Shown piece by piece: positions 1-64,000 of a DNA stretch of 64,000 bases. Every line of letters begins with the position of its first letter. The first letter of the stretch is position 1. The stretch covers positions 450,411 to 514,410 of the forward strand of contig NW_004797516.1 in assembly GCF_000002075.1 (NCBI RefSeq). The letters are read 5' to 3'. Origin of the DNA: Aplysia californica. Lineage: Eukaryota. The position numbers and the translations under genes were made by a program. Under the pieces are notes generated by a model. It did not search any database. It saw only the letters and a list, made by a program, of their open reading frames with translations, and was not told the DNA's origin.

Positions 1-3000
1 ATGAAATAGGGCTGTAGTACCAAACTGAGGAAAAGTTAGTACATTTTATAATATTGCACTAGAAGAATCTGCTGCTCTATTGTATCCTAGTGGCTTTGAT
101 TTTAGCTTCATTTGCAACATTGCTGCAGCAGTCTGGTGGTTTCTGTGGCTTTTCTTAGATCAATGCTTTCAGGTTCAGTAGAATTTTGTATGCTTGCCAT
201 GCTTTCCAGTATTGATCCTTTACTGTCAATAGAGCCATGTTACCTTGTTTCTCACTGTTCTTTATATTGTCGTACTGGAATTTAAAATATTTTTCAGTCT
301 CAAAACTTATGATGTGTGGTGTAAACTAAATTGCCACTTCTGTAACTACCATACAAACGGTTTGACCTCTCTGTTGCCTTATGACTACGACTATATGGGA
401 GCTTAGCTGAAATATATGGGAGCTTAGCTGAAATTCCGCACTGACAGTAGGAACATACACCTCCTGGCAACAAAAGCTTTAAGATTCTGAGTATGAACAC
501 TAGAATTTAGTTCTATTGAAGAAATTAGAAAACATTTTCATTTTTTTGTTTGGGTGAAAAATTGGTAATGGAACAAACATATTTACCACTGTCTCACAAT
601 CGCAGTATTTTTAACCAAATTATCTGCACTGTCTATTAGTTTTGACTCTCTGTATGTGAATGTCCAGAATGTCATTATTTTATATCCTAATGAAAATTAA
701 TATGACTTTCTGGGAAGTCTGTAAATCAAATAATCTCCACGCCTTTCCGTCCTGGCCCTCTGCACACTGCACAGTAGGCCATTTGATGATTGGATTTCAT
801 TTAGTGCCAACCAACTTGGGTTGGGGTTTTTTCACTGTTATACTGTAAATTTGATTCAACTGAATTTATTAAGTAGATGTCTCTTTTCGTCCTTATACTC
901 AAGAATGTGAACAGGTATTCATAACCAGCGTCTGTGGTTAAGCTTTTCTCTGTTACATGTAGAAGATGCGAGTTCGCGGGGATGTTGTATCCATCTCAGC
1001 CCAGGTGTATGTAGGACATGACCACCTTCTAAACAGCTTAAATCAGGTCAATAGGAGAATGAAATATATTATGGTGAAAAAAAAGTACCGTATTAGAATA
1101 GATATCTCTTTTTTTAATATGTTTCAGTTTCATGTAGAATGTGTACAACAAGCATCCATATTCACAGCTTTCATTCCAAGATATTTATGTATAGTTGGGC
1201 TGTTGATACAAAACATCGTGAGATGTGTTTTGTTGTCTCTTGCTGATTGAATTGAGGTAGCAATAGAAACTTTGTGGCGGAAATTAAACTGTGATGTTGT
1301 CTGGAATGTGGTGGGCACCAGCAGTTAGAAGTTGTGATACCGAATTAAAATTTGAGGCAATCTTCACTGTTTGTATTGGTTACTTGGCTAGTGGAGAACT
1401 GTATTTTTACTTTTCTTAACACTGATGGTTTCTTCTCAACCTTTTACAGCCATTTAGTCTTTGAATATTTTTTTCTTTTGTCACTTGTTTTATTTAATTT
1501 TTTTACTGAAAATGCTTGATGAAGTTGCATTTTTGTGAAAAAATTAATTCTTTCCTGCTGTGTGCATGTGAAAGAAAACAAATGAATGTCTGTTTTCTTC
1601 TTTTTCGACAAACTGAGTGCTCATACATTTATGGAAGTATCCTGTTGCCTAAAGATAAATGCAAGCTTTTCGTCATTTCTCAGTCCAAGTCTTGAAAAGA
1701 CTGCACTCAGTGTTTCAATAGGGTTGAGGGCACCCAGTTTTTTTTCTTCCTGTTTCTTTAAGCTTTATTGAATATTTTAAAGTTCTGTTGTGAAATCCTG
1801 TTGTTCTGCCTCTCCTACCATACTACCCGGACTTATTCATCTACAATGCTATCAACATCAGTTTAGGAAAAAAGCGTGAGTCATTTCCCATTCCTCAAAG
1901 AGTGAGATCTAATTTTAGATGGATATTAATGTATGATTGATCCCAATAAGGTAGCTTTATGTTATATATATATGTGATATATGTCTGCCTCTGAGAAAAT
2001 GTGTCAGAAGAGGCAAGAGTTTACTTTGAGATATCAATATCATTAAGAATAGACAGGGAACTTTATTTCTATCTCAAAGGTTTATGAAATGTCAAAAGAG
2101 GAATGCCTTTCCTAAATCTTAAACTTTAAAGGATTTTGATCATCACTATTCTACATATTTCTTACCCAGATAAACACTAATTTTTTTATGAACTGTAGCA
2201 TCCCAAACAAAAAAGAACTTTACATCCTTTCCAGGGGAAAGCTTACGCGCCTGAATGTTGTGTATCAAAAAAGTCAAATGGAATATTTTCTTTTGTTTCA
2301 TTTGTTTTTGCACCCTTATCATTGAATTTGAACAGTTTCAAAGCTCTTCTCCAAAAAATGTTCCTTCAGACCCTATTTTGAAGGGCTCTCACTTCACAAA
2401 TAAGATCTAGTCTAATGACGTCTGAGTAAAGTGCAAAATGCTCATGAAAGATAAATGCCAAAATGTCAGTTTCAAAAGTTTCACCTTCTGACAAGTTTCC
2501 TTAGAGTCGCAGACGCACACATGCGCTCACACACGCACACTCATACTCACATATTTATAAATACGTATGAACAGTTTCTTCAGAAAATGCAACATATCCT
2601 TTTGCTGGTTTTGAGAAAATTGAAGATTTCTATTCTTCATCATCCTGAGCAACTTTGGTTTTAGAGTAAACATGATGCAAGGCTTAATTGGTATTTGCTC
2701 GTTGATGAAGTCTATGTTGTATTCTTATTGATGAGATTTCCACAAATTTTTTTAAAAAACTCGACATATCCACATAAATACAGTAAGTAAGCGAAAGAAC
2801 AGCTGACAAGTTTTCATCAACCACAAGCGAAGTCACGGGACTTGAGGAAAAGAAACTTGATTGGCACGCAGAGGCTATGTCACCATTTGTCTAAAAAAAG
2901 GCAGCCGCTTTTGTATAAAAGATGGTCATCTTTCTTCAGTTTTTTAATGAAAAAAAATCAAGTTTGGTGGGGGAAAAAAGTTGACTCTGGAATGTGCCCC

Positions 3001-3824
3001 ACCTTTCTAGATATATGAAGGTACTAGTTACGGTTAAACTTCGAAAGTGGCGTTTGTCACATTTTGTCGCAAAACTGTTCATATGCATTTCAACAGTTCT
3101 CTGCCGTGTAGTTTCACTGAACTTTGCCTTCAGTGGAATTTTCTTGCCTTACTTGTGTTCAAATTTGTAGATGTGGAGGCAGCTCTGATTGACGGAAGAA
3201 ATTATTTAACAGTCATCATCTGAACTTGGCTTTTTCTGCCTTTTGTACACATCAGTCCAGCTGTTTCTTATACTGGGATTTATTTTGTACTTCAATTTAT
3301 TCATGAGAAAACTTTCTTCAAACTTTTAACTTGATCTACCAGAGTAAGTTTTAGATCCGTATAAAACACATGGTGAAGATGGGTGATTAAGGTGACAGTT
3401 TCTTAAACAACCGTTCACCAATGTTTTGCTGTAGATGTTTTGACACGAAGAGATGGCATTTTTAAGTTAAAGAGAGAGTATTGGGGATGGGAGGCAGTAT
3501 TAGTATTATTCTGAAGCTACAGACGTTGAAATTGTTAAAAATTATGTAGTCTTCATTATTGTTTTTGCAATGTGATGGTGTCTTTTGCTGTTCCCCCTTT
3601 CTTCTGCCATTATGAGCTAAGATAAAACAGGCTACATGAAAATTAATCCTGTCAATGATCACTTCCCTAATCCATGCTTTTGGGCTACTGATTCCAAAAT
3701 GGCCTAAACCTCTATCTCTTTAGCTGTTTTGCAAAGACATTTTGCATAGCAAAGGTAGCAAAATGGTATGACAAAGTAATAATGATCATATTTGCCTTTA
3801 AATAGCACCTATCCATGCTATGCA

Positions 3825-4120
3825 GCGTTCCCTATGCACTTTACAATTATCTGTATCCCAGAAGATCCTAACATACTCAGAAATATTCTAGGCTTTCCAA
3901 GAAGCATACAGTACAGGCAGCCAATTAAGCACTCATTACTAGCAACTTAATTAGATCTTATGCTTTCCATAGCAGGGTACGCATTCCCACCTGAGTGAAG
4001 TGATGAAAAATGATACAGAGTGCTTTTCCCCAAAACACAAAGTCTGACCAATGATGGGGTTCGAACCCACTACCTTTCGGTTGGGAGCCCAACAGCCTAA
4101 CCACTAGACTACTTGCACCA
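3825..4120 (-). mobile_element. tRNA-derived SINE (CORE-like), degraded copy
   Basis: The reverse strand shows an A-box TAGTCTAGTGG and a B-box GGTTCGAACCC, then a CACTTCACTCAGGTGGGAATGCGTACCC block like the copies at 13.0 and 45.1 kb. Confidence 0.65.
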
Positions 4121-7114
4121 CATGGACATCACATAAAGTACTCTTTGTCCAGGCTATTGGCGAATCATTTACCTGTCCCACCACTGTCAGGGTTAGGTCT
4201 GTGACTTCCCTCATTGCTGCTTTCTTCACCAGTCAAACTGTTATCTAAATATAAGCTACGAACGCACTCTGTGGTTCAAATCTCCAGATACTCTCAGTCA
4301 CAGTTGAGAAACAATCTGTTTCATGTTTGAATTTTTTTTCTCAAACACTCTTTCAGACTTCGTTCAAAGAAGCTGTTTAGAATGTCATTTAGCAGCCTGT
4401 CCCAAATCATCTGAATTTTGTGAACAAAGCTGAGAAATCCTTAGTTACTTGCTGTTACTATATACTATATGATGCTGGATCTATTATATCAACAATTATG
4501 CTGGAACCGATTAATTTAAGGTGCTCAAAATGGTTGCGATCATAGTTTCTTTGATTTATCTTTACAGAACAAGATCTCTGTAGTTTTGGATGAGAAATGA
4601 TTCTTTTCCCTGTTTCAGTTTAGTGTTGGCTGATTTGTTGTTATGGGTTTTGTCGGAGGGGGNNNNNNNNNNNNNNNNNNNNNNNNNNNNNNNNNNNNNN
4701 NNNNNNNNNNNNNNNNNNNNNNNNNNNNNNNNNNNNNNNNNNNNNNNNNNNNNNNNNNNNNNNNNNNNNNNNNNNNNNNNNNNNNNNNNNNNNNNNNNNN
4801 NNNNNNNNNNNNNNNNNNNNNNNNNNNNNNNNNNNNNNNGGGGGAGTTTAATGTGTGGATGGGTGAGTGAGTTAGTATGTGTGTGTGTGTGTGTGTGTGT
4901 GTATGCGCACAAGCACATACACAACACATAGATGTACATAAATGCATGAGTGAGTGAGTATTTTTATTCATAATCATTTCAACTGCTTATTGTAAGACTC
5001 CGTGATACGGCACTGTTCAGAATGGCATAAAGCAGTCTTACACTAAGCTGTCAATTTGTGGATGTTGAATATGCATGATTTTATCTGTGCATTTTTGTGA
5101 TTGTGATTTATCAAAACATATTCATGGTTTTTTTATATATAGATCTACACCAACACTCTGCTGCGCTTACTACTGTTTGCATAGGAGTTTGTAGATTGAA
5201 GAATATTATGACGAAGTTGTTTTTTTTTTTCTTTTGTTTTTTTTTTAAGTCTTGTTGATAAACCATAGAGATGTCTTGTATTATTATTCACATACGGTAC
5301 GTTTCATTCCATTAAAAAAATCTTGACTGATTTGATGATATAATTATCTACAAAAGAACTTCCTTTTGTATTTTCACCTCCTTTAGATTTGATATAGTAA
5401 AGGTTGACGACACACAGTCAACTGTAGTGTAATGGTTTGATTCTTTCCTGCTGCACGCAATTTGTACATTGGTAAGTTATTTTATCGAGTGTTTCCATCT
5501 GTAAGCATTGATGTGAATTCCGCTCTGCCTGTACATATTGGCCCTGACAGGCGGAGCAGAGGAGCCAACCTCTTTAATAATCTAAATTGTATCAATGGGT
5601 ATATAAAACATATACTATGCGCAAAATATGTTAGCGCTTCTTGTTAAAAGAGCTAAAGCCAATATCTTTGGTAACCTTTCGTAAATTGATTTAACTTTCT
5701 ACATCTTCAAGGGAAAAAAAGGCAGGTTTGATTTGCTAAAGACAAAAACAATAGCGTAACTATAACAAGGAGGCATCCTTTCTGGTACTGGTATAATGCT
5801 GTTTTAATAGGCAGACTTTCAGTTTATGCCTGTTCTTTGGTCTTAAAAAGATGTGTGGCAGGGGGGGTAGTTGCTCTGATCAAAGTGTGGCTCAAAATAT
5901 TCAGGTCAATTTCTTCAATAACTGAGTACACTTAGCAAATCAATTCTTTACATCTTTTCTTTATTATAAATCTTATTTGTTATCCTGGCTTCCATAAGGT
6001 TGAGAAGTATTTCTGTTTTGCAGTTCATATCAAGAGAACATGTTCTCTATAGGCAACATGCTGTGTAGATTTGTACTCAGAAGGCATCTGTTCAAACTAG
6101 TTTGATGCCATGACAAGGAAAGCCGATTTATTTACATTGAGATTGGGGGGCATTAAAGATTGTGCACTAGCAAACAATGTGCTATAACAAGTACCATCAG
6201 CTTTTCTCTGGCTGCACAGTCTCATCATAATGTATGTCTAGTTTTTTATGCAGTTTTAAGTATATTATTATGCATTGCTTTTTAACCTTCGTTTGTCTTT
6301 ATTTTTTAAAGCATTTTAATGCTGCTGGGTGTTGTGAAATTATGTCTTTCTAAATGGTTTTGACTCAGACGTGTTTCTTTTGTTACAAAGTTTGTTTGAA
6401 TATCATGCAACGCTCTTCATTGTGATAAATTTACCATGAAGAAATCAGATTGAAGTAAAGTTTTTAAAACATCGACTTTAAATCTATAGTTGCTTGTTTT
6501 TGCAGTTGTGTTTTTTTGTGTATATGGGGGGCTGGGGAGGGTAAGGTTGTTTGTTTTTGGGGTTTTTTCGCTCAGCTGTTTCTTTTTCTTTCTTTTCTTT
6601 TTTTTTGGTAGTGAATGCAGATTTTGTTGCTCCTGGTGTGCCCTGCTTGTGGTGGTAGGTCCAGTCTCTTGTCAATACACATATTTTCTTTAACTTTTAA
6701 TTCTTGGCTGATTTGGCCCTACTGTGGAAAATAATGGCGCCTTTTGAAATGAAGTCTGCCTGCCCTTTACTTTCTTCAGTTGGAGCCTCCAAAATAACGC
6801 TGAAACTGTTAATATCAATTCTTGTGCCATTTTTCTAGAACATTTGCTTGTGATAACCAAAATTAATCAGTAAAAGTTGCTCACAAGAAATGATACGAGC
6901 TTTGAAAATATCTCTGTGCCCAAATAATGTAATACGTATCATCACGTTGAAAAGACAAACGATGAGTAAACAATACAGTGGCAAACTTTCTCTTGCAATG
7001 TTCAAGTAACCTTCCTGTGCTGTAAAAGAAGGAGTGATGTGTCATATTATTCTGATAGGTCATTACATCACGCCTCACACAAAAGCAGAATTGCAGTTGT
7101 TTTCTGACTCTAGT

Positions 7115-7472
7115 GGCGGGTGGTTGGCGAGTGCTTTGGTGTGGTTTGCTCCTTCTTTCCTGGCATACATCGTCCTGATCTATCCTTCTTTTTTGTGTTT
7201 GTTACTCTTGTAACATCTCTAATCTTCGGCGTGGGTGGTTGGCGGGTGCTCTGGTGTGGTTTGCTCCTTCTTTCCTATCACACATCTATCGTCCTGATCT
7301 CTCCTCCTTTCTTATGTTAGTTACTCTCTTGTAACACCTCTAATCTTCGGCATTCATATGACCGTATGCAGTTGCGAGCGCCATAAAACCTCTACTGAAA
7401 CTAAAACTAATCTTCGGCACTCATGTGACCTAATTGTGTAGCAAGTGCCGAAAACTCTTACTAAAACTAAAA
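7115..7472 (+). mobile_element. Tandem copies of a ~180-bp short retroposon with a LINE-derived 3' stem-loop and (ACTAAA)n tail
   Basis: GGGTGGTTGGCGGGTGCTCTGGTGTGGTTTGC...CATATGACC...GCAGTTGCGAGCGCC..AAAAC. Same family as the copies at 20310, 43846, 46135-46308 (-) and 50076. Confidence 0.8.
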
Positions 7473-8393
7473 GTCCTCACTCTAGTGGAACTTGCATTGA
7501 TTTCTGGAAGCTGTGCGAGTGGTTAGAGGGTGCCACTATCAAGTCCTGCTTTTGCACTTTTCCTCTGTTGTTTCTGTCCGTCTTACTTTTTCTAGCTCTA
7601 AAATATGACCTTATTAAATTGTGCCTTCTCTCTTTATTCAAACAAACAACAAACAAAACAAGCTGGGTACTGTTTAGATTTATATTTATACGTGTATTTA
7701 CAAAACGATTCTCTTTGAAATTTCTCGATAAAAACAAACAAACGGAAACTGCTTCTTCCGAAGCATGAAAAACGTCGTATTGTGAAGACAATCACAACGA
7801 TGCATTGATAAGACTACTTCAATTTTCTGATGTGATATCGAGCTATAAGCTCTTATTGTCGGTTCCTCTGGTGTTACTGTTACGCTCTTCGCTTTTGCAT
7901 AATCTAGAGAATTCTGAATACATGTTTTTGAGTCGTGGGGGATTTCGTTTTTAAAAATCCTATTATACTGATGTAAAGGACTTTGAACGTACCCCTCCCC
8001 TACCCATCTTCCCCTAAAAACTGCTCAGATCAAAGTGACAGTAGAATATTGGAGTATTGATGGCAAACATTAAGAGAATGCACTGTTCGTCTTCATCTAA
8101 TTCATCCTGAGGCCTTGACAATTTGTAAAATTAACGCGTCATCAATTTGAAATGAAGCATGTCGGCCCGATGTGCGTCAAATTTGACAATATTCTAACAA
8201 AAAAATGACTGTTCGACCTCACGGTAAGTATAATAGGCCTACACGGGCTTTAAAAAAGGAGAGAATGGAAGGCAAAGTCAAGCTCCCTATATTATAGTGA
8301 TCTAAGATAAGATAAGATAATAATAATATACATCTTTATTGTCCAGATCCTGGCACATTGGTTTGGTGTTTCACTACGTACACGCTTGCATAT

Positions 8394-8395
<2 letters not shown>

Positions 8396-8448
<53 letters not shown>

Positions 8449-8480
8449 ACACACACACATACACACACACACACACTCAC
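8396..8480. repeat. (CA)n microsatellite
   Basis: About 40 CA units with few interruptions. Confidence 0.95.
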
Positions 8481-8624
8481 GTACATTTGGATTTAGGAGC
8501 AGCTTTGTCATTCAGTAGTATGAAACGAGTACAAAAAGCGTGTAATTAGCAACCTATAAATGGGTGCTCCTGTGAATCTTCCCTTTCCTACACTTTTTCT
8601 TTCCCACAGTGCCGGAGCTCAGCT

Positions 8625-9070
8625 GTTGTTGTGTAGGTAAAGGTAACGGCGGTGTTCGCATCTCATTCAATAGGTCCCAGGTTCGAAACCCGACAGCGAC
8701 GGTAAATTTTCTTCTCTAAAATGTTTCTCCTTTCATCTCCTTCCCTCCTGTCAAACCATGTAGTGTGGTCTGCTTTCGTCTCCACTTTCTGCTCTCCCCC
8801 CACCCTGCCCCCTCCTCTACTGCTACTCCTTAGCTCCTAATTCTTATTGCTGTCTTTCAGCTTAACCCCTGATCTTAGGATAGGAAAGATCTAACACATG
8901 CCTTCTCGTGAAAGGGCGTAAAATCTCGGAAGTCCTGAGTACAAGTTGCGCAGGTTAAAGATTCCTTTGGTGGTCCAATATCGATAAGAGTAGGCTTTGG
9001 CCGCCACGTACCCGAGCAAAATTCAAAATTAATTCCTAACAAACTGAAAATATTGTGTCCCGCGCGCTAC
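8625..9070 (+). mobile_element. tRNA-derived SINE, second family (Deu/Nin-like GTTAAAGATCCC block)
   Basis: B-box GGTTCGAAACC, a pyrimidine-rich body and GTTAAAGATTCC...GATAAGAGTAGGC. Related inverted copies at 34030-34490 and 9760-9950. Confidence 0.7.
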
Positions 9071-11625
9071 TATGAAACACTTTCCGAAAAAAAAAGTGCC
9101 GGATTTGAATCAGACGTCGGCGATCAGCTCTAGTTCACCATGCATTTCTCCGCAAGGAATTAATAAGCTGCATCTGTTCGGTTTTCCAGTAGAATAGGTC
9201 TTGTTCTACCCCTGCCTCGTTAGCCTTCCATCCTTTCCACCAGTTAGAGCAAGATATTCAAGGCCTCAGGCCTTTCGGAAACTGCGCTGTTTGCCTCTGG
9301 TCCATAATGAAATTCTTGAGGCTTCTCTATATAATTATTTCAACTGTCTTTTTTTTTGNNNNNNNNNNNNNNNNNNNNNNNNNNNNNNNNNNNNNNNNNN
9401 NNNNNNNNNNNNNNNNNNNNNNNNNNNNNNNNNNNNNNNNNNNNNNNNNNNNNNNNNNGAGGCTACACTTAATCTTTTAGAACCTGTTTTGGTAGTTATT
9501 GAGGTGTTTTTAATTTTTCAGGATTTCACTTCTCATTAATTTATTGAAACTGGCATTAAAATTAAAGTCATATTATAGCTATTGGAATTCTTCAATTTCT
9601 GCGGAACATTTGGCGTCAGGGGTAATTATACTACTAATTATATATATCCTCGATATTTAAACTGTCGGACTTGTTTTGATCTTTTTGCCTTTGTTTATGA
9701 GAAGAATTGGCTATAGATCTATAGATCTGTTAGGCCTATAATGTAATGTTGAAAAACAGCACTGATCGGGAAGGAGCTATAATAAAGAGTAGCAGTAGAA
9801 AGGCAGAGGAAAATGTCAGAGCCCAGTGGAAAAAAATGGGGGGGGGGGGGGGGGGTTGAGACAAAAGAAGACGACAGAGCGTGATTATAGAGAGCAGGAA
9901 AGGTGGAATGAGAAAATCATTTTAGAGAAGATTTTTTTTCATTGTCGCTGTCAGAGGTGAGCAGTACCTATCTGGACAACCGAGAGCACTGTCTGGATCA
10001 TACATCACGCCCTTGCCTAACTCTGTTTTTGGCCTACAAGTAGGCCTGCGTATATAAAGGAGGTGGGGGTACTTAATGTACTAAATTTTAATTCGTTGTA
10101 GTAGGTAGGCTATTATGTGCCTAATTAGATCCTTTCCATTTAAGTCTCAATATCTTCCAAATTTTAAAATAAAATTAATCACATCTAACTTTACCAAAGA
10201 GCCTTTGAATAATCAACGAAACATAAATATTCATCTAGATCTCTGTACTTCAATACTTCTTTTCCATTAGCTTTTCGGGTACCCTTGTTTGAAGAAAACC
10301 TATTTCTATTTTGAGTTATAAATTAAAATATTATAATATTATGTTGCCAATGAATTCTTGTTCTTCCGAACACCGTAGATCACCTACAGTGTAACAGCTT
10401 TGGCTATTGCCAATGTCTCCAAACACTCCTGGGCCCTCAAAAACACGATTTGCCCAGGTCGCCCAAATAAACAAAGACACAAAAAGAGGGCAATCCTAAC
10501 AAGAGCAGTCAGGTCAATGCCCCCAAGTTCTCCCCGCGCCCCGAATTGCCCGATTACCCTAGTGCACTTTGCGACCACTGGCCACTTGCCCTAATTTTCG
10601 AAGAATCGAAGAAGTTGCAGGTCAAGGGTCATGCCCCCACTGTAAAGGTGTATGCCCAAAAGGCCCACGGATAAAAAGTGCAGGAGAACGACTTATCGCA
10701 GCTCGCTTATTTTGGTAAACACTAGTGAATTACGATTTCTCGTACAACAGATGTATATTATGTTGAAGACACATAATGAGCGTGCATGACATTATTTGAA
10801 ATGCGTAACATGATATACAATGATTGCACCCCCCCCCCCCCATTTTATGGGTACTATTATCGTTTCAATTTGTTTTCACTTCTTACCTATACAGGGTTCA
10901 AACAAAAACTTACAAAGCTCCATTTTTCCTCGTGTGCGATCAGGTGGGCTCGAGACATGATTCCCCCCCCCCCCCCCCCACACCCAGGAACTGATCTGAC
11001 CACGATGTCACTTGCGTACAGTTAGTAACGTCAGAAAAAGCTGGCACCCTGAACCTCACCCTCTGGCCTCTGGCCCTAGCCTAGCAGTCAGCGACCCAAC
11101 CACCAATCATCCTCGTCTCACGTGCCAAGAGCGAGCGACACTGCACACTGCACACAGACAGACATGACCTCAGAAGAATCAGCTGGGAGTGTGTGTGGCT
11201 CAGTTCGTGACCTCGCACGCAGCGTGTTGAGGACCTGAGGAAACAAACGTTCATGGAATCGCCTCATGGAATAGGCCTAGTGTGTTGTGTAAAATCTCAT
11301 TGTCGGTAGTCTACACTACAAAGAGAACGTGAAAGGTGAAAGTTCGGACACTTCAGTTGTTTAGGAGACATCAGCCCAAGTTTCTTTAATAATATAATAC
11401 TATATTTTCGGTCTCGTGGTATAATACAGTACGAGTACGTGACTCGTGAGTGTGTTTGTGAGGCAAAATATGATCCATTGGACTGTCTGAGAATGTTTTC
11501 TCTCTTCTGAAAATTAAAATTTTCTTAGCTCCGACTCGTTTTGTGGCGTTTGGCCCATTAAGTTGTGGCTAGTGGCGAGGTTATTTTCAGGAAGAAGACC
11601 ACTGGACACTGTTGTGGTTTCCAAT

Positions 11626-12068
11626 ATGAATTGTGTCTTACATAATGTGGCCCGGGCTTTTAGATCACGGGGACAATTGGCCAAGGCGCCACTTTGTTCT
11701 CCTACAGTATTATTGCAGTCTGTGATAAATCAAAATGTATGGTCTTCTGTACCTTGTTGTTGTACATGTTCAGAGCAGCTGAGGACGCAATTCTCTGTCA
11801 GACACAGATCTACGACATCTATAAAGACAAAGATGAGTGAACCACTAACTCGAAGTCATCAGAACTTGGATCTCATGCCTAAGGAGGCCCAGACTGTCAA
11901 TGTGGGTGAATCTGATGGTTGGCTTAACATCGGACAATACAGTGTCTTCGCCTGGAGTGTTTCTGGAGTAGAAAGCTGTATTGTGATCAAGTCAGAAGAT
12001 GTCCATATTGTTTTTGATATGGGTGTTGCTGTTCCAGAGAGCGTTCGAGGCATGAATGTTTTCATTAC
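11626..12068 (+). CDS. tRNase Z short form (TM-type), coding exon 1 of 5
   Basis: ATG at 11626 and a second in-frame ATG at 11833. Encodes AWSVSGVESC and VFDMG (motif I), ending VFIT at donor AC|GTAAGT (phase 2). Joining to exon 2 creates the motif II sequence T-HGHVDH. Confidence 0.88.
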
Positions 12069-12078
12069 GTAAGTAACC

Positions 12079-12158
12079 TAGAATCTAGATCTAGATCTAG
12101 ATCTAGAATCTAGTCTATTCTAGCTTCTAGATCTAGATTAGATCTAGATATCTAGCTA
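12079..12158. repeat. (TAGATC)n-type self-complementary simple repeat
   Basis: A CTAGATCTAGATCTAGATCTAG array starts about 10 bp after the tRNase Z exon-1 donor. Confidence 0.9.
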
Positions 12159-13016
12159 GCACTTCCCCCTGTTCTTTACCCCCTCCACTCTCTCTCTCTC
12201 TCTCTCTCTCTNNNNNNNNNNNNNNNNNNNNNNNNNNNNNNNNNNNNNNNNNNNNNNNNNNNNNNNNNNNNNNNNNNNNNNNNNNNNNNNNNNNNNNNNN
12301 NNNNNNNNNNNNNNNNNNNNNNNNNNNNNNNNNNNNNNNNNNNNNNNNNNNNNNNNNNNNNNNNNNNNNNNNNNNNNNNNNNNNNNNNNNNNNNNNNNNN
12401 NNNNNNNNNNNNNNNNNNNNNNNNNNNNNNNNNNNNNNNNNNNNNNNNNNNNNNNNNNNNNNNNNNNNNNNNNNNNNNNNNNNNNNNNNNNNNNNNNNNN
12501 NNNNNNNNNNNNNNNNNNNNNNNNNNNNNNNNNNNNNNNNNNNNNNNNNNNNNNNNNNNNNNNNNNNNNNNNNNNNNNNNNNNNNNNNNNNNNNNNNNNN
12601 NNNNNNNNNNNNNNNNNNNNNNNNNNNNNNNNNNNNNNNNNNNNNNNNNNNNNNNNNNNNNNNNNNNNNNNNNNNNNNNNNNNNNNNNNNNNNNNNNNNN
12701 NNNNNNNNNNNNNNNNNNNNNNNNNNNNNNNNNNNNNNNNNNNNNNNNNNNNNNNNNNNNNNNNNNNNNNNNNNNNNNNNNNNNNNNNNNNNNNNNNNNN
12801 NNNNNNNNNNNNNNNNNNNNNNNNNNNNNNNNNNNNNNNNNNNNNNNNNNNNNNNNNNNNNNNGGGGGGGGAAGGACATCTGGACCTCTGATGCTGGCAC
12901 ATCACTAAAACCAGGGACACCTGTCAAACATGAAACATCAGCAGACATGAGAACAAGTACTTTTGATTAATTGAAAAATAGAACATGCTCAAGGAACATA
13001 CTAACCCATTATAATC

Positions 13017-13347
13017 AGTCGGTGGCCTAGTGGTTACGCTCTCAGACTCGCAACCGTAAGGTCGCGGATTCGAATCCCGTCCTTGGGAAAATCACTTTGC
13101 ACAAATTTTCCTCACTTCACCTAGGTGAAAATGGGTACCCGGCTATAGACAGCGAAAGATCTTGTCAGTTTGATAGTGTTGAACGCCTGAAATCCGCAGC
13201 TTGCACTGTATGCTTCCTCGGAAGCTGAGAATGTTTCTGAGTTGTCTCAGAGGGTCTGTTGGGGAAATAATAGTTGTAAAGCGCATAGAGCATGCTCTTG
13301 AGCATGGATATGCGCTATATAAATGCAATTATTATTATTATTATTAT
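13017..13347 (+). mobile_element. tRNA-derived SINE with CORE-like central domain and (ATT)n tail, in tRNase Z intron 1
   Basis: A-box GGTGGCCTAGTGG, B-box GATTCGAATCC, central CCTTGGGAAAATCACTTT...AAATGGGTACC, and an ATT tail. Paralogous to 45073-45378. Confidence 0.8.
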
Positions 13348-14181
13348 CTTCTAACAAGGGAAATAACCAACTTTTCATTAAATGAGACTTATTACGCTGA
13401 TTACTTCCCTTTAGTCACATTGCGAGGCGTTAATTTTTTGGTGAAAAATGAAAAAAAACGGGGGGAATCCAAAAATTATGCTAATGTTGCAGAATTACGC
13501 GAGAAAACGCGGTCACACAATCGCATAATCCTACAGGGACAGATTATAGTGGTCCACTGGCAGGCTTAAACTTTTGATTTTTTTGTGTTATTTGCAAGAT
13601 TTTGGCATCACCTTTCAATCTGCCATTTTACGAGGACTGGGAAAAAGCATTTTTTTGGTATCAAATTCATTTTCTGGAGCTAGAGATTTTTAGATGTCTG
13701 AATCAGTGAATATACAGATACTTAAATTGTGGTTGGGGCAACTTCATTTGAAAATGCCTTCAAAAGGTACTGCAAGAAAACAAGACCGCTCGACTTTTGG
13801 CAGTAACCTATTTTGCATTTAGCCACCCCTGAAGCAAAACTAAATCACAAAAAAATCCGTCCACGCCCTCCCTCTCCTCTGATTCACACCTTACACACAC
13901 GAGTTCCACTCCATTCGCAAACCGTTCGGAGAAATAGAGTTCAAGTTTATTTTCCCGATCGATTGGAGAAATGTACAGCCAGCCTTTTTTTAATGTCCAT
14001 AATTGAACAATTATGCCCTGATTTATATTGTCTTGTAAATAATTATTTTCTTTCTTTATTTAAAAAAAAATTCAAATGTCAACTTTTCCTGCACTGAGGG
14101 TAAGTTTTTAATATAGGCCTATATTTTTTTGTTTTTTTTTTGTTGGTAATTTAATTATTATACTTTTCTTTTCCAATGCAG

Positions 14182-14389
14182 GCATGGTCATGTGGATCAC
14201 ATTGGAGCTGTGGCGAATCATGTGTCGAAACGAGGCTTGAATGGAATGAAACCAGCTCGTTATTTTGTTCCTCCCCACTTAGTGGATAACCTGAAGTCAG
14301 TCACGAAAGCTCATTATGAAATGGCTGAGACTGTGGAAGCTCTTGAGAATGTAAAGGTTCTACCGTTTGCAGAGGGGGATTGTGTAAGG
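14182..14389 (+). CDS. tRNase Z short form (TM-type), exon 2
   Basis: Acceptor ttttccaatgcag|g. Encodes HGHVDHIGA (the metallo-beta-lactamase HxHxDH motif) through GDCVR. Donor AGG|GTAAGT, phase 0. Confidence 0.92.
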
Positions 14390-15855
14390 GTAAGTTGAGT
14401 TTCAAATTTGTATTTTGCTTTGCAGAGGGGAGCTGATGGCAGCAATCTACAAGAAATTGGGCAGATGATCAAAATGCCAATAAGGGATGATGCTGTGTTT
14501 GTAAATAATTATTTTTTGGAAGTGGCTCTGTGTACCGCCCTCGCTTGAAACCTTTCCAGAAGAAACTGAACTGTATTTTTATAGAATCACTCCCATCTCG
14601 TGCTGCTACCCATGCTCGTTTTTCTCAATGTATTTGTAGGGGGGGGGGGGGGGGGACACACACAATATTTTAGGCGTTTTTTTTTGTTTTGGGTTTATGC
14701 ATGCTTTTGTAGTCATTAGGAGGGTTTCAGGGGGTCCTCCTCAACGAGCGATTACATGTAATGGCTTTTTAGTAGAGCCCCCCCCCACCCTAAAATGATG
14801 TGCCGTAACATCTATTAATTATGCCAAATTGTGTTCAGGGCCCTGAAAAGCTACAAGGTAACACCCTAAATGAAACGCGAGTGATTCTATAAAATTACCA
14901 AATAAACCAAATGGCCGAAAGATGGTAGAATCCATAACAGCACAGGTCCAATAAGTACGGTAGGCCTAGAGTGATTATCAAGGCAGTGAGCATACTTAAT
15001 TAGATTTAAATCTATACTTTAGAAGGCTGTACACATAGCCAGAAGGCTCCATACGCATAGCCACAGGCATTATTTTATTGAATGGAAAACATGGAGTGTG
15101 CAAGTTGAGGTTCTGCCTTTTGTCTTGACTAACTTAGTGGAAATTTGCACTGCTGCTGTTGCTGTGAATACCCACACTGCATGTATATGGTAATCATAAA
15201 ATGTTCTCAGCAAGTGGTTTTACAAAATTATTATATGGCATTAGTGTCTTACTGGACGCTTATTGTGACATTTAAAAAAAACATAAATAGTCATATATAC
15301 AAGGACATGATTTAATGTACTCTATAGTAAATAGTAATTGCTACAACTGCTATTATATCTGCAAACACTCCATTCTGGATGTGTCAGTGGCACTCATAGG
15401 ACTTAATTACAAGTTGATTATCTAGCTGAGAGGCAGCAGCACTTCTCAGCTTCACTACCAGAACTCCTGGGTATGCGGCGATGGTCACTACGGCTTGGCT
15501 TGATACAGTGTATTTGTCAGGCTACTTGGCGGAGTACGAAATTTGCTTCTATTTCTTGTCTATTGCCATCTGAAAAGGATACTTAAGACTGACTGTGTCT
15601 GTGCAGTAATAATAGTAAAGCTCTTGGCAATTGTCTGCAGAGGGCATGAAGTTTGATTCCCAAGTAAGAAAGTTTTTCTTATTGAGTATATTTGTCTACT
15701 GTGACATTGTATTAATCTAGACTGTCGGGGTTAACCCTGACAGGCAGTATCAAAGCAGCCCACCCCTGAAATTATCTGAAATATGTCGATGAAGGCGAAA
15801 CATATCTCTACCATCTAAGATTGACCTTATGTTTCCACTTTTTCGTCTCTTTCAG

Positions 15856-16048
15856 CTCAACAGCAGGTTCTTTGTAAAAACTTTCCCGACTGTGCATCGG
15901 ATCTGCAGTCAGGGTTACATTGTGTACAAGGAAGAGAAGAGGCTCAAAGAGGAATACAGGGGAATGGAAGGCTTTGAGGTGGCAGCTCTTCACCGGGAGG
16001 GTAGAGAGATCCATGAAGTCAGCATTACTCCTGAGATTGCATATACAG
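15856..16048 (+). CDS. tRNase Z short form (TM-type), exon 3
   Basis: Acceptor ctctttcag|. Encodes FPTVHRICSQGY (motif III), the short TM-type flexible arm RLKEEYRGMEGFEVAALHREGREI, and IAYTG. Donor G|GTAGAT, phase 1. Confidence 0.92.
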
Positions 16049-16821
16049 GTAGATATGTTGTTACCTTTGCTGGCTATGATGATGAAGCGGAGTCAAGATT
16101 CACTTGTGGGGAGAGGCAATTTCAGAATTTAAAAATTTATTTATTGTTTTTTTTTAAATGGTGCCCAAACAATATTTGTAAAGGACTCATTCTCTGTAAA
16201 ACTTGTTTCCTCTGAAATAATTTTTTTTTATTGGTAAAATTTTAAATTGTTCATTGATTCATCCAATACGCACTTGTTATGTTTTGTACATTGTGTAACA
16301 AAATGTAATTTCCAGTTACATTCTTACAGTTTGCCTTGCTGTTTTGGATTAACTGAAACTAATTGGTTTATTGATTATTGTATTACGTGTCACCGTATCC
16401 ATCCAGGATGTCTTGCACCTGGTGTTAAAGGTCCGCGCTCATATGACCTTAGCAGTTGCGAGCGCCGTAAAACCTTATACTATACATGTTAAAGGTCCAA
16501 ATGACATCATATTTTTTTTTAACATAATTTCTTTAAGTTGCCAATCCCAGATTACACAGACTAAGAATCTGAGGGCTGTTGGAAAAATACAGTAAATTGT
16601 AAAAGTGATCCCAATTTTAAATCTAAGTGCTAGTTTAGTTTTTTTTAAAGGGAAAGCTGCTGCCTGGTGCTATAGTTAGGCTCTGTGCTTTTGCTCACAG
16701 AAGCTGTGAGTTCAATTCCCAAGTGAGAAAGCTGATAAGTTTTCTTGAATCCTTTTTTTGATGATTGTTTTTGTTTTTATAGTAACTGATATCTTTGCTA
16801 TATTTATCTCTTTTCTTTCAG

Positions 16822-16920
16822 GTGACACAGTTTTTGATATTTTCCTGAATCCTCCAAATCCAGATCTGCTGAAGGTTAAGTTACTGATAACAGAAGCAAC
16901 TTTCCTTGATGATGAAATAG
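16822..16920 (+). CDS. tRNase Z short form (TM-type), exon 4
   Basis: Acceptor ttttctttcag|. Encodes GDT (motif IV) through LLITEATFLDD (xExT motif). Donor G|GTATGA, phase 1. Confidence 0.92.
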
Positions 16921-17886
16921 GTATGATGTTTGGTGTTTCTCTTGATGTGGAAAGTTCTGTTACCCTGTTGAATCCTTTTGTGAGATAAGGTGATCAGCCG
17001 TCTTAATTTGGAAGGACAAGTTGATTGACGTTATTTATATGGTCTGCTCTTTCTCCTTCCTGTTGGTGTTGCATACAAATTTTTCTTTTATCAGCTTCTA
17101 CACGAGATACAGCTTCTATCACAGTTCAGCAGCAACATCACAGGAATTTGTTTGTCTCTGCTTTTACTTTTTTGGTATGGAGGATGGGACTGATAAGTCC
17201 ACACTTACTGCACTCTCATTGGGACCACCTATAGGCACCAGTTTCCATAGTGAAGTGGTGGACACTGAGCCAGTTTGTACAACAACAAAATAAAATAGAA
17301 ACTTTAAAAAAAATGTTAAACTACATTTCTTTGCAGCTCTGCGTCTTTTTAGTTTATTTAGAAGTGGAAATAAACCATATTTTATTTCCATTTTTTAATT
17401 TCTCATTTATGTATCTGAAGTAATTTTATGAGTTTGATGTTTCTGGAAGCGTGATAAAAAGAAAACTTTGGAAAAATAACAATTACTTTAATTTCCTATC
17501 ATTATTATACAAAGTGATGTTAACATTGTAGTTTTATTGTTGTGGCTCATGTTTTGCTAAATGACAAGAGAGTACAGGTTTGAAACCTGTTTTCTTGTTT
17601 CCTTTAGTAGTTTAAGATGTGTCTTCCAAATTTTTATAAGCACATATATATAAAGATGCTGTTTCGTGGGGTGCACATCAAGAATTGATGGTTGTGGGTA
17701 TAAGTTGGTTTGATGATACTTCGAAGAAATGAAAGTTTCAAAGGCTACATTGGTCAGAAATGGTAGCACCGAGTCCGCTGTACGTTGGCCAGTGTGCTGA
17801 TATTAACTTTGAAAACTTTCCCCATGTACCCATTTCTTTTTTGAGAATGTGAATGTGCTAATATTGTTACAAATTAATGTTTTCAG

Positions 17887-18119
17887 GTAAGAACATGGTC
17901 CAGAAAGCGAGAGACAGAGGTCACACTCACTTGTGTGAAATTGCGCAAAACGCAGAGCTCTTTGAGGACGTTGAACATATTGTCCTGGTCCATTTCTCCA
18001 ACAAGTACCCTCCCAAGTACATCAGTGACTGCATCCGGGACAAACTGCCTCTCTCATTGAGGAACAAGGTCACTCCTGGGACTGTTGCAAAAGCCACCAA
18101 GGCTACATGTCAGTTATGA
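17887..18119 (+). CDS. tRNase Z short form (TM-type), exon 5 (terminal)
   Basis: Acceptor gttttcag|. Encodes ARDRGHTHL (HxH motif) and LVHFSNKY (motif V), ending at TGA 18117-18119. The spliced CDS is 1176 nt = 391 aa with all phases compatible. Confidence 0.92.
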
Positions 18120-20470
18120 TGAATACAGCTTTTAGCATTTTTTAATAACGTTATAAATGATTTTATGAAGTTGTTAAAGATAGTAGATCAAAGTGGTCTT
18201 CATATGATCGTTTGTCGGACAATCTTAAGCCGGTGGTTGGAGGGCAGCACAGTATGATCCTACCTCTTTTGTCTTGCTTTTTCCCCAGCGCTAAATGACC
18301 ATTTTTGTGTAGAGATGTGCTTCTTTTTATTCAAAAGCTCCAGTGGGATGCTGTAATATATACTTTCATTGGACTCTAAAGAATATAAGGAGCATCCATT
18401 ATTACCCGTTTTTGCAGGATTTCCAGTTTAGATTGTTCTAAACTGACTTGTTGGTGTACAGGCATCTGTGGTATAGCGGTTAGGCGCATCACTGTTGCTC
18501 ACCGAGGATGTGAATTTGATTCCTGTGTGGAGGTTGTTTTTTTTATCGAGTATATCGATCTACGGTCTGCTGGGGCATTTCCCTCTCAGCGCAAGTTGGT
18601 CTTGACAATGACATGCAAGGTCAAAGCAACCTACATCTTAATTGATCTTTATTTGTACATTACCGATCTGACGAGAGTAATCCATACGAAACCTGGTGGT
18701 CCGTTTGGAAAAGAACACGTGGGAACCTTTGAAACGTTTGCTAAGTGACTTCTAAGATGTGGCTGTCATTTCGTGTTAGCTACGGAGTGGTCTGAAGAAA
18801 GTTGAGTCAAAATTGATCTGAATTGTGTTGTTGCAGTGTAAAACTTCTACAATTACTTTTTACCTACTGGTTTATGTACGTCCCTTGGATTGAAAGGTCC
18901 AAGATATCTCCACATTGTGTAGGGAGATGTTAATTTTGGAATATGTTTTCCTTTTGTGCAAGTTATGACTTAGGGGTCAGACTGATATTAATATTAATTT
19001 GTGTTCGGATTTGATTGTTCTTGTGATTTTTAACTCTTAAATTTGTTTTTAGGTTGGCTATTTTTTTTTTTTCAAACTAAAATGGGGCAGGGTTTTTTTG
19101 TTGTTTAAAAAAAAATCCTTATTCTTTCTTTGCATACTCAGAGTTTGTTTAGGAGGTGGAATTTTCAAAGTTTGTTGTAATCATCAATGAAGAAAAGTGT
19201 GGGATAGGAATTGGGTTAATGTTCAATTAGCCTGGACTATTGAGGACTTATATTACAGTAGGCACCTGCTGTCCCTGTTATGGCAGGGCGGGGACCACAT
19301 TTACATACACTGTGGCTAATGAGTAATAAATAGGATTGTGTTTATGACACAGATTACCCCCTACCGATTTTTCCTTTCTTTTCCAGTGATATTATTTGCT
19401 CCTCATCCCATCTTTTTATTACCTTAGTCTCATGTAGGTTGACTAGACATCATTTGAGGTGCAAGGGAAGCGTTAAAAACAACAGGCTCTACTCTATGTG
19501 CTTTACAACTATTTTGTAATCAAATAGTCACTACAGTTGGGAAAAGGAACATACATAAAACTGCTGTAAATCAACCACCCGGTGCCCACTTTTCATCCGG
19601 TCATGTTTTCATTATAAATCTCACTACTCCACGGAAAGGCAATGTGACGATGTTTTGCCACACTGAGATCATGCTATCGTGCTAAGTCATTCAAGTCACC
19701 GATTGAAAAAATCTGGGTTAACACCAAAGTATAACCAGCCTCTCTCCTTCCCCCCGTATACATGTCATAAAATGTAACATCTACACAGTCAACTTAGGCC
19801 TCTTGTGGGTATGTAGGTACAATTTAAATGACCATGGATGTTGTTTTGCTTCATTTGCTTTTTTCTGCTTTTTTGTCCATTTGTTTTAGGATTTTGGCAA
19901 TGGTTGGACCCAGTTATAGCTGAGCAAGTCTTCTTTTCCGAATGCCTGCTATGAATGAACTTTTTAACTGCACATATGAGATCGGGCTTGTGGATAAATA
20001 TTAAGAAGCCTGCTATAGCCGAAATGGTGTTATTACCAAAATGTCATAAGATGGGTTCACTCCTGAGTAATTTCAAATTCTTGTATGACTTGTAAAGTGA
20101 ATGTTTTTGTCGAGTTTTGTTCTCTTTCTGCCCTGAAATTATGTGCAAGAAGTTTAATTTTTGTAGAGGGCATTTGTTCTTTCCGTCGGTTCTTTCTCTA
20201 TGCCAATCTTAATTTTTGCAGAACATTATTGTGCCAATGTGCTTCTCAAGCAAACATTTCAGTTCTACTTGTCTTTGTTTCATTCACAATGACTCACTAC
20301 AACTTGTTCGGTGGGTGGTTGGCATGTGCTCCGGTGTGGTTTGGGCCTTCTTTCCTATTAAATATCTATCCTCCTTAATCTCTCCTCCTTTTTAGTGTTT
20401 GTCACTCTCTTGAAACACCTGTATTGTTCGGCATTTACATAACCTAATTGTGTTGCGAGCCCTGCAAAAG

Positions 20471-21818
20471 CATAGCTGCCAACTTTTGAAAACTCAAATA
20501 AAGAACACCTAAAGCGAAGGCTCTGTAACTAAGTTATACCTTTAAAAAGCAAACACTTCATCAATGCTCACCTTACCAGCATGATCAGGAATGTTGCAGA
20601 TCTTTGTTTTCATTGCTGACATCAAAGCAGACATTTAGAGATTTAAATATGTGTCAGGTTGCTAAATATGTGTCCAAGAAGATGTCAAAGCTGTTAGCTG
20701 TCTTTTCCAATACGAGAATTACAAAACTACTGCTGGTTGTCCTTGCTGTAATGAACCTTTGTGGTGGATCCCTTTGCTGCTTTTAGAAATTCAGTGCTAA
20801 ATTCCTGCTCATAGCACTTTCCCACCATGTAGGACTTGGTGATGAGGAGGTTAGAGACAGGGTTTCATTCTTCATTGAACCTCTGAAGTCTGTCTTGTTC
20901 TTCTGAACTTGACTGAAAATCCTTTCACTTTCACTGTTGCTGTGAGGGATTGTCAATAGCCTAAGCATGAAGAATGCCAGTCTTTCATATTCCGGTCTCA
21001 CAGTTGCATCCTTGATATCTGAAATGGCAAATCACTGTTTGGTAATAGGCTGATCAAGAAGAGTATCAAAACTTTCCAGCTGACATTTGCAGAATTCTTC
21101 TTCCAGATCATCCAAAGCCCTTTCTCTCTGCTCATCTTGCCTCTTCAAAACCAGGACAGGGGAGTTGGAGGTGAAAAATCTCACTGAAGAGTAACTGGCA
21201 TCCATCCTTTTCTTTGTGTCTGCAACCTGAGCATGACGAAGGATGTCTGACTTGAGATTAAAGCTGGAGATAATGTACTCACAAGCTACCATGCAGTAGC
21301 TCTTCACATGTTCATAAAACTTACCCCTCTCCTTCATGCTGAGCTAGTCAATCGCACTCAGAGTACTTGATCCAACTCTGATGTCCACATTGTCTCTGTG
21401 CAAAACTGTTCTTGTGATCAATGCAGAGAAGGTCCCCAGATAAAATGGCACTTGGCTTAAAAAAACATGACGGTATTTCCTTCAGACAGTCCATAAGAAT
21501 GGGTTCCAGGGTATGGATAAGTGGTTCTCTTGTTTGAAGGCATACATTTGTGTTTTCAAACATTCTATAAAGAACAAAAGAAAATGAGCATAAGCTCTGC
21601 ATAGGTCACCGTGCAGCAGTCTGATTTGCTACCACTCTCTTTTCATCAGTCTTCTTTCCTTTGGTCTCTCTCACGATTCGGCCCCGCCAGGTGCGTATTT
21701 TAGAGAAATTCGCCTATTTTTTTTAAAAATATGGTGCGACGGCCGAGAATATATACAAACGTACACAGACCCCAAATAAGGTGCAGTTCCATTTTTTACG
21801 GAACGGTTGGCAGCTATG
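20471..21818 (-). mobile_element. Internally deleted hAT DNA transposon with decayed transposase (C-terminal dimerisation domain) and 6-bp TSD
   Basis: TIRs CATAGCTGCCAAC / GTTGGCAGCTATG, with CAAAAG duplicated on both sides. Broken ORFs include LLTIPHSNSESERIFSQV..KTDFRGSM. Confidence 0.85.
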
Positions 21819-22029
21819 CAAAAGGCTAACTAAAATGAAAATAACTTGTTTAGCCTACATTTTTCCAACGCAAGGCCAGATTTTAAATACAAGATATTGT
21901 TATAAGTGTATTTTTATTTCTATTTTTTTGTGATATAGGCTCTTTGTTTAGATGGACACTTCTATTCTGTTTTAATGATCACATTCCTTTCTTGAATATT
22001 CTAGTATTGTGTTAGTATATTACTGAAAT

Positions 22030-22472
22030 GTGATGCATCGTGGTGAAATCAGGCGCTCATCAAAATAAAGAAATCAAAGAAATTGGCATTTTTCTGGCGG
22101 TCGAGCAATTTTGAAAAAAAATTCTTTTTTTGGCTTTACACCTTTTATGTCCATTTAAAGGACTCATTTCTGTGTGGATGTTACAGAAATACGGTGATTG
22201 AAGGCAGAACAAATTTCAATTTTCAGTTTCCAAAGGCTCTCAAACTATGGAAGTCACATATAACTTTGGCGGCCATTTTCTCACTAATTTTTACCTCTGA
22301 AATCAGGCGACCCCCACCTCTTTCAATCACAAATATTTCGACTTCTATTCGAGATAGATTTTAAAATTTTTCACCAAAGGCAAGGCAAAGCAAATAAACA
22401 GCCTTTACGATGATGCCAATAACTCCATATGCCCAAATTTTGACGAGCGCCTGATTCCACCGCGACATAACA
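22030..22472. mobile_element. MITE with ~35-40 bp TIRs (family also at 49236-49650)
   Basis: GGTGAAATCAGGCGCTCATCAAAAT ... ATTTTGACGAGCGCCTGATTCCACC. Internal similarity to the 49.2-49.65 kb copy. Confidence 0.7.
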
Positions 22473-24445
22473 CAAATGTTCTTATCACCAGAGAGTAGAT
22501 GAATGTTTCACCATGCAATTTCCCCCCCATTTTGGATTCCCATTGACGCAGGGTATAATCATAATGGTAATAATGATAAAATAATAATAATCACATATAT
22601 GTAGCTCATATTGACGCTCTACAGCATGGTCTATACGCTTCACTACTGTACATTATCATAAATGACAAACAGTGCTTTGTGGGTCTGGCTTGATGAGCGA
22701 CACTTGTCACTGTACCATCCTGGCTCCTTGCCCAGAAAAGAAAAATGACGGAGAATGGTCATCATATTGGTCATGTGTTGTGGTTTTGAGACAATTTGTT
22801 TGGTCATAAATGCGTCATGTGACCAAATATGGACACTGGATGTAATGGACCGCTGACTCAAGAACAAACTGTACCACTTGTGGTGAGTAAAATGTGACCA
22901 AAAAAACCCTGAGAGTTTGGATCCATTTAGCATTTTCGCTTAAACAATTCTGAGAATTTCACAGATTTTTTTTACCACTGGTTGCTCACAGCGAAGACTT
23001 TTAGTATTTTTTATTGTAAAGATGAAAAAAACCCAAAACCCGAAATAGCTGCAATTGTCTTTTATCACTTTTAATGCAATTGTCGTCCAGTACACTTTTT
23101 AACATTTACTGATTCTTGTTCTTGTTATGTTTGAATTTATTTTATTTTTGGAATCATTTTGGGTCTGAGAAGTGCTTTCAGTATGCACAGACTTCCTATT
23201 GTTCCTTTTTTTTTTCTCCTAAAATTATGCTCGTCTCCCATAGACTTTCTGTATATTATTATGACTTGTGCAAAAAAATAAATCATGCTTTGTTTTTATT
23301 GTACTCCTTGTTTTGATCAACTTTTTACATCATTCCCCATGCATACCACTCAGAAGCCCCAGAAGTAAAGCATAAGTACCATGATGTGCTGTTTACCAGA
23401 ATTAATTGTCCTCAAGAAATCTAGGAAAGAAAATGTGACATCTTTCCCATTGGTGAAAAAACACCCATGGTTAGAAATATGGGATTCCCGAGTCGTTAGA
23501 ACATTTTTATTGGGTGTCTCGGCCTTTCTGCTGGTATGTTGTATCCTTCAGCGTGGTTTGACTCTGGCGGGTGGGGTCGAAAGCCCACCTCATAAATGAT
23601 CTAAATCGTGTTGATGGGGTGTAAAAACACCTACATAAAAAAACGATGTTTTTAACGTGTCTTGTATCAATGATAGCTATTTGCTTCGGTTACCGGTTAG
23701 ACTGACTTATGGAGTTCATTACGTAACAATTGGCTTTCAAATGTTTTTCTCTGTACATCTTATCTAGACTACTCGTCCTCAGTAAAATACGAAAATTTTC
23801 TAAGATTTTGAAGTCTTTCACTTTAGCTCATTGCACTGTCTAAACATGTCTCATCACCGTCACTCCCAAATATATACAGTCAAACATGGGTAAGTCGAAT
23901 TCAGAGGATTGTGTTCGAGATTTCCGTAATTCTTCATGTCCGTGAAAGCCCGAAATACACAGAAATAGAGAGAAAATCAAGGGAGGTATAAAGATCCCCA
24001 AAACAATTAACATGGTTAGTTCCCTTAATGAACGTGCAGACGGTGTGAAAGTGGCTGACTGCAACGTCTTTCCTTTCCTGTCATTTCATTGGCTTACACA
24101 GAAAGTTACAACATAATTGCATGCATGGCGAGCCAGTCATGTGGTGCGGTCAGCATCACTCTCCATTCCCCTTTCTCCGGCTTCTTGTGGTGAGACAAGG
24201 ACCACATTTTAGCTGTAACACTAACAAAGAAACATCTACCCGCGGCCAGAAAGCCGGGTTTTAAGTTCAGAATGGGAAGTGGATTTGTTCAAGGTTCAAG
24301 TGTTGCGTGTTCCGAGTATTCAGGAACTCTGTGAAGTCAATACAAAGAAAACATAGAGACTGAAACGGGACCAAGCATTATGTTGGAGATAGCCGAGAAT
24401 TCGTGATTTTCGTGTTCAAGATTCATGGACTCTACTGCATATAAA

Positions 24446-26378
24446 CAGTAAGAAGATCCCACAGCTTATGATCCTGGTTTGCTTAAGATCCCGTTATGCT
24501 AAGAAAACATAATTTTTACTATACAAAAGTCACCCCTAAGATCCGGCTCTGATTCACTCTGAAGGTCTACATTCGGCTGAGATCTCGCATTTTAGACCAT
24601 AATTTACGGAACAAAAATAAAAACCTAGGCCAGCACAGCCAATCAACTGAGAGTGAGAGTAAAAAGTTAAGATCATTGAAGTGCCCGTAGCATCAAAGAT
24701 CAGCTGCTCTCGCAAATGTGATCACATATATAAGCATTGAAATCACAGATTCATACAAATATCTTGGTCTTACAATCGACAACAAATTTACATGACAAAA
24801 TCACGTAAACAATATTGTTAAAAAGATAAATCAGAGGCTGTACTTTCTGAAGAAACTTGGGTCTTTCAACCTGAATCCATCCATCCTTCAGATATTCTAC
24901 ACCACAATAGAAACTTTGATAAATTTTGGTATCACTTGCTATGGTAGTAATTTGGGAAGGCAGCACATCATAAAAATAAACAAGTTGACCAGAAAGGCAT
25001 CAAGAACAATTGGTAGAGACCTAAGTAACTTTGAATATCTGCTCAAGACAAACGTTCTAAAAAAGGCGGAAATAATGCTTAGTGACCATAGCCACCTACA
25101 GACATCAGAATTTCAACTATTGACCCGCAGTAAACGATACATTTCCAAAAAAGCAAGAACAGACAGACATAGAAATTCATTCGTACCAACTGCAGTGATG
25201 TTACTGAACACACAGTACAGTGCTACAAATGAAATGGAGAGAGAGAGAGAAAGAGAAGTTTTACGGAGCCGGTTGTCCCAGCATATGAGACATGTATTTA
25301 CTAATGTCCTGTCTTGTTGTGCGTATGCGTGAGCGCACCTAACCTATGTAACGACTACTACCATTGATAACGACCAAGACAAATTTCTCCCTGCGAGATG
25401 AATAAAGAATGTCATTGTCATCTCTACATATTATACTTGCGAAAGTCTGTCACTTAGGCCACCTAAAACTTCCGAACCATTTAACTTTCGAATATGACAA
25501 AATTAATGGTGGTTCAGAATCATTTAAAGGGTGCACAGTTTTATTGAGGAGTCTGAAGTCACTGTTCTTTAATTTTCAGTTTTTCATTAGTTTCGTTTAG
25601 ATCTATTCTTGGGAAAGTCCGACTTCTAAAACGCCATTGTAAATAAATGAGGTTTTCGTTCACTGGCCGTGCGCACTGTTGTTTGGAGAGTATAAATCTA
25701 GACCTTCTAATTTTTTGCATCTCTCAAGATTTATTGCTTCATTCCAGTACTAGAGTGTATATATAGTAAGCCAATGACTTTCAGTTGATGTAAATGCACC
25801 GATCATTCCTTTCACCGAAAGGGGACCCATCTAGTTGTAAATAAAACTCAATAAAACGGTACAATGTTATCAACAGATAGGATCACCCCGAGGTGTGAAC
25901 TGACAGACGCGTTTGTTTTCCTCAAACATCGCACTCGCATCTGAGCTCCCCATCTAAACTAACATCACTCACTGGGGGGGTAGGGCCTTCAAGTTCGCTC
26001 CAGGCCGGATCACATCGAACTGTGAACGCTTCCTTGACCATAGCAATAATTGTCTCTACTCCCGAATTTGCAAAAGACTGAATTTTAATTTGATTGGTGT
26101 TGTCACAACATAATGGTGTGTAACAACAAAGGCGGAGGAATGCGATCAGAGATGGAAAGTTATACAATTTTGGGACAGGTAAAGGGGAGGGGCAACTGAA
26201 TAAGCGTAGATCTTGAGACTCACGATAGGGCGACCATTTTACTGGTTGTGGGCCTTAACATGGGTCATCGTAGATATATAGAATTTTCTCTTGGTGCGTC
26301 GGCTAAGATCACGTTCGTCTAATAAGATCCTGCATTGTCCTTGCTCCCGAGCACCTGGATCTTAGGGGGACACTACTG
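24446..26378. mobile_element. Non-autonomous DNA element (CAGTAG... TIRs, TAAGATCCC subrepeats) interrupted by a Rex1 LINE fragment
   Basis: Segments 24446-24730 and 25830-26040 are colinear with the reverse complement of 54100-54557. Right end GGATCTTAGGGGGACACTACTG. Another partial copy at about 59800-59990. Confidence 0.65.
24731..25420 (+). mobile_element. 5'-truncated Rex1/Babar-type LINE, 3' end (RT C-terminal region, decayed)
   Basis: Translates as SYKYLGLTIDNKFT*QNHV..KKINQRLYFLKKL..FY...TDRHRNSFVPTAV. The 3' end is AAATTTCTCCCTGCGAGATGAATAAAG plus a short repeat tail. Confidence 0.8.
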
Positions 26379-27664
26379 ACTTATGTAATGTACTACATTT
26401 TAGTGATCGACACAAAACGTATCATATCCAAGAAGGATATAAAACAAAAAGAAATTTTTAAACAACAATGATTGAAGTTGAAGCATACATCCATCATTTT
26501 ATTGATAATTATTGTCCAAAATGATACAGTTAAGCAAAAAGGCTTCCAAAATTTAATGTAAACTTCAAACTGCAGGAACAGAATAACCTCTGTATACTAT
26601 GTGAAATATATAATAAGATTTTGCAAGTCTTCTGAGGTATGTGCACTTTTTCTAAATATATATACATATATTCATAAAAAATAGTTGCCAACAAAAGAAT
26701 GAACCCTGTAAATCTGTGCCAATTCCCTTGTATCGCCAGCTTGCAACTCAAAACCATTCACACCCTTTACTTCCAGATAGTTGTATTGTATATGAATCAC
26801 ACAGATGTAGGCTTACAGTAAACTAGTAAAAGAAGCACCGGGATGTCAGGCGCAGACTACAGTTTCTGGAAATTTGTCTGGTATTTCTCCTGTCCTGAAG
26901 AATTCTCACACCTATATATATTGTGGACCCCCACAGCTCAAAGGAACTGGAGTTTGGAACCACAATTGTACAATTTACTTAAGCAAGCCATACATGACTT
27001 TGTTAAAATGAGAAGCTAGGACATTATGGGGCTGTCTCTGAGGGGAGCTGCAAGACATTCAAAAATCAAATCATTTGGCTGAAATCTTGCATGTTCAAGT
27101 CATTGTGTGGTATTTAGTATCAAATCCCCCCCACCCTCACCTAAAAAACTCCCCCAAAAAGCTGGTGTCTCAGTATTCTCTAGAATTCTGGCTATGCTAG
27201 AAAGGCTCATCACTCAAAATCAAGGGGTGTGAAAGTCAAAACCATGTAAATAATCTGACTTACAATCTTTATTTGTATTTAATACTAGTATGCTTCAAAG
27301 CAAATAATTTCATAGAACAATTTCTTGACTTCTTTTCAAGAGTAAAAAAAAAAGCATTATACATGCCTGTGACAATAGTACAACATGATCAGGTTAAGAA
27401 ATAAACCTTCATGAGTCGAAACAAACGGTAGTGCAATTATCATTCATTATTCAGTAGTCTAAAAATATAAACGATACAACAAAATCATGACTTCTTAGAG
27501 ACAAAAGCAGACCCATGGAATTTAAAAAAAATAAAGGAGCAATGAATGTATCAACAAATTTTAAAGTGCAGAGAATAGTGGCAGACAAATAAAATATTAA
27601 GCGTGTGCTAATCTTGTTGAATTGGCAAGGTTAGTCGAGTCTAAATTCAGTCAAGAGAAGATAT

Positions 27665-29485
27665 TTTAAAAAATAAATAACTTGCTAGGTGCATTTAGAA
27701 AAGAGCTCAAGAATGTGAAGAGTTCCAGGCTAGAGCAGCTTTATCAAGAGGAGAATCCGTTTTAATTGAGCAAATATGCTCGAGTTGTGTGTGAATGTAA
27801 ACAGGTTGAAGAAAGTGAAGTTGTTTCTTGACTTTCAACTGAGGATGGGGACACTATGGAAAGATCAAGCAACTGGCATAAGAATAAAAATAATAGGAAT
27901 AAATATGGCCTCTAATCCCTCTAAGCGCTGTTCAATGCAGAATTATAACTCATCTTAACAGTCAAATTAAAGGACAGAAAATGCACTTTGTGCCACTATT
28001 TAAGAATACACACATGCGCACGCGCACTCACACACACATTACTCCTAGTCCCACACAAGACTCCAGGGTACGGACAGAGAGATATGGTAAACAGACACAT
28101 CTCCCAGGCTTCAACATTTTGAATTGCTTTTAATTAAATGAACTTTTGAATTGCTTTTANNNNNNNNNNNNNNNNNNNNNNNNNNNNNNNNNNNNNNNNN
28201 NNNNNNNNNNNNNNNNNNNNNNNNNNNNNNNNNNNNNNNNNNNNNNNNNNNNNNNNNNNTGTGTATGTGTGTGTATGTGTGTGTATGTGTGTAGTAGTAG
28301 TAGTAGTATAAGGTTTTACGGCGCTCGCAACTGCTAAGGTCATATGAGCGCGCGAAACACAAGTTGTTCACCTCTGCGAAAGTTCACTTCACGACTGGTA
28401 ACTAATTTATTTTAAAATGCTAAAAAGTTAAAATATTCAAATTCGGTGTAAATACATTTGTGATCTAAAACAACTTTTAAGTAACAATAAAAATTTTAAA
28501 TAATATCAGATTCACTTTACAACTCGCCATAAAGGCCAATGGCCTTTATAAAATTTAAAATTCTGCTGGGAACAACGACGGAGAAAATATCCTGCAATTT
28601 CTTGCATTTATAATATTTCCTTCGGATCTCTCCAAAGTCCAGACATTCTGTTAAAATGTGTCTAATGGTAAAATCTGTGTCGCATCCGACACAGAACGGC
28701 TTCTCCTCTCCCTGTAGGAGGTATTTGTGAGTCAGGGCCGTGTGTCCGATGCGCAATCGAGTAAAAATGACTTCGTCTCTTCTGGAGAGGTCCGAAGGAT
28801 TTCGCTGTTCTAGTCTGGGTTTAATTTCATATAATTTATTATTTTTCTGGTTTTCCCAGTGGCTCTCCCACAGACTGGAGGTGTACTTTTTGACTTTATT
28901 TCTAAAGTCAGTCTGTGGGAGAGTGTTTGTCGTTGATCCCAGCAGAAGGGATGAAGCTTTTTTAAAAAATAAATAACTTGCTAGGTGCATTTAGAAAAGA
29001 GCTCAAGAATGTGAAGAGTTCCAGGCTAGAGCAGCTTTATCAAGAGGAGAATCCGTTTTAATTGAGCAAATATGCTCGAGTTGTGTGTGAATGTAAACAG
29101 GTTGAAGAAAGTGAAGTTGTTTCTTGACTTTCAACTGAGGATGGGGACACTATGGAAAGATCAAGCAACTGGCCTTTACACTTGTTTTTGGTCTAATGGC
29201 ATAAGAATAAAAATAATAGGAATAAATATGGCCTCTAATCCCTCTAAGCGCTGTTCAATGCAGAATTATAACTCATCTTAACAGTCAAATTAAAGGACAG
29301 AAAATGCACTTTGTGCCACCATTTAAGAATACACACATGCGCACGCGTACTCACACACACATTACTCCTAGTCCCACACAAGACTCCAGGGTACGGACAG
29401 AGAGATATGGTAAACAGACACATCTCCCAGGCTTCAACATTTTGAATTGCTTTTAATTAAATGAACTTTTGAATTGCTTTTAATT
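27665..29485 (+). repeat. ~500-bp direct duplication (27665-28158 and 28961-29485) flanking a gap and the LINE fragment
   Basis: Near-identical copies. The second has an extra 27 bp bounded by TGGC microhomology. Confidence 0.9.
28290..28957 (-). mobile_element. 5'-truncated I/Nimb-clade LINE: ORF2 C-terminus, 3' UTR, stem-loop and (TAC)n tail
   Basis: The ORF has RRDEVIFTRLRIGHT..HKYLL..CVGC....TIRHILTEC (CCHC knuckle). The 3' end is GCGCTCATATGACCTTAGCAGTTGCGAGCGCCGTAAAACC plus (TAC)n. Confidence 0.88.
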
Positions 29486-29514
29486 AAATGAGTTGTGTTC
29501 ACGGGGCTGTAAAA

Positions 29515-30562
29515 CACTTACAATAAATACATACAAACGTAATAGTCGCTTGGGCAATCATAAGAACAAAAGCAATGAAGACATCAACATACATCATGCT
29601 CAATCATGCACTTACAATAAATACATACAATCGTAATAGTCGCTTCGGCAATCATAAGAACAAAAGCAATGAAGACATCAACATACATCATGCTCAATCA
29701 TGCACTTACAATAAATACATACAATCGTAATAGTCGTTTGGGAAATCATAAGAACAAAAGCAATGAAGACATCAACATACATCATGCTCAATCATGCACT
29801 TACAATAAATACATACAGTCGTAATAGTCGCTTGGGAAATCATAAGAACAAAAGCAATGAAGACATCAACATACATCATGCTCAATCATGCACTTACAAT
29901 AAATACATACAGTCGTAATAGTCGCTTGGGAAATCATAAGAACAAAAGCAATGAAGACATCAACATACATCATGCTCAATCATGCACTTACAATAAATAC
30001 ATACAGTCGTAATAGTCGCTTGGGAAATCATAAGAACAAAAGCAATGAAGACATCAACATACATCATGCTCAATCATGCACTTACAATAAATACATACAG
30101 TCGTAATAGTCGCTTGGGAAATCATAAGAACAAAAGCAATGAAGACATCAACATACATCATGCTCAATCATGCACTTACAATAAATACATACAGTCGTAA
30201 TAGTCGCTTGGGAAATCATAAGAACAAAAGCAATGAAGACATCAACATACATCATGCTCAATCATGCACTTACAATAAATACATACAGTCGTAATAGTCG
30301 CTTGGGAAATCATAAGAACAAAAGCAATGAAGACATCAACATACATCATGCTCAATCATGCACTTACAATAAATACATACAATCGTAATAGTCGCTTGGG
30401 AAATCATAAGAACAAAAGCAATGAAGACATCAACATACATCATGCTCAATCATGCACTTACAATAAATACATACAGTCGTAATAGTCGCTTGGGAAATCA
30501 TAAGAACAAAAGCAATGAAGACATCAACATACATCATGCTCAATCATGCACTTACAATAAAT
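29515..30562 (+). repeat. 94-bp minisatellite, 11 full copies plus a partial copy
   Basis: The unit CACTTACAATAAATACATACAGTCGTAATAGTCGCTTGGGAAATCATAAGAACAAAAGCAATGAAGACATCAACATACATCATGCTCAATCATG starts every 94 bp from 29515 to 30549. Confidence 0.97.
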
Positions 30563-30939
30563 AAATACCATATAATTTTAGTCATAATGGCAATTGTAAC
30601 AGCAAACCAGGGGTGAACGTGCCGGCCATGCATTCGTGTGGATGGGTGCCTGGGCTGCAATTTTCTTTGCATATTGAGATTCGATATAATAATTAAATTA
30701 ATGATTATGTCTTAAAAAGTATATTTCAGCAACACTGCATTTTTGATCATGCTGCGATGGGAATTTTTATATACTGAAACTAATTATTTATAACATGTAA
30801 TTTATTCAATTGACAGTTTCTTTCCACCCAACCCCCAACCCAAAAGAAGTTGACCAAGCCCTAGTTCTTATCGTCTCATCAAATATATCTCCATGCTCGG
30901 CTTTATTTTGGGTTGTTGTTTTTTTTGTTCAGATAAGAT

Positions 30940-33900
30940 GAAGAGATGAAGACAGCAAAAGATGCTCGGGACTTAACAAGATTAATCGCAGAAGGCAGCT
31001 CATCATGTTTAATTAAACGCCTCAGCAATTAATTTGCTTACAAACCCGAGAAGAAACACACCGTGGAAAAAGAAAGAAAACACCCCCATATGCTATAGTT
31101 ACGCAACAGTTGCTTTCAGAATACTGCACAGACTCTCCGTGTGTTTCGTTTGACAATGTGAGCGCCAACTTACATCACATATACAACAATCAGTACTTGA
31201 AACTTTTACATAATGTTACTCGGAACTGGGACAACCTTTTTTTCAGAAAGAAGAGACTGAGACAAATAGACCTGCTGAGAGTGCCAGTATTTCAGACACT
31301 CAGCCAGTGCCTGTAATTGGATGCGACAACAGTGGACGGTGCACACATGAATGAGATACACGTCACTGCAAACAAGCGCCAACTTACATCACATATACAA
31401 CAATCAGTACTTGAAACTTTTACATAATGTTACTCGGAACTGGGACAACCTTCTTTTCAGAAAGGAGAGACTGAGACAAATAGACCTGCTGAGAGTGCCA
31501 GTACTTCAGATACTCAGCCAGAGACCGAACCACACACAACACAGTCCACCGGTCACTCAGATTTGATAGTTTCAACTCCAGCACATTCAATCTGTGATAA
31601 CGTTTCTTGTGTTTCAACAAAGAAGGCAAACAAAAACCTCTTGGAGACTCTCAAAGCCCAGAAAAAGAGACTTTTTATTTTGAGGAAATACTCAATGGCT
31701 TTCAAACGTTTGCACAAAATAAAAACGATTAACCAAAGAGAAAAGCCTCAGAAGAAAGACGAAATGAAACATTTACGGGCGAGTTTGAAAGAACAGGAAC
31801 AATGTACTAAAAAACTGCAGCAGCAGAACAAGTCTTTTTTTCGAAAGCAAGGAGAATAGTCAAAGGACAATAAAAAAAACTCTTGAAAGAGGTGGAGGGA
31901 TTAAAGAAAGAAGTCCACTCATTGAATAATACCGTTTACAGTGGTAAATGTAAGGTAAAAGTGCTAGAGAAAGAAATTAAAAGAGTCAACTGAAAATTGC
32001 CAGTATCTCCAGAGCTTTCTCAGTGACAACAGTATTGACAATGTGAATGATGTGTACCCCCTGCCAAAGATGGCAATGGCAAAATGTATTCTGTCGACAT
32101 TCATTCGTGTGTGTACTGTACCAGGAATTACTGTGCGATGTGCCTGTTCAGATGTGGAGTACTTATCGCAGAATTTTTGAATATCTTTCTTGGTAAGAAG
32201 TTATCAAGTATTCCAGGCACTAATGTTTGTTCGCAGATGGCCCATGTACGAGTTAGGCGTTCTGACCTCAATTCAGGTCTATGAATTTATTATCAATCAG
32301 AATTCCCTGTGCCTGTAATTGGATGCGACAACAGTGGACGGTGCACACATGAATGAGATACACGTCACTGCAAACAAGTCAGAGGGCTTCAGTGGACGGT
32401 GCACACATGAATGAGATACACGTCACTGCAAACAAGTCAGAGGGCTTGTGTCTAGATGTTCGCCATTTGCCTAGTGGAAAAGCATCAGACTACGTGACAC
32501 ACATAATGTCGGCCCTGACAGAGATAGCAGCCTTATATATTCAAAATACAAAAAGGTGGCTTAAGGGCAAGTGCTAGCAACCATCAAGTCAGCGATAACA
32601 TGTACACTAACTGACAGAGCAGCTGCCAACGCGTGTGTAACACGCCAGCTGTGTGACGAATTGGATTGCCAACTGATGCAGCTGAACTGCAATGTCCACC
32701 CGCTGGACAGCGTGGCCAGGCAATCATAGCAGACCCTTCTGAAATATGACACCCGGCACAACATTCAAGGACTTTGCTTTGGGAACAACGGATCGGCAAC
32801 AAACCTTATCAACGCCATATCAGTGTTGAGATACATAAAGATCATGCAGTGTACTTTTACTTCTATTGTCTTGTTTCTTAATTAAGAATGCCACTCATCA
32901 TTGGCAGGTATTGTGACATGTAGACATACAACAAATACCATGATAAGTCTTGATTAAATAAACCACATATTGGGAATTCATCGTAAAATTTAGAAAAGGG
33001 AGAAAAAATGACTGTCACAGAGATGTCATGTTAATAAATGTGAATAAATAAAAAGCCTCCATGTAGATGAAACATGTTGCATAAACCTTACAAAGGATAT
33101 AATTCTTGTTCACCAACAGCTCTGACTCTTCTTACTCTAATTTTTGCAGAGAAAAATAGATATGATGTGCTCTGAGATCTTTGCTTGGTAATGTCATTTG
33201 CTCCGCCCTAACCCCTTTTTTTCAATCAACGTAAAGTGTTAATATTTGTATACATTCCACCGATTTAAAGATGGCACTGTGGACCCTTTGGGCTTCAAGA
33301 ATTTCCTGAGAGAACACAACCTTCCAGTGGGTACTTTCATACGTTATGTAGGCAACCGCCTGCATGTACTCTTTCATCTGGCTGGCCTTTTGATACTGCT
33401 ACACAGAGAAAAGCTGATGGAGTTCATAGAAAAGAAATGTACTGCAGGTATTAATAAATTGTTGCTGTTGTGGGTGTTCTGTTCTCATCTCTGTCATTTG
33501 TGTAGCTTTCCACATTTAGCAACATTAATAGTATAATAAGTAAGTGTTGAATAGCCACAGACCTGTAAATTTTCAAACTGCCTGATTTCTTCAGGCGGCT
33601 TTGTGTCAAAGTGGAAACAAACAATACATAATATAATCAGAGACTATTATTAAGACTGCTCGCAACTAGTTCTTTAAAGATTTTCTGGTGATTTTTTTTC
33701 CAGATGTCACTTCCGGGTCTTTGTAACTGTAACCATATCCACATGGTCTGGCATTCGCTGAGATAGTGGTGTTGTGACAGGATAGTATTAATCAATTTCT
33801 TCTATCGTATATTTCATATGAAAATGTCTGGTGAACATTTTATTTGAATTTCATGGCACGAATGGGGCCAATCCAGGTTTTTCTTTTTCTCTCCTTGCTT

Positions 33901-35519
33901 AACAGCTGGACTGATTCGCTCCCCTGTGCTGAAGGACTTGAAAAACAGCAAAATTATTTTTTTTTGTTTTTTTTTGTTTTTGTAAAGCGTTTTACGGCGC
34001 TCGCAACTGCATAAGGTCATATGAGCGCGGGACACACCTAATATTTTCAGTTGGTAGGAAATTTTGAAATTTGCCCGGTTGGCGGCCGAAGCCTACTCTT
34101 ATCGATTTTAGACCGCCAAGGGATCTTTAACGTGCGCAACTTGCACACGGGCCCTCCGAGATTTTTCACCCTTGTCCGAGAAGGCTAGGTGTAGATCTTT
34201 CCTACCAGAAGATCAGGGTTGTGCCTGAAAGATGGCAGTAAGAAGAAGCGAAGGAGTAGCAGTAGAAAGGCTGCAGAAAGAATCAGAAGCCCAGAGGAAG
34301 GGGCAAAGGAGGTGAGGGGGTGGGGGCAGAAAGAGGAGACAAAAGCAGACAACAGAACATTGCTAGAGGGCAGGAAATGAGGTGAAAGGAGACAAATTTA
34401 GAGAAGAAAATTGTTCGGTCCCTACACGGATTCGAACTCGGGACCTTTTGAATGAGAGGCCAACACCTTAACCTCTATGCCACGAGAGCCCCCAAAATTG
34501 TTGTTCAAGTGTGGGCTCTTGGAATCATGGGCAAAGTATTCTCTGGGCCTTGGATGACCAGATTCTACTCATCTCATCCGACTGAAATGTCAAATTTGGA
34601 GCTGGTAATCCTTTGAAACTCTCAATTTTTACAGTAGAAATTGTAATCACTTTTATCTCTTCCTTTAAAAAAAAAGGATAGTCATAAACTCAGTAATATA
34701 CATCAGATACAATTAGCTCCACTTGTGTTGAACTCGCTTGAGTTGATCTTCAGTTATATTGATCCTCTTCTGTGGTCCAAGCACCTTCTTTTATCTTTTT
34801 GACAATAAAGATTGATTTGAACTTCCTATGAGTTGACCATTTTTTCCTTTTTTCACTCCCTTGACATCAACTGCTGCGTAGTCGACTACTATCAATAGAG
34901 CACTAAGATGTCCTTTACTTTCTATTAGGAAAGATTTACAAGCAATCTTTGTTTAGAGAGAAAACATTGCATGACTGGATCTGTGACCTGTTTTATGGCA
35001 TCAATGTCTCACAAGAGTATAGCTTTTTCTTGTAAGGTAATTTGCTTTCAAATGTTGTGTTCACAGAGACTCCTCATACGATGCTGTGCTGACAAACTCA
35101 CAGAGTGGATTGATAGTCCATCACTTCTGCTTCAGCCAGCTATAAATGTGTTTGAGGACTAACTTGCTCCGGACAAAGATAAAGTTCTGTCTGCGCTGGT
35201 ATCGTTCTCATCAGAAGAGGAAGCTCTGCAACTGGAAGCCCCCGAGGATCTCCTGACGTCTGTCAACGAGGTACTTAGCCGTCAGTTGGCAGCGTTCCTG
35301 ACCGGGGACTTCGCCAAGCCCACTCCAGAGATGCTCAGCAAAGCTGCCTGTGCACCAAGTAACAACATGGCCTCCGAGAGAAACCTTGAACTTCTGGAAA
35401 AACTTTTGAGGAGGGCTCCAAACACTACCACAGGGTTCCTTTGTGGTAAAGTAAAATGCCGTATGAACAGGACCCTGGAGTGGCTCTGGTCAAAGGAGAC
35501 TGCAGAGCAGGATTCTTTA
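30940..35519 (+). pseudogene. Decayed, apparently intron-containing DDE transposase-like gene (CxxH type, hAT/P-related)
   Basis: Fragments in order: LDATTVDGAHMNEIH, TLTDRAAAN, QLNCNVHPLDS, RYVGNRLHVLFHLAG and APSNNMASERNL. Many stops, frameshifts and duplications. Confidence 0.6.
34030..34490 (-). mobile_element. tRNA-derived SINE (same family as 8625-9070) ending in the shared LINE 3' stem-loop
   Basis: The reverse strand shows GTGGCATAGAGG...GAGTTCGAATCC and GTTAAAGATCCC. It continues into CGCGCTCATATGACC...GAGCGCCGTAAAAC at about 33988-34030. Confidence 0.75.
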
Positions 35520-35936
35520 AGGCCTTCCGCGGGTCTAGGAGGGGGGCGAAAAATCGTCCAAATCATCTCTGCCTTTCAATTCAACAATTGTGAGTTGAGC
35601 ACTTGATGTGAGTGTGTTATCGTATTGATGCATTGTTGAGTCTTGTGTGCGCTATGCACGTAGACTAGATCTAGATCTAGAATTCCAATTAGAGATTATA
35701 CTGTGGGCTTTATCATTTCTCCATGAAATAAGGTGATGTTTGTGCTGTAGTTCGGAAGAGTGGAAATTACTATAGTATAAAAATTTAGTAGTTGGCAGGT
35801 TGGATTCTCCATCCATAGATCTAGAATCTAGATTCAGAGTGATTTCTTACTGAGAGACCACCCAAGCATTGTGATGTTAGGTATCGTATGCAATGACTAT
35901 CTTGGAATATGTATCAAGATAGGGAAGTTGCGTTGC

Positions 35937-36086
35937 GGGAGGAATTCCGTAATGAGCTACCACTATGAAACAGTGTAGAAGTGATGGTTAGGGGTAGGGG
36001 TACGGGTAGGGTAAAGGGTTGGGTAAGGGTTAGGTCTCTCCTGTATTGTATTTGTTGGGGTGGTCGCGCGTTATGGAAGTCTTTCC
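35937..36086. mobile_element. 150-bp MITE with a telomere-like G-rich core and 8-bp TSD
   Basis: TIRs GGGAGGAATTCCGTAATGAGCTACCA / TGGTCGCGCGTTATGGAAGTCTTTCC. TSD TGCGTTGC/AGCGTTGC. An inverted relative lies at 55885-56040. Confidence 0.8.
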
Positions 36087-36174
36087 AGCGTTGCTGAGCA
36101 ACTGTATGTTGATTTTGATATTATTATACTTACGAAGATGTATTTTCTATTTCATTCTCAGCCCATTGTCCGCT

Positions 36175-38067
36175 ATGCCTGCGACAAAGTCTCATTCAAG
36201 AAGTGAGAGCAAACGTGGTCGAACTTCTAAAAGCCGAAAGGAGGCTTTGAAAAAGGCACGAGCAGCAAGACAGATTGAGAAAGTTCCAGATGAGTTGAGT
36301 GCTGAGTTTCAAGTTGCGCAACCAGCTGTTTCAACATCTGGGTCTCCGCCACCATCGTCTTCGTCCTCATCAGTACCTGAAGCAGCCCCGTCTCTTCCTG
36401 TACCAAGCACTTCACTCTCTGCATCATCACGCAAGCTGGCGTATAACGCTGAACGACACGGTGCTTCTTCTGAGTTTCTGGGCTCCACTGTTGTTGAGCT
36501 GGCAACGCTGAGACCTTTGTTTGAGAATTTACTCTGTCCCCAGTGCACGACAGCTTCGTTGAAACTGACCTGTGATTCGAAGAAGACATCCGGACGAGCA
36601 GTATTCCTGGAGATTTACTGCACAACCTGTGAGCAAGCCGTCTCTGTGAACTACACCTCCGGTAAAACCAACAAAGTGTTCACTGTGAATCGCCGTGTCA
36701 TTGTGTCCTCATTGGTGAATGGAAGTGGTTATGCTGGCCTGGCAAAGTTTTGTGAAGCCATGGATATGCCTACTGTCCACCACAAGACTTACCTGAATCA
36801 CCAAAAGAAAATTCACCAGCAGTCAGTGGCCAGCTCAGATAAAATTCTTTTGGATACTCGTGATGCTATCGCTAGAGCATATCCGAAGCAGGAAGGAAAT
36901 GGTGTCCTGGACATTGACGTTTCCTAAGATGGCAGTTGGCACACTCGGGGACACACTTCGAATTCAGGAGTCGGCTGCGTCATAGAAAACCGAACTGGCC
37001 TCGTCATTGACTTTCAAGTGTTGAGCAAACACTGCCACAAGTGTAAGGCGGTCGGGGCACACCTGGAAGGGGAGGCGTATGAGTGATTTTGGACTGCTCA
37101 CAAGGATGAGTGTGACCGTAATCACACTGGCTCGTCAGGCAGTATGGAGCAGAAAGCGGCTGTCATGTTGTGGCAGAGGTCAGAACAGAGGGGCTTCCGT
37201 TACCGGAGTGTGGTCTGCGATGGAGATACCAACACGATCAAGCAGATCAATGAAGTCCAGCCATATGCCGACGTCACAGTTGAAAAGAAAGAGTGCGTGA
37301 ACCACGTCGCCAAGCGCCTTGGAACAGCCCTTAGAAAGCTTGTAGAGGACAAGAAGAAGGTGAAGGTTACCCTCGGGGGGCATGGAAAGGGCAAGCTGAC
37401 TCAGGCCAAGATCGGGAAGGTCCAGAAGTACTACACCAGAGCTGTTCGTTCACACAGCACTGTGGCTGAGATGAAGACGGCAATCTGGGCTTCATTTTAC
37501 CATTGCTCATCGACAAACACCAAGCCACGTCACGACGATTGCCCTACAGGTACACAATCCTGGTATTTTTTTCAGAAGGCAAGCGCCAAGGGGTTGCCGC
37601 ACCCTGACCATGGCAAGCACATGTCGACGTTTATTAGTGAGTTTGTTGCGGAGCACATGATTCCTGTCTACACCCGCCTGACTGATGACGAGCTGTTGTC
37701 CAGATGCACAGGTGGAAATACTCAGAACGCCAATGAAAGTGTTCACTCTGTCATCTGGGCGCGGTGTCCCAAGCATGTTTTCGTTGGCCGACAGACGTTG
37801 GAAATTGCAGTAGGACTTGGAGTGGGTGAGTTCAACCAAGGCGCTGGGGCGGCACACTGCTTTCTCCAAGAACTTGGACTCACGATTGGCGTCAATACCA
37901 AAAAGTGTGGAGGCCAGAGAGACTCTATTCGAAAACGGAAGGCAGAAAAGGCTAATGAAAGTGTTGCGAAGAGAAGGAGGGACATCAGGAGAACAGCGCA
38001 ACTTCGGGAGGAACAGCGGCTTATTGAAGCAGAAGGTGGAGAGCAGTACTCTGCTGGCGGTTTCTAA
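36175..38067 (+). pseudogene. Kolobok-type DDE transposase (~630 codons) with two premature stops
   Basis: One continuous frame: CPQC...CTTC zinc finger, S*DGSWHTRGHTS, TGLVIDFQVLSKHCHKC, NHTGSSGSME, VCDGD, KECVNHVAKRLGT and TQNANES. Stops TAA 36925-36927 and TGA 37084-37086. Confidence 0.88.
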
Positions 38068-39529
38068 ATTGGATTATATTTTCAACAGTGAGTACCAAAA
38101 TGCATGTAGTGTGAAGTCATTTTATTGTTACTTGTTGTTTTTTTTTTTTGTTAATCTAACAGTGAATGGATGTACTCTACTAATTTGCATGATTGGAGTA
38201 TCAAATTTTCCTGTGATGTTCAATTTTTTGCATTTTTGTACTCTTTCCTCGTTTTCTCAGTTCGTGCTTTTTCTTGGGGGGTGGGTTTACAAAGAAGGCC
38301 ATTTCACAGAAACCAATAGTCAGATTGTCTTGCAATTTGGCACACACTTTCACAAGTGCCATGGCTATGCTCTGTATTGTATTGTAGTATAGGGTTTTAT
38401 GGCGCTCGCAACTGCTAAGGTCATATGAGCGCGCGGCTATGCTCTGATAACAGGATTTGATAGTTACTTAATTTTTGTATGAGTTACATTGTTGTTTTGG
38501 GGGAAAAAATTTGAAAAAGGTGTGAATGCTGAAACAACTAGCAGAGCACTTACTTCGACCACCACTGTCAGAAAAATAATGAATCTACAGTAAAACCCTG
38601 TTATACATACATGCCACAGGGTATTATCCATACGCACATGCAGTTTTGTGAAGTTTCAACAAAGGATAGTGGAGATATTACCTTCTTTGTTATGTAATGA
38701 TTTTGATACCCGAGACCCCTAAATGATCCAGTAAAGAGTCAAAAAGAAAACAATTGTGGTAAAACTGTACCAATATGTCAAAAATTAACCCCTTGTTAAC
38801 ATTCTATGATGCCTCAAATCCTTTAAATGCAGGTGATTAATCAAATCACTCTCAATGTAGCTTCCCCCCTTAATTTCTTTTGCTGTGGCAGAGGCACGGT
38901 GTAAGAGAACTCGCCAGTTTCTCCAAAGTAAGTTTAGTAAGATTTTCAGCTCGGAGACGAGGTAGAGGAGGAGAGAGGTGTCCTCACAGCGTGAGAATAA
39001 ACAGAGAAACTGTTATAAGCGGTCTATTAGCCAAGCATTTAAGTCTGGCAGTGCGTGTTCGTTGGACATATAAATGCGACCAGTCTTTTGTGAAACGAAT
39101 AGAAGCATTTATTCAAGAGCCTGTGTCTTTTGTAGGGTCATTAATGATCCATACTGTTGAGCACAAAGAATGGTATGCTCGAATTAACTTTGTTCATTCC
39201 CCAAAGACTTTTTACTTTTACTTTTATCCGCGACCTATACCCTTTTGGGTGTCGCGGGAAGAAAGAGATGTCTCTCTGTCGCCAGCTGGAGAGCATGGGT
39301 CAGGGGGATGCCATGGGCGGAAAACACATTACACTCTAACTCGCCCGGGATCGACGGGGAATTTCCTTACGTGCTCCACTCTAGCTCGCCCGGAACTGCC
39401 CGCGTCTTTAAAAATGTAGTCTGGGATTTTGATTTGCATAGTTATTGCAAAAAGTTTCTTCTTTCGTTTGATGCAGAAACGAAATTTTTGGGGCCAGTAG
39501 TTTTAGTATTGTCACAACAGCAAAACTTG

Positions 39530-40450
39530 TAAACAAACATGTCATCAAGCGGAGGAGGGGGGGAACCTTTTGTGTGTGGGCTATAAAGATGGATCAAAGC
39601 AGCCAACTCTACTGTCAACAAAAGCAAAAGCAGGATTTTGTACAGCTACCACTAGCAAAGGCAAGGAAAAAAAGGCTGCCAAAGGTAATTAAGTTGTACA
39701 ATGAATCAATGGGGGGGGGTTGACATGAGTGACGCTCGGTTGTATGCATACCTGTCAGAGCGTTGAACAATGAAGTGGACTCATAATAGGCAAAGCCCAC
39801 TCCAGAGATGCTCAGCAAAGCTGCCTGTGCACCAAGTAACAACATGGCCTCCGAGAGAAACCTTGGACTTCTGGAAAAACTTGGAAGATGTATCTTGAAT
39901 ACATTCATTATCTTCAAAGAGAACAACTCTACTATCCATGGTTTTTCTCGCTATCAATTCCCTGTGTTAGTCGTGGAGGAATTGATGGGAAACCACAAAC
40001 CCCCAGGAAAGGCAGGCAGAAAGCGACGCTCGACAACTGAAATAAACCAAGCTAAGGGACAGGTAATCAACCTGTCCCCGTGGTTTTATGCATCCCGCAT
40101 AATTTAGCAAAATTTGATCTTTTTTTTTCCATAATTTCTTATTATATTCCTTTATCGCTCTTTTTTAAAATTAACAGAATCGCATAATTTCTCATTTTTG
40201 GGCTCAGTTTTGCATAATTTCAGAATTTTTCTTGCATAAAACGACGGGGACAGATCAACCCCCCTGCCACAGATGTGCAGTCAGTGGCTTCTACATGCAC
40301 CTTAAAGAAACTGCCTGTGGGGAAGAAAAGAGACTGGGTCAACAAACAACCAAAGAGAATTAGATCTGCCTATTAGTGCCCCTCCTGTGATGTTGGCCTG
40401 TGTCCAGAATGTTTCATGCCATACCACCGGGACCACAAATTACTGTAATG
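39530..40450 (+). pseudogene. piggyBac transposase relic, C-terminal part with Cys-rich domain
   Basis: Manual translation gives LPKVIKLYNESMGG.DMSD..LY..ER*TMKWTH and GRCILNTFIIF, then a terminal C..CDVGLCPECFMPYH. Frameshifted and carrying insertions. Confidence 0.75.
40072..40253. mobile_element. 182-bp MITE with 21-bp TIRs and 6-bp TSD, inserted in the piggyBac relic
   Basis: ATCAAC|CTGTCCCCGTGGTTTTATGCA...TGCATAAAACGACGGGGACAG|ATCAAC. A related end is seen at about 13520-13542. Confidence 0.85.
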
Positions 40451-40689
40451 TGAATAGAAACTTGTTTTTTTCTGTTTGTTTAGCTAAGAGCCCACGATTC
40501 AATTTTTCTAAAAGAGCAAAACTTGGAGCTGCTTTCATTAAAAACAATTTTTAAAATTTTTTTTCGTTTTTCATATATATTAATTTTTTCATGTTCGGCA
40601 CATTTTTTTAAAAAACTCCCTTGAAAGACCTTGTTATCTCCCTGGATCAATATATTAACTCATTCACTGAAATTTCACAGCTGTACCTG

Positions 40690-41762
40690 GTTTACAGTTT
40701 GATGTGGAACAAGTCAACACCCCCAAGTCCATATATGAACTTTTCATCACGCCTAACATCGTGAAATATTTCAAAACGGACACTAATAGATTTGCCCGTC
40801 AAACCATCTCAGCTCGGAGAGACAGTGGAGACCTCAAAGAGAACAGTCGTCTGAGTGACTGGAAACCCGTGACAGAGCTTGAGATCCAAGGCTTCCTGCT
40901 TCTCCTCCTTCATATGTCCCTTGTCCCCAAACACCAAATAGAGGACTGTTGGAGTCAGAGGGGCATTCTTCACAGCCCTTTTGCCAGTAAGATCATGCGT
41001 GAAATCGCTTCCAGAACATCCTCGCAATGTTCCATCTAAACGACAATGACAGATACGTTGCCCCAGGTCAGGAAGGACATGATCCTCTCTTCAAGATTAG
41101 GCCATTCTACGATCACCTGAGAACAGTTTTCCCAACTCTCTTTACCCCTGACAAGAACCTGGCCATCGATGAGGCCATATGTGGGTGGCGAGGTAAACTT
41201 CGCTTCAAAATCTACATAAAAGATAAACCTGTCTCCAGGGGAATCAAGCTGTATATGCTCACTGACAGTAACAGTGCCTACGTCTACTCTTTTGAGATCT
41301 ACGCCATGGAGGCCCACCTTTCAAACAAGACTCATGATGAGTGTATGAGAATCGTCGATCCTCTCCTGGACAAGGGATACCATTTATATGCCAATAATTA
41401 TTATACTTCCCCTCTTCTCGCATCACAACTCGTCGCAAGAAACACCATGCTAATTGGCACTGTCCTCGCCAACAGAAAAGGACTGCCAAAACAACTCATA
41501 AAGCAGCCCATTCAGAAAGGAGAAGTTGTCTACAAACGGAAAGGTAGCCTCGTTGCCTTGAAGTGCGCGACACTCATTTCATTCATTAAATGTATCACAA
41601 AAATTTTTTTCTGATTTGTTTAGTATGTTTCAATGTCATTGTTTGTGGAAAATTTCAATGCTGTACTCATAATAATAAGCTCACAGTGAAGTTTTGAAAA
41701 AGGTCCATAAAGCCTGGCATTCCTCAGTTGTCCAGCTGAGAAATGCCCGGCAGTGAGTTAAT
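40690..41762 (+). pseudogene. piggyBac (PGBD4-like) transposase relic, central DDD region
   Basis: Encodes DPLFKIRP, LAIDEAICGWRGKLRFKIYIKDKPVSRGIKLY, YANNYYTS (second catalytic D lost) and GTVLANRKGLP. Frameshift near 41000. Ends GGCAGTGAG|TTAA at about 41760. Confidence 0.85.
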
Positions 41763-42205
41763 AAAATAACACCTTTATTGCAATTCTTGTTCAATTACCT
41801 TTCAGGAAATATATACTTATATGGGTTTATCTGTTTAAATAAAATCTGGAGAAGGTGAAATGTCAACTATATGTCAAAACCTATTCGTCTATTACTTTTT
41901 ACAACGTAACCAAATGCGAAAAATATTTCATCACGCGCTAAGAGGGTTAAATGCTTTTTACATGTTGCATTGCAGCTCCTTTAAAATAGAAGTCAGTATA
42001 ATGGAAGTCTCTGTCTTGTGGGTAGGAAAACCTGGCAGGCCAGGCAGACTGTCCAAGTCAATACGTTCAGGCCAAATGAAGGCTGCCCACTTTCACCCCT
42101 GAAGCAAAAGCAATACAGACACAATTATACGTCATGCTCAGTCACTGTCAAACTTGACATCTATATCAGCAATGAAAGAAAAAAGAAAACTTTCGCACTC
42201 CCAAA

Positions 42206-42336
42206 CTACTCAAATCTGGAGATGTCACGGCCAAACAGAATCGTCTTGGTCCAGTCCAGAGGAACTTGCATTCTGAGGCGCCAGTTTCCGAGTTGTGTCA
42301 GGTAAGCAGAGCGCCACAAAAACCAGGATGGGACGC
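42206..42336 (-). CDS. NDH-2 exon 9 (terminal, membrane-anchor region; not in the ORF track)
   Basis: GVPSWFLWRSAYLTQLGNWRLRMQVPLDWTKTILFGRDISRFE*, a classic NDH-2 C-terminus. The total CDS is 1395 nt = 464 aa. An AATAAA lies on - at about 41774-41779. Confidence 0.93.
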
Positions 42337-43658
42337 CTGAGAGATGGGGGAAAGATACCAGGATAGTAAATTCTTCTATTTAAAAAGAAGGGTTAAGAGA
42401 TCTATGCAGTGAACTTAAAGACTTTGCATCCACAAAGCTCAGGTTCAACGAAACATTGTCACAGAGATTAGAATTTCAAAAACTTCATTTACTTTATCAA
42501 GGAAATATATCTCAATTGTCTGACTCATAAAACAGTTAATAGCTTGCACTGCAAACAGGTCTAACTTGTGTATCTTTCACAGCTCTTGAGTTGGGTAGTT
42601 TTAATTGACGCCAGAATTCACTGAGCACATGTGAGCTGGCTGACCCAACTTTGATAGGGTTGGTTAATAGTTGATACTGTCCAATATATATACTTTAAGG
42701 TGTAAAGCGCAGTTCGTGGTAATTATCTTTTCACACATTTAGGACATGAAATTCTGCTTTGAGACCATAAAAGTACCAAAATGTTAGCCTCTCAAGTTAT
42801 TTCATAATACTCTCTTAAAGTCTACATGTCGCATGGCAATTGGTTTTCACAGGCGAAAAATAAAAATAAATGTGACCTGCACTGTAGCCTACCAATAAAA
42901 TGTTAACTCTACACTCAAAAAAGGCAGCAATGAGCTCAGGCCCTTATTGAAAAACGTCAAGTAATGTCTGTGACATGGTGTTAGGGTGGATGGCCACTGA
43001 AGGAGGCCCTTGAGTGAGCAAGACAAGGTAACCCAAGTTAAAAACCAAGGTGCTGTATAGTCGAGACCACTAATTCATGTCTGCATTGAGGTGACATTGT
43101 GCACTCTGTGACACTGATATAACATCTCATTTGTATTATCTATTCACTGCATTTGCCATTGCAGCTCACATTACTCTACAGGGATCAATAGAAGTGAAAC
43201 GTTATTTTATCCTACAGCTAGAAACCTTTCGATTCCAACTGAAACATCTTTCACAATAGGTAAAGTGAAGAAAAGTGAATTCTCTGTCTTGTGTCACACA
43301 AGCAAAGTAAATAAGAAATTACTGCCGGAATGCTTAAACTCACAGGTAAAAGAAAGCTGATATTGTCTTGCTGGTTTTTATTTAACACAGTAATATCAGC
43401 TTTTTCCCCCCGTATGTTCAACCGTTTCCACAGTAACTTATTGATTTTGCTTGTATGATATGAGAATAAAAGGGTACTGATATAGGGTACATATAGATTT
43501 TTAAACAAGAAGTTATCTACAAGCAATACAGCAGACATGTAAGAGCAAATAAAACTGAGACGTATCTGGCAGCGGAGAGTAGGGCAGAGCATTTCAGCAC
43601 TGAGTTTAGAGAACAGTTCAAGCTTGGACAAGCACTCATCTTGTTTTTCATCCCTCAC

Positions 43659-43812
43659 CTTTAATTTTGAGATTCGGAGTGTCGCTCAGGCCTTCGTATC
43701 TCCCGATGTAGGCTAGCATGCCCATACTCTCAAACTTGAATGGCCCCGTCTTGTCCTCATCACAGCCAGAATTCAAGAACTTGGACACATACCGACCTTG
43801 CCTCTCAGCAAC
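43659..43812 (-). CDS. NDH-2 exon 8 (not in the ORF track)
   Basis: Manual translation gives VAERQGRYVSKFLNSGCDEDKTGPFKFESMGMLAYIGRYEGLSDTPNLKIK. The AQxAxQ-like quinone-site motif spans the exon 7/8 junction. Confidence 0.92.
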
Positions 43813-44568
43813 CTGCCACCCAACAAGACGTTTTAAAACTCAATTTGGTGGGTGATTGGCGGATGCTCTGGTGTGGCTTGCTTCTTCTTACCTATCAGAC
43901 ATGTATCATTTTTATCTTTCTTCCTTCTCTTTTGTGTTTGTTACTCTCTTGTAACACTTTTAATCTTCTGCACTTATATGACCTAATTGTGTTGCAAGTG
44001 CCATAAAAACATACTAAAAACTCAATTTCACCTCCATAGTACAACTGTTTGAAGATGTTTACATCATAATTCTTCTAATATTTCCTTCATTTTCATCTCT
44101 ATATTTGGCTCAACAGTAAACAATAAATCAGTAAGATCAATTGTGATCAGCATAAACTTTTTCTTTTTAATTTCTATCTGCTGTCTATGTGCCCCCCCCC
44201 CCCCCCAAACTTATTTCATGTATTGCAAATTTTTCACTAGTTCTCTCAAAATTCAAGGAGTTATTTTTTTTCAATAATTTTTGTTTGTTCTTCACTTGCC
44301 AGCAATAACTAACAAACAGCAAACAGTCACATAAAACACAAGGGACTCTCCATGAACACTCGAGTTTTAGTACAACAAAAATTTCTGACATACAAACATG
44401 GAACAAAACAAAACCTTGAAACATAACAAGCATCTGTGTCTTTCACTACATATCAATAACAAATTGGACATCATGACCCACTCTCTAAGTTCAAGTTTAA
44501 AATCCAAGGCAATTGTGAACTTTTTGAATGTCTACAGGACAGACGTATCAGGAGGACAACAAAAGTAC

Positions 44569-44676
44569 CTGTGCCGTGCAGGGCAGAGACATTTCCTCAA
44601 TGTCAGCACAGTCCCCGATGGCAAAGATATTTCCACTCTCGTCATTCTTCACTCTCAAGAAACGATCCGTCAAAAT
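44569..44676 (-). CDS. NDH-2 exon 7 (not in the ORF track)
   Basis: Manual translation gives ILTDRFLRVKNDESGNIFAIGDCADIEEMSLPCTAQ (GD motif). Acceptor atttag|, donor |GTACTT. Confidence 0.92.
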
Positions 44677-45072
44677 CTAAATTTAATTAAAAAAACATGT
44701 TACTAAATGAGTATAACGGATACAATAGGTAGGATAAAAGACAATAATAGGTAAAATAAGATTTCACTTTTGAGTTTGAGAAAAGAGAAACACATTGACA
44801 TTACAACTGCCATTTAGTGCAGGGAAGAAGTAAGACAGACAGACAGACAGAGAGAAGCAATAGAGGGAAAGAGAAGAAACACTACCAACCAGCGATGCCC
44901 TCCAACCACCCACAAAATAAGAGAGGGACAAGACATTGGTAAATCATATTATTAAGATGACACAATACAATGACAGATAAGACAGAAGTGATACAAGACA
45001 ATAACAGATAAAATCTAAGTGACGCAAGATAAAACAAGATGAAACAGGAGAAATACAAGAAAGTCACAGAAA

Positions 45073-45378
45073 ACCTAGTGGTTAGGCTACTGGACTCATT
45101 TAATCGTGAGGTTGCGGGTCTGAGGGTTCGAGTGGTAGGCGTACGTTGTGTCCTTGGGAAAGGCACTTTGCACGAATTTTCCTCACTTCACCAAGGTGGA
45201 ATGGGTACCCAGCCATAGACAGTGAAAGATCTTGTCAGTAAGTTAGTGTTTTAGTGCCTATAAATGGCTGCTTGCACTGTAAGCTTCCCAGGAAGTTGAG
45301 GTTGTTTCAGAATGCTCTCAGGTCTGCTGGGGTAATAGTATAGATTTGCGCTAAACAAATGCTATCTATTATTATTAA
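45073..45378 (+). mobile_element. tRNA-derived SINE (same family as 13017-13347), in an NDH-2 intron
   Basis: CCTAGTGGTTA...GGTTCGA...TGTGTCCTTGGGAAAGGCACTTTGCAC...ATGGGTACCCAGCCATAGACAGTGAAAGATCTTGTCAG, with an ATT tail. Confidence 0.8.
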
Positions 45379-45413
45379 GACCTAAGTGATGCCAGATAAA
45401 AAATGATTTAGTA

Positions 45414-45800
45414 GAGGTTTTACGGCGCTCGCAACTGCAAAAGGTCATATGAGCGCCAAAGGGTGGATGTCAACAGAGAAGTCCTAACAGGGAATCAGAC
45501 TTACTCTGCTCACCTCTCTAGCTTCAACAGCACAAGGTCTGCTTCGACTATCAAGGCACCCCGGAAATAGCAGGTCACAAGAGAGTGACAAACATACAAA
45601 AGAAGTAGAGGAAAATGATAATAGTAAGGATTAAGAAAGAAAAAGCAGCAATTCCCTGTTGTAGATCAGGCACAGTTATGAGCGTGACATGATGAATCAG
45701 CCCATTTACAAATCTACTGTGCTTGAACGAGAAATGTCCCCCCTTTGGGAATGGCCTAAAGACACTGCAGTCAGTGGCACTGCCCCGGGGGGGGGGGGGG
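45414..45800 (-). mobile_element. Longer retroposon sharing the LINE 3' stem-loop; related copy at 58330-58750 (+)
   Basis: Shared blocks CATTCCCAAAGG..., TTGTAAATGGGCTG, CCGGGGTGCC..GATAGTCGAAGCAGA and CATCCACCC, followed here by GGCGCTCATATGACC...GAGCGCCGTAAAACC. Confidence 0.7.
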
Positions 45801-45941
45801 GGGGTCCAGATAAAAAAGCAAGATAAAATAGGAGATACAAGACAAAAGCAAACATAATGGAAGTAATACGAAATAATAGAAAATAAAAATGCAACGCCAT
45901 ACGATAAAAAAAGACACAGTTTACTAAAACATGACACCCAC

Positions 45942-46072
45942 CTGACCAGCTTTGTTCTTCTTGACATCAAGCGAGCGTGTGAGGTCTCTGGGTGACAGAC
46001 CTGTACTCCACACCACCAGACCACAAGGTATCACTGAGCCATCTTTGAGCGTCACACTCGTGGGGCTCACCT
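45942..46072 (-). CDS. NDH-2 exon 6
   Basis: EVSPTSVTLKDGSVIPCGLVVWSTGLSPR...GQ. Phases 1/0 are compatible with the flanking exons. Confidence 0.93.
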
Positions 46073-46134
46073 CTGGTATTTGAAAAAAAGAAGCAAAATT
46101 CTGCATTGTAAAACTTAAGGTGTGCGTGCTTGTT

Positions 46135-46308
46135 GTTTTAGTAGAGGTTTTACGGCGCTCGCAACTGCATTAGGTCATATGAGCGCCAGAAGATTAGAGG
46201 TGTTACAAAAGAGTAACAAACATAAAAAAGAAGAAGGGGAGATAATGATGATAGATGTTTGATAGGAAAGAAGAAGCAAACCACACCAGAGCACCCGCCA
46301 ACCACCCA
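46135..46308 (-). mobile_element. ~180-bp short retroposon (same family as 50076)
   Basis: Closely similar reverse-complement copy. Confidence 0.85.
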
Positions 46309-46916
46309 CGGTGTGTGTGCGTATACGGTGAAACTCACATTTACTGAACTTGGGACTCGATGAAAACAGACTCATCGAAAGGTAGAGAGCAACCCAATTT
46401 TTCTATTCATCAAAATCTATTAATTACTTTGCACTTATGGAAGAGCTAATAGCTCTCATAGTAACTAAGAAGCCACCGTCTCCCTTGGCAGCAATCACAT
46501 TGTTAATAATTAGTTTTAGTAAGAGTCTTACGGCACTTGTAACACAATAAACAAATACCAAAAAAAACAACCCCCACTGTTAATACTGTTAACAATCTTA
46601 ACCTAAATCTGAAGAAAAAATACCTCCCCTCCTCCAATACGAGACAACTACAGGATATCAAGTCTAAGACAAATAAAAGTTTATAAATCACATACAGTCA
46701 AAATTATCAAAGAATGCCACCAACTGTCGAGGAGTAAAAGTGGTTGTGTTAGACAGGTGGACATCTTGAACGGCGTCAGTCATTATGTCATTATTCTTTT
46801 TTTTTAAAACCCACTGGGGGGGGGGGGAGCCGTAAATGGTCATTTGTTTATAGGTTATTGTCGTGGACAGGTGGTCAATACAGCAGGTCCGATTGTATTT
46901 TTGCACATCAACAAAC

Positions 46917-47076
46917 CTGTTACAGATGACTGGACCAGCTTAAATCCTTTACGCTGTTGAATCTTCTTCTCAGCATATGCCTGCAGTCTTGCATCAAATG
47001 AAGAGAGGATTTGATTCGACTCCACAAGAGTCACTTGAACTTGGTCCTGTTTTTGCTTATAAAATCTTGCCACATC
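46917..47076 (-). CDS. NDH-2 exon 5
   Basis: DVARFY...VTLVESNQILSSFDARLQAYA. The acidic residue ending the second beta strand suggests an NADH preference. Confidence 0.93.
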
Positions 47077-47742
47077 CTGAATTTTTAAAAAATGATACAT
47101 GATGAGACCAAGGCTTTTTTAGTGTGAAGACAGAAGTTGAAACTATTATATGAGTAAAAAAGAGCCAAAAGATTGTCTATATGTCATCAGTATCCCGACG
47201 AAACCTTACTAACTCAAATATTCGTGAAATCGTTTTTTGCACAAAAAGATTCCTGATACCTTGATGCACAGCAGCACAATACTAAATACAGATTCAAACT
47301 TCAGATGCTTGAAAATGCAATTTAATTTCGCATTGAACCTTGTTAACCATCACATGGACATAAGTGATTTATCTTCCTCCATGATTTCACTTGATGGGTT
47401 GAGGGACAAAGAAGTTCTCACCCACACAGAACGTATGATGGTTCATTAGCCAGCCATTGGGACATCCGAACAAGTTAGACATGAGCATTTAGAGACAACC
47501 CAAAGATAACGAGGTTAGAAAATTGTATTGTCAGGGGAGCGTAAAATATAAAAAAATTCATTAATTCATCAAAAATGACAACATACGGTACACTGAAAAA
47601 AATCAAAACAATTTGAACTGCCAGACAATTTACTCTATCCAGTATACAGTCTTATTAAAAAACTTTAAACGTTGTGGGTTTCTTCACTTTAGACATACCA
47701 GAGCCCAATTTTACAACTGTCTCATGCGAAAGTGTTCCTTAC

Positions 47743-47913
47743 CTGCTCAACAAAGTCATAGAGCTCAGCACCAAACTCAACGCCAGTAGGCCCTCCCCCG
47801 ACAATGACAATGTGTAGAAGGCGTTTGCTTTCTTCATCATCGATTCTGGGCTGGACGGACAGCTCAAAGTTGCTCAAAATCCTGTTGCGGATCCGACGAG
47901 CGTCTGCAATTTC
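47743..47913 (-). CDS. NDH-2 exon 4 (NADH-binding GxGxxG)
   Basis: EIADARRIR...IVIVGGGPTGVEFGAELYDF. Canonical splice sites, phase 0/0. Confidence 0.95.
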
Positions 47914-48329
47914 CTGAGGGAAGAGGAAAGAAGGAAGGGAAACAGACAAGGTGAGTAATGAAACCTTTAAAAAGTTTTAGTAACAGTTTGACAGCACTTG
48001 CAACACAACTACGAATTACAGTAAGGAAAGATAGAAATCTTTAATTCTAAGCTGCCACATTTTTTTACCACAATTTGGAATGAATCTAACTCTAGTGCAT
48101 GAAGAAAATTTATAGAGGTGAAAAAGAAAAATATGCAGAACTTGAAAAATACCTGAGTGAAAATGTTGATTTAGACATCAATGGAAAGTTAAATGAACGA
48201 AAAATGACGATACAAGCAAACTAAACTATATTCTCATAAGAAATAAGTTGGTTATGAAAGGAGAGTGGTGTAAAAAAAACAACCCATCTTTCACTTTCAT
48301 TCAGATAAACAGTCTTTAAGGGGTGTTAA

Positions 48330-48904
48330 GGGGGGGAGGGGGCCTACACTCTCAAAGTCCTGATTCGGGTCAAAATTATGGAATTTGAGTTGTAAGCATT
48401 TTTAGCTTCCTCAGCCTCTCCTACAACTATTTAATTGCATTAGAACCCCCAAAAACCTGACTTCTTCCCATACCGGGCATGTTTGTCACCATTTCCTCAT
48501 AAAGTCAATATTTTATTTTTCTTTAGCGGGTGTTTTTGTTGGTGGTGTCTGGAGTGTGGATTTTCACGGATTTTTTTCAAATTTGAATACTACCTCAGGA
48601 AAAAAATCATTAAAAATTTTCTACTTCGTTTAAGAACAAAACAACACAAAAATTTTTACATCTGTTTGTTAACACGTATGCAAAAAAAAATTGATTAATT
48701 TCCATGAGCGATAAGTGCGGTATTCATCGCATAAGATATGTCAACAAAATCCAATATGGTCGCCGTATCCATGAAAAAACTTTTTTCTCAAATTTGATAG
48801 CGGATTTTAAGACTCCTTACTATGCTTGTTATATGTGTGAAATTTGATAAAATTTGGTCTGCTCATAAGCGAAATAGCTTTCAGGTGTAGCCCCCCCACC
48901 CCTC
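48330..48904. mobile_element. TTAA-flanked MITE (Kolobok-like termini) in an NDH-2 intron
   Basis: TTAA|GGGGGGGAGGGGGCCTACAC ... GTGTAGCCCCCCCACCCCTC|TTAA. Confidence 0.75.
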
Positions 48905-49235
48905 TTAATATTTTGAAAGGTGAGCAAGGTTTAGTCTATTACTGTCAAAATTATCCCAACAGAACCATGCTAAATGAAACTTGTAGATCCAGCGCAGATA
49001 CACACAGACTGCCCTAAACTAATAACTCTACTTAGAAGCACCAAACATTTCTGGTCTTTCATACTAGTAAAACCTTATAAAAGTAAAATGAATATCTAAG
49101 ATCAACAATAAAAGAAACAAAATTATGACTGCACTATCCAAAGCCATTCGCGCCAATAACAGACGCCGACACATCAGCACTTTGTAGGCAAAAAAGATTC
49201 AAACTCATGATATAGCAAAACACCAATGGTACAAA

Positions 49236-49650
49236 TGTGAGGCAGCATGGTGGAATCAATCAGGCTCTCGTCAAAATAATCCAAGTGAAGAAACTTGCAT
49301 TTTTCTGCAGCTTGTAAATTTTTATCACATTTTTTGGGGGGGCTTAACACCTTTCATGCCCATTAAAGAACTCTTTTCCATGAGGATTTTTCTGAAAAAC
49401 ATTGATTACAGGCACAAAAAAATGTATATTTTCAGTTACCACGGACTCTTAAGCAAAGTAAAAAACTCTAATTTTACCTCTGAAAACAGGTGACCCCCAC
49501 CTCATTCATTCGCCAATATTTCGACTTGTATTTAAGATAAATGGATATTTTTTTCATCCTAATAAAGATAAGTGAACAAGCTTGAAGATGATATCAATAA
49601 CTCTACATGCCCCAAAATTGACGAGAGCCTGATTCCACCACACTGCCTCA
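49236..49650. mobile_element. MITE (family of 22030-22472)
   Basis: TGTGAGGCAGCATGGTGGAATC..CAGGCTCTCGTCAA ... TTGACGAGAGCCTGATTCCACCACACTGCCTCACA. Confidence 0.75.
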
Positions 49651-49681
49651 CAAATGACCACGTCATTTTCACTTGACTTAC

Positions 49682-49907
49682 TTTGAGGAAAAAGGCGTTC
49701 TCATTCACCCCAGGGACTCCAAAAGTGTTGGTGAGAGCACCAACCCCAATAACCAGTTTGTCAAACGGGAGATTGTACTGTAAATCTGGCTGCAGGACAC
49801 TGGTACAAGCTATCTGCTGCTGTTCAGTGTCTACTTGGGTCACATACGACAGATGGAAGTGAGCGGACTGCCGAAACCCTGTGTTCCTCACTGGTTCAAT
49901 GATGGAT
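49682..49907 (-). CDS. NDH-2 exon 3
   Basis: SIIEPVR...FDKLVIGVGALTNTFGVPGVNENAFFLK. Acceptor ttcag|, donor |GTAAGT. Confidence 0.95.
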
Positions 49908-50075
49908 CTGAAGGCACATAATAAAGAGATACTTTCAATTTTAAAAAAAATAATTTTAACCCTCAACTAGATTTCTATCGTTTTGGATTATTGTTTGAGC
50001 TAAAAATAAAATAATCACAAAAGAATACAGATTGAAACTTACAATTCAAAAGTAATTAAACTTCACAAGGAGGTT

Positions 50076-50254
50076 GGGTGGTTGGCGGGTGCTCTGGTGT
50101 AGTTTCCTTCTTCTTTCCTATCAAACATCTATCGTCCTTATCTCCCCTCCTTCTTTTTTGTGTGTGTTACTCTCTTGTAACACCTCTAATCCTCTGGCGC
50201 TCATATGACCTTATGCAGTTGCGAGCGCCGTAAAACCTCTACTAAAACTAAAAC
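50076..50254 (+). mobile_element. ~180-bp short retroposon with a 19-bp target-site duplication, in an NDH-2 intron
   Basis: Flanked by TAAACTTCACAAGGAGGTT at 50057-50075 and 50255-50273. Carries the 3' stem-loop GGCGCTC...GAGCGCC and an (ACTAAA)n tail. Confidence 0.9.
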
Positions 50255-50619
50255 TAAACTTCACAAGGAGGTTATGGTCTGGAAAGAACGATTTGAAAAA
50301 TCAACAAACTACAACCAACAACACATTTTCAGATTAGGATTGACAAAACTCCAACCGCTAAAACATTTTTAATATGGCCAATGACAGTCCTAAGCCAGTA
50401 TAAACACAAAATGAAAATGAAAATTGATCCTTGTCATAATCCCCAAGACTGTATAAACTGGTAGACCTTCCAACGATACTAAACCAGTTGTCAGACCGGT
50501 CCTGCAGTAGATCTTCCACTAAACCAGCACCCAAAATCCATAATGAAAACTACCGTATACTTTGAAACAAAACTGATTATGAAAACCACACTCTCGAAGC
50601 CAAGGCAGCTTCCCCTCAC

Positions 50620-50832
50620 CTGAACTCCAGCGTGCCCACAGTGGTACTACATAGCAAAGGGGTAAACAGGAAATGGTTCCTTGGGCTCACGACAATCACA
50701 TCATAAATCTTCTTGTCAATGTTTTTCAGCACACTGTAGCCGCTCCAGCCTGTGCCTAGAATTACCAAAGTTTTGCGCTGATTTCCGTTGCTAGAGCTTT
50801 TAGCTCTCACTTGGGACATCCAGCAGCTCCTC
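50620..50832 (-). CDS. NDH-2 exon 2 (FAD-binding Rossmann fold)
   Basis: [10 protein letters not shown]...[25 protein letters not shown]. Acceptor cacag|, donor AG|GTGAGG. Confidence 0.95.
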
Positions 50833-51246
50833 CTGTGATGGAGTAACGAAAAAGTAGAGGAGTGTGAATTAAAAAACATAATTTGATGAACAACTTCCGA
50901 AATCTCTTTAGAGAAATCATCAATATTTGATTTAAAAAAGCAATAATTTAAACTGTGAGTGCCAATTCCAAAAAGAACCATGGACATTCAAATAGCATTC
51001 CAAACACATCAGTTTGAATGAAAAATCACTTCATCTTCATTTGAGTGAATCCAACATGCTAAGCACAATCTGGCCTTTGTGAACACCCCCCCCCCCCCCC
51101 CCCCCTGTGCACACAACACACTTGACTTACAAAGCCAGATGAATTTTTGTTATCTTCAAAATGTGAGCATTCTGTACTGGGGTTAATACAGACAGTCAGA
51201 TACTCCTGTTACTCAAAAGAAAATAGTGATCATACATAAAACTTAC

Positions 51247-51347
51247 CTGTACCGTAAAGAAGACTTGAGGCTTTTCCTGGAGGAAAATGCCTTGTAAAAA
51301 CATCGCCTGTACATAAAAAGAGCTGCCGCACTTGTATCTGCCAGCAT
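51247..51347 (-). CDS. Type II alternative NADH:ubiquinone oxidoreductase (NDH-2/NDA-like), coding exon 1 of 9 (mitochondrial presequence)
   Basis: Context aaaATG. Encodes MLADTSAAALFMYRRCFYKAFSSRKSLKSSLRY (R/K/S-rich). Donor AG|GTAAGT, phase 2, matches the next exon. An upstream acceptor tttcccatttgtag| opens the exon at 51372. Confidence 0.78.

Positions 51348-64000: not shown

What the first reader, a model, noticed from the sequence alone, without database searches (positions are those of the whole stretch)
11626..18119. A Thermotoga/plant-type (TM-type) short tRNase Z in an animal genome, with four spliceosomal introns
Seen: a 391-aa metallo-beta-lactamase with HGHVDH, AWSVSGVESC in place of the PxKxRN loop, a short arm RLKEEYRGMEGFEVAALHREGREI, ITEAT rather than HEAT, and GHTH rather than HST. 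Established: these substitutions (EGxSxxG-like, KL/Gly-rich short arm, xExT, HxH) define TM-type tRNase ZS, such as T. maritima Trz and Arabidopsis TRZ1/TRZ2. Model animals have ELAC1/ELAC2 types instead. Inference: this is a third, poorly recognised animal tRNase Z lineage, either ancestrally retained and lost in model animals or horizontally acquired and intronised. The T. maritima enzyme can cut after CCA, so the substrate range may differ from ELAC2. Host SINEs in the introns argue against contamination.
Basis: partly seen in the sequence, partly recalled or inferred. Interest (0 to 1): 0.75.

Follow-up and report, generated by a model that had tools for sequence, protein, structure and literature searches.

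The report
Plant-type tRNase Z in Aplysia
Besides the two usual animal enzymes that trim tRNA 3' ends, this sea-slug genome carries an expressed third one of the kind known from plants and Thermotoga, shared with many molluscs, worms and acorn worms but not seen in model animals.

Summary
Window 11626-18119 (+) is an intact five-exon, four-intron (all GT-AG) gene of 391 codons. The N gap (12212-12863) lies inside intron 1. Spliced RNA contigs from 4 of 4 runs join 12068 directly to 14182, so no coding letters are missing.

Exons 2-5 match NCBI's "tRNase Z TRZ1 [Aplysia californica]" letter for letter, so the gene is already auto-annotated, from the second ATG.

- **Closest relatives:** the full-length protein hits rice RNase ZS1 (7xgt) at E 3e-50, T. 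maritima tRNase Z at 2e-11 and human ELAC1 only at 0.02. An AlphaFold model ranks them the same way.
- **TM-type motifs:** all are present except the "EG" of EGxSxxG.
- **Other tRNase Z genes:** the same genome also holds ELAC1-type and ELAC2-type genes, so this is a third lineage.
- **Distribution:** orthologues occur in six animal phyla: Mollusca, Nemertea, Brachiopoda, Platyhelminthes, Tardigrada and Hemichordata.
- **Phylogeny:** the animal sequences form a strongly supported clade with oomycetes, apart from plants and bacteria.

The two tRNase Z surveys I read (2011, 2012) do not report this type in animals.

Verdict: a real new member of a known kind, with moderate interest. The scan's notes hold no earlier finding of it.

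The parts
11200..11625 (+). 5' leader present in RNA contigs. It holds four small upstream ORFs (ATG at 11253, 11266, 11470, 11493) and an in-frame stop at 11515.
   Evidence: table 8: X8 record 18 covers 11200-12068 and starts 64 letters further upstream; X4, X2 and X1 reach 11428, 11450 and 11417. One search lists the upstream ATGs. Contigs cannot show the true start.
11626..12068 (+). Exon 1 (coding). It holds a 69-residue basic N-terminal extension, the AWSVSG site (11950-11979) that stands where PxKxRN would be, and Motif I VFDMG (12010-12024).
   Evidence: An exhaustive HMMER search of this exon gave 52 relatives at E<=0.001.
11833..11835 (+). Second in-frame ATG (MSEPLT...). This is the start of NCBI's 324-aa model. 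It is kept in most heterobranch orthologues and is the candidate start of a short isoform.
12069..14181 (+). Intron 1 (phase 2, GT..AG). It holds the assembly gap 12212-12863 and a SINE-like dispersed repeat at 13018-13345.
14182..14389 (+). Exon 2, with Motif II HGHVDH (14183-14200).
   Evidence: its only PDB hit is rice RNase ZS1, E 2.2e-4..
14390..15855 (+). Intron 2 (phase 0, GT..AG).
   Evidence: table 5: joint seen in X2, X4 and X8..
15856..16048 (+). Exon 3, with the Motif III His (TVHR, 15889-15900) and the short flexible arm with a KL-type motif (15940-16011).
   Evidence: rice RNase ZS1 at 8.7e-10, T. maritima tRNase Z at 0.098..
16049..16821 (+). Intron 3 (phase 1, GT..AG). It holds a 54-nt dispersed element at 16434-16487.
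   Evidence: joint seen in X1, X4 and X8..
16822..16920 (+). Exon 4, with Motif IV (G)DT and the xExT motif ITEAT (16887-16901).
16921..17886 (+). Intron 4 (phase 1, GT..AG).
   Evidence: The junction is supported by P0057 only; it was not covered by the reads call.
17887..18119 (+). Exon 5 (coding part), with HxH motif GHTH (17919-17930), Motif V VHFSNKY (17988-18008) and stop TGA at 18117-18119.
   Evidence: rice RNase ZS1 at 2.9e-6..

Best explanation
**What it is.** This is the Aplysia gene for a short tRNase Z of the plant RNase ZS1/TRZ1 class ('TM-type'). It is a single-domain metallo-beta-lactamase-fold phosphodiesterase that uses two metal ions. The gene is intact, single-copy, spliced and transcribed. 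It exists in addition to the animal's ELAC1-type and ELAC2-type genes.

**Shown.**
- All metal-binding and proton-relay residues are present: HxHxDH, the Motif III His, the Motif IV Asp, the Glu of xExT, both His of HxH and the Motif V His.
- The fold is that of rice RNase ZS1.
- The tRNA-holding arm is the short KL type.
- The PxKxRN loop, which in other tRNase Zs blocks cutting of CCA-ended tRNA, is absent.

**Inferred mechanism.** The enzyme binds the tRNA body with the short basic arm and hydrolyses a phosphodiester at the tRNA 3' end without being inhibited by CCA.
- I think its most likely job is repair and recycling of tRNA 3' ends: removing a 2',3'-cyclic phosphate or a short tail from tRNAs that lost CCA. 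Rice RNase ZS1/TMS5 is reported to do this. I put about 0.45 on this.
- Ordinary removal of pre-tRNA 3' trailers is the second possibility, at about 0.3.

**Inferred isoforms.** The two conserved in-frame ATGs (11626 and 11833) give a long form with a basic, acid-poor presequence, probably mitochondrial, and a short cytosolic form. I put about 0.4 on this.

**Inferred history.** The gene is old in bilaterians and was lost in the lineages of the usual model animals.

**What the confidence figure covers.** It refers to the identity (an expressed plant-ZS1/TM-type tRNase Z acting on tRNA 3' ends). The sub-claims carry the lower figures given above.
For: **Identity.**
- Exons 2-5 are exact substrings of NCBI 'tRNase Z TRZ1 [Aplysia californica]' (P0057). 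Exon 1 is identical from residue 76 on.
- P0057 against all PDB sequences: rice RNase ZS1 7xgt at E 3.2e-50 over 34-309; T. maritima 1ww1 at 2.1e-11; ELAC1 at 0.021; no B. subtilis or E. coli RNase Z at E<=1.
- Exon by exon: exons 2, 3 and 5 each hit 7xgt best.
- The AlphaFold2 model has pLDDT 93.9 and pTM 0.89. Foldseek gives 7xgt at 1.2e-27 (TM 0.88-0.91 on the target), then T. maritima 2e7y at 6.5e-17, then B. subtilis RNase Z and ELAC1 near 1e-12.

**Motifs.**
- H82, H84, D86, H87, H164, D216, E239, H260 and H283 are invariant in 48 aligned relatives.
- 23 of 23 animal rows lack P.[KP].R[NG] and G.P.GP.

**Tree of 57 rows x 303 columns.**
- The TM-like clade has support 100/98.
- Aplysia sits inside heterobranch gastropods at 100/100.
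- Animals plus oomycetes have support 100/97.

**Expression and splicing.**

**Third lineage.**. Single copy.

**Function of relatives.**
- Rice TMS5/RNase ZS1 removes 2',3'-cyclic phosphate from cP-deltaCCA-tRNAs (passages of PMC11831146; abstract of PMC11897441).
- T. maritima and Arabidopsis enzymes are not blocked by CCA (passages of PMC3161902).

**Presequence.**
- It has 9 K/R against 1 D/E in 69 residues.
- The first-Met column is invariant in 13 of 13 aligned heterobranch sequences, and an internal Met is kept in most.
- ATG 11626 lies inside contigs of 4 of 4 runs.
Against: **Family scores.**
- Curated bacterial models do not claim it. On the orthologue P0004, TIGR02650 (Thermotoga equivalog) scores 35.9 bits against a cut-off of 507. 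That is lower than TIGR02651 (general RNase Z) at 58.8 bits against a cut-off of 293.
- A six-frame search of the genome with TIGR02650 found nothing.
- Exon 1 alone has no PDB hit.
- The exon pieces have no Pfam hit.

**Motifs.**
- The 'EG' of the plant EGxSxxG is not kept.
- The Thermotogae rows themselves keep HEAT-like and HS-like letters, so the 'Thermotoga' label is loose.

**Function.**
- No animal member has been assayed. Function is carried over from plants at about 36-40% identity.
- Aplysia also has ELAC1, which in humans is reported to do the same repair (abstracts). The division of labour is therefore unknown.

**Start codon and targeting.**
- NCBI uses the second ATG.
- Contigs cannot show a transcript start.
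- Four small upstream ORFs precede ATG 11626.
- No targeting predictor was available.

**Reads.** The runs are labelled 'RNA?' as a guess. Their RNA nature rests on the spliced contigs and the empty intron bins.

**Distribution.** Absence from other animal phyla is not shown. The homologue searches use a word index and list only the best 120 hits.
Confidence: 0.8

Rival explanations
1. It was acquired horizontally rather than inherited from the first eukaryotes. The transfer could have run between an oomycete-like lineage and an early animal, in either direction, or from bacteria. The gene then gained introns and spread vertically.
For: - Animals and oomycetes form one clade at 100/97, apart from plants at 95/96.
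- Animals alone are one clade in only 36% of bootstrap trees.
- The distribution in animals is patchy. No vertebrate, arthropod, nematode, echinoderm, annelid, cnidarian or sponge name appears among the listed hits.
- Bdellovibrio and planctomycete enzymes branch near the eukaryotic ones.
Against: - Six animal phyla spanning deuterostomes, spiralians and an ecdysozoan carry it.
- The best tree with animals held as one clade is not worse (lnL +0.17, AU p 0.513).
- Within-animal groups follow taxonomy: gastropods, heterobranchs, nemerteans, hemichordates and flatworms are each together.
- About 27 of the 52 exon-1 relatives end within two residues of the same exon boundary, by my own count from the table. 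This suggests an old shared intron position.
- Patchiness also fits repeated loss.
Confidence: 0.25
2. It keeps the fold but no longer works on tRNA. Its main substrates would be mRNAs, R-loops or cyclic nucleotides. Rice RNase ZS1 is also reported to act on UbL40 mRNA and R-loops, and the related Apyc1 nucleases act on cyclic nucleotides.
For: - A weak Pfam match to Anti-Pycsar Apyc1 (PF23023, 16.9 bits) on P0004, and precomputed PF23023 labels on many family members.
- Apyc1 structures appear in the fold search at about 4e-12.
- The title and abstract of PMC13276404 link TMS5 to R-loops.
- The genome already has ELAC1 and ELAC2 for tRNA work.
Against: - The PF23023 score is far under its cut-off of 50.
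- Rice RNase ZS1 and T. maritima tRNase Z outrank Apyc1 by 15 and 5 orders of magnitude in the fold search.
- The tRNA-binding arm with the KL motif is kept in 21 of 23 animal rows; the two cestode rows have it largely deleted.
Confidence: 0.12
3. It is a divergent ELAC1 orthologue (bacterial-type short tRNase Z).
For: It has similar length and the same superfamily. NCBIfam's general RNase_Z model scores higher than the Thermotoga model.
Against: - ELAC1 matches only at E 0.021, against 3e-50 for rice RNase ZS1.
- It has no PxKxRN/PxPxRG motif, no GP arm, no HEAT and no HST.
- A separate true ELAC1-type gene sits on contig C684.
- The tree separates it from canonical RNase Z at 100/98.
Confidence: 0.01
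4. It is foreign DNA (plant, oomycete or bacterial) in the assembly, or a dead copy.
For: Its nearest well-known relatives are plant enzymes, and an assembly gap lies inside the locus.
Against: - It has four GT-AG introns, one holding a host repeat with thousands of copies.
- Spliced transcripts appear in runs of four studies.
- The five exons are the only matches to P0057 in 927 Mb, and all are on the window's own contig.
- The closest relatives are other gastropods at 69-75% identity.
- The frame is open and all catalytic residues are present.
Confidence: 0.01

Closest known systems
Rice RNase ZS1 (TMS5; PDB 7xgt) and Arabidopsis TRZ1: plant 'TM-type' short tRNase Z
   Same: - Alignable end to end (residues 34-309 against 30-295, E 3.2e-50).
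- Same fold (TM 0.88-0.91 on the target, rmsd 2.4-2.9 A).
- Short arm with the KL-type motif, xExT (TEAT), HxH (HTH), no PxKxRN, and the same Motifs I-V.
   Different: - About 36% identity only.
- The plant 'EG' of EGxSxxG is replaced by an animal-typical A/D-W (AWSVSG).
- A 69-residue basic N-terminal extension with a second conserved Met is present in heterobranch gastropods.
- It branches with oomycetes, not inside plants.
- It co-exists with an ELAC1-type enzyme, which flowering plants lack (PMC3161902 passages).
Thermotoga maritima tRNase Z (PDB 1ww1, 2e7y), the founder of the 'TM-type'
   Same: - Second-best solved relative by sequence (2.1e-11) and by fold (6.5e-17).
- Short arm with a basic K/L-rich stretch.
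- Thermotogae are the deepest branch of the same clade.
   Different: - Only 20-23% identity, on a long branch (2.0 changes per column).
- The two Thermotogae rows in my alignment keep HEAT-like and HS-like letters where Aplysia has TEAT and HTH.
ELAC1 (animal bacterial-type short tRNase Z)
   Same: Same superfamily and size class. In humans it is reported to repair ANKZF1-cleaved tRNAs (abstracts), the same kind of job that the rice enzyme does.
   Different: - Sequence match only at E 0.021.
- ELAC1 has the PxPxRG loop, a GP arm, HEAT, HST and AxDx (PMC3433465 section 11). This protein has none of the first four.
- Aplysia has its own ELAC1-type gene elsewhere.
Oomycete and Bdellovibrio/planctomycete 'MBL fold metallo-hydrolase / ribonuclease Z' proteins
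   Same: Same family and same motif set. Oomycete proteins are 40-44% identical and form a clade with the animal ones at 100/97. In the Bdellovibrio genome and the Mesoaciditoga genome checked, this is the only match to the RNase_Z model; in the other Thermotogae genome it is the best of two.
   Different: They are unspliced or differently organised genes of other kingdoms. Only the planctomycete rows keep the plant-like E-G (EGYSRAA); Bdellovibrio has HGLSLSG and oomycetes have (V/A)-(R/K) before the conserved S/C.

Membership tests
TM-type tRNase ZS (as defined in PMC3161902) | Metallo-beta-lactamase Motifs I-V, including HxHxDH | tested here: met
   VFDMG, HGHVDH, TVHR, TGDT and VHFS are all present. 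The metal ligands are invariant in 48 aligned relatives.
TM-type tRNase ZS (as defined in PMC3161902) | Short (~30 aa) flexible arm without a GP motif, carrying the KL motif KLKxxYxxLxGxxIxxLK | tested here: met
   RLKEEYRGMEGFEVAALH matches at L, K, Y, G and L, with K>R, L>M, I>V and K>H elsewhere. No G.P.GP occurs in 23 of 23 animal rows. In the model the arm is about residues 181-202 of P0057, with two short helices. The definition was read.
TM-type tRNase ZS (as defined in PMC3161902) | [quoted passage not shown] | tested here: met
   P.[KP].R[NG] is absent from 23 of 23 animal rows.
TM-type tRNase ZS (as defined in PMC3161902) | Gly-rich EGxSxxG at the place of PxKxRN | tested here: inconclusive
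   The aligned letters are FAWSVSG. The S and the last G are kept, but E-G is not. Animals share (A/D)-W-S-x-(S/A)-G, and oomycetes also lack E-G. The paper itself notes that variants exist and that T. maritima is only weakly similar here.
TM-type tRNase ZS (as defined in PMC3161902) | xExT in place of HEAT | tested here: met
   TEAT. The Glu is invariant in 48 rows.
TM-type tRNase ZS (as defined in PMC3161902) | HxH in place of HST | tested here: met
   HTH. The first His is invariant and the second is kept in at least 90% of 48 rows.
TM-type tRNase ZS (as defined in PMC3161902) | Groups with plant TRZ1-type and Thermotoga enzymes, apart from bacterial-type RNase Z | tested here: met
   The clade of 55 TM-like rows stands against 2 canonical RNase Z rows at 100/98. 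The PDB ranking agrees. Only two outgroup rows were used.
TM-type tRNase ZS (as defined in PMC3161902) | Absence of the C-terminal AxDx motif (PMC3433465) | not tested
   I did not align the protein to ELAC1-type sequences over that stretch.
TM-type tRNase ZS (as defined in PMC3161902) | Activity: cuts tRNA 3' ends without CCA anti-determination, or removes a 2',3'-cyclic phosphate | not testable with these tools
   This needs recombinant enzyme assays.
ELAC1 / bacterial-type tRNase ZS | PxKxRN or PxPxRG loop, GP-motif arm of ~55 aa, HEAT and HST | tested here: not met
   None of the four is present. ELAC1 matches at E 0.021 only.
ELAC2 / tRNase ZL | Two-domain protein of ~750-900 aa with a pseudo-MBL N-half | tested here: not met
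   It is a 391-aa single domain. The ELAC2-type gene lies on contig C161.
NCBIfam TIGR02650 RNase_Z_T_toga (equivalog) | Score at or above the curated cut-off (507 bits) | tested here: not met
   35.9 bits on the orthologue P0004. No six-frame match in the genome. The model is a narrow bacterial equivalog.
Apyc1 anti-Pycsar nucleases (PF23023) | Score at or above Pfam's gathering cut-off (50 bits) | tested here: not met
   16.9 bits on P0004. Apyc1 ranks tenth in the fold search.

The most novel reading that the evidence does not exclude
The last common ancestor of bilaterians had three tRNase Z genes. The third one, the TRZ1/TMS5 type, survives in slowly evolving marine lineages (molluscs, nemerteans, brachiopods, flatworms, hemichordates) and was lost independently in vertebrates, arthropods and nematodes.

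In heterobranch gastropods it gained a presequence and a second start codon. One gene would then supply a CCA-indifferent tRNA 3'-end repair enzyme to both mitochondria and cytosol. From recall, not from a call: mollusc mitochondria are among the few places where overlapping tRNA genes need 3'-end repair.

The tight animal-oomycete clade would record an ancient transfer between the two kingdoms.
Probability: 0.3. Interest if true: 0.6.

Novelty: new member of a known kind. Interest (0 to 1): 0.5.

Why it matters
**What the literature says.**
- The standard picture is that animals have ELAC2, and often ELAC1. The 2012 survey of 81 metazoans describes only these two clades (PMC3433465; sections 9, 11 and 14 read).
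- The 2011 plant survey suggested that the TM-type 'might be plant-specific' (PMC3161902; passage read).

**What this gene shows.**
- Neither statement holds. A plant-type enzyme is encoded, spliced and transcribed in Aplysia.
- Database proteins of six animal phyla belong to the same clade.

**Why it is timely.**
- The rice member (TMS5) has recently been reported to be the cyclic phosphatase that recycles tRNAs clipped during ribosome quality control.
- Human ELAC1 is reported to do that job in mammals.
- Animals that have both enzymes offer a natural test of why two unrelated-looking short tRNase Zs exist and how they divide the work.

**Practical point.** Automatic names now attached to the animal proteins, such as 'tRNase Z TRZ2, chloroplastic' in an octopus, are misleading.

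**Limit.** The enzyme class, fold and chemistry are known, so this widens a family's range and does not reveal a new kind of system.

Tried and rejected
**Exon-by-exon searches.**
- Pfam on the five exon translations gave nothing real. Four had no family and exon 5 had a chance L7Ae match at E 0.14.
- NCBIfam gave only weak RNase Z hits for exon 3 (TIGR02650 E 0.022, TIGR02651 E 0.088) and exon 5 (TIGR02651 E 0.0025).
- Exon 1 had no PDB hit at E<=10.
- Exon 4 (33 aa) was not sent to the PDB search.

**Joined model.** For full-length work I used proteins that the databases already hold: P0057, NCBI's Aplysia protein, and P0004.

**Other searches.**
- TIGR02650 in six frames over the genome: no match.
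- PF13691 (the ELAC2 N-domain family) found only the ELAC1-type exon, at E 0.043. The N-half of the ELAC2-type gene was therefore not located.
- The profile search was swamped by planctomycete proteins. There were 7247 hits and only 120 were listed, so it did not show plants or most animals. The single-sequence search with the hemichordate protein did.
- The ESM Atlas only repeated the plant 'nuclear ribonuclease Z' link.
- ARAGORN and Rfam found no tRNA in 11000-19000.
- The scan's own notes had nothing on this gene.

**Literature.**
- 'TM-type tRNase' and variants occur in 3 papers of the library, none on animals.
- A search on tRNase Z with mollusc, hemichordate or oomycete gave nothing relevant.
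- The ELAC1 preprint 10.64898/2026.10.07.757187 has no occurrence of phylogen*, TRZ1, Thermotoga, mollus*, invertebrate or plant.
- PMC13276404 builds its tree from Arabidopsis and rice only.
- The original TMS5 cyclic-phosphatase paper is not in the library. I know its claim only through citing papers.
Table S1 of PMC3433465 would say which Aplysia protein was counted as its 'one tRNase ZS', and I could not see it.

**Tree.**
- I picked the 57 rows by hand from the hit lists to span named taxa: 24 animal, 5 oomycete, 11 plant or green alga, 2 unnamed EukProt, 13 bacterial and 2 canonical RNase Z. All other hits were left out.
- The tardigrade row and one outgroup row have very long branches.

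Full report
**1. The gene and the gap.**

Window 11626-18119 (+) reads as five exons: 11626-12068, 14182-14389, 15856-16048, 16822-16920 and 17887-18119. They total 1173 coding bases, which is 391 codons. The four introns are all GT..AG, with phases 2, 0, 1 and 1.

The assembly gap 12212-12863 lies inside intron 1. I tested continuity first, as asked.
- In the one reads call (window 11200-17199; runs X1, X2, X4, X8 from four studies), a contig in each of the 4 runs passes from 12068 to 14182 in consecutive record positions. For example, X8 record 18 maps letters 65-933 to 11200-12068 and 934-1140 to 14182-14388.
- The orthologue P0004 and NCBI's Aplysia protein P0057 read FIT|HGHVDH without any insert.

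So no exon is hidden in the gap and the frame is continuous.

The other junctions stand as follows.
- 14389|15856 appears in 3 of 4 runs.
- 16048|16822 appears in 3 of 4 runs.
- The last junction lay outside the 6000 letters laid. It rests on P0057 alone, where exons 4 and 5 are adjacent exact substrings.

Intron bins without repeats have zero depth in all four runs. Together with the spliced contigs, this shows the runs hold RNA, although their label 'RNA?' is only a guess.

**2. Whose gene it is.**

Exons 2-5 are exact substrings of 'tRNase Z TRZ1 [Aplysia californica]' (P0057, 324 aa). Exon 1 is identical from residue 76 on, and a two-residue difference sits near P0057's N-terminus.

The gene is therefore already in NCBI's annotation, starting at the second ATG (11833). 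P0057 finds only these five exons in the 927-Mb assembly, so the gene is single copy.

The repeat at 13018-13345 in intron 1 gave 4691 first-look candidates. All 40 that were scored matched: 39 at 86-92% identity on other contigs, and the query's own place. With the splicing evidence, this excludes contamination.

**3. What kind of enzyme.**

I searched the spliced model exon by exon and left the joined step out.
- Exons 2, 3 and 5 each hit rice RNase ZS1 (7xgt) best, at E 2.2e-4, 8.7e-10 and 2.9e-6.
- T. maritima tRNase Z is second for exon 3, at E 0.098.
- Exon 1 had no PDB hit.
- Exon 4 was not sent to the PDB search.

For full-length work I used the database's own protein P0057.
- Rice RNase ZS1: E 3.2e-50 over residues 34-309.
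- T. maritima: 2.1e-11.
- Human ELAC1: 0.021.
- No B. subtilis or E. coli RNase Z at E<=1.

An AlphaFold2 model built on a 48-row alignment has pLDDT 93.9 and pTM 0.89. Foldseek ranks 7xgt first (E 1.2e-27, TM 0.88-0.91 on the target), then T. maritima 2e7y (6.5e-17), then B. subtilis RNase Z and ELAC1 near 1e-12.

The defining features of the TM-type were read in PMC3161902. They are a short arm without a GP motif and with a KL motif, no PxKxRN with EGxSxxG instead, xExT for HEAT, and HxH for HST.
- Aplysia has RLKEEYRGMEGFEVAALH, TEAT and HTH.
- It has no PxKxRN-like and no GP motif, and the same holds for 23 of 23 animal rows.
- Only the 'EG' is missing. Animals share (A/D)-W-S-x-(S/A)-G.
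- All metal and proton-relay residues are invariant in the 48 rows.

Some results point the other way.
- Curated bacterial models score it far under their cut-offs. The general RNase_Z model scores above the Thermotoga one: 58.8 against 35.9 bits on P0004.
- The two Thermotogae rows themselves keep HEAT-like letters.

The accurate name is therefore 'plant RNase ZS1/TRZ1-type'. Thermotoga is a distant relative.

**4. A third lineage.**

Six-frame searches of the genome with the RNase_Z model found a multi-exon gene on contig C684.
- It has HEAT, an H-S-T motif and ...THVSQRY.
- Its first exon hits human ELAC1 best, at 2.9e-15.

They also found a gene on C161.
- Its exon hits the C-half of human ELAC2 best, at 4.1e-11.

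So Aplysia has ELAC1-type, ELAC2-type and this gene.

**5. Who else has it.**

Searches with P0004 gave 54 hits. Searches with the hemichordate protein P0074 gave 281 hits, of which 120 were listed. The named animals are:
- many gastropods, a chiton, nine bivalves and two octopuses;
- two nemerteans;
- Lingula;
- Macrostomum and three cestode genera;
- the tardigrade Hypsibius;
- three hemichordates.

Plants and green algae, many oomycetes and bacteria follow. The bacteria are Bdellovibrio, planctomycetes, Tepidisphaerae and Thermotogae.

No vertebrate, arthropod, nematode, echinoderm, annelid, cnidarian or sponge name is among the listed hits. The search uses a word index and lists are cut at 120, so this is not proof of absence.

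Automatic names vary: 'tRNase Z TRZ1', 'TRZ1-like', 'nuclear ribonuclease Z-like', 'RNZ1-like', and 'tRNase Z TRZ2, chloroplastic' for Octopus sinensis.

**6. Tree.**

This was a careful IQ-TREE run (57 hand-picked rows, 303 columns, LG+C20+F+G4 by PMSF).
- All 55 TM-like rows separate from two canonical RNase Z rows at 100/98.
- Thermotogae branch deepest.
- Plants and green algae form a clade at 95/96.
- Animals plus oomycetes form a clade at 100/97.
- Aplysia lies within heterobranch gastropods at 100/100.
- Animals alone are one clade in 36% of bootstrap trees.
- Holding animals together costs nothing (lnL +0.17, AU p 0.513).

The within-animal groups follow taxonomy. This favours long vertical descent in bilaterians with many losses. 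A transfer between the animal and oomycete lineages remains open.

**7. The N-terminal extension.**

The 69 residues before the second Met hold 9 K/R and 1 D/E, and are rich in S/T.
- Twelve heterobranch sequences align with the first Met in the same column, which is invariant.
- Most keep an internal Met at the place of 11833.
- Their first 60 residues hold 7-11 K/R against 0-3 D/E.
- ATG 11626 lies inside contigs of all four runs, and one contig reaches beyond 11200.

I infer two isoforms from alternative starts, the long one with a mitochondrial-type presequence. This is inference only. No targeting predictor was available, contigs cannot show a transcript start, and four small upstream ORFs precede ATG 11626.

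**8. How it probably works.**

The chemistry is that of tRNase Z. A two-metal site is built by HxHxDH, the Motif III and V His and the Motif IV Asp. The Glu of xExT and the His of HxH serve for proton transfer (roles as stated in PMC3161902). The short basic arm holds the tRNA.

PMC3161902 links the lack of the PxKxRN loop to indifference to a 3' CCA in the T. maritima and Arabidopsis enzymes.

The rice enzyme is reported to remove the 2',3'-cyclic phosphate from tRNAs clipped by Vms1 during ribosome quality control (PMC11831146 passages; PMC11897441 abstract). Human ELAC1 is reported to do this after ANKZF1 cleavage (abstracts).

I therefore put tRNA 3'-end repair or recycling first (about 0.45), ordinary trailer removal second (about 0.3), and non-tRNA substrates third.

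**9. Novelty.**

- The 2012 survey of 81 metazoans describes one ZS clade with PxPxRG and one ZL clade. It mentions the TM-type only as lacking AxDx (sections 9, 11 and 14 read).
- The 2011 plant survey says the type 'might be plant-specific'.
- 'TM-type tRNase' occurs in three papers of the library, none about animals. Two further searches found nothing.
- I could not see the surveys' supplements.

The gene is thus annotated automatically but, as far as these searches reach, not described. It is a new member of a known kind. It widens the family's range and sets up a clear experiment, but it does not reveal a new mechanism.

Noticed in passing
window 16434-16487 (intron 3): A 54-nt element with an internal inverted repeat. 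It gave 799 first-look candidates in the genome, and most of the 40 scored copies are 100% identical over positions 40-93 of the query. Its summed depth in the RNA contigs is very high (5,000-42,000 per bin), with many contigs breaking on both sides. It looks like a very young or strongly conserved short dispersed element that sits in many transcripts.
   Followed up: partly
window 13018-13345 (intron 1): A ~330-bp dispersed repeat ending in (ATT)n. It gave 4691 first-look candidates, and 39 scored copies elsewhere are 86-92% identical. It is abundant in RNA contigs. ARAGORN and Rfam do not call its head a tRNA.
   Followed up: partly
window 11626-11832 and alignment A2: Inside the basic N-terminal extension, a C-x2-C-S motif (CCCTCSE here) recurs in 8 of 13 aligned heterobranch sequences. 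It is missing in the stylommatophoran and hygrophilan ones. Its purpose is unknown.
   Followed up: no
window 11833-11860: NCBI's Aplysia protein has two residues more near its N-terminus (an extra R-S in an R-S repeat) than the window. The four RNA runs show no insertion or deletion there.
   Followed up: partly
tree: Oomycete enzymes group with the animal ones (100/97) and not with plants or other protists. This is either an old transfer between the two lineages or a shared ancestral form.
   Followed up: partly
proteins: By my count from the table, about 27 of the 52 exon-1 relatives (unnamed genomic ORFs, 30-75% identical) stop within two residues of the position of the exon 1 / intron 1 boundary. 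Several end in F-I-R, as expected when a split Ser/Thr codon is read on into GT. The position of intron 1 seems widely shared.
   Followed up: no
L010, L024, L025 (Bdellovibrio bacteriovorus and two Thermotogae genomes): In the Bdellovibrio and the Mesoaciditoga genome the TM-like gene is the only match to the RNase_Z model at E<=1e-5. In the other Thermotogae genome it is the best of two. It is presumably their sole tRNase Z.
   Followed up: partly
database names: Animal orthologues carry transferred names that cannot be right. Examples are 'tRNase Z TRZ2, chloroplastic' (Octopus sinensis) and 'mitochondrial 3'-tRNA processing endonuclease Trz2' (Bulinus truncatus).
   Followed up: no
G000:C718:221153-221563 (locus L005): Another metallo-beta-lactamase exon (…THWHHDHVGG…) matched the RNase_Z model weakly (E 0.0185). 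It is probably a different MBL hydrolase and not a tRNase Z.
   Followed up: no
window 4053-4112 (-): Rfam tRNA match just above the gathering score (31.1 against 29 bits). It could be a tRNA gene or a tRNA-derived repeat head.
   Followed up: no
window 28517-28990 (-): A 157-aa ORF that looks like the C-terminal part of a retroelement protein. This impression is mine and was not searched.
   Followed up: no
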